DNA of 64,000 nucleotides from NCBI GenBank assembly GCA_963695555.1, contig CAVOGR010000004.1, forward strand, positions 64,001 through 128,000, given 5' to 3'. The notes beneath the pieces are model-generated. The model searched no databases. It saw only the letters and a list, made by a program, of their open reading frames with translations, and was not told where the DNA came from. Shown piece by piece: positions 1 to 64,000 of the stretch. This stretch comes from an uncultured Gemmatimonadales bacterium. GTDB taxonomy: Bacteria; Gemmatimonadota; Gemmatimonadetes; Gemmatimonadales; GWC2-71-9. The first letter of the stretch is position 1. Every line of letters starts with the position of its first letter. The position numbers and the translations under genes are program-made.

Positions 1-1174
1 GCTGGCCCTCCTTTTGGGGCCGGCCGATGCCCCGCCGGCATCGCTGGTTGTTCTTACTCCTCGCGGTGAGACTCGCCTCGAAGTTCGCCAGGACATGACG
101 GGTGCGCCTCTCCTGTCCGCGCAGGAATTGACAGCGGCGTTGGACGGCGATCTCACCCGAAGCGATCCTTGGACCCGGCTCGTTGTCGCCCGCCAGACCT
201 TCGAGTTCCTGCTCGACGCTCCGCTCTATCGTTTCAACGACCGTCTCGAAACGCTGACCGCGTCGGCCACGGTCATTCGCGACACCGTCTACCTCCCCTT
301 CGAGTTCGTGTCGGAGGTGCTGCCGCGGTTCTTGAGCGAGCGCTATCGCTACGACGGTGCCTCCGTGCGTCTCGTCGAGACCGGCCTTGCCCGCCCGGCG
401 CCCGTGGCTGAACGGCTGCCCAGCGGCCTGCTCCCCGGTCATGTCGTGACCATCGACCCGGGTCACGGAGGGAGGCACCCCGGGAATCCGGGCAAATTCT
501 TCCCCGCGGGCGTCAAAGAAAAGCACGTTACGCTCGAGGTCGGCCTTCTGCTTCGGGATGAGCTCGTCCTGCGTGGGATCACCGTGCGGATGACTCGGAC
601 GTCCGATGCTTTTGTGGCTCTCGGCGACCGAGCGGCGCTCTGCTCGCGCGACTGTGACCTGTTCGTGAGCCTCCACGTGGACGCGCTGGATCCGCGACGC
701 CGCTCGGACTATCGATCCATCGGCGGGTTCTCCTCCTATATCATCGGCAACGAGAACACCGAAGACGCCGATCGGGTGGCCAGCGTCGAGAACGAGGCCC
801 TCCGATACGAAACTGCCGAGCAGGCGAACTCGAGGAGCGCGCTCGATTTCATCCTGCGTGACCTCCAGATGAACGAGTACCTGCGTGAGTCCGAACGCGC
901 GGGTGCGTTGATCCAAGAACGTATCGACCGGATCCACCCTGGAGAGAATCGCGGGGTCCATCAGTCGAATCGGCTTGCGGTTCTCAACCTTGGTCGAAGG
1001 CCCGCGGTCCTGTTCGAAATGGGGTACGCCACCAATCGTGAGGACGCGAAGTTCCTGACCACGCGTGCCCAGCAGAAGCGACTCGCCTCAGCCCTGGCCG
1101 ACGCAATCGTGGCCTATCTCCTCGAATTCGAGCGCAAGGTCGGCTTCGAGCAGGCGGCCCGTCCCGCACCGTGA
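1..1174 (+). CDS. N-acetylmuramoyl-L-alanine amidase (Amidase_3, AmiA/B/C family), 5' partial
   Basis: Zn-amidase motifs IDPGHGG, VKEKHVTL, FVSLHVD and LFEMGY. The frame is open from base 2 (LALLLGPAD, a signal-peptide tail), so the true start lies upstream of the window. Confidence 0.9.
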   Translation, partial: LALLLGPADAPPASLVVLTPRGETRLEVRQDMTGAPLLSAQELTAALDGDLTRSDPWTRLVVARQTFEFLLDAPLYRFNDRLETLTASATVIRDTVYLPFEFVSEVLPRFLSERYRYDGASVRLVETGLARPAPVAERLPSGLLPGHVVTIDPGHGGRHPGNPGKFFPAGVKEKHVTLEVGLLLRDELVLRGITVRMTRTSDAFVALGDRAALCSRDCDLFVSLHVDALDPRRRSDYRSIGGFSSYIIGNENTEDADRVASVENEALRYETAEQANSRSALDFILRDLQMNEYLRESERAGALIQERIDRIHPGENRGVHQSNRLAVLNLGRRPAVLFEMGYATNREDAKFLTTRAQQKRLASALADAIVAYLLEFERKVGFEQAARPAP

Positions 1175-2577
1175 GACGCGTCGCTGCCCTGACCCTGCTG
1201 ATCGCCGGTGCGGGGTGCGCCTACTACAACGGCATGTACAACGCCAACCGGCTGGCACGCGAAGCCGAGAAGGCGGAGCGGGAAGGTCGGGCGTTCCAGT
1301 CCGACGGATTGTGGGCGCAGGCAGCTGTGCGCGCCGAGTCGGTTCTGGTGCGCCACCCCGGGAGCAAGTGGGCCGACGACGCCATGTTGCTCCGGGGCAA
1401 GGCCTATAAGAAACGCAACGACTGTCCGTCGGCGATTCCTTCCCTTCAAGATGCGATCTTCTCCAGCCGCGACTCCGCCCTGGTAACCGAAGCGGCGCTC
1501 CTGCTGGGGGAATGCTATGTGGAGGTCGGCAACTACGACGCGGCCGACGCGGCGTTGCGCCGTGCGTATGGGACCGGAGATTCACTCGTCCTGTCACGTG
1601 TCCGCCGGACCCACGCCAAGGCGCTTACCCTGGCCGGAAGCTACGGGGAGGCGCTTGGGCTTTATCGCGACATCGAAGATCCCACTGCCGATGGGATTCG
1701 TCTCCAAGCCTTGGCCGGGGGGGGAAGTCTGGCTCACGCAGCCGCCCTCGCAGATTCACTTCTGGTGCGGCGCGATTCCACCGTGCCGTGGGATTCGGTA
1801 CTCGCGGTCACCGGACGGCGTGACGCCGTGGCGGCTTCGGCGCTGACGGACCGGCTGCTCAGAGAGCAGGAACTCCAACCCCAGGTTCGGGCGCGCTGGC
1901 TGTTCGGTGACGGCATGCGGTTGGCGCAGGTCGACACGGTGCGTGCCACCCAACGGTTGCAGGCGGCGGCCAGTGTTGGAGACCAACGCACTCCGTCGGG
2001 TTCTCAGGCGCGGCTCATGCTGGCTCGCCTCGCCCTGGCGCAGGTCGGCGAGGTCGGCCAGCTGGAGGCGCTCCAGCCGATGCTCGTCGAATTCCAGGAG
2101 CTCGGCGGTGCGGGCGGCTTCGAGGCCGGCCGGTTGCTGGCATCGGTCGACCGGGTGCGTCAGACCGCGGATTCTGTCGGCCCTGACACACCGCAGGGCG
2201 ACCTCGAATGGTTCTTGGCCGCGGAAACCGCACGAGATCTCCTGCAGGCGCCGGCACTGGCCAGCGGCCTGTTTCTGCGCCTGGCCGAGACCTGGCCGTC
2301 GTCGCCGTATGCGGCGAAGGCGCTGCTCGCCCTGGCGGATCTCCAACCCGCACTCGCCCCGGCTCTCCGCCAGCTCCTGATCTCGGGATACAGGCAGAGT
2401 CCGTATGTTGCCGCGATTTCCGGAACGGACGATCCGTCCTATCGCGTCCTCGAAGACTCGCTCAAGTCCTTCACCGCCTCGAGAGTCGGCTCCCGTCCCG
2501 ACCGGACGAGACCGGGACAACCGGATCGCCCGCGTCCCGATCAGGACCGGCGGCTGGGCGAAGATGACGTGCAATAG
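1171..2577 (+). CDS. TPR-like helical-repeat lipoprotein
   Basis: Lipobox GAG|C followed by AYYNGMYNA; SKWADDAMLLRGKAY; WPSSPYAAKALLA TPR-type motif; GTGA overlap with the upstream stop. Confidence 0.75.
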   Translation: MRRVAALTLLIAGAGCAYYNGMYNANRLAREAEKAEREGRAFQSDGLWAQAAVRAESVLVRHPGSKWADDAMLLRGKAYKKRNDCPSAIPSLQDAIFSSRDSALVTEAALLLGECYVEVGNYDAADAALRRAYGTGDSLVLSRVRRTHAKALTLAGSYGEALGLYRDIEDPTADGIRLQALAGGGSLAHAAALADSLLVRRDSTVPWDSVLAVTGRRDAVAASALTDRLLREQELQPQVRARWLFGDGMRLAQVDTVRATQRLQAAASVGDQRTPSGSQARLMLARLALAQVGEVGQLEALQPMLVEFQELGGAGGFEAGRLLASVDRVRQTADSVGPDTPQGDLEWFLAAETARDLLQAPALASGLFLRLAETWPSSPYAAKALLALADLQPALAPALRQLLISGYRQSPYVAAISGTDDPSYRVLEDSLKSFTASRVGSRPDRTRPGQPDRPRPDQDRRLGEDDVQ

Positions 2578-3458
2578 TGGATCGCCTGCCTGTTAGTCAC
2601 CATGTCTTCGGGCGGCAGTTTCACAATCCGATCGTTCTCGCCGCCGGCACGGCTGGTTTCGGCGTGGAGCTCGACGGCGTAATGAATCTGCGCCGCCTCG
2701 GCGGTGTGATCACCAAGTCCGTGTCGCTCGAACCGCGGAAAGGCAATCCGCGTCCACGGGTCGCCGAGTTTCATGGCGGGATGTTGAACTCCGTCGGATT
2801 GGCCAATCCGGGGGTCGACCGGGTGTGCACGGTGGAGCTGCCGGCCATGCTGGCACTCCTCCAGCACACCGCAGCCATCGTGAGCGTGGTGGGGTTCGTT
2901 CCCGAGGAGTACGCCCAGGTCGTGGCACGCCTGGAGCAGATTGACGGCATCGCAGCCTACGAACTCAACCTGTCATGCCCGAACACGGCGGCAGGCGGCA
3001 TCGAATTCGGCGCTGATCCGAGTGCGGTCAGCCACATCGTGTCGCTGGTCCGTACCGCGACCAGGCGGCCCATCATCGCGAAGCTTTCACCGGTGATCCC
3101 GGACATCCTGGCCCTGGCCCACGCCGCACGGTCAGCGGGCGCGGATGGAATCGCCCTGGTCAACACCATCCCCGGCTGGCTCTACCGCGACGGTGGCAGC
3201 ACGCGCCTCGGGGCGGGATTCGGCGGAATGAGCGGACCCGCGCTCCTGCCCGTTGGGGTCGCTGCGGTCCGGAAGGTCGCGACCGGGCTCCCGGGCTTTC
3301 CGGTCATCGGTGTTGGCGGTGTTTGCACGGCCAACGATGCGCGGCAGTATCTTGAAGCCGGCGCACAGTTGGTTGGTATCGGGACTGCAGCGCTCGCCGA
3401 CCCCCGGCTCCCTGAGCGAGTGGTGCGCAACTTGGGAGGCACGCAGTGGCTGAGTTGA
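2577..3458 (+). CDS. pyrD: dihydroorotate dehydrogenase, family 1B-like catalytic subunit
   Basis: GNPRPRVAE, MLNSVGLANPG, ELNLSCPN (catalytic Cys), AKLSP, VNT, GGMSG. Confidence 0.93.
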   Translation: MDRLPVSHHVFGRQFHNPIVLAAGTAGFGVELDGVMNLRRLGGVITKSVSLEPRKGNPRPRVAEFHGGMLNSVGLANPGVDRVCTVELPAMLALLQHTAAIVSVVGFVPEEYAQVVARLEQIDGIAAYELNLSCPNTAAGGIEFGADPSAVSHIVSLVRTATRRPIIAKLSPVIPDILALAHAARSAGADGIALVNTIPGWLYRDGGSTRLGAGFGGMSGPALLPVGVAAVRKVATGLPGFPVIGVGGVCTANDARQYLEAGAQLVGIGTAALADPRLPERVVRNLGGTQWLS

Positions 3459-4138
3459 TCGTCGCGCTCGATGTCAATCGAGGCCCCGACGCCCTTCGAT
3501 TGCTCGACCGATTGCCCCAGGCCCGCTGGGTCAAGGTCGGATCGCGCCTCATGACGCGGGAGGGTGGGAGCCTGCTGCGGCGGTTGACCGAGCGGGGGCT
3601 CCTCGTGTTTCTCGACCTGAAGTGGCACGACATTCCCCATACGGTAGCCGGCGCGGTCGAAACGGCGCAGGAGATCGGGGTGCGGATGGCGACGATCCAC
3701 GCGCTGGGAGGCGCGGAGATGCTCGCGGCTGCGGCTCAAGCCGCTCACTCATTGTCGCTCATTGCAGTCACCGTACTCACCTCTCATGACGCCGAATCGT
3801 ATGGAGCGGCTCTCGGCCGGAGCGCCCTGTCCGTCGATGAGGAGGTCGCGCGACTCACGCGGGCCACGTTTGCGGCCGGCCTTGCCGGTGTGGTCTGCTC
3901 GGCGCACGAGGTCCGCGCCGCCCGGAGCGCGCTCGGGCCAGCGGGCCTCATCGTGGTGCCGGGCATCCGGCGCACCGGTGATCCCTCGGGTGATCAACGG
4001 CGCATTGCGACGCCGCGGCAGGCCGTGTCCGATGGGGCCACGCATCTGGTCGTCGGCCGGCCCCTGCTCGCGGCCCGGGACCCGGCCGGCGTGTTCCGGC
4101 AGATGAAGGAAGAGGTGGAAGCATGCGGCCAGCCCTAG
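3446..4138 (+). CDS. pyrF: orotidine-5'-phosphate decarboxylase
   Basis: LIVALD, FLDLKWHDIPHTV signature, VTVLTS, VPGIR, DQRR, VVGRP; SD GGAGG. Confidence 0.96.
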   Translation: MAELIVALDVNRGPDALRLLDRLPQARWVKVGSRLMTREGGSLLRRLTERGLLVFLDLKWHDIPHTVAGAVETAQEIGVRMATIHALGGAEMLAAAAQAAHSLSLIAVTVLTSHDAESYGAALGRSALSVDEEVARLTRATFAAGLAGVVCSAHEVRAARSALGPAGLIVVPGIRRTGDPSGDQRRIATPRQAVSDGATHLVVGRPLLAARDPAGVFRQMKEEVEACGQP

Positions 4139-4542
4139 GCCTGCTGGTGCTCGGGGCCGCCTTGGGCGCTCCGCCGCTCGCCGGGCAGGAGAGCCTGGGC
4201 GCCCTGGCAGAGAACGCCCGTCAGGCGCTGGAGAGGCAGGATCCGGCCGTTCTCATAGGGCAAAGCCGCCGGCTCTTGGTCCAGCTGCCCGAGGCCGATC
4301 CCTCGGCACCAGTCGATCGGGCGCAGGCGGTGGCCCTGCTGGAGGGCTTCCTTCGGGGCACGGAGGGCGCCGGAACCACGATCCGGGCGGCCCGGCGGGT
4401 CACCCCGGAGACGGGCTACGTGGAGCTGACCCGTCGGTTCCGGGTGGTCGGAACGGCGGAGATTCGCCGCCAGACGGTGCTCCTCAGCTTCCGTCGCCGC
4501 GGGGAGGGCTGGCAGCTGGTGGAGGTGCGGGTGTCCAGCTAG
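4123..4542 (+). CDS. secreted hypothetical protein, possibly NTF2-like (DUF4783-like)
   Basis: Signal peptide ending PLAG|Q; C-terminal GWQLVEVR strand typical of NTF2-like folds; family assignment tentative. Confidence 0.55.
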   Translation: MRPALGLLVLGAALGAPPLAGQESLGALAENARQALERQDPAVLIGQSRRLLVQLPEADPSAPVDRAQAVALLEGFLRGTEGAGTTIRAARRVTPETGYVELTRRFRVVGTAEIRRQTVLLSFRRRGEGWQLVEVRVSS

Positions 4543-4548
4543 TCCGGG

Positions 4549-4577
4549 TTGCGTGCTGCACGTAGGCTCTCTATATT
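4549..4577 (+). promoter_or_regulatory. sigma70-type promoter of the rpmJ-alpha operon
   Basis: TTGCGT-N17-TATATT, ending 38 nt before the rpmJ start. Confidence 0.65.
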
Positions 4578-4615
4578 TTCATGCTAGTCCCAAAACTGGC
4601 TCTGGAGAGTCCTAA

Positions 4616-4732
4616 GTGAAGGTCCGAACCAGCGTTAAGCCCATCTGCGAGCATTGCAAAGTGATCCGTCGTCAAGGCGTCATACGGATCATCTGCAAGC
4701 GCAATCCCAAACACAAGCAACGGCAGGGCTAG
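4616..4732 (+). CDS. rpmJ: 50S ribosomal protein L36 (Zn-binding form); absent from the ORF track
   Basis: GTG start; translates [44 protein letters not shown]. Confidence 0.97.
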
Positions 4733-4735
4733 TCA

Positions 4736-5116
4736 ATGGCTCGTATCGCTGGCGTGGATCTTCCCCGCGAGAAGCGCGTCGAAGTCGCCCTCACCTACAT
4801 CCATGGTGTGGGCCGGTCGACCAGCGCCAACATCCTCGCCGACACCGGCGTGTCTCCGGATACGCGCGTGCGCGATCTCTCGGACGCGGAAGTCGCGCGA
4901 TTGCGGCAGTTCATCGACCGGTCCGTCAGGGTCGAGGGAGCGCTCCGCACCGAAGTCGCCATGAACATCAAGCGCCTGATGGACATCGGCAGCTATCGCG
5001 GGGTGCGACATCGCCGCGGGCTTCCGGTCCGAGGGCAGCGAACCCACACTAACGCCCGCACGAAGAAGGGGCCGCGCCGCGCGATCGCGGGCAAGAAGAA
5101 GCTAACCAAGAAGTAA
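4736..5116 (+). CDS. rpsM: 30S ribosomal protein S13
   Basis: [10 protein letters not shown]...[26 protein letters not shown]. Confidence 0.98.
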
Positions 5117-5124
5117 TCCAACGC

Positions 5125-5523
5125 ATGGCAAATGGAACGGATAAGCCGTCGGTAGGTCGACGCGCCAAGAAAGTCGTCGAGGCCGAGGGCATCGCCCACA
5201 TCTGCGCGACCTTCAACAACGTGCTGATCACGATCAGTGACCTGCAGGGCAACACCGTCACGTGGGGATCCGCCGGGAAGGCCGGATTCAAGGGGTCCAA
5301 GAAGTCGACCCCATTCGCGGCGACCGTGGCCTCGGAACAGTGTGCCCGCGAGGCGGTGAACTTGGGCGTCAAGCGAGTCCACGTGCGAGTCCAGGGTCCG
5401 GGCAGTGGTCGCGAGTCGGCCATTCAGGCATTGGCATCGGCAGGGCTCAAGGTCATGTCCATCCGCGACGTGACGCCCATTCCGCACAACGGCTGTCGTC
5501 CTCCCAAGAAGCGGCGGGTCTGA
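5125..5523 (+). CDS. rpsK: 30S ribosomal protein S11
   Basis: [43 protein letters not shown]. Confidence 0.98.
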
Positions 5524-5526
5524 CCC

Positions 5527-6162
5527 ATGGCGCGATACACGGGTCCGAGCTGCCGGCTGTGCCGGAGAGAAGGCGCCAAGCTGTTCCTCAAGGGAACGCG
5601 GTGCCTGACTGAGAAGTGCGCCATCGAGCGGCGGGCCTATCCGGCCGGCCAGCACGGCCAGGGCACCGGGCGGCCTCGCAAGCAGTCCGAGTATGCGCGC
5701 CAGCTCAGGGAAAAGCAGAAGGTGAAGCGGACGTACGGGTTGTCGGAAAATCAGTTCCGCAACCTGTTCGACCGGATTTCGCGCGAGCCCGGGGTGACGG
5801 GTACGAACCTGCTCGTGGCGTTGGAGTCCCGACTCGACAACCTGGTGTACCGGATGGGATTTGCCGTGAGCCGCAAGGCGGCGCGCCAATTGGTGCGGCA
5901 CGGCCACGTCGAGGTCAATGGCCGGAGGGTCGATGTGCCGTCGTTCCGGGTGGAGCCGGGCCAGGAGGTCCGGGTGTCCCAGGCGAGCCGTGATCTCGTC
6001 GCCGTGAAGGCGGCTCAGGACTTCGCAGCCCGCGGGGCTCCGGTGCCCTGGCTCACGATCGATGCCGACAAGGCGGCCGGGCGATACGTCGAGCGGCCCA
6101 CTCGTGACGCGATTCCCACCACGGCGCAAGAGCAGCTCATCGTCGAACTCTACTCCAAGTAG
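5527..6162 (+). CDS. rpsD: 30S ribosomal protein S4 (Zn-binding form)
   Basis: MARYTGPSCRLCRREG, YPAGQHG, LESRLDNLVYR, LIVELYSK. Confidence 0.98.
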   Translation: MARYTGPSCRLCRREGAKLFLKGTRCLTEKCAIERRAYPAGQHGQGTGRPRKQSEYARQLREKQKVKRTYGLSENQFRNLFDRISREPGVTGTNLLVALESRLDNLVYRMGFAVSRKAARQLVRHGHVEVNGRRVDVPSFRVEPGQEVRVSQASRDLVAVKAAQDFAARGAPVPWLTIDADKAAGRYVERPTRDAIPTTAQEQLIVELYSK

Positions 6163-6173
6163 TGAAGGACCTC

Positions 6174-7250
6174 ATGACCATCGATTTGACCGGCTTGGTT
6201 CGTCCCCATCTGGTAGAAATGGCAAAGCGGGACGACAATCCGAATGCCGCGGAATTCAGGCTTCAGCCGCTCGAACGCGGGTTCGGCTACACCCTGGGCA
6301 ACGGCCTGCGCCGGCTGCTCTTGTCGTCGTTGCGCGGCACGGCCGTGTGGGGAATGCGGATGGACGGCGTGGTCCACGAGCACCAAACGGTCCAGGGCGT
6401 GCTGGAGGATGTCCACCAGATCATCCAGCGGCTCAAGGCGTTGACGTTGGTGTTGAGCGAGGACGTGCACGAGGCCGTGCTAACGGTCAAGCGAGACGGC
6501 CCCGGCCCGGTCTATGCCCGAGACATCGACCTGCATTCCGCCGTCGAGATCGGCAACCCGGACCACCTGTTGTTCACCGTTCAGGAAGACCGTGAGGTGT
6601 CGGCCGAGCTGTACGTGAACAAGGGCCGCGGGTATGTCGAAGCGGAGTTCCACGAAGTCGACCGGTCCTTGCCGGTGGATTTGGTCCGCATCGATTCGAT
6701 TTACAATCCGGTCCTGCGGGCTAATTTCTCGGTGGCGGAGACCCGTGTCGGCCAACGGACGGACTACGATCGATTGACGGTATTCGTCGAGACCAACGGT
6801 ACGCTCAGCCCGGAAGACGCCATCGCCTACGCCGCCGCGCTCGCGCAGGAGCATTTCCAGTACTTCCGGGACTTCGGCCGTGTGCCCTTGGCACCGGAGC
6901 CGGAGGAGCCCTTCGAGGCCGGCCACGGCGTCGACCTCGCGTCGCGCTTGACGCAGCCCATCGACGATCTCGGACTATCGGTGCGAGCGTTGAATTCGCT
7001 CAAGAATTCCAGTATTCGCAGCCTGAAGGATCTCGTCGAGCTCTCGGAAGAAGATCTGCTCAAGGTCAAGAATGTCGGGGAGAAGGCGTTGACCGAGATC
7101 GGTGAGCTTCTCGAGCGCGAGGGGTTCAACTTCCGGATGGTGTTCGAATCGGATGGGGAGACGCTTCGGGTCGTCGATCCCGGCGTGGCGCCTACCGCCC
7201 GGATTGCAGGGCCCGCCGAAGACGAGACCTCCGAAGAGGTCGAGGCCTAA
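6174..7250 (+). CDS. rpoA: RNA polymerase alpha subunit
   Basis: PLERGFGYTLGNGLRRLLLSS, RVGQRTDYDRL, alphaCTD LSVRALNSLK. ATG 6174 preferred; alternative GTG 6162. Confidence 0.97.
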   Translation: MTIDLTGLVRPHLVEMAKRDDNPNAAEFRLQPLERGFGYTLGNGLRRLLLSSLRGTAVWGMRMDGVVHEHQTVQGVLEDVHQIIQRLKALTLVLSEDVHEAVLTVKRDGPGPVYARDIDLHSAVEIGNPDHLLFTVQEDREVSAELYVNKGRGYVEAEFHEVDRSLPVDLVRIDSIYNPVLRANFSVAETRVGQRTDYDRLTVFVETNGTLSPEDAIAYAAALAQEHFQYFRDFGRVPLAPEPEEPFEAGHGVDLASRLTQPIDDLGLSVRALNSLKNSSIRSLKDLVELSEEDLLKVKNVGEKALTEIGELLEREGFNFRMVFESDGETLRVVDPGVAPTARIAGPAEDETSEEVEA

Positions 7251-7252
7251 CC

Positions 7253-7609
7253 ATGCGGCATCGTGTCAAGGGCAGGCAGCTGTCACGGACGGCGAGCCAC
7301 CGACGGGCGCTTCTCAGGAACATGGCCACCAGCCTCTTCCGGCATGACCGAGTGGTGACGACCGAAGCGAAGGCGAAGGAGCTGCGTCCCTACGCTGAGC
7401 GCCTCATCACGCTCGCGAGGCGAGGCGACCTCCATGCGCGTCGGCAGGCTGAGCGCCGAATCCGTGACAGGGAAACCCTCCACCGGTTGTTCGCGGAGAT
7501 CGGTCCCCGCTTCGCGTCGCGTCCCGGCGGTTACACCCGCATTCTCAAGTTGGGTCACCGCAAGGGAGACGGAGCCGAGTTGGCCCGAATCGAGCTGCTG
7601 TCGGAGTGA
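7253..7609 (+). CDS. rplQ: 50S ribosomal protein L17
   Basis: MRHRVKGRQLSRTASHRRALLRN, RPGGYTRILKLG. Confidence 0.98.
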   Translation: MRHRVKGRQLSRTASHRRALLRNMATSLFRHDRVVTTEAKAKELRPYAERLITLARRGDLHARRQAERRIRDRETLHRLFAEIGPRFASRPGGYTRILKLGHRKGDGAELARIELLSE

Positions 7610-7636
7610 CTCACCCCGACGTGGTCAGAGAGAAAC

Positions 7637-7666
7637 AAAAAGGGGACCTTCGGGTCCCCTTTCTTT
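7637..7666. terminator. bidirectional intrinsic terminator between convergent rplQ and rpmB
   Basis: AAAAAGGGGACC-TTCG-GGTCCCCTTTCTTT: stem with a C(UUCG)G tetraloop and U tracts on both strands. Confidence 0.88.
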
Positions 7667-7689
7667 GCCTCGGCGTGCGTCCCGGCGTG

Positions 7690-7881
7690 TCAGCCCGCCT
7701 TGACGATCTTCTGGCTCCGGATGCATCGGGTGCACACCCGAACTCGTTTCGGCTGGCCCTGGACCACGACGCGCACGGTCTGCAGATTCGGGTTCCAGCG
7801 CCGCTTGGTGCGGTTGTTGGCGTGGCTCTTGTTGTGGCCGGTCGTCGGCCCCTTCCCACACACGGAACACACCCGTGCCAT
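7690..7881 (-). CDS. rpmB: 50S ribosomal protein L28 (Zn-binding form)
   Basis: [34 protein letters not shown]...CTRCIRS. Confidence 0.97.
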
Positions 7882-7932
7882 ACGATCCTTCCTTCCGTTG
7901 GTCCGAATCGACTAGAATCGGAGAAGACGGCA

Positions 7933-13136
<5,204 letters not shown>

Positions 13137-13140
<4 letters not shown>

Positions 13141-14141
13141 CGGCTAGAAATCCGGCCTTCGCCAAGGGGCTTCGTGAGGTCATCACGGGAGAGGTGTTGA
13201 CCGAGGCACCACTCGCGCGCTTCTCCACGTTTCGAATTGGTGGGCCGGCGACGATCGCCCTCCCGGCCAGCGTGGCCGATGTCGAGGCCGCACTGCACTT
13301 GGCTCGCCGCGTGGGCGTGCCGTGGTTCGTGCTGGGCTTGGGTTCCAACGTGCTGCTGCCCGATCAAGGGCTCGACGCGCTCGTGATCCGGTTCGGGAAG
13401 GGAATGGACGCTATCCGGTCTGAGGGCGAGCGGTGGTGGTTCGGTGCCGGGCTCCCGGCGCCGCTGGCCGCTCGTCGCACTGCCGCGGCGGGGTGGGGCG
13501 GGCTCCACACCATGGTCGGGGTGCCCGGCACGGTCGGAGGCGGGGTGTACATGAACGCCGGGTGTCATGGGTCGGAGTGGTCGCAGGTCGTGGCCCGGGT
13601 CACCGTGATGGAGGCCGACGGCCGGACCGCTGTGCTCGAACGCGCGGCCATTCCGTTTCAGTATCGCTGGAGCGGCCTCGAACAGAAGATCGTACTGGAG
13701 GCCGAGGTCACCCTCGCCGCCGCCGATCCCGACCTGCTCCAGCGTCGGACGAATGAGCTCTTCAAGTGGCGGCAGGAGGGGACTCCGTTCAACCAGCCGT
13801 GTTGCGGAAGTACCTTCAAGAACCCGGCTCTTCCGCCGGGCGGTCACCCGAGCGGCCTCTCGACGGCGGGGCAATTTCTTGATGCGGCCGGCCTCAAGGG
13901 CTTCACGATCGGCGGGGTCCAGATCTCCCCTGTGCATGCGAACTATTTTGTCAATCTCGGCGGTGGCACCGCGGCGGACGTCCAGACGCTGATCGAGCAT
14001 GCCCGCGAGCGAGTGGCCGAGCGGTTCGGTGTCGTGCTGGACACGGAAGTCAAATTGGTCGCAGCCGACGGGACCTACGCCACGGTGGGCCCGGCCAGCG
14101 TGCCCGGTAGCCGGCCACGTCCTATCCGTCCAGTCTCATGA
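13137..14141 (+). CDS. murB: UDP-N-acetylenolpyruvoylglucosamine reductase
   Basis: [48 protein letters not shown]. Confidence 0.96.
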
Positions 14142-14156
14142 ACCTCAAGGAATCCC

Positions 14157-14747
14157 ATGGCAGATTTCTACGCGCATGAGTCGAGCTACGTCGACGCGGG
14201 TGCACGCATCGGCCAGGGTACCAAGATCTGGCACTTTTGCCATATCATGCCTGGCGCGGTCATCGGGTCCGGCTCGACGCTTGGCCAGAATGTCGTGGTC
14301 ATGCCGGGGACCGTGATCGGCAACAATGTGAAGATCCAGAATAACGTCTCGATTTACGAAGGGGTGATTCTGGAGGACGACACATTTTGCGGCCCCAGTT
14401 GTGTGTTCACAAACGTGCTCAACCCCAGAAGTCACATTTCCCGCAAACATGAGTTTCAGCGCACGCTCGTCCGGCGCGGCTCCACGATCGGCGCGAACGC
14501 CACCATCGTCTGCGGCATCACGCTTGGTGAATACAGCTTCATCGGTGCGGGAGCGGTGGTCACGAGCGACGTGCCGGCGTTTGGGTTGATGCTGGGAGTG
14601 CCCGCCCGCCGGGTCGGGTGGATGTGCCGCTGCGGTGACCGGCTTCCCCTCGGCGATACGGCGACGGTGTGCGGCGCCTGCGGGACTACGTATGAGGAAC
14701 GCGACGGTGGGCTTCACCTCGTTGACCCTCCCTCCGGGAGCCGCTAG
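14157..14747 (+). CDS. wbpD: left-handed beta-helix N-acetyltransferase, WbpD/WlbB-like
   Basis: [48 protein letters not shown] plus C-terminal CxxC. Confidence 0.85.
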
Positions 14748-14861
14748 TTTTGGGGCCCGATCGAGCCCGATGAGTGTGCTCATGCCCGTGCCCCGCGGCG
14801 GTTGAGGGTGGTGCGGGCCTTTCCGTTGCCTGAGGGTGGGGCCTTGCTGAGGGAGACTCCA

Positions 14862-15977
14862 GTGCGAGTGCCGTTGCTCGATCTCGTCGCGCAGCATGAG
14901 CAAATCGAAGATCACGTCATCCCGGCAATCATGCGTGTGATTGCCCGGCAATCCTTTATTATGGGGCCGGAGGTCGCGGAGCTGGAGCAACAACTCGCCG
15001 CCCTTGCGGGGGTGAAGCACGCCATCGCCTGTGCCAGCGGCACCGATGCGCTTCTCCTTCCACTGAAGACCCTCGACTTGGCGCCTGGCGACGAGGTCAT
15101 CACGCCCGCCTTCACCTTCTTTGCCACGGCCGGCGCAATCCATAATGCCGGCGGCACGCCGGTGTTCGTGGATATCGAGCGTGACTCGTTCAACGTCGCT
15201 CCCGACGCGATCGAGGCGGCGATCACTCCACGGACCAGGGCCATCGTGGTGGTGCACCTGTACGGCCAAATGGCGGCGATGGAGCGGATCCTTCCCCTGG
15301 CGGAACGGCACGGCCTGGCCGTGATCGAAGACGCAGCGCAGGCCGTGGGAGCGGCCCGGATGATGGATGGCCGGCGGTGCGTGGCGGGAAGCCTCGGGGC
15401 TGTGGGCACCCTCTCGTTTTTCCCTTCGAAGAATCTGGGTGGGTGGGGTGACGGCGGCATGATCCTGACGTCCGACGACGCTCGTGCGGCCCGCCTGCGC
15501 CGCCTGCGCCTTCACGGGGGCGATAAGGAGTACCATCACGACGAGGTGGGATACAACAGCCGCCTCGATACCGTGCAGGCGGCCGTGCTGTTGGCAAAGC
15601 TCCCGTTCCTCTCCGAATGGAGCGAGGCCCGGCGGCAGGCCGCAGCCCACTACACCGAGGCGTTCGCGGATCAGCCCGGCATCGAGCCGCCGACCGTCGA
15701 TCCAGCGAACGAACACATCTTCCACCAATACACGATTCGGGTCTCCGACCGCGATGCCCTCCAGGCCTACCTGCGCGAGGCGAATATCGGTCACAAGGTC
15801 TATTACCCGATGGGGCTCCATTTGCAGCCGTGCTTTCGAGGCCTGGGATATGGGCCGGGGCAGCTGCCGAGGACCGAAGAGGCGTCGGCCGAAGTGATTT
15901 CGTTGCCGATTTATCCGGAGTTGTCCGCCGACCAGCAACACGCGGTGATCGATGCCGTGACCGGGTTCTACGCATGA
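14862..15977 (+). CDS. wbpE: DegT/DnrJ/EryC1/StrS PLP aminotransferase, WbpE-like
   Basis: SGTDAL, VHLYGQ, IEDAAQA, SFFPSKNLG (PLP Lys), NSRLDTVQAA; GTG 14862 after SD GGGAGA. Confidence 0.8.
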   Translation: MRVPLLDLVAQHEQIEDHVIPAIMRVIARQSFIMGPEVAELEQQLAALAGVKHAIACASGTDALLLPLKTLDLAPGDEVITPAFTFFATAGAIHNAGGTPVFVDIERDSFNVAPDAIEAAITPRTRAIVVVHLYGQMAAMERILPLAERHGLAVIEDAAQAVGAARMMDGRRCVAGSLGAVGTLSFFPSKNLGGWGDGGMILTSDDARAARLRRLRLHGGDKEYHHDEVGYNSRLDTVQAAVLLAKLPFLSEWSEARRQAAAHYTEAFADQPGIEPPTVDPANEHIFHQYTIRVSDRDALQAYLREANIGHKVYYPMGLHLQPCFRGLGYGPGQLPRTEEASAEVISLPIYPELSADQQHAVIDAVTGFYA

Positions 15978-16987
15978 AACCACTTCGCGTCGGTGTGATT
16001 GGGGCGGGAGCCTGGGGCAGGAACCATGTCCGGACGTTTGCGGGCATGCCGGAGGTAGAGCTCGCCGCGGTCTGTGACGTGAATCCCGACCGGTGCGCCC
16101 AAATCGAGCGCGCCTACCCCGGTGTCCACGTCACGGCTCAGGCGGACGATCTGCTCGGCCGGGTCGAAGCTGTGGTGATTGCGGCGCCGGCCCGAGACCA
16201 CGCCCCGCTGGGACACCAAGCCGTGGAAGCGGGGGTGCCCGCGCTGATCGAGAAGCCGTTTGCGCTCTCCGTGGCCGACGCCGAGCGGCTGGCGGACGCG
16301 GCGGCGAAAGCGGGGGTCCCCGTTCTGGCAGGACACTTGCTCGAATACCATCCGGCCGTTGAGCGGCTCCGCCAGATGATCGTCGATGCCACCCTCGGCG
16401 ACCTCTATTACCTGTACTCCACTCGGGTCAACTTGGGCCAGGTGCGGCCGGACGAGAACGCGCTGTGGAGCTTCGGCCCCCACGACGTCTCGGTGGCCCT
16501 CTACTTGCTTGGGGAGGTCCCGACGTCGGTCACCGCCCAGGGCCGGTCGTACCTGCAGGCGGGAATCGAGGACATCGTGTTTCTGCACCTGACCTTCGCC
16601 AGTGGAGTCGTCGCGCATGCGCACATGTCGTGGCTCGACCCCCACAAGGAGCGCCAGCTGACCGTGGTTGGCGCGCGGCAGATGGCGGTGTTCGACGACA
16701 TGGAGTCTCGGGAAAAGCTCCGGGTCTACGATAAGGGCGTCACGCGCCCGCCGGAGTACGCATCGTACGGTGAGAGTTTGGCGATTCGGGAAGGCGACAT
16801 CTTTATACCTCGGCTTCCGAACACCGAACCGCTTGCGGCCGAGCTTCGCCATTTCGTTCGGGTCGTACAACACGGCGAGTCGCCGCGGACGGATGCGCAG
16901 GATGGTGTTCGGGTGGTACAAGTGCTCGAGGCGGCCTCGCGGTCCCTCGCCGCGGGAGGAACTCCCACTCTAATTGGGCGTACATAA
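15974..16987 (+). CDS. Gfo/Idh/MocA NAD-dependent oxidoreductase (WbpB/WlbA/GnnA-like)
   Basis: VGVIGAGAWGRNH, IEKP, GHLLEYHP, FGPHD; ATGA overlap with the upstream gene. Confidence 0.85.
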   Translation: MKPLRVGVIGAGAWGRNHVRTFAGMPEVELAAVCDVNPDRCAQIERAYPGVHVTAQADDLLGRVEAVVIAAPARDHAPLGHQAVEAGVPALIEKPFALSVADAERLADAAAKAGVPVLAGHLLEYHPAVERLRQMIVDATLGDLYYLYSTRVNLGQVRPDENALWSFGPHDVSVALYLLGEVPTSVTAQGRSYLQAGIEDIVFLHLTFASGVVAHAHMSWLDPHKERQLTVVGARQMAVFDDMESREKLRVYDKGVTRPPEYASYGESLAIREGDIFIPRLPNTEPLAAELRHFVRVVQHGESPRTDAQDGVRVVQVLEAASRSLAAGGTPTLIGRT

Positions 16988-18270
16988 TGCGACTTGCGGA
17001 TGAACTGATTGCGAAAGCCGAGAGCCGGAAGGCCCGGTTCGGGGTCATCGGGCTTGGATACGTGGGCCTGCCGCTGGCCGTAGAACTCGCCAACGCCGGC
17101 TACGAGGTGGTGGGCTTCGATGTAAATCAGCACGTGGTGGATGGCCTCAACGCCGGGCGCTCCCATGTCGGGGACATCACCGATGACCAGTTGGGCGCCA
17201 TCCGGTCCGCCGGGCGGTTCACGGCCACGGTCGACATGGCTCGGCTGAGCGAGACCGACGCCATTTCGATTTGTGTGCCAACCCCCTTGTCGAAATTCAA
17301 AGATCCGGACGTCAGCTTCATCGTCGCCGCCTCCGATGCGGTCAAGGGCTCGTTGCGTCGCGGCCAGGTCATCATTTTGGAGAGCACGACGTACCCCGGA
17401 ACGACCCGGGAGATCATGCTGCCGGCCCTCGAGGGAACCGGACTTACGGTCGGCGAGGATTTCTTTCTCGCCTTCAGTCCGGAGCGGGTCGACCCCGGCA
17501 ATGCCCGGTATCAGACCAAGAACACTCCCAAGGTCATCGGCGGGATCACGCCCGATTGCTGTCGCGTCGCGACTGCCTTCTACGCTGCCGCCATCGACAC
17601 GCTGGTGGCGGTCTCCACGACGGAGGCCGCAGAACTCGTCAAGCTCCTGGAGAACACGTTCCGCATCGTGAACATTGGCCTGGCCAATGAGATGGCGATC
17701 GTCTGTGACAAGCTGGGGGTGGACGTCTGGGAGGTCATCGAGGCGGCGGCGACGAAGCCCTTTGGCTTCATGAAGTTTCTGCCGGGGCCGGGATTGGGCG
17801 GGCATTGTATCCCGATCGATCCCCACTACCTCGCCTGGAAGATGCGCGGGCTCAACTACAAGACCCGATTCATCGATCTGGCTGGCGAGGTGAACACAGA
17901 AATGCCGCTCTTCTGGATTCGGAAGGTCGGGGAAACGCTCAACGAGCGCGGGCAGGCCGTCCGCGGGTCGAAGATCTTGGTGCTCGGGGTCGCGTACAAG
18001 CCCGACATCAGTGACACCCGAGAGAGTCCGGCTATTGACATCTTTCGCCTGCTCGCCGACCAAGGAGCCCAGGTGAGCTACCACGATCCGTTGGTCCCGA
18101 TGTTCCGTGACGATGGGCGGGAACACCGATCCGTCCCGCTGACGGCCGAGGCGATCGAGGCCGCCGACTGCGTCATGATCGTCACCAATCATTCCACCAT
18201 CGATTTCGAATTGGTTCGTGAACACGCACGAGCCGTAGTCGACACCCGCAACGCGCTCGGCCGACGCTAA
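16987..18270 (+). CDS. wbpA: UDP-N-acetyl-hexosamine 6-dehydrogenase (WbpA-like)
   Basis: GLGYVGLPLA, ICVPTP, LESTTYPGTT, SPERVDPGN, KLLENTFR, GPGLGGHCIPIDP. Confidence 0.85.
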   Translation: MRLADELIAKAESRKARFGVIGLGYVGLPLAVELANAGYEVVGFDVNQHVVDGLNAGRSHVGDITDDQLGAIRSAGRFTATVDMARLSETDAISICVPTPLSKFKDPDVSFIVAASDAVKGSLRRGQVIILESTTYPGTTREIMLPALEGTGLTVGEDFFLAFSPERVDPGNARYQTKNTPKVIGGITPDCCRVATAFYAAAIDTLVAVSTTEAAELVKLLENTFRIVNIGLANEMAIVCDKLGVDVWEVIEAAATKPFGFMKFLPGPGLGGHCIPIDPHYLAWKMRGLNYKTRFIDLAGEVNTEMPLFWIRKVGETLNERGQAVRGSKILVLGVAYKPDISDTRESPAIDIFRLLADQGAQVSYHDPLVPMFRDDGREHRSVPLTAEAIEAADCVMIVTNHSTIDFELVREHARAVVDTRNALGRR

Positions 18271-18273
18271 GCG

Positions 18274-19581
18274 ATGCACGTCACCGTCATTGGCACCGGA
18301 TACGTGGGGTTGGTCGCCGGTGCATGCCTGGCCGAGACCGGCAATACCGTCGTGTGTGCCGATGTTGATGTTGCCAAAATCGAAGGACTCCAGCAGAACC
18401 GCATCCCGATTTACGAGCCCGGCCTCGAGCCGTTGGTCCATCGGAACCAGGACGAGGGCCGGCTCAGTTTCACCACCGACGTCGCTGCGGCCATCGACCA
18501 TGGTCGAGTGATCTTCATTGCGGTCGGCACTCCCCCGGACGAAGACGGGTCGGCTGACCTCCAGCACGTCCTCGACGTTGCCGAAGCCATCGGCAAGTTC
18601 ATGCGCGGACCCAAGATCGTCGTGACCAAGTCTACCGTGCCTGTCGGCACGGCCGAACGGGTGCGTGCGGCTATCGCGCAGCATGCCGGGTTTCCATTCT
18701 CGGTGTGCTCCAATCCAGAGTTCCTCAAAGAAGGGGCCGCGATCGAGGACTTCATGAAACCCGACCGCGTCGTGTTGGGGGTTGATAATGCCGAGGCTCG
18801 TGACGTCCTGACGGCGCTCTACGCACCGTTCGTGCGGACGGGCAATCCGATTCTGTTCATGGACATCCCATCGGCGGAGGTGACGAAGTATGCCGCCAAC
18901 GCCATGCTGGCCAGCCGCATCTCGTTCATGAATCAAGTCGCGGCGTTCTGTGAGTTGGTCGGAGCCGACGTGTCCCATGTGCGCAAGGGCATTTCCACCG
19001 ATCGGCGCATTGGGCCCGCCTTTCTCTTTCCCGGCCCGGGGTACGGCGGCTCGTGCTTTCCCAAGGATGTTCAGGCCTTGATCCGGTCGGCTGCGGAACG
19101 CGGGATGCAGTTTGATATCCTCCAGGCAGTCGAAGCGGTCAATCAGCGGCAAAAGCAAGTTCTGTTGGGCAAACTCATTCAGGTATTGGGTCCGTCGCTC
19201 ACCAATCGGACGATTGCCGTGTGGGGCCTGGCCTTCAAGGCGGAGACGGACGACATGCGGGAGAGTCCTGCCATTCCGCTGGTGGAGGGGTTACTCGAGC
19301 GCGGCGCGGCCGTCCGCGTCCACGACCCCAAGGCCATGGAGATTGCCCGCACGGTGTTCGGCGATCGCGTCACGTATGTGCACGACCCCTACGAGACACT
19401 CCCGTCCGCCGATGCGCTCGTGATCGTGACCGAATGGCTGGTGTACCGGAATCCGGATTTTGAGCGGATCCGGGCGTTGCTGCGCCGTCCACTCATTGTG
19501 GATGGACGCAATCTCTACGAACCTGACCGGCTGCGGAGCCTTGGGTTCGACTACTTCGGCATCGGGAGGCAGTCCGGGTGA
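18274..19581 (+). CDS. ugd: UDP-glucose 6-dehydrogenase
   Basis: [40 protein letters not shown]. Confidence 0.93.
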
Positions 19582-20513
19582 GAGTCCTCATTACGGGAGC
19601 CGCGGGGTTCCTAGGATCCCACCTCGTCGATCGGTTCATCGCCGAGGGGTATGACGTCGTCGGAATGGACAACTTCATCACCGGCTCACCCGACAACATC
19701 GCCCACTTGCTGGGGAACCCAAAGTTCTCCTTCGCCAAGCACGATGTCACCACGTTCATGTATGTGGCCGGTCCGCTGGACGGCGTGCTGCACTTCGCCT
19801 CGCCCGCAAGCCCGATCGATTACCTCGAGCTGCCCATCCAAACGCTCAAGGTCGGGTCGCTCGGCACCCACACCGCACTCGGCCTGGCCAAGGCAAAGGG
19901 AGCGCGCTTCCTGCTTGCCTCGACGTCCGAAGTGTACGGCGATCCTCAGGTCCACCCGCAAACCGAGGATTACTGGGGCCATGTGAATCCGGTTGGACCG
20001 CGTGGGGTCTATGATGAGGCCAAGCGGTTTGCTGAAGCTATGACCATGGCGTACCATCGCACCCACGAAGTCGATACCCGGATCGCACGCATCTTCAATA
20101 CGTATGGCCCGCGCATGCGCGCCAGGGACGGCCGAGTCGTCTCGAATTTCATCGTCCAGGCACTGAAGGGAGAGTCGCTGACGATCTATGGAGACGGGTC
20201 GCAAACGCGTTCCTTCTGCTACGCCAGCGATCTCGTCGAGGGCATCCTGCGCCTGTTCGAGCGTGGCGATGCCGATCCGGTCAATGTCGGGAATCCCGTC
20301 GAGTTCACCGTCCGGGAGCTTGCCGAGCTGATTCTGAAGCTCACCGGCTCCACGTCGAGGTTGATCGAGCGGCCACTCCCAACGGACGATCCCAAGGTGC
20401 GCCGACCGGATATTTCACGTGCCCAGGGACTGCTCGACTGGGCTCCCCAGATCAGTCTCGAACAAGGCCTGACCAAGACTATTTCGCACTTTCGGACCCA
20501 GCTCGGCATATGA
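19578..20513 (+). CDS. uxs: UDP-glucuronate decarboxylase (UDP-xylose synthase)
   Basis: [67 protein letters not shown]. Confidence 0.88.
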
Positions 20514-21478
20514 CGGCGGTGCTGGTGACGGGGGCGGCAGGGTTTATCGGCTCGCACCTGGCCGAGGCCTTGATCGACCGGGGCGACCGCGTCATCGGCA
20601 TCGACAACTTCGACCCGTTCTATCCGCGCGCCATCAAGGAACGCAACCTGGCCCGGCTCAAGGGCGCCGCCGGGTTCACCTTTCACGAGGCCGACATCCT
20701 CGATGGCGCCGCCCTCTTGGCCCTGCTGGCCCCGGAGATGGTCGTGGTCCACCTGGCTGCCAAAGCCGGGGTCAGACCCTCGCTCGCCGCCCCGGACGCC
20801 TACGTCAGGGCCAACCTGCTGGGCACGGCCTCCGTCATCGAATCGGCGCGGGCCGCTGGTGTGTCCCGCCTGGTGTTCGGCTCGTCTTCGTCCGTCTATG
20901 GCGACGATACCCCGGCGCCGTTCCGCGAGGACGCCCCGGCAGTCGGCCCGGTCAGCCCCTACGCCGCGACCAAACGCGGTGGGGAGCTCTTGCTGGACTC
21001 GGTCGCGCCTCACTTCGGCCTCCGGGTCGCTGCCGTCCGCCTCTTTACGGTCTACGGCCCCCGGCAGCGCCCCGACCTCGCGATCCATCACTTCACCCGC
21101 CGCATAGCGGCGCGCCAACCGATTACCTTATTCGGGGATGGAACCCAGGCGCGCGACTACACCTACTGCAGCGATATCGTGGCTGGGCTCCTCCGAGCCA
21201 TCGCGTGGACCGACCGTGCCCCGGTCGGCATGGAGATCTTCAACCTCGGTGGAGCGCGAGCGGTGCCGCTCCTCGAGATGGTCTCATCGCTGGCCCAGGC
21301 CCTGGAGATCGACCCCGTTATCGAATGGGCTCCTATGCAGCCGGGAGACGTTCGGAACACGGCGGCGGACCTGACCAAGTCCGAGCGAATGCTCGGCTAC
21401 CAGCCCGCCGTCTCCTTTGAAGAGGGGATTCGCCGATTTGTTGCGTGGTTTCGAGAACATCATGACGACGAGCCCTGA
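20510..21478 (+). CDS. UDP-glucuronate 4-epimerase-like SDR
   Basis: [55 protein letters not shown]. Confidence 0.85.
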
Positions 21479-22169
21479 TCACCTCGTTGCCCAAGCGCGG
21501 GATCGGTTTGCGCTCCGGGATTATCACGGGGCGATCCATTTTCTGAACGAGGTCATGGCGATGGGACATCGGTTTGCCGATGTCCATCATCTGCTGGGGC
21601 TGTGTCACTCCATGCTCGGCCAGCCCGACGAGGCCCTGCTCGACTTCGAGCGGGCGCTCGACCTCAATGCCGGATACTTGGAAGCCCACGTGCACCGCGG
21701 GATCGTCCTGAACGAGCTCGGCCGGGTGGACGACGCGCGTCGATCATTCGAAGCTGCCGAACGCGCCGATACCCCCACGGTGGCAGGCTTCCCGGCCCAC
21801 GTAGCCGGCTGTTTGGCGAATCGCCACGCCGCGTTGGGCGACGCGTATGCGGAGGCAGGGGCAGTGGAAGAGGCCGTCGCCCAATACCGTCGGGCCATCG
21901 AGCTGGGACCTGGCTTCTTCGACTTGCGGTATCGGTTGGCGCGGTTGCTTCTGGAGTCGGCCCACACGTTGGAGGCCCGCGACGAACTCGAACACGTCGT
22001 CGAGGAGCGCCCCGACTTCCTCGATGCCCAAGCGGCGCTCGGGCTGGCCCGATTCTTATCCGGCGACGCGGCCGGCGCCACCGATGTGTGGCGGGCATGT
22101 CTGGCCCGTCGCCCGGAGAACGTCCGGGTGGAAGCCTACCTCGCCATGGTCGGGCGGGCGGAGGAATGA
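21462..22169 (+). CDS. cytoplasmic TPR protein
   Basis: Serial TPRs (FADVHHLLG, YLEAHVHRG, FFDLRYRLA, FLDAQAALG); start ATG 21462. Confidence 0.85.
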   Translation: MTTSPDHLVAQARDRFALRDYHGAIHFLNEVMAMGHRFADVHHLLGLCHSMLGQPDEALLDFERALDLNAGYLEAHVHRGIVLNELGRVDDARRSFEAAERADTPTVAGFPAHVAGCLANRHAALGDAYAEAGAVEEAVAQYRRAIELGPGFFDLRYRLARLLLESAHTLEARDELEHVVEERPDFLDAQAALGLARFLSGDAAGATDVWRACLARRPENVRVEAYLAMVGRAEE

Positions 22170-23086
22170 GGGCCGTTTCCGGACGGGCCTTCGTGATGGG
22201 GGCCGTGCTTCTCGTGTCCTGCCGGCTCGCGGGACAAGAGCAAGTCGGCGACGTTGCGTACCGTGAGGCTCGATTTGCCGAGGCCCTCCAGGCCTACCGG
22301 CGGGCCAGCGACCGTACCGACGACCCCGGCATTCAGGCAAAACTCGGCGCGGCGGCCATTCGGGCCGGGGACGTTCGTGAGGCCATCGATGCCTATCGCC
22401 AGCTGGCATCTCGCGCACCGATCCGGAAAGAAGAAGCGGTTTACGGCATCGATTTGGCGGCCCGGATGGCCCTCGAGACCGGCGACGAGGAAGCCGTTCG
22501 CGAGGCCGTCATCGCGCTCGAAGCCCTGGCTCCTCGCTGGCCCGTCGGCCGGTATGCGCTCAGTCTGGTCCAGTCCCGCACCCTCCCAGTGGACGAAGAG
22601 CTTCGGCTCATTCCCGCCGCCATCGGGGCGGCGGGCGATCGCCCGGCCGCCGACTCCCTGCTTCGGGAGTACGCTCGGGCCCTTCGAACCTCTGCATCCT
22701 GCGATTTGGCGATTCAGGCATACCGGTCGCTTCGGCGCCGGACGGAGACGGACAACCCGTCCTTGGCTCGCGGGGCCGCGACGGAGTACGCCGCCTGCGC
22801 CCTGGAGCTGGGTCTGCGGGACGAGCGGGCGACGCCGTGGACGGCTGAGGAGTACTTCCGTGAGGCCATCGCGGTCGATTCCGCCAGCCCTGTCGGTCGC
22901 AGGAGCCTGGTGGCCTTCGGTGACGCTCGCATGGCGCAGGGTGACATGTTCGGCGGGGCGATGGCCTATCAGGCAGCCCTGGATCTCGCCGCCGAACCCG
23001 ACTCGATCGTCGACTTGGCCACGGAGCGCCTCAACAGTATCGCGGCCGCTCGCACCGTAGACGATTCCACCGCGGTGATTCCGTGA
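22166..23086 (+). CDS. secreted or lipoprotein TPR-like protein
   Basis: Start ATG 22166 after GGAGG; hydrophobic N-terminus with possible lipobox LVS|C; helical repeats. Confidence 0.7.
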   Translation: MRAVSGRAFVMGAVLLVSCRLAGQEQVGDVAYREARFAEALQAYRRASDRTDDPGIQAKLGAAAIRAGDVREAIDAYRQLASRAPIRKEEAVYGIDLAARMALETGDEEAVREAVIALEALAPRWPVGRYALSLVQSRTLPVDEELRLIPAAIGAAGDRPAADSLLREYARALRTSASCDLAIQAYRSLRRRTETDNPSLARGAATEYAACALELGLRDERATPWTAEEYFREAIAVDSASPVGRRSLVAFGDARMAQGDMFGGAMAYQAALDLAAEPDSIVDLATERLNSIAAARTVDDSTAVIP

Positions 23087-23859
23087 AATATCTCGCGCCT
23101 CTCGGGATCGCCCTGTGTGGGGTGGCATGCGGGCTGCCGTCGCCGGAGCCGTTGACGACGCCAATCGTACCGCTCGCGCAAACCGCCTCGCCCAGTGAAG
23201 TCGATTCGTTGTGGGATGCCGCCAACGGGAAGTTCCGGCAGGGCAAGTGGAGTGCCGCCGCGAGCATCCTGGAGCGCCTGGTTCTCGAATTCCCTCCCGG
23301 CGATCAGCGGCTTCCGCGGGCGAGACTCCTGCTGGGCAACGCGTACTTGGCCTCGAAGAGCCACCTCCAAGCCGTGCGCGAATTCCGTAAGCTGTCGGAC
23401 GAGCGGCCGGGCGATCCGTTGGCCGCCATGGGCCTGTTGCGTGCCGGCGACGCGTATGCCGGCCTGTGGCGCCGTCCTGAGCTCGACCCGTCCTACGGGG
23501 AAACCGCATTGGCGACCTACCGGGAGCTCCTCAATCGCTATCCCGACTCCGAGGCGGGGGCGCGGGCGCGGATCAGGATCGCCCAGCTGGAGGAGAAGTT
23601 CGCCATCAAGCAGTTCAAGTCGGCCCAGTTCTATTTTCGTCTCAAGGCCTACGACTCGGTCATCCTCTACCTGAAGGATCTGGTTGCGAGCTACCCCCGG
23701 ACCTCGACGGCCCCTGACGCGCTCGCGCTCCTGGTGGACGCGTATCGCAGGGTGGGATACGAAGAGGATGTGACGGAAACCTGCGGCTATATGCGCCGGT
23801 TCCATCCCAATGCGCGGCAGACCGCTGAAACGTGCCCGCTCGATCAGGCGGATTCGTGA
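23083..23859 (+). CDS. bamD: outer-membrane assembly lipoprotein BamD
   Basis: Lipobox GVA|C; TPRs; PELDPSYGETALATYRELLNRYPDS, LEEKFAIKQFKSAQFY. Confidence 0.85.
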   Translation: MKYLAPLGIALCGVACGLPSPEPLTTPIVPLAQTASPSEVDSLWDAANGKFRQGKWSAAASILERLVLEFPPGDQRLPRARLLLGNAYLASKSHLQAVREFRKLSDERPGDPLAAMGLLRAGDAYAGLWRRPELDPSYGETALATYRELLNRYPDSEAGARARIRIAQLEEKFAIKQFKSAQFYFRLKAYDSVILYLKDLVASYPRTSTAPDALALLVDAYRRVGYEEDVTETCGYMRRFHPNARQTAETCPLDQADS

Positions 23860-24425
23860 CCGTTGGCCTGCTCGGCGGATCGTTCGACCCCATCCACCAT
23901 GGCCACCTCCTCGTCGCCCAAGCTGCGGTGGAGGTGCTTGGGCTCGATGAGCTCCGATTCGTGCCCGCGCGCCAGCAACCCTTCAAGGTTGGTCATCACG
24001 GGGCGAGCGCCGAAGACCGGCTCCGAATGGTTGAGATGGCCATCGCCGGCGAACCACGATTCGCGTTGGAGCAGAGCGAAATCGACCGGTCGGGACCATC
24101 GTTCACGGTTGACACCCTTCGTACCCTTCGAGACCGGGAACCAGGCCAGGCGTTCGTGCTGCTGGTTGGGGCCGATGCAGCGGCGGAGTTGCCCACGTGG
24201 CACCAGGCAGAAGAGATTCCACGGTTGGCCCGCGTGGTGATGTTCGCCCGGCCCGCTGGGCCGGACTCCCGAACGGTCGGAGGCTTCGAGGCCGTTCGGG
24301 TGCCGCAGGTAGACATTTCGGCGTCGGAGATCCGCCGTCGGGTGCGTGCCGGCCAATCGATTCGGTATTGGGTACCCGACGCGGTGCGAGACCACATTAC
24401 CGCCCGCCGGCTGTATTTGGACTAG
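23856..24425 (+). CDS. nadD: nicotinate-nucleotide adenylyltransferase
   Basis: [37 protein letters not shown]. Confidence 0.96.
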
Positions 24426-24432
24426 GACGCGC

Positions 24433-27603
<3,171 letters not shown>

Positions 27604-27672
27604 CGGCGTAATCCGGCGCCGGTCGGCGCCCGTTTGGGTGGGTGAGCCACCGCGCCGGCCCCACATTGGCGG

Positions 27673-28356
27673 GTGGCTCCTCCTCTCGCCGACCTCCCCT
27701 CCGACGACCGTCCCCGAGAACGACTCTGGGCCCATGGCGCGTCTGCGTTGACGGCCACCGAACTTCTTGCCATCCTTGTAGGTACAGGGGCTCGGGGGTC
27801 CAGCGCACTCGAGGTGGCCCGGGATCTCCTCCGCCTGGGTGACGGGTCGCTCCGCCGGCTCGCCGGTCGGGTGCGCTCTGAATGGCTCGCCGTGCCCGGG
27901 GTGGGTCCCACCAAAGCGGCGCGCGTGCGGGTCGCTCTGGAGTTGGGGGCACGGTATGCTCGCGAAGCGCGCCCTCCCGTTCTCCAGGTTCGGGCGCCGG
28001 ACGACGTGGCCCAGTTGCTGGCCCCGAGGCTCCGGGACCTCGAGGTCGAGGAGTTCCATGTCCTGGCGCTGGACAGCCAGAGCCAGATCGTGCGCGACGT
28101 TCTCATCACCCGGGGTTTGTTGAACAGTTCGCTCGTGCACCCGCGGGAGGTCTTCCGGGCGGCGATCGTGGAGGCAGCGGCCGGAATCATCGTGGTGCAC
28201 AATCATCCGAGCGGAGACCCGACACCCTCACTCGAGGACCAGTCGGTCACCCGGCAGCTGGTGGCGGCCGGGCGTCTCCTCGATGTCCCGGTCTACGATC
28301 ACGTCATCATTGCCGGCGACCGGTTCGTGAGTCTTGCCACCATGGGACTACTGTGA
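27673..28356 (+). CDS. radC: RadC family protein (HhH + JAB)
   Basis: DRPRERL, ELLAILVGTG, GVGPTKA, VHPREVF, HNHPSGDPTPSLED, DHVII. Confidence 0.95.
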   Translation: MAPPLADLPSDDRPRERLWAHGASALTATELLAILVGTGARGSSALEVARDLLRLGDGSLRRLAGRVRSEWLAVPGVGPTKAARVRVALELGARYAREARPPVLQVRAPDDVAQLLAPRLRDLEVEEFHVLALDSQSQIVRDVLITRGLLNSSLVHPREVFRAAIVEAAAGIIVVHNHPSGDPTPSLEDQSVTRQLVAAGRLLDVPVYDHVIIAGDRFVSLATMGLL

Positions 28357-30515
28357 CGGGAACCCTTACCGACCTGACTCCGGCATTCCAGAGCGTGCTC
28401 AAGCGCCACGCCGACCGGCTGGATTTGGATCTCATCCAGCGGGCCTGGGCGTTCAGCGCGTCCGCCCACCGCGGCCAGAAACGGATGTCAGGCGAGGACT
28501 TCATCTCGCACAGTATCGCGGTGGCGATGATCCTGGCCGACCAACACCTCGACTCCACCTCGATCGCGGCAGCACTGCTCCATGACGTCGTCGAGGATTC
28601 CAACGTCCACCTCGAAGACATCGCCAAGGGGTTCGGCCCAGAGGTCACCGCGATCGTCGATGGTCTCACCAAGATCTCCCATCTGACGTTCCGGTCGACG
28701 ACCGAGGAACAAGTCGAAAACTACCGCAAGTTTTTGTTGTCCATCGCCAAGGATGCGCGGGTCATCATCATCAAGCTCGCCGATCGCCTGCACAACATGC
28801 GCACCCTGGAATTCCTGTCCCGCGAGCAACAGGAACGCATCGCCACGGAAACACGCGAAATCTACGCCCCGCTGGCGCACCGGTTTGGGATGGCAGGGGT
28901 CAAGGCCGAACTCGAAGATCTTGCCTTCAAGTTCTTGGAAACCGAGGACTACAACAAACTCAGTGCCCAACTCGCCGAGAGCCAGGCGGAACGGGATGAC
29001 GCGATCCAGCGTCTGAAGGAGCCCCTCGAGCGGGAACTCGAACGGGCCGGAATCGAGGGGTTCGAAATCACCGGCCGGTCGAAGCATCTGTGGTCGATCC
29101 ACCAAAAGATCACCCGCCGCAACAAGCCGTTGGACGAAATCTACGACCTCACGGCGTTGCGGGTGTTGGTCAAGACGGTCCCCGATTGCTATCACGTGCT
29201 CGGGATCATCCACCATACCTGGACCCCGATTCAGGAGCGGATCAAGGACTACATCGCAAGCCCCAAATCCAACGCCTACCAGTCGCTGCACACCACCATC
29301 TTCGGCCCGGGAGGGCAGCTGTTCGAGGTGCAGATCCGGACGGAGGAGATGCACCGGACGGCGGAATACGGCATCGCCGCCCACTGGGTGTACAAGGAGA
29401 CAGGCGACCGCGACGAGTTGGACCACGCCCTCGGATGGTTCCGGCAGCTGCTGGAGCTTCAGCAGGATGCCCAAGGGCCCGAGGAGTTTCTCGAATTCCT
29501 CAAGGTCGACCTGTATCAGGACGAGATCTTCGTGTTTACGCCTGAAGGCGACGTGAAGCGGCTCCCCAAGGGAGCGACCCCGATCGACTTTGCGTTCCAC
29601 GTCCACACCGAGGTGGGCCTCCGGTGCCAGGGCGCCAAGATCAACGGGCGGATCGCCCCGCTGCACCGCGAGCTCCGCAACGGGGAAACGGTCGAGATCC
29701 TCACGTCGCAGAGTGCCCGGCCCAGCCGCGATTGGCTGAGCCACGTGCACACTGCCCGCGCTCGGCACAAAATCCGCGCGTGGATCCGGCAGGAGGAGGA
29801 GACGGTCAGCCTCGATCTTGGTCGCGAAATCATCGCTCGTGAGCTGCGCCGCCGACGGCTCTCAGCCCCGAATGCGGACCGGATGGACGAAGCGGCCGAG
29901 GGACTCGGCCTCGCCAACGGGAAGCAACTCGAAGTGGCGGTGGGGCGGGGGGACGTCCCGATCGGCCAATTGATTCGGGCGCTGTTCCCGGATCTGCCGC
30001 GCGAGGCGGTCAAGGAACCCAAGCCAACCATGTTCGGCCGGGTGATCGACCGTATCCGGCTTGGCCGCGGCATCCGAATCCAAGGAGTCGACGGCCTGAT
30101 GGTGCGCTATGCCCAATGCTGTCAGCCTGTGCCGGGCGATCCGGTCGTCGGGTACGTGACTCAAGGGCGCGGGATCTCCATCCATCGGGCCGATTGTCCC
30201 AACCTGCTCACGCTCTCGACGACCGATCGCCGCGTCGAGATCGACTGGCAGGAGGTCGAAGGTGAGGCCTTTGCGGTGCGGCTGGCCCTGGCGGGGGAAG
30301 ACCGGCGTGGCCTCTACGCCGACATCATGCAGGCCATCAGTCAGACGGGCACCAACATCCAATCGGCTGACATCCATACCAAGGATGGCACGGTCTTCGG
30401 GACCATCTTCGTCGAGGTCGACAACCTGCCCCACCTCGGCAAGGTGCTGAAGGCCGTGCGGAAGGTGAAAGGGGTCACCGACGTCGAGCGCCGAGAGGCC
30501 CCCTCCCCCAACTAG
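28353..30515 (+). CDS. rel: bifunctional (p)ppGpp synthetase/hydrolase (Rel/SpoT)
   Basis: Intact hydrolase LLHDVVED, KLADRLHNMRTL, RIKD motif, YQSLHT, TGS, CC and ACT domains; GTG 28353 overlaps the radC stop. Confidence 0.95.
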   Translation: MTGTLTDLTPAFQSVLKRHADRLDLDLIQRAWAFSASAHRGQKRMSGEDFISHSIAVAMILADQHLDSTSIAAALLHDVVEDSNVHLEDIAKGFGPEVTAIVDGLTKISHLTFRSTTEEQVENYRKFLLSIAKDARVIIIKLADRLHNMRTLEFLSREQQERIATETREIYAPLAHRFGMAGVKAELEDLAFKFLETEDYNKLSAQLAESQAERDDAIQRLKEPLERELERAGIEGFEITGRSKHLWSIHQKITRRNKPLDEIYDLTALRVLVKTVPDCYHVLGIIHHTWTPIQERIKDYIASPKSNAYQSLHTTIFGPGGQLFEVQIRTEEMHRTAEYGIAAHWVYKETGDRDELDHALGWFRQLLELQQDAQGPEEFLEFLKVDLYQDEIFVFTPEGDVKRLPKGATPIDFAFHVHTEVGLRCQGAKINGRIAPLHRELRNGETVEILTSQSARPSRDWLSHVHTARARHKIRAWIRQEEETVSLDLGREIIARELRRRRLSAPNADRMDEAAEGLGLANGKQLEVAVGRGDVPIGQLIRALFPDLPREAVKEPKPTMFGRVIDRIRLGRGIRIQGVDGLMVRYAQCCQPVPGDPVVGYVTQGRGISIHRADCPNLLTLSTTDRRVEIDWQEVEGEAFAVRLALAGEDRRGLYADIMQAISQTGTNIQSADIHTKDGTVFGTIFVEVDNLPHLGKVLKAVRKVKGVTDVERREAPSPN

Positions 30516-30641
30516 GACCCAGGGTTTCGCCCACCGCGGGGTCCGAGCGCCCGCTTCCCCTCCAGAGTACTTTCGAGCCAATGCCCGTGCGCGACCAGCC
30601 CGACGCCGGGAGACATCGGTACCGCAACCAAGGGACCCCGA

Positions 30642-31049
30642 ATGGCGTATTGGATTCTCAAGACCGAGCCATCCACCTATGGCTACGCGAACTTGGAGCG
30701 AGACGGGACAACCAGATGGGATGGGGTCAAGAACCCGCTGGCACTCAAGCACATCCGATCGATGCGCCGTGGTGACGACGTCCTGATCTACCACACCGGC
30801 AAGGAAAAGGCCCTCGTCGGCAAGGCGCGGATCAGCACCGATCCGTACCCGGACCCCGGCGCGGACAACCCGGCGCTCGTGGTCGTGGACCTCGAGGCAT
30901 CAGGCCCCCTCCGCAAGCCCGTTCCCTTGAGCGCGATCAAGGCGGAGCAATCCTTCGCCGACTTGGCCCTCGTCAGAATGGGGCGGCTCTCCGTGGTGCC
31001 GGCAACGCCGAGTCAGTGGAAGCGGCTGCTCAAGATGGCGGGCGAGTGA
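30642..31049 (+). CDS. EVE domain protein
   Basis: [35 protein letters not shown]. Confidence 0.93.
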
Positions 31050-33085
31050 GCCCTCGCTTCGAGGTCGAGGCCCCGTTCGAGCCGGCCGGCGATCAGCCGA
31101 AGGCCATCGAGCAGCTCGTGGCCGGCCTTCAACGAGGTGATCGCTATCAGACGCTGTTGGGCGTGACCGGGTCCGGCAAGACCATGACCCTGGCGCACGT
31201 CATCGCGGCGATCGGCAGACCGACGCTGGTCATGTCTCACAATAAGACCCTGGCGGCCCAGCTGTACGGTGAGTTCCGGCAGTTCCTGCCACGCAATGCG
31301 GTGGAGTATTTCGTCTCCTACTACGACTACTACCAACCGGAAGCCTACGTCCCGGCGACCGATGTCTACATCGAAAAGGATGCGTCCATCAACGAAGACA
31401 TCGACCGGCTCCGGCTCCGGGCCACGTCGAGCTTGATGGAACGGGACGACGTCGTCATTGTCGCGTCGGTCAGCGCCATCTATGGATTGGGTGATCCCGT
31501 CGAGTATCGGAAATCGATGGTCACGGTGGCGCGGGGAGAAGCGCGCGGCCGCGACGCAATCCTCTCCGACCTCGTCGACATCCACTATCGCCGCAACGAC
31601 GCCGCCTTCGAGCCGGGGCACTTCCGGGTCCGGGGCGACACGGTGGAGATCTACCCGGCCTACGAAGAACAGGCCGTGCGAATCGAGCTCTGGGGCGATG
31701 ACGTCGAACGGATCGCCAAGATCCACCCGATCACCGGGGCCACGATCGCCGATCTCGACCGGTGCGCCATCTACCCTGCCACCCACTTCGTGACGCAACG
31801 CGAAACCATCGAGCGCGGTGTGGTACGAATCCGTGCGGAACTAAACGACCGCCTCCATTCGCTCCGCACCGCGGGCAAGCTGCTGGAGGCGCAGCGACTC
31901 GAGTCGCGAACCCAGTTCGACATCGAAATGCTGCTCGAGGTGGGGACATGTGCCGGCGTCGAGAACTACTCGCGACACTTGACTGGCCGGCAGGAGGGGG
32001 AACGTCCGGCCTGCCTGCTCGATTACTTTCCGCCCGACTATCTGGTCGTCGTGGACGAATCGCACGTCTCGCTGCCCCAAATCGGGGGCATGTACAACGG
32101 CGACCGGGCGCGCAAGCTCACCCTGGTCGAGTACGGGTTCAGGCTTCCCTCCGCGCTCGACAACCGGCCGCTCCGTTTCGAGGAGTTCATGGAGCTGGTT
32201 CCCCGGATGATTAACGTGTCGGCCACGCCCGGCGAGCAAGAGCACACCCTCGCGGGTGGCGTCGTGGTCGAACAGATCATCCGGCCTACCGGGTTGCTCG
32301 ATCCGGAAGTCGAGGTGCGCCCGGTGAAGGGTCAGGTGGACGATCTGTTGCATGAGATCCGTGCCCGCACGGCCCGCCGGGAGCGGGTTCTCGTGACCAC
32401 ACTGACCAAGCGCATGGCGGAGGATCTCACGGATTACCTCCAGCAGACCGGAGTGCGCGTGCGGTACCTCCACTCGGACATCGACGCGATTGAGCGGATG
32501 GAGATCCTCCGAGGCCTCCGGTTGGGCGACTTCGATGTGCTGGTCGGCATCAACTTGCTGCGCGAGGGACTGGATCTGCCGGAAGTATCTCTGGTGGCGA
32601 TTCTCGATGCCGATCAAGAGGGATTCTTGCGTTCCGACCGGTCGCTGGTTCAGACGGTCGGCCGCGCCGCGAGGAACGAGCATGGGTCGGCCATCCTCTA
32701 CGCCGACCGCATGACCGGGTCGATGGAGCGCGCAATCGCGGAAATGGACCGCCGGCGCCGGATCCAGGCGGCGTACAACGTCGAGCACGGGGTCATCCCG
32801 AAGTCCATCATCAAATCCGTCGAACAAGTGCGGCTCTCGACCCGCGTGGCCGACGCCCGAACGGAACGGAAACCCAAGGCCGAGCCCGAAGTTCCGGCGG
32901 ACCTGCACGATCCGGCACGACGCAAGGCCGCCATCGTGGCGCTCGAACTTCAGATGAAAGAGGCCGCCGCCAATCTCGAATTCGAGATGGCCGCGTTGCT
33001 GCGGGATCAGATCAACGACCTGAAGGCGGTGGATGCTCCTCAGGTGCGGCGCGAGCAGCAACCGCGCCACCGGCGGCGCGCATGA
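31046..33085 (+). CDS. uvrB: excinuclease ABC subunit B
   Basis: [46 protein letters not shown] domain. Confidence 0.98.
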
Positions 33086-33492
33086 TCCGGAACCTGACCG
33101 AGGCCGAGCTGACGGAGGAAGGTGAGCGCCTGGGACAGAGTCTTCCTCCCGGGGCCGTGTTGCTGTTCGAAGGCGAACTCGGGGCAGGGAAAACGACGTT
33201 CATCAATGCCATCGCCCGTGGGCTCGGAGTAACCAGGCGCGCGACGAGCCCGACCTACGCCTTGGTGCACCGCTATCATGGGCGGCGCGGTCCGGTCTTT
33301 CACGTCGATTGCTATCGGCTCGAGGCTCCCGACGAGGCACGTGACCTCGATTGGGAAGGGATGATGCGCGACGGTGACGCCATCCTGGTCGAGTGGCCGG
33401 AACGCGCCGGGGACTGGGTGCCTCCGGCAACAGCCCGATTCCGGTTGTACCATCGTGCCGACCCGGAGCAGCGCGGCGTGGAGGCGCTCTAA
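33082..33492 (+). CDS. tsaE: t6A biosynthesis ATPase TsaE
   Basis: [31 protein letters not shown]. Confidence 0.95.
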
Positions 33493-34214
33493 TGTGGCTC
33501 GCCATCGACTCGGCCTGGGGCATCGGGTCGGTTGCGGTGGGCCGCCCTGGGGAGGTCCTGGCGCTGGATATCATGCCCAGGCCGCGAGAGCATGCCGCGG
33601 CACTCGTCCCGATGATCGAGGCAGTTCTCAATCGGGCCGGAGGAGGGTTGGCGGACCTGGCCGGCATCGTGATCGGCGACGGCCCGGGCAGCTTCACCGG
33701 CCTGCGAATCGGAGCGTCCGTTGCCAAGGCACTGGTCGAGTCGCGTGGCATCGAGCTCTGGACCGCTCCCTCGCTCATGGCCAGGGCTTGGGCCGCCCAC
33801 ACAGGCGACGGCCATGAGACCCTCGCCTTTGCCGACGCCCTCCGTGGTGAGGTGTTTGCCGGCCTCTATCGATTCGAGGCCGATCGCGTGATCACGCTGT
33901 ACCCCGCGGCCGCACGGCAACCCGGTACCATCACGGATACCTTTCCCGTGCCCGACATGATGATCGGGGAAGCTCCCAAATCGATCGTCCAGGCGTTTGA
34001 GGCATGGGCGGGAAGTCACGTGCTGCCGGTTTCAGAGGGAGGGGCTGCGACACTCCTGGATCTCATGATTCCCGCAGGTGGTGCCCGTCGGATTCCCAAC
34101 GCCGATGTGTGGGCCTGGGAGCCGGACTACGGCCGACCCGCGGAAGCACAGGTCAAGTGGGAGCAAGCGCATGGACGTCGATTGGCAGATTCGCCCCGCG
34201 CGGATCGAGGATAG
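33492..34214 (+). CDS. tsaB: t6A biosynthesis protein TsaB
   Basis: MWLAIDS, GDGPGSFTGLRIG, DALRGEVF, EPDYGR; TAATG overlap. Confidence 0.93.
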   Translation: MWLAIDSAWGIGSVAVGRPGEVLALDIMPRPREHAAALVPMIEAVLNRAGGGLADLAGIVIGDGPGSFTGLRIGASVAKALVESRGIELWTAPSLMARAWAAHTGDGHETLAFADALRGEVFAGLYRFEADRVITLYPAAARQPGTITDTFPVPDMMIGEAPKSIVQAFEAWAGSHVLPVSEGGAATLLDLMIPAGGARRIPNADVWAWEPDYGRPAEAQVKWEQAHGRRLADSPRADRG

Positions 34215-34644
34215 CGATCAGATCGCGGTCATCGAGGCGGAGAGTTTCACCGATCCGTGGCCCCGCGACGGCGTGCGAGCGGTACTCGCAAGCGCGGGGG
34301 TGACGGGGCTGGTGGCCGAGAAGGATGGTCGTGTGCTGGCCTACTCGATCGCGCGGGGCGTGGCGGAAGTTGCCGAGATTCTGGATCTGGCCGTGCACCG
34401 CGACTGGAGGCGCGCGGGCGTTGCGACCGCGCTCTTGCAACAGCTGCTGGCGTCATTTGCCGCCGACGGGGTCCGGGAGGTATTCCTCGAGGTGCGGGAA
34501 TCAAACCGGGCAGCCCAGGCGCTGTACCGGGCGCATGGCTTTCGCGCCGCCGGCACACGGCCGAGCTATTATCGCAAACCGACCGAGGACGCTATCCTCC
34601 TCAGGCTCCGGGTGGCGGGGCGTGCGTCCGAACGGCCGCAGTAG
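34171..34644 (+). CDS. rimI: ribosomal protein S18 alanine N-acetyltransferase
   Basis: IEAESFTDPW, LAVHRDWRRAGVA, FLEVRESN, RPSYY..PTEDA. Confidence 0.92.
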   Translation: MDVDWQIRPARIEDSDQIAVIEAESFTDPWPRDGVRAVLASAGVTGLVAEKDGRVLAYSIARGVAEVAEILDLAVHRDWRRAGVATALLQQLLASFAADGVREVFLEVRESNRAAQALYRAHGFRAAGTRPSYYRKPTEDAILLRLRVAGRASERPQ

Positions 34645-34732
34645 CGTATATTCGATGCTAGCGAATGCGAGGCGCCCCGGTACGTTCTCCGGGTCGGTTC
34701 CCAATCCTTGCTAATCAGCCCTGGAGGTCATC

Positions 34733-35194
34733 GTGAGCCGGAGTCTCAACAAAGCAACCCTCATCGGCAACCTCGGCGCGGATCCGGAGGTGCGGAGCAC
34801 ATCCAACGGGTCGCGGGTCGCCACCATCTCCCTCGCCACCAGCCGCCAATGGACCAACAAGGCCGGCGAGCGGCAGGAGAAGACCGAATGGCATCGGGTG
34901 GTGCTGTGGAACAACCGTGGGTCGAGTTTGGCCGACATCGTGGAGAAGTACGTGAAGAAGGGGGACAAGGTCTACGTGGAAGGCAGTATCGAGTACCGCA
35001 CCTGGCAGGATCGGGAGGGGCAGACCCGGTACACCACCGAGATCAACGCCCGCGAACTCATCATGCTCTCCGGGCGGAGCTCCGACCAGGGCGAGGCGGT
35101 AGCCTCGTCGGTTGGAGCGGGGTCACCGCCCAAGGAGTCGTTCGATGACTTTCCGGCGGCCCTCGACGGGGACGATGACGACCTCCCCTTCTAA
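34733..35194 (+). CDS. ssb: single-stranded DNA-binding protein
   Basis: LNKATLIGNLGADPE, EKTEWHRVV, C-terminal DDDLPF; SD GGAGG. Confidence 0.97.
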   Translation: MSRSLNKATLIGNLGADPEVRSTSNGSRVATISLATSRQWTNKAGERQEKTEWHRVVLWNNRGSSLADIVEKYVKKGDKVYVEGSIEYRTWQDREGQTRYTTEINARELIMLSGRSSDQGEAVASSVGAGSPPKESFDDFPAALDGDDDDLPF

Positions 35195-35424
35195 ACGCTT
35201 CATTCTGCGCCCCCTGCTGCGTTTCGCAAAGCCGGAAACCAGCCGGGTCCTGGGGCTCCTCCGCGCACCCTTCTCCGGGGATGGCAGGCTCGAAATCGCC
35301 TGTTCTCCCCGGGGTTCGGTGGGAGCCACCCCCCCCCGCAGGGCGGGAATTGATCTTGCATGACCCCATCCCCAGCAGGAGCACCCGGGGCAAACATAGG
35401 GTCCACCGGGGAATCTGCTTGGTA

Positions 35425-35527
35425 TAAGTGATTATTTTTCATTATGTTAGCGCCCAAGCTCGCTCGCAAGACTTGGGCTGCGTCGGTGACGGCTGAATCT
35501 CATAAGCTGTTGTATTACAAAGAATTG
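35425..35527. promoter_or_regulatory. two AT-rich, near-palindromic IHF-like boxes
   Basis: TAAGTGATTATTTTTCATTATGTTA (35425-35449) and TAAGCTGTTGTATTACAAAGAATTG (35503-35527); each half resembles the CAA-N4-TTR core of the IHF consensus WATCAANNNNTTR. Confidence 0.45.
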
Positions 35528-35550
35528 ACCCCAACTCCACGGATCGCGCT

Positions 35551-36675
35551 ATGCGAAGAATCTGTTCCCGGCTAGTCCGTTTGGCCCCCTGTCTGGCTCT
35601 CGCCGCCCTCCCGGCCACGGCTCTAGCCCAGGCTGTTCCCGAAACGCACACCGTGCGGGAAGGTGACACCCTTTGGGACCTCGCGGGGCGTTACTTTGGC
35701 GATCCTCTTCTCTGGCCCGAGATATACCGGCAGAATACGATGGTGGTTGAGGACCCCCACTGGATCTATCCTGGCGAGGTCCTTCGGCTGAGCGGGACGG
35801 CGGCTGTGTCGGCCATTCCGGACGTCGGGCCGTCGGGGCAGGTGGTCGACGCCGTGGACATGGCCGATGTACAGGCCCGGGGCGATGCGGAGCGGGGGGC
35901 CTTGGAGTCCGGCTTGTTCCAGCGCCGCTCCAGACTCAATCCCGATCAGGCCAGTCTCGCCGCGTACCAGACTCGTCCGCCGAAGTCGTTGAGCGCCAGT
36001 GAATTCTACTCGTCGGGTTTTCTCACCGAAGGTCGATCCCTCCCGTTTGGGAAGCTGATCGGCCCGGTCACCCCGAAGGAGATTGGGGCGACCCGGATGC
36101 CGGAGTCGGCGCAAATCTTCAGTAAAATTCTGGTCGATCCGCCCTCCGGCGGCGCCTACCAGATCGGTGATTCCCTGCTGATCGTGTCATTGGCCCGCGA
36201 TGTTGGTGGCTACGGTCGCGTTGCTGTTCCGACGGGAATGGCGCGCGTCACCACGATCGATGGCGAGCGGAACATCGCCGAGGTCGTGGGGGTGTACGGT
36301 GATATCCGCGCGGGCCAGCGGATACTCCTGGTCGAGCCGTTTCCAGACCCCGGCGTAGTTCGCCCGGTCGCGGTCGAGGACGGGATTCGTGCCCGGTTCC
36401 TGGCCAGCCGCGATAACCAGATCATGAAGGGGCCGCTCGACGTCATCTTCTTGGATCAGGGGCGTCAAGACGGGGTGGCCTTGGGAGACATCTATGAGCT
36501 GCACGCGACCCCCGCCAATCGGGGCGGGGTGGAGTCGAACGTGGATGAAGAGCTAGCCACGGTTCGGGTCGTTCATGTGGGGGACCGCAGCGCCACCGCG
36601 CGCGTGGTGAGCGTGAAAGCTCCCGACATCGCGGAGGGGACGCCGGCGCGGCAGATCGCCAAGCTTCCGTCCTAG
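35551..36675 (+). CDS. secreted LysM peptidoglycan-binding protein, TsaP-like
   Basis: Signal peptide ALA|Q; HTVREGDTLWDLAGRYFGDPLLWPEIY..N...DPHWIYPGE; C-terminal IFLDQGRQDGVALGD beta domain. Confidence 0.8.
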   Translation: MRRICSRLVRLAPCLALAALPATALAQAVPETHTVREGDTLWDLAGRYFGDPLLWPEIYRQNTMVVEDPHWIYPGEVLRLSGTAAVSAIPDVGPSGQVVDAVDMADVQARGDAERGALESGLFQRRSRLNPDQASLAAYQTRPPKSLSASEFYSSGFLTEGRSLPFGKLIGPVTPKEIGATRMPESAQIFSKILVDPPSGGAYQIGDSLLIVSLARDVGGYGRVAVPTGMARVTTIDGERNIAEVVGVYGDIRAGQRILLVEPFPDPGVVRPVAVEDGIRARFLASRDNQIMKGPLDVIFLDQGRQDGVALGDIYELHATPANRGGVESNVDEELATVRVVHVGDRSATARVVSVKAPDIAEGTPARQIAKLPS

Positions 36676-36695
36676 ACCGCTCTTCTCCCACCTCT

Positions 36696-36740
36696 CGGGG
36701 CGGCTGCCCGCTGTACTAGGCCGGGCAGCCGCCCCGTTTC
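36696..36740 (+). terminator. stem-loop / probable terminator after the LysM gene
   Basis: 15-bp perfect stem CGGGGCGGCTGCCCG / CGGGCAGCCGCCCCG followed by TTTC. Confidence 0.6.
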
Positions 36741-36842
36741 ACATCCGTGACCGGGGGTCGGTGGTTCGAGAACCCCGGCGTGTCCATTACATTTCCAGCG
36801 TTTTTGTGCAACGTGACGGTCGTCCTGACGGGGGGAGTTCTG

Positions 36843-37793
36843 ATGAGCGGAAGGGTGCTGGTAACCGGCGGAGCGGGGTTCATTGGGTCCCATCTGGCCG
36901 AAGCGTACCTGGCCGCCGGCTGGGATGTGGTGGTGCTCGACAACCTGTCCTCAGGCAAGGAAGCGAACATTCCGCAAGGAGCGACCTTCGTGCGGGCGGA
37001 TACTCGATCGCCTGAGGCCAAGGAGGTGGTGGCGAGCGGTGGCTTCGACGTGCTCAACCTCCATGCGGCCCAGATCGATGTGCGGGTATCCGTCGAGCAG
37101 CCAGGGCTGGACGCGAGCATCAACCTCGTTGGGCTGGTGAACTTGCTGGAAGGCGCCCGGGCCGGCCGAGTCCGCCGGGTGGTGTTCGCCAGCAGCGGCG
37201 GAGTGGTATACGGCGATCCGACCGTCATTCCGACGCCGGAGACGGCTCCCAAGGAACCGGTCTCCCCCTACGGGGTGAGCAAGCTGGCCGGCGAGCATTA
37301 CCTCCATGCGCTTGGCCTGCTCTACGGCTTCGAGCATGCGGCGCTCCGGTACAGCAACGTGTACGGGCCCAGGCAGGACCCGAAGTCGGAGGCAGGCGTG
37401 ATTTCCATATTCGTTTCGCGCGTGCTCGCCGGTCAGCCACTGACGGTCTTCGGCGACGGCCGACAAACCCGCGATTATGTTTTCGTGAAGGATGTGGCCC
37501 GGGCCAATGTGATGGCGAGCACCAGCACCCTCGCGCCAGGCAGCGGGATCGACGCGACCGCATTCAATATTGGAACTTCGGTTCAGCGAAGCGTTCTCGA
37601 CCTGGCCAAGGCTGTTGGCGGCGCGCTGAAGGTCGAGCCCGAGCTGACGTTCGCTCCGGCGCGCGCCGGAGAACTCCTCCGGAGCGCGCTGGATATTGCC
37701 AAGGCCAAGGGCCAGCTCGGGTGGACGCCCGCGTCCCGGTTCGAGGATGGCTTGGCGCAGCTCATCACGTGGTTTCGAGAGGAGGCCGAGTGA
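36843..37793 (+). CDS. NAD-dependent epimerase (UDP-glucose 4-epimerase-like SDR)
   Basis: VTGGAGFIGSH, HAAQIDVRVSV, SPYGVSK, RYSNVYGPRQDP..EAGV, TRDYVFVKDVA. Confidence 0.88.
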   Translation: MSGRVLVTGGAGFIGSHLAEAYLAAGWDVVVLDNLSSGKEANIPQGATFVRADTRSPEAKEVVASGGFDVLNLHAAQIDVRVSVEQPGLDASINLVGLVNLLEGARAGRVRRVVFASSGGVVYGDPTVIPTPETAPKEPVSPYGVSKLAGEHYLHALGLLYGFEHAALRYSNVYGPRQDPKSEAGVISIFVSRVLAGQPLTVFGDGRQTRDYVFVKDVARANVMASTSTLAPGSGIDATAFNIGTSVQRSVLDLAKAVGGALKVEPELTFAPARAGELLRSALDIAKAKGQLGWTPASRFEDGLAQLITWFREEAE

Positions 37794-38497
37794 CCGTGCA
37801 GGCCGCTGGTGCGGTTCCGACATCCAGCCTGGACTTGATTCGTGTCTCGAGCGCGGAGACGCAGATCGTCCTGGCTGTGATCGCGCTCTTCTCGCTCATC
37901 ACCTGGTTCCTGATCGGTCTCAAGTGGTGGCAGCTGCGCAAGGTACGGCGCCATGCGGATCGGTTCTTCGGGGAACTCGAGCGGACGACGAAGTTGAAGG
38001 ACGCGTATCACGCGGTCATGAAACTCCCTCCATCGCCGTACAACCGGACATTCCGAGAGGGTGTGCATTTCCTGCAGGAGCTGCATCCGGGAGCGCTGCG
38101 GGACGAAGGCCCCAAAATCACGATGTCCCCGGCCCACGTGGAAGCCATGAAGATGGTGCTCAGCAAGGAAATATCGGCCGAGCGCGACCTCCTGGCTCGA
38201 TTCGTTCCCTGGCTCGCGACCATCGGGTCGGTAAGCCCGCTCCTGGGGCTCTTGGGCACGGTGCTGGGTGTGATGGACGCCTTCATCGGGATCGCCATCA
38301 ACGGCTCGGGCAACATCTCGGCGGTCGCCCCCGGGGTCGCTGAGGCCCTGGTCACCACGGTCGCCGGCTTGGCAACCGCCATTCCCGCCATCATCGCGTA
38401 CAACCTCTTCGTCAATCGGATTCGACTGGTCGTGAGCGAACTCGAGGGCTTCGGTAACGAGGTCATCGGCACGATGGCGCGCGAGGGCCTGTTCTGA
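37790..38497 (+). CDS. tolQ: TolQ (MotA/TolQ/ExbB family)
   Basis: WLATIGSVSPLLGLLGTVLGVM, VAPGVAEALVTTVAGL..AIPA...YN; first gene of the tol-pal cluster. Confidence 0.92.
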   Translation: MTVQAAGAVPTSSLDLIRVSSAETQIVLAVIALFSLITWFLIGLKWWQLRKVRRHADRFFGELERTTKLKDAYHAVMKLPPSPYNRTFREGVHFLQELHPGALRDEGPKITMSPAHVEAMKMVLSKEISAERDLLARFVPWLATIGSVSPLLGLLGTVLGVMDAFIGIAINGSGNISAVAPGVAEALVTTVAGLATAIPAIIAYNLFVNRIRLVVSELEGFGNEVIGTMAREGLF

Positions 38498-38919
38498 TGC
38501 TGAAAGTATCGAGCGGCGGGGACGCGCGCGGCGAGCTCCCCTTCAATGCCGACATAAACGTGACCTCGTTGGTCGATGTCGCCTTCGTGCTCCTCATTAT
38601 CTTCATGATCACGGCGCCCATCATGCAGGGCGGAGTCGATGTCCAGTTGCCCCAGGCGGAGGCGAGGCCACTCACACCCAATCAGGGCATGGTGGTATCG
38701 GTCGATCGCCAGGGGCGCATCTTCATCGACGAGACCGAAGTGACCTACGATGAATTCCGGGTGGCCTTCCGCGGGCTGGTGGAGCGCCGCCAGCCGTCGG
38801 GCATCTACGTCCGCGCCGATCGCCGGGTCCCCTACGGTGACGTCGTCCGGGTCTTGGCGGTGGTTCGGAATTCCGGCATCAAGGACGTCGGCCTCGTGGC
38901 CGAGGAGGAATTCCGATAG
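38497..38919 (+). CDS. tolR: TolR (ExbD/TolR family)
   Basis: ADINVTSLVDVAFVLLIIFMITAP, VRADRRVPYG. Confidence 0.92.
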   Translation: MLKVSSGGDARGELPFNADINVTSLVDVAFVLLIIFMITAPIMQGGVDVQLPQAEARPLTPNQGMVVSVDRQGRIFIDETEVTYDEFRVAFRGLVERRQPSGIYVRADRRVPYGDVVRVLAVVRNSGIKDVGLVAEEEFR

Positions 38920-39617
38920 TGCGTGTGGGGCTCTCGCCGATGGCACATCGGCAGCCAGGCATCGCCGTGGGGGCAGCGGGAACTGTGCTCATTCACCTCG
39001 GTTTCATGCTGTGGCTCTTGCTGGCCGTGACGCCGCAGGTGGAGCTGCCCCCGGTGTATGCCGTGGAGTTGGTGGCGGCTCCCAGACCCGTGCGCCAGGT
39101 ACGGCCGGCGCCCGAGGCCGTCCAGCGCCCCGCCGACCAGCCGGCTCCCGTCGCGCCGACGCCGGAGCCCGCGCCGCCAAAGCCCGAGCCGACCCCGGCG
39201 GCCCCTGTCGCGACGCCCAAGGACCGGGAGCCACCGCCGCGGACCGCCGCCCCGGTGGAGCCGGTCCCGGGTGAGGCCCCGAACACCGGCGTCGACGTCG
39301 CCACGGTCAAGACCCCCGGGCTCGCGTTTCCGTATCCCGAGTATTTGCGGAACATCGTGACCCAGGTGTATCGACGGTGGGACCGGCCGCGGAGCAAATC
39401 GGGGCTCCAAGCGGAAATCTTCTTCCTCATCTCTAGGGACGGAAGCGTGCGTGAAATGCGGTTTATCAACCAGTCCGGCAATTTCTCGTTTGACCTGGGT
39501 GCGCAGGGCGCGATCGAAGCCGCCGGCAACGCAAACGCCTTCGGCCCCCTGCCGGACGGCTTCGAGAACGACGTGTTGCCGGTTAGTTTCTTCTTCACGC
39601 CGAGGCCTGCACAATGA
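38919..39617 (+). CDS. tolA: TolA/TonB-like energy transducer
   Basis: TM segment with conserved His (TVLIHLG), Pro-rich linker, C-terminal domain SGNFSFDLGAQGAIE..FGPLP; alternative start ATG 38940. Confidence 0.8.
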   Translation: MRVGLSPMAHRQPGIAVGAAGTVLIHLGFMLWLLLAVTPQVELPPVYAVELVAAPRPVRQVRPAPEAVQRPADQPAPVAPTPEPAPPKPEPTPAAPVATPKDREPPPRTAAPVEPVPGEAPNTGVDVATVKTPGLAFPYPEYLRNIVTQVYRRWDRPRSKSGLQAEIFFLISRDGSVREMRFINQSGNFSFDLGAQGAIEAAGNANAFGPLPDGFENDVLPVSFFFTPRPAQ

Positions 39618-40894
39618 GGTGGCTTGGCGCGGTCGCGGCGGCCGTGCTGGTGGCGGGCACTGCGTCAGCGCAGGACTCCATTCCACCGGCGGACCAGGGC
39701 GTGCGGGTCGGTATTACCTACACTCCCGGGGTGCGCCCGCGACTCCTGGTGATGCCGGGCACGGGCTTCGATTCGGTCCGTGCCATTCTGAAGCGCGATT
39801 TGGATTACAGCGATCGCTTCGAGATGCTCGTGCTCGAGGACAACGGCTCGGGCTCGGGGGCCGTCAACTACGGGCTCTATGCCGCGCTCGGGGCCCAATA
39901 CGGCGTGGAGGTCTCGGCGGCGGGTGCGGCGATCAAGCTCCGGCTCCATGACTTTACCCGGGCCGAGGTCATCAACGAGCAGGCCTTCGTGTTCTCGGCT
40001 TTCGATTCGCCGGCGTTCCGAATGGAGGCGCACCGTGCCGCGGACGAAGTGGTCCGGTGGGTAACCGGAACACCGGGGATCGCGGCCACGCGCCTCCTGT
40101 ATGTGGGATCCGGCCGCGTGTACCGGGTTGACAGCGACGGCGCGAACATCCAGGCGTTGACGCCCGGCGAGGATCAGGCACTCTCGCCGGTCTGGGCACC
40201 AGACGGCGCCTCCTTCGCCTACACCCGGTTTGACGAGGGTCGGGGGGCAATCCTGATCCGGAACCTCAACGGCGGCGCCCCGATCACGGTGCCATCGACC
40301 TCGACAAACCTCAATTATGCCGCGGCGTTCGCGCCGGATGGAAGAAACCTGGCATTCACCCGATCCGACGAGAGCGGTACGGACATTTTCGTGGCGAACG
40401 TCGCGGACCGGTGCTGCGTCCGGCGCTTGACCGTGGGTCGCTACGCAGATAATCTATCACCGACATATTCGCCCGACGGCAACCGGATCGCCTTCGTCTC
40501 AACGCGCGCCGGCCCGCCGCAGATCTACGTGATGGCGGCCGAAGGGACCGACCAGGAGCTCCTCGCCCCCTTCGACTTTGGGGTGACCGGCTCCTCCAAC
40601 GGCCCCGAGTGGTCTCCCGACGGGGCGAGCGTGGCCTTTCATCGGGAAGTCGACCGGAGTTCCCAGATCTTCGTGCTCGATGTGGCCACCCGGCGTGCGC
40701 GGCAGCTCACTTCCGCCGGGCGCAATACCGACCCCACCTGGGCACCGGATGGTCGCCACCTTACATTTGTATCGGATCGGAGTGGTCAACGGCAGCTGTG
40801 GGTGATTGATACCGAAACGGGACGGGTACGGCAGCTTCATACCCCGACGTTCGCTCGCCTGCCGGCCTGGTCTCGTTGGCTGGTGCAACCGTAG
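39614..40894 (+). CDS. tolB: TolB beta-propeller protein
   Basis: Signal peptide ASA|Q; RDLDYSDRF, HRAADEV, repeated PD40 units (P.WSPDG). Confidence 0.9.
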   Translation: MRWLGAVAAAVLVAGTASAQDSIPPADQGVRVGITYTPGVRPRLLVMPGTGFDSVRAILKRDLDYSDRFEMLVLEDNGSGSGAVNYGLYAALGAQYGVEVSAAGAAIKLRLHDFTRAEVINEQAFVFSAFDSPAFRMEAHRAADEVVRWVTGTPGIAATRLLYVGSGRVYRVDSDGANIQALTPGEDQALSPVWAPDGASFAYTRFDEGRGAILIRNLNGGAPITVPSTSTNLNYAAAFAPDGRNLAFTRSDESGTDIFVANVADRCCVRRLTVGRYADNLSPTYSPDGNRIAFVSTRAGPPQIYVMAAEGTDQELLAPFDFGVTGSSNGPEWSPDGASVAFHREVDRSSQIFVLDVATRRARQLTSAGRNTDPTWAPDGRHLTFVSDRSGQRQLWVIDTETGRVRQLHTPTFARLPAWSRWLVQP

Positions 40895-40931
40895 ATGTAG
40901 TCCCTCATCCATCAAAGTTATGGAGCCCTTC

Positions 40932-41525
40932 ATGAATCGCTCATCGATACTCCTTGCCACTCTCGTGGTGGCCCTTACAGCATGCGGTGGCACGCCTGAG
41001 CCGGAACCGCCGGCCCCCGTGGTGGACAGCATGGCCATCCGAGAGCAAGCGCGGCGCGATTCGATTGAGGCCGCCCGGCTCGCCCGTGAAGCGGCGGAGC
41101 GGGCCCGGCTCGAGGCCGAGCGGCGAGCTCGGGAAGAGGCGGAACGCGCGCGTGCGGCTCTCATGGCCGACCTGAACGCCATGATCAACTTCGACTTCGA
41201 TCGATCGGACATCCGGTCGGTGGACATGGCCAAGCTGGACCGGAAGGCCGCGATCCTCGCCGCCAACCCCGGAGTGCGGCTCCGCATTGCCGGCCATTGC
41301 GACGAGCGCGGTTCGGACGAGTACAATCTCGCGCTGGGCAACCGGCGGGCCTCGTCAGCCAAGCGGTACCTGGTAAACAAGGGGGTCGACGCCTCGCGCA
41401 TCGAGATCGTGTCCTTTGGCGAGGAGCGCCCGCTCGACGCCGGGCACACGGAAAGCGCGTGGGAGCGGAACCGGCGGTCTGAGTTCGAGCTCACGGCCGG
41501 TGGCGCGACGCTGGTAGCGCCGTAG
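40932..41525 (+). CDS. pal: peptidoglycan-associated lipoprotein Pal
   Basis: Lipobox LTA|C; FDFDRSDI, GHCDERGSDEYNLALGNRRA, SFGEERP, NRR. Confidence 0.95.
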   Translation: MNRSSILLATLVVALTACGGTPEPEPPAPVVDSMAIREQARRDSIEAARLAREAAERARLEAERRAREEAERARAALMADLNAMINFDFDRSDIRSVDMAKLDRKAAILAANPGVRLRIAGHCDERGSDEYNLALGNRRASSAKRYLVNKGVDASRIEIVSFGEERPLDAGHTESAWERNRRSEFELTAGGATLVAP

Positions 41526-42301
41526 TGCGTGTTCGCATCGGTGTTCTCGGAATCCTCGCGGCCACGGCCGCTCTGGGCGGCTGTGCGCTCAAGAGCGACG
41601 TGCGCCGCGTGGAAACCGAGGTCGCACTGCTCAAGGCGGAATCCGCCCAACGGGATTCCGCCGCCGCGACGCGATTGGTGGAGCTGATGACCCGGCAGCA
41701 GCAGATGCTCGACTCGTTGGTGGCCCACCAGCGGGCGTTGACCAGTGCCCGGGGCGAGCTGTCCGGCGAGCATTACATCATTCAACAGCTGCTGGTGCAA
41801 GTTCAGGAGTTGACCGGTCAAAGCCAACAGCGGCTGAGCGAGCTGCGGGCCCAACTGGAAAGCGAACGGGCCGCGCCCGCAGTACCGGCGGAGGGTGCGG
41901 CCGGGGTGGACGTGCCCGCGCCCACCGGTCCGTCGGCCGAGCAGATGTATCAGGTCTCGGTGGCGCAACTGAGGCGGGGCAGTCTGGGAACGGCGCGCCT
42001 CGGCTTTCGGCAGTTGATTCAGACCTATCCCCAGGACGAACGGGTTCCCGACGCGCTCTATTTCATTGGCGAGAGCTACTCCGCGCAACCGGATTCTGCC
42101 GCGCAGTACTACACTACGGTTGTACGGGACCACCCACGCTCGCCGCGGGCGTCATCGGCCCTCTACAAGCTCGGATTGCTCGCCGAGCAGCGGCAGGACC
42201 CCGCGGAGGCGGGGGCGTTGTATCGTCGGGTGGTTGATCAGTATCCCACATCCGATGCCGCCTCCCTCGCCCGAGATCGACTCCGCGCACTAGGTCAGTA
42301 G
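41525..42301 (+). CDS. cpoB: CpoB/YbgF tol-pal-associated TPR protein
   Basis: N-terminal coiled coil, C-terminal TPRs (PDALYFIGES, SALYKLG, YPTSDAA); follows pal. Confidence 0.88.
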   Translation: MRVRIGVLGILAATAALGGCALKSDVRRVETEVALLKAESAQRDSAAATRLVELMTRQQQMLDSLVAHQRALTSARGELSGEHYIIQQLLVQVQELTGQSQQRLSELRAQLESERAAPAVPAEGAAGVDVPAPTGPSAEQMYQVSVAQLRRGSLGTARLGFRQLIQTYPQDERVPDALYFIGESYSAQPDSAAQYYTTVVRDHPRSPRASSALYKLGLLAEQRQDPAEAGALYRRVVDQYPTSDAASLARDRLRALGQ

Positions 42302-42328
42302 CCGGTCCACTCCCCACCCTCGTCCGCG

Positions 42329-45300
42329 ATGACCAGCCCCGCAGGCGAGATGCCCTTCCTCGACCACCTCGAGGAGCTCCGCGTCCGCATTTTCAAAGTG
42401 CTGGCGGCGGTGGTCGTTGGTGTGGTTGTGGGGTTTTGGGTGGTGCAGCGGTTCAAGGTCATCGCTATTCTGAAGCAGCCAATCGAGCCCTATCTCCCCT
42501 CGGGAAAGCTGACCGTGCTGAGCCCTACCGAGCCGATACTCATCGTGCTCAAGCTGGCGCTCGTGGTCGGTCTCGTGCTTGCCTCGCCCGTCATCATCTA
42601 CCAAGTATGGGCGTTTCTCTCTCCCGCACTCTACGCTCGCGAGAAGCGGGCCCTCATTCCGGGGCTGGTGGTGGGGTTGTTCCTGTTCCTCGTCGGGGCC
42701 GCGGGCGGGTTCTTGGTGATCGTGCCGGCGGCGTTACGCATTTTGCTGAGTATCGAGCCGGACACGTTGCAGACGATGATCACGTTCGGGTTTTACTTCA
42801 GCTTCGTCACTCAGCTGTCACTGGCCATGGGGGCGTCGTTCGAGCTTCCGCTGCTCCTCATGCTCCTCACCTGGCTTGGCGTGGTGACGCCGGCCAAACT
42901 GCGCCGCTTCCGCCGCTTTGCGCTCGTGCTCGCCGCGCTGTTGGGTGCGCTGCTCACGCCGGCAGACGTCACCTCAATGGTGATCCTCACCAGTATCCTC
43001 GTGGTGCTCTACGAGGTGGGGGTGCTCGGCTCGGTGCTCGTGGCGAAACGTCGGGCGCGCACGACTGGGGGACCAGGTGCCTTGTTGGTGGTTGGCTTGT
43101 TGCTGACCGCGGGCTCGTTGTCCGCGCAAGTGCCGACCAAACCGCCGCTGGTGCGCCCGCCCAAGACTGCGCGGACGCCCACCGATACCGTGACCGGGGC
43201 GCCCTTGCCACAGCCTGGCCAAGCCCTCGATACCGCTAGCGCCCGGCGGGTGGGGCTCCCGACCGGCCCTACCCGGCAATTCGCCCAGCCGGATTCGATG
43301 GTGCAGGCCTTGCTCGCGCGCCCCGGATTCAGGGTGACACGCTATAGCGCCGACACGGCCACCCTCTTCGCAGCTGAGCGGCGCATGCTGCTCGATGGAC
43401 GAGCCCTGACCGAGCGTGAGGGCACGACCCTCGAGGCGGATCACATCCGGTATCGGGACGCCGAGTGCCTACTCGATGCGTCCGGCGATCCTCGGCTGTT
43501 CGACGCGGGAAGCGTGTTGGTGGGGGAAGGGATCGGGTACAACACCTGTACGCGGCGCGGCTTCGTCACGAATGCGTTGACGAGTTTTCCTGAGGGATCC
43601 ACCGTGTGGTTCCTGCGGGGGAACATCGCCCAGGACTCCAGTTCGAGCCGGATCTACGCCGCGTCGAGCGAGATCACGAGCTGTGATCTTCCGGAGCCAC
43701 ACTACCACTTTGCCGCGCGGGAAGTGAAGTGGATCTCGAAGAATGTTCTGGTGGCCCGTCCCGCCGTGCTTTACATCAGCGACGTCCCGGTCCTGTGGCT
43801 CCCATTCGTGTTCCAGGACACCCGGCCGGGGCGACGATCCGGCATTCTCGTTCCGCAATTCGGTCTCAACGATCTGGTCCGGACCTCCGGCGGCTACAGC
43901 CGCCAGGTGACCAACGTCGGATACTACTGGGCACCGAACGACTACATCGACATCACCGGGCGGCTCGACTGGTACTCCGATCGGTATCTCCAGCTGGGCC
44001 TTGCCGGCCGATATCGGTGGCTGAACCGGTTTGCCAACGGGGAGATCGCGTACAGTAATCAGCGGGAGAGCGGCGGCGCGTCGTCGACCAGCATCCGCTG
44101 GCTCCACCAGCAATCGTTCGACCTGACCACGTCGGTGAACTTGAGCTTCAACTACGTCAGCAACACCACCATTACGAGCAGGAACGCCATCGACCCGCTG
44201 CTCAACACCCAGCAGATCACCAGTGCGCTCAATCTGTCCAAGCGCTATCGGTGGGGGACCGTGACGCTCGGCGGCAATCGGCGGCAGAGCCTGTCCGACA
44301 ACAGCACCACCACCCAGTTTCCCGCCATTACGATCTCTCCGAAGCCGTTGGACATCGCGTCTGATATCACGTGGTCGCCGTCGTTGTCGTTCGTCCAGAA
44401 TCGGGCTTCCAATACGCCAGGCGGGACCGTGTTGATTGCCCGAGCGGGCGGCGGGCTGGATTCTCTGACCCTCACCGGATCGAGTCGCACGACGTCCGTC
44501 TCGGTCGCCACACCGTTTCGGATCGGCTCATTCAATTGGCAAAACACCCTAAGCCTGAATGACCGAAAGAACGAGGGACGCATCGTCGAGACCTTCCGAG
44601 TGCCCGATCCGGGCTCGTCCAACCCGGCGGACTCACTCACAGTTAGCCGGGTGACCACGGGAGACTTCGAGACCGGAATCGATTGGACGACCGGCATCAA
44701 TCTGCCCGTCCTCTTGCGGCGGACCTGGAAGTTGCAACCGGTGCTCGGGATCGCGAACACCACCGGCGGTCCCTTCCTGTTGCGGAATCGCCGGACCGGG
44801 GGGGACTTCGTAAGTCAGGGTAAGCGCTTCGCGCTGGTGCTCAACGTGACGCCAACGTTGTTCGGTTTCCTCCCGGGGTTCGGACCGCTCTCCCGCATCC
44901 GGCACAGTATCTCTCCCATCATCTCCTACTCGTACAGCCCAAAGGCCACCATTCCCGAGGACTACGCCCGCGCCATCACCCCGGAGGGACAAGCGCCGCG
45001 GCGGACGAGCGACGCGGCTCAGCGCCTGAGCATCGGATTGTCCCAAAATTTCGAAGGCAAGACCCGCCCGGCCCCGGGAGACACCAGCGACACGCCCGCG
45101 ACTCGGAAACTCCGTCTGCTGAGCATCGCGACGAGCCCCATCGTCTACGACTTCGAGCAGGCCAAGAAGCCTGGCCGGACGGGGTGGGTAACATCGACCC
45201 TCACCAATACGTTCCAAACCGATCTCCTGCCCAGCTTCAGTCTGAGCATGACCCATGACCTGTGGCGTGGAGCGGTCGGAACAGACACGGCCAAATTCGA

Positions 45301-45835
45301 TCCCTTCCTGCAAAACGTGAACATGAGCTTCGCGCTCTCCACCCGGACAGTTCGGTCATTTCTCGGACTGTTCGGGTTAGGCAGCGGAAGCGCAGCCCAG
45401 GAAGGCGACGAGGAGCCGCCGCCCAGCTACCTGGCTCAATCCGGCCGAGGGTTGGGCCGGACCGGAGCCTTCAACACCGATATGCCGGAAGGCGGCGCCC
45501 GGCGGCCCTTCTCGGCGAACGTCAATTTTTCGTTGTCGCGCGTCAGACCGCTTCCGGGAGCGACCTCATCGGTGGCGGATCGCCAGAACCTGGGATTCAG
45601 CACCAGCTTCTCCCCGACGCCGTTCTGGGGGGTTTCGTGGTCGACGCAATACAACATTACCGACAAGAAGTTCGAGTCCCAGATCGTGCGCTTGGAGCGG
45701 GACCTACACGACTGGCGGGCCCGCTTCGAATTCATCCGCAACGCCAACGGCAACTTCGCCTTCTTCTTCTCGATCTACCTCACCAGCCTGCCCGATCTGA
45801 AGTTCGACTACGACCAGCGTACGATCTCGAACTGA
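42329..45835 (+). CDS. tatC: TatC (aa 1-~239) fused in frame, via an internal signal-peptide-like segment, to an LptD-like outer-membrane beta-barrel (aa ~267-1168)
   Basis: TatC motifs MPFLDHLEELR, PTE, YQVWAFLSPALYAREK, FELP, LTPAD, LYE. LptD-type motifs TSCDLPEPHYHF, LYISDVPVLWLPF, RSGILVPQFG, GYYWAPNDY, RDLHDW. No stop codon between the two parts. Confidence 0.85.
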   Translation: MTSPAGEMPFLDHLEELRVRIFKVLAAVVVGVVVGFWVVQRFKVIAILKQPIEPYLPSGKLTVLSPTEPILIVLKLALVVGLVLASPVIIYQVWAFLSPALYAREKRALIPGLVVGLFLFLVGAAGGFLVIVPAALRILLSIEPDTLQTMITFGFYFSFVTQLSLAMGASFELPLLLMLLTWLGVVTPAKLRRFRRFALVLAALLGALLTPADVTSMVILTSILVVLYEVGVLGSVLVAKRRARTTGGPGALLVVGLLLTAGSLSAQVPTKPPLVRPPKTARTPTDTVTGAPLPQPGQALDTASARRVGLPTGPTRQFAQPDSMVQALLARPGFRVTRYSADTATLFAAERRMLLDGRALTEREGTTLEADHIRYRDAECLLDASGDPRLFDAGSVLVGEGIGYNTCTRRGFVTNALTSFPEGSTVWFLRGNIAQDSSSSRIYAASSEITSCDLPEPHYHFAAREVKWISKNVLVARPAVLYISDVPVLWLPFVFQDTRPGRRSGILVPQFGLNDLVRTSGGYSRQVTNVGYYWAPNDYIDITGRLDWYSDRYLQLGLAGRYRWLNRFANGEIAYSNQRESGGASSTSIRWLHQQSFDLTTSVNLSFNYVSNTTITSRNAIDPLLNTQQITSALNLSKRYRWGTVTLGGNRRQSLSDNSTTTQFPAITISPKPLDIASDITWSPSLSFVQNRASNTPGGTVLIARAGGGLDSLTLTGSSRTTSVSVATPFRIGSFNWQNTLSLNDRKNEGRIVETFRVPDPGSSNPADSLTVSRVTTGDFETGIDWTTGINLPVLLRRTWKLQPVLGIANTTGGPFLLRNRRTGGDFVSQGKRFALVLNVTPTLFGFLPGFGPLSRIRHSISPIISYSYSPKATIPEDYARAITPEGQAPRRTSDAAQRLSIGLSQNFEGKTRPAPGDTSDTPATRKLRLLSIATSPIVYDFEQAKKPGRTGWVTSTLTNTFQTDLLPSFSLSMTHDLWRGAVGTDTAKFDPFLQNVNMSFALSTRTVRSFLGLFGLGSGSAAQEGDEEPPPSYLAQSGRGLGRTGAFNTDMPEGGARRPFSANVNFSLSRVRPLPGATSSVADRQNLGFSTSFSPTPFWGVSWSTQYNITDKKFESQIVRLERDLHDWRARFEFIRNANGNFAFFFSIYLTSLPDLKFDYDQRTISN

Positions 45836-45876
45836 TGTCCTCGCCAAGTGACATCCGTTCCCCGGGCTGACTTACG

Positions 45877-45931
45877 CAAGTGCTTGTCCTCAAAGGATCT
45901 ATGGCTCCCGCCGGTCTGGCACGCTCTCTGC
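45877..45931 (+). promoter_or_regulatory. sigma54 (-24/-12) promoter with upstream IHF-like site
   Basis: TGGCACGCTCTCTGC at 45917-45931 (one mismatch to TGGCACG-N4-TTGC); CAAGTGCTTG (CAA-N4-TTG) at 45877-45886. Confidence 0.6.
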
Positions 45932-45967
45932 CATAGGTTTGGATGGACTCCCTCCTCGGAGATACTC

Positions 45968-47101
45968 ATGCGACGCTTGTTGCTCGCCTTGCCCATACTT
46001 CTCGTGATGGCATGTTCGGGAGACGACACCGTCTTCGGTGGCGGCGGCACGGTCGCCGCTCCACAAAACCTCTTCTACGTCGTTGAGCCCAACGGCACTG
46101 GGAATTCTCCAACCGGTATCCTGCTGCGTTGGGACGACGATCCCGACCCCGATCTGGCGGTCTGGCATGTGTATTCCCGGGGGAGCAGCTCGGGCACCTT
46201 CGGGCTCCGTGGCTCCACCACTTCCAATTCATTCCATGATCAGGGCGTGCCGCACCTCGAGTACTACGTGACCGCTGAAGATCTGGACGGATTCGAATCC
46301 GGCCCCAGCAACGTGATCACGGTCGATGAGCGTCTCACGTTGCAGGCACCCAGTTCGCTGTCCAGCACCTCGCTCAATGGCGCCATTGCCCTCACCTGGT
46401 CCGATAACGCGTTTACCTCGGATCCGGCGGGCTTCAGCCAGTACCGCGTGTACAGCGTGGGATACGACCTCGATGCCGGATTGTGCGACCTCGACTGGGC
46501 GCTGGAAGGCACCACGGTCGCACCGGAGTTCGTGGCCGGCGCGCTCCTCAATGGCGCCCCCCGGTGTTTCGGCGTCTCCGCTGTGAGCGTGGAGGGCTGG
46601 GAGAGCCTCTGGTCTCCGATCCGGGACGATACGCCCCGACCCGACGCCAGAAACGTGGTGGTGTGGACCAGTCAAGCTGATGTCACCCAAAGCGGATTCC
46701 GCTTCTGGCGCGACCTGAACCTCGACGGGTTGGCTCAACTGTCCGAACTTGGCCGGATAGGGGCCGGCACCGCGCCGGATATCGACTTCTCATTTGAGCG
46801 GAATCCTTCGGGCCTGGTCTTCTTCCGGCCAGTCAGGCTCGGGACCGGTGTCCTCTCGGTCGGTCAAGTCGCCGATCTGACCAGCATCGACTTCGCGCCC
46901 AATGCCGCATACGGCACGGGCCAGATCGAGGCGCTTCCAGGTAATGGATACATCTTCGAGATGGACGGCGGCGACGGTTTCGCCCGCTACGGTGCCATCC
47001 GCGCGACCCACGTGGGTCAGAATTTCGTGATCCTCGACTGGGCTTTCCAGACCGACCCCGGCAACCCGGAACTCCTGGTTGGGGGTATCGGCGGCGGCTG
47101 A
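45968..47101 (+). CDS. lipoprotein with two fibronectin-III-like domains and an unassigned C-terminal beta domain
   Basis: Lipobox VMA|C; APQNL...LRWD...YYVTAEDLDGFESGPSN and APSSL...LTWS...VSAVSVEGWESLWS FN3 patterns; SD GGAG. Confidence 0.75.
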   Translation: MRRLLLALPILLVMACSGDDTVFGGGGTVAAPQNLFYVVEPNGTGNSPTGILLRWDDDPDPDLAVWHVYSRGSSSGTFGLRGSTTSNSFHDQGVPHLEYYVTAEDLDGFESGPSNVITVDERLTLQAPSSLSSTSLNGAIALTWSDNAFTSDPAGFSQYRVYSVGYDLDAGLCDLDWALEGTTVAPEFVAGALLNGAPRCFGVSAVSVEGWESLWSPIRDDTPRPDARNVVVWTSQADVTQSGFRFWRDLNLDGLAQLSELGRIGAGTAPDIDFSFERNPSGLVFFRPVRLGTGVLSVGQVADLTSIDFAPNAAYGTGQIEALPGNGYIFEMDGGDGFARYGAIRATHVGQNFVILDWAFQTDPGNPELLVGGIGGG

Positions 47102-47247
47102 GTGTAGACACGCACGCCCCAGAACAGAGGCGGTGTGTGGGGGCCAAACTCTCAATTCCAGGCGGACCATAGGGCCGCGGACAGGTAGAGTTGAGAGGCC
47201 CGCGCACCGCCCTTGTTATTGAGCCTCCCTGCCGCCACTTTCGGCGG

Positions 47248-48795
47248 ATGACATCAGCGACCGTCGCCCTCGACGGCTCCTCCCTGACCATCGACGAGGT
47301 CGTTCGCGTTGCCCGCGACCCCACAGTGACGGTTACGCTCGCTCCCGCGGCGGTCGATGGTGTCGCGCGGAGCCGTGCTCGAATCGAGGCGGCACTCGAG
47401 CACGGCGACACCATCTATGGCATCAACACGGGCTTCGGCAAGCTGGCCAACGTCCGGATCGCGCCGGATGCCCTGGACCGGCTCCAGGAGAATCTCATTC
47501 GGAGTCACTGTGCCGGGGTGGGTGATCCGCTTCCGGCCGACATCGTGCGCGCCAGTATGCTGCTTCGCGCCAACGTACTCCTGCGCCCGACGAGCGGGGT
47601 CCGCCCGGAACTCCTCCACGCATTGCGGAACCTGGTGAACAGCGGTCTCGTCCCCGTGGTACCCGAGCAGGGCAGCGTCGGGGCCAGTGGCGACCTTGCC
47701 CCCCTCAGTCACATCGCGTTGGTCCTCATGGGAGAGGGTGACGTCCTCACCGAAAGCGGGGAGCGGTTGGGTGCCGCCACCGCCCTCAGCGAGGCTGGTC
47801 TCACGCCTCACCGTTTCGGTACCAAGGAGGGATTGGCGTTCATCAATGGCACGCAAGTGCAGACGGCGGTCCTTGCCCTCGCGGTCCACGACGCCTGGGT
47901 GCTCTGGAGGAGCGCGCTTGGGGCCGCGGCCATGAGCCTCGAGGCGCTCCGGGGGACCCCGATCCCGCTCGACCCTCGAATCCACGCCGCCAGGCCACAT
48001 GACGGCCAGCAGTTGGCCGCGGCGCTGATGCGGGCGCTCGTCGACCAGAGCGAAATTCGCGAGTCTCATCGCGACAACGATCCACGCGTCCAGGACGCGT
48101 ACAGTGTGCGATGCGCGCCGCAGGTGATGGGTGCCGTGGCCGATGCTATCCGCTTTGCCGAGCAGACGGTCAGGATCGAGCTCAACGCGTCGACCGACAA
48201 TCCGCTCGTCTTCGAGAACGGCGACGTGCTGTCCGGCGGTAACTTCCACGGGCAGCCGATCGCTCAGGCGCTGGACATCCTCGCCATCGCGTTGACCACG
48301 CTCCAAGGCCTCGCCGAACGTCGCATCGAGCGACTGGTCAATCCCGATCTGTCGCAGGGGCTTCCGGCATTCCTCACCAGCGATCCCGGGCTGAGTTCGG
48401 GATACATGATGGTTCAGGTCACTGCCGCCTCATTGGTGGCCGAATCGCGGACCCTCGCGTACCCGGCGAGCGTGACATCGATCCCGACGGATGCCAATCA
48501 AGAGGACTTCGTGCCGATGAGCATGGCGGCCGCGTTCAAGACGCGGCGCGTGCTGGCAAATGCGCGGCGGGTGGTCGCCGTGGAGTTTCTCTGTGCGGCC
48601 CAGGGACTGGACTTCCTCCACCCGCTGAAGTCGGGTCGGGGTGTCGCCGACCTCTATCGTCGGATCCGAGCGGATCATCCACCGATCCAGCCCCTGGACG
48701 CCGACCGCCCGCCGGCGCCTGACATCGAGCAGCTCACCTCCCGGATTGCCCAGGGCGCCCTCGATCCCCTGGCGTACCTGCCGTCGGAGCGCTGA
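47248..48795 (+). CDS. hutH: histidine ammonia-lyase
   Basis: YGINTGFGKL, NLIRSH (Ser-His specificity pair of HAL), GSVGASGDLAPL (MIO), RVQDAYSVRC, SGGNFHG. Confidence 0.93.
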   Translation: MTSATVALDGSSLTIDEVVRVARDPTVTVTLAPAAVDGVARSRARIEAALEHGDTIYGINTGFGKLANVRIAPDALDRLQENLIRSHCAGVGDPLPADIVRASMLLRANVLLRPTSGVRPELLHALRNLVNSGLVPVVPEQGSVGASGDLAPLSHIALVLMGEGDVLTESGERLGAATALSEAGLTPHRFGTKEGLAFINGTQVQTAVLALAVHDAWVLWRSALGAAAMSLEALRGTPIPLDPRIHAARPHDGQQLAAALMRALVDQSEIRESHRDNDPRVQDAYSVRCAPQVMGAVADAIRFAEQTVRIELNASTDNPLVFENGDVLSGGNFHGQPIAQALDILAIALTTLQGLAERRIERLVNPDLSQGLPAFLTSDPGLSSGYMMVQVTAASLVAESRTLAYPASVTSIPTDANQEDFVPMSMAAAFKTRRVLANARRVVAVEFLCAAQGLDFLHPLKSGRGVADLYRRIRADHPPIQPLDADRPPAPDIEQLTSRIAQGALDPLAYLPSER

Positions 48796-48811
48796 TCGTG
48801 CGGGCTTCGGG

Positions 48812-48840
48812 TTGCTCCGCTTTGGGGGGACCCCTATCTT
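48812..48840 (+). promoter_or_regulatory. sigma70-type promoter
   Basis: TTGCTC-N17-TATCTT upstream of the 48911 gene. Confidence 0.5.
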
Positions 48841-48910
48841 TTGCTCGGGGTGTGTCGGGACGCTAAGTACAAGTCATTTCGCTCTTTCCCCTCGTCTGAT
48901 AGTGAGCTGA

Positions 48911-51574
48911 ATGAACCTCAAGAAGCTCAAAGAGTCTGCTAGAAAACACGAGCAGAAAGAGGATTGGCCGACAGCCGTCAAGATCTATCTACGGGCAATC
49001 GAGGCGTCTGAATCCGGCCTCGAACCGGTGCCGGATCTCTCCCTGTACAATAGGGTCGGCGATCTTTACATGAAGCTCAACGATACCGCTCGGGCCGTGA
49101 AGACCTACGAGCGGGCCGTCGATCTGTATGCCGACCAGGGGTTTGCCAACAACGCCATCGCCATCTGCGGCAAGATCCTCCGGGTCAACCCCGGCCGCAT
49201 GCACACCTACCTTACGCTCGCCAAGCTGTACGCGCGGAAGAACTTTGTGGTCGATGCCAAGAAGAATCTGCTCGAGTATCTCGACCGCATGAACAAGGCC
49301 AACCGACGCGACGAGGCCTTTCGCGAAGTAACCGGCTTTGCCGAGCAATTCCACGGCGAAGCCGAAATCCGGGACATGTTGCGCGAGTTGGTTCAGGCGG
49401 CCTCGCGGGAGACACACTCCGCTGAGCAGCTGGACAAGCTCGCGGCCCAGTTGGAGGCGGGACCCGCTGGGGCATCGACCGGCGATGTAGGTGTGGGGTC
49501 GGCTGCATCGAGGCAGGGGAGGAGGCCGGGGGAGCTGGTTTTCCTGGACACCAGCGCCGCTCTCCCGGCGGAGCCCCTGTTGGAGCCGCTCCCGGAGGTC
49601 CCGGAGCCGCCGGTCGAGGCTCCGCCCGAACCTCCAGTCCAACCACCGGAAGTGACTAGCCCGACATCGGATCTCCCATTGATCGATCTCGGCGATGAGG
49701 CTTCTGCAGAGACCTTGGCACCTGACTCCGGGCTCGAGCTGGAAGAGGAGTTTGGCGGCGAGAGCCTGCTTGATGGTGATGCCGTGTCGGAGCAATTGGC
49801 AGACGATGTGCCGGAGCTCGAAGGTGTCGAGCCAACTGCCCTCGCGGGCGATGATTCGGCAGATGTGGAAGTCTTGGAGGGGCTGGAGGTCGGCGGGGGC
49901 CTCACCATCGAAGATCAATTGGAGGGGGAAGAGCAGGAGCTGGAAGAAGGAGTTGAGCCCACGGCACTCGACGGCGTTGAACTCGAATCCGTCCCCACCC
50001 GGTTGGAAGATCTCGAGGTCGCTGAGTTCGAGGACCTCGATGGCGCGGAGCCCGGACCGGTCACGATGGATGAGCAGGCCCTCGAGGCCGATGCCGCGGC
50101 CGAAGTCGGCTCGGAAGAAGAGGTTGAGCTCCAACCGGTAGATCAGGTCGAGGAGCTCGACACTGTCGGTTCGTGGGACACGGATGCCCCCGAATTCGTT
50201 AAGGAGGCCGGACAGGCCGATCAGGAGCCGCCCGAGGAGGCTTGGGCGGAGGAGGATGTTCAGGGAGAGGGTCCGGCCGCCGCGCTGCCATGGCTATCGG
50301 GTGAAGAGGCCGCCGGGGATCTGGAAGACCCTGACCTTGCGGGGGCGGAGCCGAACTGGGTCGATGAGGATGCGGTTGAGGCCGAGGCCGAGGCCGAGGA
50401 GAAAGCCGCGGAGCCGCTCGAAGTGTCCGGATTCGCGGCGGAGGACGAGGCGGTCGAAGAGGACGAATTCCCTGCGTTTGAAGCGCCCGCCGCCGACGAG
50501 ATGCCCCCAAGCTCGCCGGGATGGGCACCCCAGGGTGTTGGGACGATGGACCTCGTGCAGGCGGACATCGCCGGACTCGAGCAACAGCTGGCGCAAAGCC
50601 CGAACGATCCCTTCGCCCACCGGGCTCTTGGCGAAGGGTTGATCACGGCCGGATCGAAAGAGCGCGGACTGTACGAGCTCGAATTGGCTCTGGCAGGGTT
50701 CGAAGCGCGGCAGGATTGGGGACGGAGCACGGACGTGCTCCGGGAACTCGTCCGCCTCGACCCTAACCGGATCTGGTACTACCAGAAGCGGGTGGAACTG
50801 GCCTTTCGCTCCGGAGAAAAGGGACGCTTGGTGGAGGCGTACCTCGAACTCGGTGATGTCCTGGTGCGGGTGGGCTCGCTCGAAAAGGCGCTCGCCGTGT
50901 ATGGCCGCGTCTTGGAACACGATCCCGCGAATGAGTTTGCCAGCGCTGCCCTGGACGTGCTCCGGCCGGCGAGGCCTGCCGAAGTGGATCAGCCGGCGAG
51001 GCCGTCGCGCCGCCGCGCAGACGCCGATGCCGAGCGAACAGAGGAAGAATACGTCGACCTCGGTGCACTCGTGCTCGAGCCCCGGCCGCGGCGCGACACC
51101 CGTATCCGGGTCGGGGATGAAGAGCCGACGGGTGACGAGGAACGGGACTTCGAGCTGATGCTCGAGCAGTTCAAGGCCGCGCTGGAGGAGAGCCTGACTG
51201 ACGAGGATTACCAAGCCCACTACGACCTCGGCGTCGCCTTCAAGGAAATGGGCTTGTTGGACGAGGCGATCGCCGAGTTCCAGAAGGCCCTTCGAGCGCC
51301 GGAGGGCCGCTTGCGGACGTCCGAAGCGTTGGGAGTGTCGTTCTACGAGAAGGGACAATATGCCGTGGCCGAAGCAATCCTTCGCCGTGCGGTGGACGGA
51401 ATCTCCGGATTGGACGACGAGAAGATCGGTCTGTTGTACTGGCTCGGACGTTCGACGGAGTCGCTGGGTCGAGTCCGTGAGGCCCTCAAGGCTTATGAGC
51501 GCGCGATGGCGGTGGATGTCGGCTTCATGGACATCAACGAGCGGGTCCGGCGGCTCGAGGCGGGGTCCGCATGA
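48911..51574 (+). CDS. TPR protein with a long acidic disordered linker (SgmX/FimV-like architecture)
   Basis: N-terminal TPRs, ~350-aa Glu/Asp/Pro-rich linker, middle TPRs, C-terminal HYDLGVAFKEMGLLDEAIAEFQKA TPR cluster. Confidence 0.8.
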   Translation: MNLKKLKESARKHEQKEDWPTAVKIYLRAIEASESGLEPVPDLSLYNRVGDLYMKLNDTARAVKTYERAVDLYADQGFANNAIAICGKILRVNPGRMHTYLTLAKLYARKNFVVDAKKNLLEYLDRMNKANRRDEAFREVTGFAEQFHGEAEIRDMLRELVQAASRETHSAEQLDKLAAQLEAGPAGASTGDVGVGSAASRQGRRPGELVFLDTSAALPAEPLLEPLPEVPEPPVEAPPEPPVQPPEVTSPTSDLPLIDLGDEASAETLAPDSGLELEEEFGGESLLDGDAVSEQLADDVPELEGVEPTALAGDDSADVEVLEGLEVGGGLTIEDQLEGEEQELEEGVEPTALDGVELESVPTRLEDLEVAEFEDLDGAEPGPVTMDEQALEADAAAEVGSEEEVELQPVDQVEELDTVGSWDTDAPEFVKEAGQADQEPPEEAWAEEDVQGEGPAAALPWLSGEEAAGDLEDPDLAGAEPNWVDEDAVEAEAEAEEKAAEPLEVSGFAAEDEAVEEDEFPAFEAPAADEMPPSSPGWAPQGVGTMDLVQADIAGLEQQLAQSPNDPFAHRALGEGLITAGSKERGLYELELALAGFEARQDWGRSTDVLRELVRLDPNRIWYYQKRVELAFRSGEKGRLVEAYLELGDVLVRVGSLEKALAVYGRVLEHDPANEFASAALDVLRPARPAEVDQPARPSRRRADADAERTEEEYVDLGALVLEPRPRRDTRIRVGDEEPTGDEERDFELMLEQFKAALEESLTDEDYQAHYDLGVAFKEMGLLDEAIAEFQKALRAPEGRLRTSEALGVSFYEKGQYAVAEAILRRAVDGISGLDDEKIGLLYWLGRSTESLGRVREALKAYERAMAVDVGFMDINERVRRLEAGSA

Positions 51575-52563
51575 CGGGGCAGGGCACAGCTGGGATTGGT
51601 CTTGCCGACATCCAGGGGCAGCTCCTTCCCCGACTCACCGCCGTCCGCCGAGAATTGCGGCGGATCGTGGAGACGGATTTCGCGCTGATTTCTCTGGCAA
51701 ATGCCCACCTCATGCAGATGCAGGGAAAACTGTTCCGGCCGACCCTGGTGTTGTTGGCCGAGCAGGCGACGGGACCGGCGCGGCCGCGGGCGATTACGCT
51801 GGCGGCGGTGGTGGAGTTGATTCATCTCGCCACTCTCGTGCACGACGATTCGGTGGATCATTCCGTGCTCCGCCGCGGGATGCCGACCTTGAACGCGCTG
51901 TTCAGTCACCAGGTGTCCGTGATCATGGGCGATTATCTCTACTCGCGCGCCGTGATCGAATTGGTGCGGTTGAACGACCTCGAACCGCTCCGCATCCTGG
52001 CGCGAGTCACCAACGAGATGACGATCGGGGAGATGCGCCAGCTGACGGCGCATGACCCTTTGGCGTTTACCGAAGCCGATTACGATTTGTTGATTCGCTC
52101 CAAGACGGCCTCCCTCCTGTCCGGGGCATGTGAAGTTGGTGCCCTCAGCGCAGATCCTCCCGCCCGTGCGGCACTCCGGCGTTTCGGCGACAATTTGGGT
52201 ATGGCGTTTCAGATCATCGACGACTTGATCGACTACACCGAGGAGGAGGCGACCACCGGCAAACCTTCCGGATCGGACCTCCGGGAGCACAAGGTGACCC
52301 TCCCCTTGATTTACGCCTTGCCCAGGCTGTCCGCCTCGGAGCGAGGGGTCATCGACGAGCTGATGGCAACCGTCGAACCGTCGGATGACTTGATCGCTAC
52401 TGTGATCGAGCTCGTGGCCGGTGCCGGTGGCTTGGCGTATGCCCGGGAGCGGGCCCAGCAGTTTTGCGACCAAGCCGAGGCGGAACTGGACAATCTGATC
52501 CCCTCGCCAGCCTGCGAGGCGCTCCGGGCGAGTCTCACCTACCTGCTCGAACGGCGGAGTTGA
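51571..52563 (+). CDS. trans-polyprenyl diphosphate synthase (IspB/HepT-like)
   Basis: GKLFRP, ELIHLATLVHDDSVD..RRG, GDYLY, KTA, AFQIIDDLID, GKPSGSDLRE. Confidence 0.93.
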   Translation: MTGQGTAGIGLADIQGQLLPRLTAVRRELRRIVETDFALISLANAHLMQMQGKLFRPTLVLLAEQATGPARPRAITLAAVVELIHLATLVHDDSVDHSVLRRGMPTLNALFSHQVSVIMGDYLYSRAVIELVRLNDLEPLRILARVTNEMTIGEMRQLTAHDPLAFTEADYDLLIRSKTASLLSGACEVGALSADPPARAALRRFGDNLGMAFQIIDDLIDYTEEEATTGKPSGSDLREHKVTLPLIYALPRLSASERGVIDELMATVEPSDDLIATVIELVAGAGGLAYARERAQQFCDQAEAELDNLIPSPACEALRASLTYLLERRS

Positions 52564-52835
52564 TGGCCACCGGACCGCATCGGCCGGGCTTCTACCTGGG
52601 TGTGCTGATCTCGGGTTTCATCACCGGCGGCTTCGTCACGGCGCTGCTCGCCCGCTTTCTGCCGGACAGCACCTTCAAACAGGTCTTCGTCAGCACCTGG
52701 ACGCCGACGGTCGGCCCTGTCTCTGTCGACCTCCTAGTGGTAAACTTCACGGTAGGGCCGGTTGGACTGGCCGTGTCGGTCTTGAGCCTCGTCGGCGTGA
52801 TCATCGCCTACTTCGTGGCGCGTTCGCTCTTTTAA
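52563..52835 (+). CDS. small membrane protein (DUF4321-like)
   Basis: ATG 52563 in a TGATG overlap; two hydrophobic segments and VDLLVVNFTVG motif; family assignment tentative. Confidence 0.6.
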   Translation: MATGPHRPGFYLGVLISGFITGGFVTALLARFLPDSTFKQVFVSTWTPTVGPVSVDLLVVNFTVGPVGLAVSVLSLVGVIIAYFVARSLF

Positions 52836-52847
52836 GGTGGTGGCGCT

Positions 52848-53093
52848 ATGGGCATCGGGAACTTGGGATTCGGTGAAATTCTCATCATTCTGGTGGTGCT
52901 GCTCCTCGTGTTCGGGGCTCGTCGCTTGCCGGAAATCGGGGCGTCCTTGGGGAAGGGGATCCGCGAATTCAAGCGAAGCATCACGGAAACGAGCGATGCG
53001 GTGACGCGGGGCAACGATCAGGAGCCGCCGGCTCGACAAATCGATGCGCAGGCATCACCGACGGACGGTGAGCCGAAGCGCTTGTCCCAATAG
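52848..53093 (+). CDS. tatA: twin-arginine translocase subunit TatA
   Basis: GFGEILIILVVLLLVFGARRLPEIGASLGKGIREFK. Confidence 0.95.
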   Translation: MGIGNLGFGEILIILVVLLLVFGARRLPEIGASLGKGIREFKRSITETSDAVTRGNDQEPPARQIDAQASPTDGEPKRLSQ

Positions 53094-53122
53094 CGGTCGA
53101 GCATCTCCGGCAGGGGCCTGAG

Positions 53123-53166
53123 GTGAGCGGGGCGGTTCGACTGGTCGAACCGCCCCGCTCACATTT
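53123..53166. terminator. stem-loop between convergent tatA and ppiD
   Basis: Perfect 18-bp stem GTGAGCGGGGCGGTTCGA-CTGG-TCGAACCGCCCCGCTCAC, then ATTT. Confidence 0.7.
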
Positions 53167-53192
53167 CGGGAATGATCTCGAGCGCGCGACTG

Positions 53193-55061
53193 CTAATACC
53201 CGACTGCTCCCTGGCTCCGGCTCTGCTGCCGCTCGGCTTCCGCCTCCAGCTGCGCCGCCGTTCGGTAGAGATCGTCCCGTCGGTCCACCACGTTGGCCGA
53301 AGCACGGAGCGCCGTCAAGTAGTTCCGCACCCGGTCTTGGCGCACCAATCGAACTTCCTGGGCCCGGTATTCATCGAGGGTCTTCACGAATTCAGCAGAA
53401 TCGGCTGGGACGCTGCTGAGAACTCGGATGACATACAGGCCGTCGCTGGTGTCGAGGAGCCCGCTCCGCGTGCCTGGCGCCAGGCCGAACGCCGTTCCAA
53501 CCAGGATCGGGTTCGGAAACGGCGGCCGGGTTCGGACGAAGGGCCCGACCTCGCGGTAGGGCAACCCCATCGCCTCGGCCGCTTGTGCCATGGACGCCCC
53601 ACCGGTCAGCCGGTCCAGGTACTCCTGGCCTCGGGCCCGAGCGGCGTCCCATTTCTTGAGCGATCGGACCTCCTGGGTGACGGCGGCCCGGACCGTGGGG
53701 TCGGTCAACGGCGGGACACCTTCGGGCTGCAAGCTGTCGAGCCGGAACAGATAGAAATTCCGGGAGTCCTCGATGATGGGACTGACCTCACCCACCTGCG
53801 CCCGAAAGGCCCAGACGCCGGCGTCGGGCACGATCAGATTGCCAACCTGCACCCTGCTCCCCGGTTGGAGTGGCGCTGCCGGATAGATCGGCAGGCCCAA
53901 CGCCCGGGCCACGGTGTCCAACGCCGCCGGGTCCAGGCGCTCGGCCCCAATCGCCTCCATCGAATCTGCCTGGGCATCGACCAAGTCGCGATGAGCGCCT
54001 GCCAGCTCGATGGGGATCAGGATATGTCGTCCCTCCGCGGTGTCGGCCCGGCGGGACGTGACCTCGATCACGTGGTACCCGAACTCGGTGAGCACCGGTT
54101 GGGAAAGGGTGTTGAGCCGCATGGCGAAGGCGGCTGAGTCGAACGCGGGGGTAAATGAGCCCCGGGTCCAGGAGCCGAGATCCCCACCGGCGTTGCCGGA
54201 CACGGTATCCGCCGACTCCCGGCGGGCAACCTCCGCGAACGGCGTGCCGTCGAGAATCTCCTGCCGGGCCTGCTCCGCCCGGGCCAACGCCGTGGCGGTG
54301 TCGCTCGCGTTAGGCGCGCGCGGGAGGACCACGGCACTGAGATAGGCCGTCGTTGGCCGCGTCAGATCGTCCGCGTGGCTCCGGTAGTAGGCGGTAATCT
54401 CGTCGTCGGCCACCGCGACGGCCGAATCCGGGATCACCTGCCGAGGGATGAGTGCGGTGACGCCGATGGTTACCGCCTGATTCGCGTCGCGATAGCGCTC
54501 CCACAGCGCCGCGTCGGAAAGGTAGACGTCTGCGGTGACCAGACGGAGAAGTTTTGACCGCATGAGTTCACTGCGATACTGGGCTTCGAGCAGCGGGACG
54601 TACTGCATGCCCACGCTCGACGTGAGCCAGCGCTGGTACTTGGCCATGTCGAACCGGCCGTCGGTCTGAAAATCCGGTTGTTGCTGCAGCTCCGGCGGCG
54701 GCACATTCCGCAGGAAATCAGCCACTTCGCCGGGCGACACCGAAATCTTCCGTCGCGCGTATTCCGCGTTGAGCACGGTGTTCGAAACGAACTCCTCCCA
54801 TACGTCGTCTCGAATCCGCTCGATGTCATCGAGGGTCAGCGTTTGTGGAGACTGCTGCTGGACGAGTTGGATCCGGTCCTGCACGACCTGCTGGTACGTT
54901 CGCGTATCGATACTCCGGCCATTGACCTTCCCGACCGAGGTGCTCGAGACCCCGGCTCCGGAGCCGCCGCCAATGCCGCTGAGTTGGATCAGAAAGAGCA
55001 CCATGAGCACCGCGAACACGATGGCGATGATCTTGGCGCTGCTGCGAAATGCTTGCATCAT
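53193..55061 (-). CDS. ppiD: membrane-anchored periplasmic chaperone/parvulin PPIase (PpiD/SurA-like)
   Basis: N-terminal TM, VGKVNG, FQTDGRFD..KY, rotamase FAEVARRES.D..SGNAGGDLG...TEFGYHVIEV. Confidence 0.88.
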   Translation of the reverse strand: MMQAFRSSAKIIAIVFAVLMVLFLIQLSGIGGGSGAGVSSTSVGKVNGRSIDTRTYQQVVQDRIQLVQQQSPQTLTLDDIERIRDDVWEEFVSNTVLNAEYARRKISVSPGEVADFLRNVPPPELQQQPDFQTDGRFDMAKYQRWLTSSVGMQYVPLLEAQYRSELMRSKLLRLVTADVYLSDAALWERYRDANQAVTIGVTALIPRQVIPDSAVAVADDEITAYYRSHADDLTRPTTAYLSAVVLPRAPNASDTATALARAEQARQEILDGTPFAEVARRESADTVSGNAGGDLGSWTRGSFTPAFDSAAFAMRLNTLSQPVLTEFGYHVIEVTSRRADTAEGRHILIPIELAGAHRDLVDAQADSMEAIGAERLDPAALDTVARALGLPIYPAAPLQPGSRVQVGNLIVPDAGVWAFRAQVGEVSPIIEDSRNFYLFRLDSLQPEGVPPLTDPTVRAAVTQEVRSLKKWDAARARGQEYLDRLTGGASMAQAAEAMGLPYREVGPFVRTRPPFPNPILVGTAFGLAPGTRSGLLDTSDGLYVIRVLSSVPADSAEFVKTLDEYRAQEVRLVRQDRVRNYLTALRASANVVDRRDDLYRTAAQLEAEAERQQSRSQGAVGY

Positions 55062-55108
55062 GGGACGTGACTCCGGGCCGGCTCAACAAAGGGTGGCGAA
55101 AGGCTGTA

Positions 55109-55137
55109 AGTGTAAGCCTGCCAACGCACAATCTCAA
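55109..55137 (-). promoter_or_regulatory. sigma70-type promoter for ppiD
   Basis: Minus strand TTGAGA-N17-TACACT. Confidence 0.6.
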
Positions 55138-55158
55138 GCGGGCGGGCCGAGCGGATAG

Positions 55159-55187
55159 TTGACATGGTTTGGTACGGATACTACTGT
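55159..55187 (+). promoter_or_regulatory. sigma70-type promoter for the TPR-aroQ-efp-acc operon
   Basis: TTGACA-N17-TACTGT, back-to-back with the ppiD promoter. Confidence 0.65.
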
Positions 55188-55227
55188 TTGGCGAACTCCT
55201 GCAACAACTTACGCCACGGGATCTCGG

Positions 55228-57141
55228 ATGGCCGCGACTCGCGAACTCGATAAGCTCGAACGCCAGTACCAGGAGAACCCAGAAGGCACCGCCTTCGCTC
55301 CCCTCGCGAACGCTCACCGCAAACTTGGAAACATCGAGCGGGCGCTCGATATCCTGCAGGGTGGGCTGTTCCACCACCCCGACTATGCTCCCGCTCGGAT
55401 CGTGTTGGGCCGTTGCTATCTGGATCAGGGCCATGACGATGCGGCAGAGCGTGAGTTCGGCCGCGTGCTCGACCGCGACCAGGAAAACGTCATCGCCCTC
55501 CAGGCCCTCGCCGACATCGCCGAGCGGACGGCGCGCCTCGATGAGGCGGAACGGTGGCTGACCATCCTCCTCGGCATCGACCAGGGCAACGCGGCCGCGC
55601 GCGAACAGCTGGCACGTGTTGCGGCCGGGGCGGGGCCGGACGTGAGCGCCGAGCCGGCGTGGTCTTCCGCTGAGGAGGATGCGGAGTCGTCAGACGGCGA
55701 ATCTCTCGATCGCACTGAAGCTGGCTACGACGACGCGTCTGACATCGTCGGTCCGCTGGAGGGTCTCGAGGTGCCGCGGTCTTTCGCTCTGGAGGAGGAT
55801 ACAGAGCTGTCAAACGGCGAATCTCTCGAGCGCGTTGAAGCTGGCTACGACGACGCGTCTGACAGCGTCGGCCCGCTGGAGGGTCTCGAGCTTGCCGAGT
55901 CTTTCGACTCAGAGGTGGCCGATGAGGAGGTCGAGGAGCTCGATATCGTCGGCCGCGGCATCGAGTTGGAGCCGGTCGAAGGGCCAGCCGACCTCGAGCG
56001 CTTGGAACCAGGAGACCAGACGGGTGTGGAGGAAGCGGAAGCGAGTCCGGAGGAAACCGAGCCAGCGGAGCAGGAATCCGAGTGGCTTCGACCACGTATG
56101 CCAGAAGCAATGAGTAGCCTGAGTGCCTGGGATGTCGAAGGCGAGGAATCTGCCGACGAGGAGTCCACGGTGCTCGACGACGCGGTGGATGAGACCGCGG
56201 TGGTGGCCGGGCCCGAGTCGATCACGGCCGATGTGGAAGGCGGGCTCGCGTGGGAGCCCGAGTCCGACCTCGACGTCGAAGAAGAGGAGGGGGAGCAGGA
56301 AGGTGATGAAACGCCGGCGGCGTTTGCGGAGCTGGATTCGCTAACCGGCTTCGAGGAGTCATTGACCGACGAGCGCATCCCGGAGGAGGAGCGAGCCGGT
56401 GCGGCCGAGCTTCCGGCCTTCGAGGAAACGGCTCCGCTGGACGGCTACGAGATGGCCTGGGACGAGGGGCCGGCCGAGACGACCGAGGGGGTGACGGACG
56501 GCGCCGAACCGGAGCCAGAGCCGGTGGCAACGGAGACCATGGCCGAGCTCTATCTCAGCCAAGGACACCGGGTCGAGGCGCTCGGCATCTACCGCACACT
56601 GTTAGCCCGGCAACCCGATAACCTCCGGTTGAAGGAGAAGGTCGCTGTGCTGGAAGAGGAAGGAAAGCGGCCGGCGGCCAGTCCGGTCGGCGGCTCGAGC
56701 GAGTTTGCCGGGACGTCACGCGGTGGCCAGAGTGTCTCGGATTTTTTCCGGGTGCTGCTCGCATCTCGACCCGACTCCGAACCGCCGGCGGACGCAGAGC
56801 GTCAGCCGACCGAATCCAGCGCCCCCACCGGAGAGGCTCGAGCCAGCGATCTCCGGGGGCCCTCCGAGAGCGGATCCGTTGGAGAGCCCACTCGCCCCGC
56901 GCACGATCGTCTGCTGTTGAGCTCGGTGTTCGGCGAGGATGCATCCCCGGTGCCGCCTGCGGTGCGGGGCCCCGGTGGGCGCGGGATGTCCGGAACGACC
57001 GGTCGCTTCTCCTTCGACGCCTTCTTTGGTGGCCAGCGGGGTGAGAGCGTGCAGCCGCCTGAGGTGGGTGCGGGAGGTACCCGGATCGAGGAGGAGGACC
57101 TGGACCAATTCCAGGCCTGGTTGCAGAGCCTCAAGGGCTAG
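55228..57141 (+). CDS. TPR protein with acidic low-complexity linker
   Basis: N-terminal NPEGTAFAPLANAHRK...ARIVLGRCY TPRs; TETMAELYLSQGH motif; C-terminal helix DLDQFQAWLQSLKG. Confidence 0.8.
   Translation: MAATRELDKLERQYQENPEGTAFAPLANAHRKLGNIERALDILQGGLFHHPDYAPARIVLGRCYLDQGHDDAAEREFGRVLDRDQENVIALQALADIAERTARLDEAERWLTILLGIDQGNAAAREQLARVAAGAGPDVSAEPAWSSAEEDAESSDGESLDRTEAGYDDASDIVGPLEGLEVPRSFALEEDTELSNGESLERVEAGYDDASDSVGPLEGLELAESFDSEVADEEVEELDIVGRGIELEPVEGPADLERLEPGDQTGVEEAEASPEETEPAEQESEWLRPRMPEAMSSLSAWDVEGEESADEESTVLDDAVDETAVVAGPESITADVEGGLAWEPESDLDVEEEEGEQEGDETPAAFAELDSLTGFEESLTDERIPEEERAGAAELPAFEETAPLDGYEMAWDEGPAETTEGVTDGAEPEPEPVATETMAELYLSQGHRVEALGIYRTLLARQPDNLRLKEKVAVLEEEGKRPAASPVGGSSEFAGTSRGGQSVSDFFRVLLASRPDSEPPADAERQPTESSAPTGEARASDLRGPSESGSVGEPTRPAHDRLLLSSVFGEDASPVPPAVRGPGGRGMSGTTGRFSFDAFFGGQRGESVQPPEVGAGGTRIEEEDLDQFQAWLQSLKG
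55672..55911 (+). repeat. 120-bp (40-aa) tandem duplication inside the CDS
   Basis: EEDAESSDGESLDRTEAGYDDASDIVGPLEGLEVPRSFAL / EEDTELSNGESLERVEAGYDDASDSVGPLEGLELAESFDS; both copies share the DNA core TGAAGCTGGCTACGACGACGCGTCTGACA. Confidence 0.92.
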
Positions 57142-57579
57142 ATGCGCATCGCTGTCCTCAATGGTCCAAATCTCAACCTGTTGGGCGATCGTGAGCCGGA
57201 CGTGTATGGCCGGGTCACGCTTATTGAGATCGAACGCAGCATGCGGGCCCGGGCCGAGGAATTGGAGACCCAACTCGAGTGGGTGCAGAGCAACCATGAA
57301 GGGGAGTTAGTTGACCTTGTGCAGCGACTCCCCGAGCGGGCCGACGGCGCGATCGTCAACGCAGCGGGCCTGACCCACACCAGTGTCGCGCTTCGGGACG
57401 CGTTGGTTGGATCGCGGCTCCCCTTTATCGAGGTTCACCTGTCCAACATTTTCGCGCGCGAGGAATTCCGCCGCCGGTCGCTGTTGGCCGACGTGGCGGT
57501 GGGTGTAGTGGCCGGACTTGGTGCGGGCGGGTATGTGTGCGCGCTGAATGCGCTCGTTCAGCGATTGCGTGACGCCTGA
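57142..57579 (+). CDS. aroQ: type II 3-dehydroquinate dehydratase
   Basis: LNGPNLNLLGDREPDVYG, QSNHEG, NAAGLTHTSVALRDA, EVHLSNIFAREEFR. Confidence 0.97.
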   Translation: MRIAVLNGPNLNLLGDREPDVYGRVTLIEIERSMRARAEELETQLEWVQSNHEGELVDLVQRLPERADGAIVNAAGLTHTSVALRDALVGSRLPFIEVHLSNIFAREEFRRRSLLADVAVGVVAGLGAGGYVCALNALVQRLRDA

Positions 57580-58657
57580 TCGGTGCGGTGAGCGACAACG
57601 GGCGCTCCGGCAGCGGATGGCGGGAGAGACGCTGGACGCCCTCCTCGTCACGCACTTACCGAACATCCGATACCTGACGGGCTTCACCGGTTCGGCGGCT
57701 CTCGCCTTCATCACGACCCAACAGCTCTTCCTGGTCACCGATTCGCGGTACGCCGTGCAAGCGCCGGCGGAGGTCAAGGCTGCCGCCGAGGTGCTGATCG
57801 ATCCGGTGAACGTATGGTCGCGGCTGGCCAGCCTCCTGGCGCAGCACAGTCACGGACGAGTCGGGATCGAGGCCCACGCGCTCACGGTGCGGGACGCGAC
57901 CCGCGTCGAGCGCGACTTCCGCGGCGACGTGATCCCGGTGGTGGATCTGGTAGAGGACCTGCGTGTCGTCAAGTCGCCCGACGAGGTCGAAGCCATCCGT
58001 CAGGCGGCGGCGCTGGCCGAGGAGGCCTTGGCCGAGACCTTACGCGCAGTGCGGGTGGGGTCGAGCGAGTTGGCGATCGCGTCCGACCTGGAAGGGGCAC
58101 TTCGGCGAAGGGGCAGCGAGTGGCACCCGTTTCCGACCATCGTTGCCTCGGGGCCCCGGTCGGCCTTGCCGCACGCCCGCACCGGCCGTCGTGTGCTCGA
58201 AGCCGGCGATCTGCTCCTGGTTGACTTCGGTGCGCAGGTGGACGGATACTGTTCGGACCTCACGCGGTGCTATGTCGTCGGGGCCCACGCGGATGAGCGT
58301 CAGCGGATGGTCTACGACTTGGTCCTCGAGGCCCAGCGCCGGGCGTTGCGGCACCTCAGAGCCGGTATGACCGGGGCAGAGGGCGACGCATTGGCGCGGC
58401 AAGTGATCCAACGGCGTGGTTTCGGCGATGCCTTCGGACACGCACTCGGGCATGGGCTGGGCCTGGAAGTCCACGAGGCACCACGACTTGCGTCCAGCTC
58501 AGACCACCCCATTCCGGCCCACGCAGTAGTCACGGTGGAGCCGGGTATCTATCTTGGAGGGTGGGGTGGGGTCAGGTTGGAGGACGATCTCTACCTTGGC
58601 CCGGACGGTCCGGAATGCCTCTCGACCCCGGCCGCGGAACTCATCGAACTCACGTAG
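57569..58657 (+). CDS. Xaa-Pro aminopeptidase (M24B)
   Basis: [27 protein letters not shown]...[34 protein letters not shown]. Confidence 0.93.
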
Positions 58658-58665
58658 GAGAAGGT

Positions 58666-59227
58666 GTGGCAACCACTTCGGATTTCCGAACTGGCATGGT
58701 GCTCGAAATCGACGGCCAGCTCTTTCAAATGACCTACTTCCAGCATGTGAAGCCGGGCAAGGGCGGTGCCTTTGTGCGGACCAAGCTGCAAGAACGTCAT
58801 GACCGGCGCGGTGATCGACCGCACCTGGAACGCGGGAGAGCGCGTCAAGGACGTTCGGTTAGAGCGACGGCGGATCCAATTCTCCTATGCCGACGGACAT
58901 TTCTATCATTTTACTGGACATGCAGACCTTCGACGATATCATGATCACCGATGCGGTGCTGGGCGAGGATCAGCAGAAGTACCTCAAGGAGGGGATGGAA
59001 TGTGAGGGGCTGGTCCACGACGGCACGGTGCTCATGATCGAGCTTCCACCTTCGTGGAGCTGACCGTGACCAAGACCGACCCAGGCATTCGGGGCGACAC
59101 CGCGACCGGCGGCACCAAACCGGCTACGCTCGAGACCGGGGCCATCGTTCAAGTCCCGCTCTTCATCGAGGAAGGCCAGGTCATCCGGGTCGATCGCCGC
59201 GAAGACAAATACCTGACGCGCGTATGA
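58666..59227 (+). pseudogene. efp: elongation factor P with three single-base indels (pseudogene or sequence error)
   Basis: Four frame segments: [10 protein letters not shown]...[15 protein letters not shown] / KNVMTG...HFYHF / LDMQTFD...IELP / TFVEL...[27 protein letters not shown]...DKYLTRV*. Extra base at 58789, extra base at 58913-58914, missing base at ~59047; 562 nt as given versus 561 once corrected. Confidence 0.9.
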
Positions 59228-59745
59228 CAGTCAATGAAATGCAGGATCTCGCCCGGCTGCTGCAGAACGTTCCGGGAATCAAGTCGGTCGACCTGGGCGA
59301 CGTAAAGCGGTTGGTCAAACTGCTCCGCGATTCCCCGGAAGTCGGCTCGATTGAAGTGAAGGGGTGGTTCGGAACAGGGGTCGTGGTGACGCGGGCGGGA
59401 TCGGGTGCGGTAACTGCCAACGCCGCGCCACCGACCGCCGTCCCTCCGGCGCCAGCCGCCGCGCCGGCCGCGCCGGCGCCGTCCCCCGCGGCGGCCTCGC
59501 CCCTGAAGGAGATCACCTCGCCCATGGTTGGTACGTTTTACCGTGCTCCGGAGCCTGGGGCGGAGCCGTACGTATCCGCCGGCGCCCGGGTGACCATGGG
59601 GCAGACGGTGTGCATCATCGAAGCCATGAAGATCATGAACGAAATCGAGGCGGAGATCGCTGGCGTGATTCGCGAGATTTGCGTCGAAGACACGCAGGCC
59701 GTGGAGTATGGGCAAGTCCTCTTCCGGGTGGATCCCAATGGCTGA
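59224..59745 (+). CDS. accB: acetyl-CoA carboxylase biotin carboxyl carrier protein
   Basis: Ala/Pro linker, [26 protein letters not shown] (biotinyl Lys), VEYGQVLF. Confidence 0.96.
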
Positions 59746-60907
59746 TCCGACATCTAAGGCGGGCACCGTGCGCCCGTTTAATTTCAAGCAGTCCATCGTC
59801 GAGATGGTTCAGCGCAACGGGTCCGATCTGCTGCTGAAGGTCGGCCGTGCCCCGACCGTGCGGGTCAACGGCGAGCTGGCCAATCTGGAGATGGCGCCGC
59901 TCAGGCCCGAGGACCTGAAGCAGCTCGCGGAGCAGATCATGACTCCGCGGCAGGTCAAGGAGTTCGCCGACCGGAAGGAGGCGGATTTCGCCATCGGCGT
60001 GCCTGGCGTGGGCCGGTTCCGCACCAATATCTACCAACAACGCGGCACGTTGGCGTTCGCGTTCCGCGCGATTCCCTATGAGGTCAAGAGCATCCAGGAG
60101 TTGAACCTTCCGAAGGTCTTGGAAGACATCTCGCTCCGGCCGCGGGGCCTCGTGCTGGTCACCGGCATTACCGGATCCGGCAAATCAACCGCCCTGGCCG
60201 CGATGATCGACCATGTCAACCAGCACCGTCGCGTCAACATTATCGCGATCGAGGATCCGATCGAATTTCTGCACCGAGACGTGAAAGCCAACATTTCACA
60301 GCGCGAAGTCGGCAGCGACACCTTGTCGTTCGGATCCGCGCTGCGGCACGTACTGCGCCAAGACCCGGACGTGATTCTGATCGGAGAAATCCGCGATATC
60401 GAGACGCTCGATACGGCTCTCAAGGCGGCGGATACCGGACACCTGGTCTTCTCCACGCTGCACACGACCGATGCGACTCAGACTATCAACCGGGTGATTT
60501 CGTTTTATCCGCCACACCAGCATCAAGAAGTGCGGTCCTTGCTCTCCACCGCGCTGGCCGCGGTGGTGTCCCTCCGGCTGGTGCCGCGGGCGGACGGGAA
60601 CGGGCGAGTCCCCGCCTCGGAAGTGTTGATCAATACCGCGGCGGTGGCCGACAACATCCGGGACATGGACAGGGCCCTGAACATTCCGGATTTGATCGCG
60701 GAGGGCACCGTCTCATACGGCATGCAATCCTTCGACCAGTCCCTCATGCGTTGGTTTAAGGAGGAAGCCGTCTCGTACGAGAGCGCTCTCTTCTATTCGA
60801 CCAACCCGAGTGAGTTTGCGTTGCGTGCCTCCGGTGTGAGCTCGGCTTCAGATCACCGGCTGGGTGGGGCGACCGGCTCGGAGATGCCGGCCGGCCTGAA
60901 CCCGTAA
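59738..60907 (+). CDS. pilT: PilT/PilU-family type IV pilus retraction ATPase
   Basis: [12 protein letters not shown], Walker [50 protein letters not shown]; PilT versus PilU not resolved. Confidence 0.9.
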
Positions 60908-62265
60908 TGTTCAAGAAAGTCCTGATCGCCAACCGCGGGGAGATCGCCCTGCGGGTCATCCGGGCGTGTCGGGAGTTGGGTATCCAGACCGTCGCGGTCT
61001 ACAGTGAAGCGGACCGGGAGTCGCTCCACGTCAGGTTCGCCGACGATGACGTCTGCATCGGCCCGCCTCCGTCACGGCTCTCCTACCTCAAGATTCCGCA
61101 CATCATCGCCGCCGCCGAGTTGACCGGCGCCGACGCCATCCACCCCGGCTACGGGTTCTTAGCCGAGAACGCCGAGTTCGCCGACATCTGCAAGGCGTCG
61201 AACATCACGTTCATCGGCCCGACGGGAGATCAGATCCGACAGATGGGCGACAAGGCCACGGCCCGACGCCTGGCTCAGGAAGCCGGGGTGTCCACCGTGC
61301 CCGGATCGCAAGGCACCATCGAGGAACTCGATGACGCGCTGGAGGTGGCGACGGAGATCGGGTATCCCGTCATCATCAAGGCCACCGCCGGTGGCGGCGG
61401 CAAGGGCATGCGCATCGCCCGAGATCCCGACCAGTTCGCCCAGGTATTCACGCTGGCCCAAAACGAGGCCCTGTCGGCCTTCGGCAATGGGAGTGTGTAC
61501 GTCGAGCGATTCCTGGGTGCCCCGCGGCATGTAGAGATCCAGATCCTCGGCGACTCGCACGGCACCGTCGTCCACCTCGGCGAGCGTGATTGTTCCGTGC
61601 AGCGACGGCATCAGAAGCTGATCGAAGAAAGCCCAAGCCCCGCCGTCGACGCGGCCACCCGAGAAGCAATGGGCAATGCCGCGGTGCGCCTTGCCGCAGC
61701 CATCGGGTACGTCGGGGCCGGCACCATCGAGTTTCTCATGGACCCCGACGGCCATTACTACTTCATGGAGATGAACACCCGCATTCAGGTTGAACACCCC
61801 GTTACGGAGATGGTTACCAGCTTCGATATCGTGAAGGAGCAGATCCGGATTGCCGCGGGAAACAAACTTGGGTTCCGGGGCGACGGACGCCGCCTGCGAG
61901 GCCATGCCATTGAGTGCCGGATCAACGCGGAAGACCCGGCACGGAACTTCCAACCGAGCCCCGGTCTCATCACGGCCTTCCACCCCCCTGGTGGCCCCGG
62001 CATCCGGGTGGATACCCACGTCTATGCCGGCTACACCGTCCCACCCTACTACGATTCCCTGATCGCCAAGCTGATCGTCCACGGCAACGACAGGGAAGAG
62101 GCCCTGCTCCGGATGGGCCAGGCGCTCGATAGCTTCATCATCGAGGGCCCCACCACCACGATCCCATTCCTGGCTCGCGTGCTCCGGCACCCGGATTTCG
62201 TTGCGGGAAGGATCGACACGAACTTCCTCGAGCGTGAACCCGGCCTCCTGCGTCCGGAGGCATGA
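60907..62265 (+). CDS. accC: acetyl-CoA carboxylase biotin carboxylase
   Basis: [68 protein letters not shown]. Confidence 0.97.
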
Positions 62266-63011
62266 GCTTCGACGTTCTGTTCTCTCCCCGCGCCGTGGGA
62301 CCGGACGACCTGGCGGGGCGGACGGTGATCGTTATCGATATCCTGCGGGCGACCACCACAATGTGTGCCGCCCTCCATCACGGTGCGCGGGCGATCATCC
62401 CGACGGCCTCGCCGGACGAGGCCAGAGCCGTTGCGAGGACCATGGGGACCGACGCAGTCGTGTTGGCCGGGGAGCGCAACGCCATGCCCATTCCCGGTTT
62501 CGACCTTGGGAACAGCCCCCGTGGAATGACGCCGGAACGAGTCCGCGACAAGACGGTGGTGCTCTCTACCACCAACGGGACCAAAGCCCTGCTGAGCGCC
62601 CAATCGGCCATGGCGGTCTACCCCGGGGCGGCCTGCAATCTTAGTTTGCTCGCAGCGCTGGGCCGCGCCACCCTCGAAGCGGAGGGATCGCTCCTGGTCC
62701 TGTGCGCCGGCCGTGCCGGGAAGTTCGGGTTGGATGACGCCTATTGCGCGGGACGCCTCGTGACGGCGGTCCTCGAGCAGGCAGACCCTGGTGTCCACGA
62801 TGTGCTCAGCGACAGCGCGCGCGCGGCCGTCGAGATCGCGCGAGGCCTTGGCCAGCGCTGGGACATCCCGCTCAGGCTGAGCATGGCCGGGCAGGACCTC
62901 CAGCGACTCGGCTTTGGTGCCGACATCGACGACGCAGCACGAGAAGATGTGTTCCCATCTCTCATCAGGTTCCACGATGGCCAAGTCGCCCGCCACGCGG
63001 AGACAACGTGA
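62262..63011 (+). CDS. comB: 2-phosphosulfolactate phosphatase family (ComB-like)
   Basis: [34 protein letters not shown]...LDDAYCAG. Confidence 0.9.
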
Positions 63012-64000
63012 GCACTGAGCAGCGTCGCAAACTCGGCGCGATCGCAGCCCTTGCCGCGGGCATCTTCGTGGCCCTCGCCCTGCTCCTGACCCCTTGGACT
63101 GGGCCGCTCGGTTCCGTCCTCGGGACCAGCCTCTGGCGCTGGCTCGGCGTCGGCGCGGTGGGACTCCCGCTCCTCGGTCTCGGGCTGGCCCTCGCGGGGT
63201 TCGGGTACCTGCCACAACTCTCCATGCCACGGGTAGCCGCGCTGGTTGGAGGGCTCTGCCTCATCGTGCCCTTCATCCTGGGGGTGCTCTTTCGCATCAC
63301 GCCCGATGCCTTCGTGCCCGAACTCGCCGAGTGGGGCATCGACGCTCGACTGACCGGGCTCCTGCCCGGTGTGCTGGCCCGGGGGGCGTACAGCGTCGTC
63401 GGGTTCGCCGGCGGGCTTTTGTTGGGGTTCCTCCTCCTCTCCGCCGTCACGCTCGGAACCATCGCCTGGCACCCGCTCAAGCCGCTGGAGCAGCCCGAGG
63501 TGACGGGATGGACCCAGGCGGCCCGGTCGATGCTCGCGCGGCGTCAGAGCGACTCATCCGAGCCGGACGATGTCGTCTCCGAACGGGAGCGGGCACCGGC
63601 CGAGCAGCGTAACCCAGCCACTCCGGCAAAGCTCTCGACGGCCGAGCGACCCGTGAGACCGGCGCGACCGGGACGGTCGAAACCGACCCCTGAGCCCCAG
63701 GCCCCCGAGGCCGATGCAGCACGCCATGACGCCCTGCCGCCGGTCGAACTACTCAACCCCGTTCCCAGTGCGGAAGTCGATGCCGGGCAGTCCGAGCTCG
63801 ACCGCCTTCAGCAGGTGCTGCTCGATACGCTCAAGACCTTCAATGTGGAGTGCCGCGTGGTGGGCCGGACGACTGGTCCGGTGGTCACGCAATTCGAAGT
63901 GGTGCCGGCGCCGGGCGTGAAGGTGGGACGGATCGCCGCGCTGGCGGACGATCTGGCGCTCACCATGCACGCCCCATCGATCCGGATCGTCGCTCCGATT
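63008..64000 (+). CDS. ftsK: DNA translocase FtsK, 3' partial (runs off the window; absent from the ORF track)
   Basis: GTG 63008 overlaps the comB stop; N-terminal TM segments, then in frame LPPVELL...GPVVTQFEVVPAPGVKVGRIAALADDLAL...SIRIVAPI (FtsK alpha domain). Confidence 0.92.
   Translation, partial: MSTEQRRKLGAIAALAAGIFVALALLLTPWTGPLGSVLGTSLWRWLGVGAVGLPLLGLGLALAGFGYLPQLSMPRVAALVGGLCLIVPFILGVLFRITPDAFVPELAEWGIDARLTGLLPGVLARGAYSVVGFAGGLLLGFLLLSAVTLGTIAWHPLKPLEQPEVTGWTQAARSMLARRQSDSSEPDDVVSERERAPAEQRNPATPAKLSTAERPVRPARPGRSKPTPEPQAPEADAARHDALPPVELLNPVPSAEVDAGQSELDRLQQVLLDTLKTFNVECRVVGRTTGPVVTQFEVVPAPGVKVGRIAALADDLALTMHAPSIRIVAPI

Follow-up and report, generated by a model that had tools for sequence, protein, structure and literature searches.

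A conserved TatC-LptD gene fusion in Gemmatimonadota and its probable separation at an internal signal peptide

One bacterial gene can reportedly give rise to two envelope proteins. The cytochrome b-c1 precursor FbcH of Bradyrhizobium japonicum is said to be processed at an internal signal, which yields two separate proteins. The reading frame described here has the same layout as FbcH, in that a polytopic inner-membrane protein with a cytoplasmic C-terminus comes first, an internal signal peptide next and an exported protein last. The two differ in what is exported: the downstream part of FbcH is a membrane-anchored periplasmic cytochrome, whereas here it is a beta-barrel of the outer membrane, about 900 residues long. 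In addition, the products here serve two unrelated machines, Tat and Lpt, and the cleavage is a prediction.

Another natural N-terminal fusion partner of LptD is found in the Rhodocyclaceae, where PagP and LptD form a two-barrel fusion (PNAS 2021, PMC8346858). There, both barrels lie in the outer membrane and act in a single LPS pathway, and they are considered to remain joined. By contrast, the partner of LptD described here is an inner-membrane protein, and separation is therefore required. A literature search found no paper on a TatC-LptD fusion.

A fused frame and its relatives

The window, the whole stretch of 64,000 nucleotides that was analysed, contains one open frame of 1168 codons plus a stop, which starts with ATG and encodes both TatC and LptD (Table 1). 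An uninterrupted frame of this kind had been proposed in a sequence-only reading of the DNA, and it is borne out by the ORF listing and by matches to both domains. The same reading placed it after tol-pal, in agreement with the TolB-like, Pal-like and CpoB/YbgF-like ORFs that lie upstream on the same strand.

Table 1. Positions of the fused frame, its parts and other genes, numbered within the window
Feature	Position	Strand	Evidence
TolB-like ORF, PD40 repeats	39614-40894	+	ORF listing, Pfam
Pal-like OmpA-family ORF	40806-41525 (start as listed; true start uncertain)	+	ORF listing, Pfam
CpoB/YbgF-like TPR protein	41525-42301	+	ORF listing, Pfam
Fused tatC-lptD ORF	42329..45835	+	ORF listing; PF00902 and PF19838 in homologs; no indel inside in contigs of 4 public runs
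TatC domain, residues 1-239, last element TM6 (LYEVGVLGSVLVA)	42329..43045	+	PF00902, TIGR00945, 4B4A alignment
GTG codons 236 (43034) and 238 (43040), possible internal starts before the basic cluster	43034..43042	+	Codon list
Internal signal peptide, residues 240-266; predicted SPase I site A266|Q267	43046..43126	+	Motif; homology to unfused LptD signal
Pro-rich, mostly disordered N-terminus of mature LptD, residues 267-336	43127..43336	+	AlphaFold; unfused relatives
Periplasmic beta-jellyroll-like domain, model residues 71-231 (predicted)	43337..43819	+	AlphaFold strand pattern; Foldseek
Large outer-membrane beta-barrel, model residues 260-899 (predicted)	43904..45823	+	AlphaFold, Foldseek, PF19838 stretches
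TatA/B-family gene, the only one detected in the genome; presumed partner of TatC	52863-52997 (contig 116863-116997)	+	Profile search

At the join, where the sequence-only reading had left room for an assembly error, contigs from four public runs pass from one domain to the other without indels. One of these runs is an RNA library, the contig of which covers 42787-43743 with no gaps. Among the differences listed for the public-run contigs, the indels (42310 and 45907) both lie outside the ORF, and eight of the nine translated substitutions (42820-43237) are synonymous; stretches that lack contig cover in three of the four runs are uninformative. The genome itself is a draft in 14 contigs and is 87% complete. 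Profile searches of this 87% found no second TatC, LptD_2 or PF04453 LptD, so that the search for another tatC or lptD copy, which had been proposed earlier, came out in favour of the fused frame as the sole copy detected.

How widespread is the fusion? Two-domain relatives are abundant: PF00902 and PF19838 occur together in 120 of 120 homologs among the matches listed, at 59-99% identity. Within the family of Gemmatimonadota to which the window belongs, a frame of at least 1000 aa is present in 109 of the 138 TatC-bearing genomes. A further nine genomes have frames of 514-871 aa, and the one inspected (locus L037) is fused and is ended by a contig edge. Across the phylum, an lptD homolog lies directly downstream of tatC on the same strand at 27 of 29 sampled loci, and the other two loci stop at contig ends.

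The unfused tatC-lptD pairs of other Gemmatimonadota, which are often translationally coupled, share the gene order, an LptD signal with A-x-A|Q and a Pro-rich mature N-terminus with the fused form. However, they have a stop codon, often in an RTGA overlap, and a longer acidic TatC tail, both of which the fused form has lost. Among 20 unfused loci with a signal peptide detected by the script, nine show this overlap of the lptD start with the tatC stop. The four fusions from outside the window's family still carry acidic tails of 20-60 aa and retain a start codon at the h-region. All stages of gene fusion can be seen together: genes that overlap, young fusions with a tail and a start codon, and old fusions with neither. 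Fusions have arisen at least three times. The tree within the window's family contains seven state changes, four of which could be either fusion or fission. In this family, the neighbouring and often coupled tatC and lptD would have come into one frame through a deletion where stop and start overlap. The TatC-LptD fusion is genuine and conserved, and it has recurred.

The TatC and LptD parts

The TatC at the N-terminus is complete, as had been read from the sequence. PF00902 (Pfam TatC) matches residues 12-221 (E 4e-58, 197 bits against a cut-off of 25.1) and TIGR00945 matches residues 11-228 with 191.7 bits (cut-off 132.7), while Aquifex TatC 4B4A aligns over residues 8-251 (E 1.2e-47). Solved structures show that TatC has six helices and an N-in/C-in topology. 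The fused TatC resembles stand-alone TatC (Aquifex aeolicus 4B4A and 4HTS; E. coli 9DZZ) in its full-length alignment and in its Pfam and TIGRFAM scores. By contrast, where stand-alone TatC usually has an acidic cytoplasmic tail, the fused form continues into a signal peptide and then a second protein, and after the predicted cleavage the fused TatC would bear an extra hydrophobic C-terminal segment. The twin-arginine signal profile TIGR01409 has one match in the 87% complete genome (23.5 bits, E 3.8e-4).

The second part, about 900 residues that had been assigned to LptD from motifs, matches PF19838 (LptD_2) with an E value of 5.7e-35. Matches to NF003358 and NF002997 are weak and far under their cut-offs. 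The canonical LptD profile PF04453 has no match across the whole genome, and matches in the E. coli and Caulobacter controls. By these profile matches, the LptD of the window belongs to the divergent PF19838 LptD_2 branch. An AlphaFold model of residues 267-1168 (pLDDT 85.8, pTM 0.72) was compared with the PDB using Foldseek: ranks 1-37 are all LptD, the best being 8h1s (E 2.6e-26), and BtuB-type barrels do not begin until rank 38. The LptD matches have target-normalised TM values of 0.47-0.62, and full-length LptD chains were aligned across about 860-950 columns; identity to the solved LptDs is only 9-14%. On the evidence of the model, the C-terminal part appears to have an LptD fold with a jellyroll and a very large barrel, which strengthens the earlier assignment.

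The jellyroll and very large barrel are shared with the LptD of the LptDE translocon (8H1S, 4Q35, 5IV9, 7OMM, 9KN3). Unlike these proteins, the LptD of the window has a long Pro-rich N-terminus, in which model residues 1-28 have a pLDDT under 50 and the first strand begins at model residue 71. Residues 267-336 contain the conserved motif LDTA.ARR.GLP. The E. coli-type disulfide layout is also missing. E. coli-type LptD has interdomain disulfides; these cannot form here because the LptD has only three Cys residues, 380, 407 and 452, all in its N-terminal part and none near the C-terminus. LptE, LptF/G and LpxC were found in the same genome by profile searches. PF03968 (LptA/LptC/LptD_N) has no match in this genome, which at 87% completeness is not proof of absence, and matches weakly in one distant fused homolog.

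The signal peptide at the join

The join segment reads KRRARTTGGPGALLVVGLLLTAGSLSA|QVPTKPP, with K240 beginning at 43046 and the codons for A266 and Q267 at 43124-43129. It can be divided into an n-region (KRRARTTGGPG), an h-region (ALLVVGLLLTA) and a c-region (GSLSA). In unfused relatives this signal is N-terminal, whereas here it is internal, beginning at residue 240 behind the six TatC helices.

Is the putative cleavage site conserved? The pattern [AGS]|Q follows the h-region in 58/58 fused loci and in 119 of 120 homologs among the matches listed, where Q at +1 is partly so by construction, because the site finder was anchored on [AGS]Q. QVP follows the predicted site in 88 of these 120 homologs. 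At -1, the 58 fused loci have Ala (50), Gly (7) or Ser (1). At -3 they have Leu (26), Ala (22), Val (6), Ser (2), Gly (1) or Thr (1), and Leu, found in 26 of 58, is a permitted yet not preferred residue. From the last basic residue to the cleavage site, the median distance is 21 in fused and 20 in unfused loci. Signal peptides were judged by a hand-made rule. The finder gave no result in 16 of the 36 unfused loci, mostly distant families with a mature end lacking an initial Q, and at times it chose a start too far upstream (unfused loci L039 and L061). The genome contains a gene for SPase I (PF10502, 154 bits).

These comparisons show that the signal peptide at the join is LptD's own, inherited from an unfused tatC-lptD pair. 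An SPase I-type signal ending at A266, as put forward in the sequence-only reading, is supported by this inheritance and by the conserved motif; cleavage there is predicted. The Pro-rich stretch fared differently. It had been taken for a linker between the two domains, and this was ruled out: the stretch also follows the signal peptide of unfused LptD and so is not specific to the fusion, being the native N-terminus of the mature protein. In the window's family, the junction has been reshaped for an internal signal: the linker has medians of 9.5 aa for length and 0 for acidic residues, and its net charge is +5 (n=70).

By which pathway would LptD be exported? The preference for Sec over Tat expressed earlier was upheld, since the Arg cluster is TatC's own and the signal is internal. 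Tat export through the RR cluster was rejected by reasoning: the cluster follows TM6 and is present in unfused TatC tails too, the signal lies behind helices that are inserted co-translationally, and barrel precursors must remain unfolded. A lipoprotein signal was ruled out, the +1 residue not being Cys.

From one frame to two proteins

The long protein is most likely cleaved to give two ordinary ones, since LptD has kept its own signal peptide at the join. Cleavage of the TatC-LptD precursor by SPase I is the best reading of the locus, and we consider it probable. The six TatC helices would enter the inner membrane and leave a poly-Arg cluster in the cytoplasm at their end. The original Sec signal peptide of LptD would come next and insert N-in/C-out, so that the LptD part, roughly 900 residues, could be threaded via SecYEG into the periplasm. 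Signal peptidase I would then cut after A266 and release mature LptD in the same form as in unfused relatives. The released protein would go on to the outer membrane and pair with LptE, and TatC would keep a C-terminal remnant of 27 residues. Export by Sec, cleavage of the precursor and what becomes of the remnant are all inferred, and a 1:1 stoichiometry of TatC and LptD might follow, as had been suggested.

Alternatively, LptD may be made mainly from an internal start, at the GTG at 43034 or 43040, with its own signal peptide, and the fused chain may be a minor product. The GTG codons named in the sequence-only reading do exist in the window and lie directly before KRRAR; part or all of the LptD of the window could therefore stem from internal initiation, which would yield a textbook signal peptide. 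Translational coupling at the RTGA overlap is the ancestral arrangement, and an ATG or TTG at the h-region has been kept in the four fusions outside the window's family. Moreover, 47 of 58 fused loci have one or more start-type codons before the h-region, a region in which Val and Leu codons are common anyway. However, the GTG starts are not conserved across the family, and among the fused relatives no alignment column holds a conserved start codon. Eleven of the 58 loci have no ATG, GTG or TTG from TM6 to the h-region, and three have none as far as the cleavage site, although lptD is present there solely in the fused frame. In the window's family, deletion has removed the acidic tail of TatC together with the n-region of LptD, so that TatC's own Arg cluster acts as the n-region. 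Ribosomes that translate tatC cannot stop before lptD, and the fused chain is thus made in any case.

Nor does the window have a good Shine-Dalgarno sequence at the right distance. The sole SD-like string (GAGGTGGGGG) is at least 11 nt upstream of the GTG codons, and its presence is dictated by the conserved YEVG codons. A comparison of Shine-Dalgarno sequences as a test of internal initiation was dropped, as the YEVG codons fix the sequence upstream in fused loci and no SD was seen at the start of tatC itself. Some initiation at GTG 236 or 238 is possible in the window. As the main source of LptD, an internal start is unlikely, and it is just as unlikely that the in-frame continuity is a tolerated by-product of the loss of a stop codon.

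Might the two parts stay joined? Pro-rich linkers that span the periplasm are known from TonB and TolA. An uncleaved chain would run from TatC in the inner membrane, across a bridge formed by the Pro-rich stretch of about 70 residues, to the LptD barrel in the outer membrane, and the disordered start of this stretch could in principle reach far. However, the stretch is equally present behind the signal peptide of unfused LptD, and the retention of SPase I-type -1 and -3 residues (in all 58 fused loci and all but one of the 120 homologs listed) would be surprising in a chain that had no need of cleavage. With the c-region counted, about 21 uncharged residues lead up to the site, which is the length of a signal peptide rather than of an anchor and is the same in unfused relatives. 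A permanent tether is accordingly very improbable.

That an assembly or sequencing error erased the stop that separated two ordinary genes, or changed the reading frame between them, as the draft state of the genome and the unfused state of certain relatives might suggest, is ruled out for practical purposes by the agreement of independent contigs from the four public runs, by frames of 1160-1172 aa at 78-87% identity in other assemblies, and by the long frames throughout the window's family.

If SPase I cleaves the precursor as proposed, the locus would be a natural case of one bacterial polypeptide that supplies inner- and outer-membrane proteins to two unrelated envelope machines. It would mean that SPase I is able to process an internal signal behind a protein of six helices, and that a giant barrel that is essential can be produced by this route. 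The fusion also lends itself readily to tests of how internal signal peptides are processed and of whether TatC tolerates a C-terminal helix.

Is the fusion adaptive or merely tolerated? An adaptive role is speculative, and we regard it as doubtful. The TatC helices might serve as an SRP-dependent co-translational leader that brings the aggregation-prone precursor of the 900-residue LptD straight to SecYEG. The remnant might also alter the Tat receptor, as a covalent seventh helix beside TM6, a surface that binds the TatA/TatB helices; this could change receptor assembly in a genome with a single TatA/B gene. Selection would then account for the repeated, independent origin of fusions and for their near-fixation in one family. 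In public records the fused ORFs are named only 'TatC', and lptD consequently seems to be missing from these genomes.

Two proteins in one open reading frame

The fused tatC-lptD gene is a real, conserved natural fusion, in which two neighbouring genes appear to have merged into a putative membrane polyprotein processed by signal peptidase. The sequence-only reading had placed TatC and LptD in a single frame of 1168 codons, with KRRAR, ALLVVGLLLTA and GSLSA/Q267 at the join (the slash marks the predicted cleavage site). The ORF listing and the profile, structure and model matches bear this out, and the description agrees with sequence and coordinates in each checkable detail.

The TatC half matches Pfam TatC at residues 12-221 (E 4e-58) and the TIGR00945 equivalog at residues 11-228 (191.7 bits against a cut-off of 132.7), while the solved structure of Aquifex TatC, 4B4A, aligns with residues 8-251 (E 1.2e-47); the TatC part is complete. 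The join comes after TM6, LYEVGVLGSVLVA. The remainder of the ORF is LptD. It matches PF19838 (LptD_2; E 5.7e-35), and an AlphaFold2 model of residues 267-1168, with a 75-sequence alignment as input (mean pLDDT 85.8, pTM 0.72), has a Pro-rich disordered start, then a jellyroll-like sheet domain, then a very large barrel. Foldseek ranks 1-37 against the PDB were all LptD chains (top 8h1s, E 2.6e-26), and TonB-dependent barrels followed only from rank 38 onward.

Positions of the fused gene and nearby features in the window
Feature	Position	Strand	Remarks
Pal-like OmpA-family ORF	40806-41525	+	listed start is a TTG overlapping the tolB end
C-rich stretch before the tatC ATG	42301-42329		no Shine-Dalgarno-like string
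Fused tatC-lptD ORF	42329..45835	+	1168 aa, ATG start, sole ORF listed there
Join	K240 at 43046; A266/Q267 at 43124-43129	+	KRRARTTGGPG-ALLVVGLLLTA-GSLSA/QVPTKPP
ORF directly 3' of lptD	45848-47101	+	417 aa as listed, no Pfam match
Sole TatA/B gene of the genome	52863-52997		inside the window

The join as an internal signal peptide

What does the join correspond to where the genes are separate? Thirty loci around TatC were sampled across the phylum, and 29 contain TatC by tblastn. An lptD homolog lies directly 3' on the same strand in 27 of these (24 unfused, 3 fused); the other two run into contig ends. In unfused loci a start codon and the tatC stop often share the string RTGA: ten of the 24 unfused phylum loci, and also L039, L045 and L061 of the window's own family (f1), have a start-type codon at offset -1. 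Of the 20 unfused loci with a script-found signal peptide, nine have that peptide starting at this offset. Unfused LptDs carry an ordinary N-terminal signal peptide ending A-x-A/Q, followed by a Pro-rich stretch (...FFLPGAALA/QVPTAKP in L033, ...LPLGGAAAA/QGIPTNPP in L024). The "seventh helix" of the earlier reading is therefore LptD's own signal peptide; the Pro-rich part is not a linker but the native N-terminus of mature LptD.

Junction DNA was gathered for fused, unfused and cut loci. In all 58 fused loci analysed, the h-region is followed by an [AGS]/Q site (-1: A50 G7 S1; -3: L26 A22 V6 S2 G1 T1); such a site also occurs in 119 of the 120 database homologs among the matches listed (-1: A113 G4 S2). 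Q at +1 is partly by construction, since the site finder was a manually devised rule keyed to [AGS]Q; it did not work on 16 of the 36 unfused loci, mainly those from distant families. QVP follows the site in 88 of the 120 homologs listed. The signal peptide and its cleavage motif are retained in the fused genes.

TatC has six helices, with N- and C-terminus both cytoplasmic in solved structures. Because both ends are cytoplasmic, a hydrophobic segment after the TatC helices would insert N-in/C-out, like a signal peptide. SecYEG and SecA would translocate the large periplasmic part, SPase I would cleave after A266, LptD would be carried to BAM to assemble with LptE, and residues 240-266 would stay on TatC. 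We infer this route, a Sec-type internal signal peptide cut by SPase I to give free LptD and a TatC remnant, and consider it quite likely. The closest known mechanism is that of Bradyrhizobium japonicum FbcH, reportedly a cytochrome b-c1 precursor.

Could LptD instead be made mainly by internal initiation? An internal GTG start had been put forward as an alternative, and in the window GTG codons 236 and 238 do immediately precede KRRAR; some internal initiation may occur here. However, when all in-frame ATG, GTG and TTG codons were marked from TM6 to the cleavage site, no alignment column held a conserved start codon. Eleven of the 58 fused loci have no start-type codon before the h-region (L030, L031, L036, L050, L056, L057, L067, L083, L090, L092, L094), and L031, L036 and L083 have none up to the cleavage site; in such genomes, rare start codons aside, LptD would come only from the fused chain. 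The start codon is not conserved among the fused loci, and internal initiation is an unlikely main source of LptD. Still more doubtful is an uncleaved tether: the last basic residue lies at a median of 21 (range 17-39) from the site in fused loci versus 20 (15-48) in 20 unfused ones, the geometry of a signal peptide, not of a lengthened membrane anchor.

That the frame stems from sequencing or assembly error is barely conceivable, given that the closest database homolog is 99% identical, that the next three (78-87%) come from other assemblies with frames of 1160-1172 aa, and that contigs of four public runs, aligned to window 41500-46000, are free of indels within the ORF; the two indels listed (42310, 45907) lie outside it. 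The RNA-library run gives a 957-nt contig spanning 42787-43743 without gaps, although contigs cannot prove transcription; contigs of the three DNA runs cross or reach the join. Eight of the nine substitutions translated at 42820-43237 are synonymous, the remaining one being T280A. The run holding the largest number of words is possibly related to the source sample. The two-domain relatives that the sequence-only reading had thought worth seeking were also found: PF00902 and PF19838 co-occur in 120 of 120 homologs among the matches listed (1330 at E <= 0.001 among 8000 scored candidates; 120 listed).

Distribution and repeated origin

In f1, TatC was matched in 138 of 141 sampled genomes, and the open frame surrounding each match was used to class them. 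The frame is >= 1000 aa in 109 genomes and 514-871 aa in nine, of which the one examined (L037) is fused and broken by a contig end; one has a fused join in a 438-aa frame, eight have unfused tatC then lptD (verified in loci), in five the sole TatC is a second, stand-alone paralog, which falls with f2, another family, in the tree, and six are fragments or contig-end cuts. In the 438-aa case (G323:C173, L110) the short frame places an interruption about 200 residues into the lptD part; a frameshift, misassembly or pseudogene formation may account for it. The stand-alone TatC was seen at L051, L081, L108, L109 and L111-L113 (genomes G066, G025, G033, G236, G172, G227, G045), with no lptD downstream at L051, where the locus extends far enough to show this; G045 carries it alongside the fused gene, and in the window's genome only the fused copy was seen.

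In f2, TatC occurs in 113 of 121 genomes, with frames >1000 aa only in G047 and G373; the phylum scan (TatC in 295 of 301 genomes) added G228. Long frames outside f1 among the matches listed (150 of 302 rows) are those of G047, G228 and, in family f4, G180. Two distant homologs, P0193 and P0203, whose identity over the LptD part is 34-35%, are likewise TatC+LptD_2. Unpublished genomes are among the loci counted (G097, L017, unfused; G182, L032; G370, L034; G308, L041, cut) and the phylum-scan and f2 rows (G057, G391, G392); no claim rests solely on them.

How often did the genes fuse? The fusion is recurrent: on a quickly built maximum-likelihood TatC-domain tree (114 rows, 225 columns; junction omitted, 4 cut loci dropped), at least seven changes between fused and unfused states are needed. 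Three are clear from where they sit and from the type of junction (f1, f2 genus g47, f4). Four lie inside f1 (L079; L096+L103; the L039/L061/L053/L069 group; L045), where, with a weak backbone and no inferred root, fusion and fission are indistinguishable; the RTGA overlap, as in other families, suggests that the unfused f1 forms are ancestral. G373 (f2 genus g164, L129), absent from the tree, is a further separate fusion.

From first basic residue to h-region, the linker has a median of 9.5 aa in f1 fusions (n=70) versus 20-60 aa in the four non-f1 fusions compared (L105, L106, L129, L107), with a median of 0 versus 3-12 acidic residues and a net charge of +5 versus -1 to +4; ATG or TTG stands at the h-region start in about 10/70 (read by eye from the list) versus 4/4. 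The junction types are read as three stages: overlapping genes; young fusions that retain a two-gene appearance; and old fusions with a decayed start codon, where the TatC Arg cluster now serves as n-region.

Public records label the fused proteins "TatC" only, and a literature search on TatC-LptD or TatC/LptD fusions, including Gemmatimonad ones, returned solely engineered TatC fusions. A term search of a TatC diversity survey covering one Gemmatimonadetes genome gave neither "fusion" nor "fused" (PMC3827258). A PagP-LptD two-barrel fusion is published; unlike in TatC-LptD, both parts are outer-membrane proteins (PMC8346858). The gene is relevant to research on envelope biogenesis and gene fusion.

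Neighbouring genes and the rest of the genome

As the sequence-only reading had it, the ORF follows tol-pal: TolB-like, Pal-like and CpoB/YbgF-like genes lie 5' on the same strand. In the Pal-like ORF, an internal Met then …LLATLVVALTAC… looks like the genuine lipoprotein start. Since the tatC ATG lacks an upstream Shine-Dalgarno-like string, start arguments of that kind are weak in this organism. The ORF 3' of lptD has an internal Met, then a lipoprotein-like signal (…LLLALPILLVMAC…), and may encode a lipoprotein of the outer membrane that is expressed together with LptD. Its length exceeds that of a typical LptE, and the LptE match sits on another part of the genome.

In the assembly, 87% complete in 14 contigs, TatC and LptD_2 each have a single locus, in both cases within the fused ORF, and neither PF04453 LptD nor PF03968 has a match. 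Both halves are therefore the only detected copies, and the cell most likely needs both genes. LptE and LptF/G are present, with one SPase I, one LpxC and one twin-arginine signal match. The LpxC match (L064, G000:C13:3531-4337) lies within a 512-aa open frame, about twice LpxC length, which may be a second fusion (e.g. with FabZ) or merely a long open frame.
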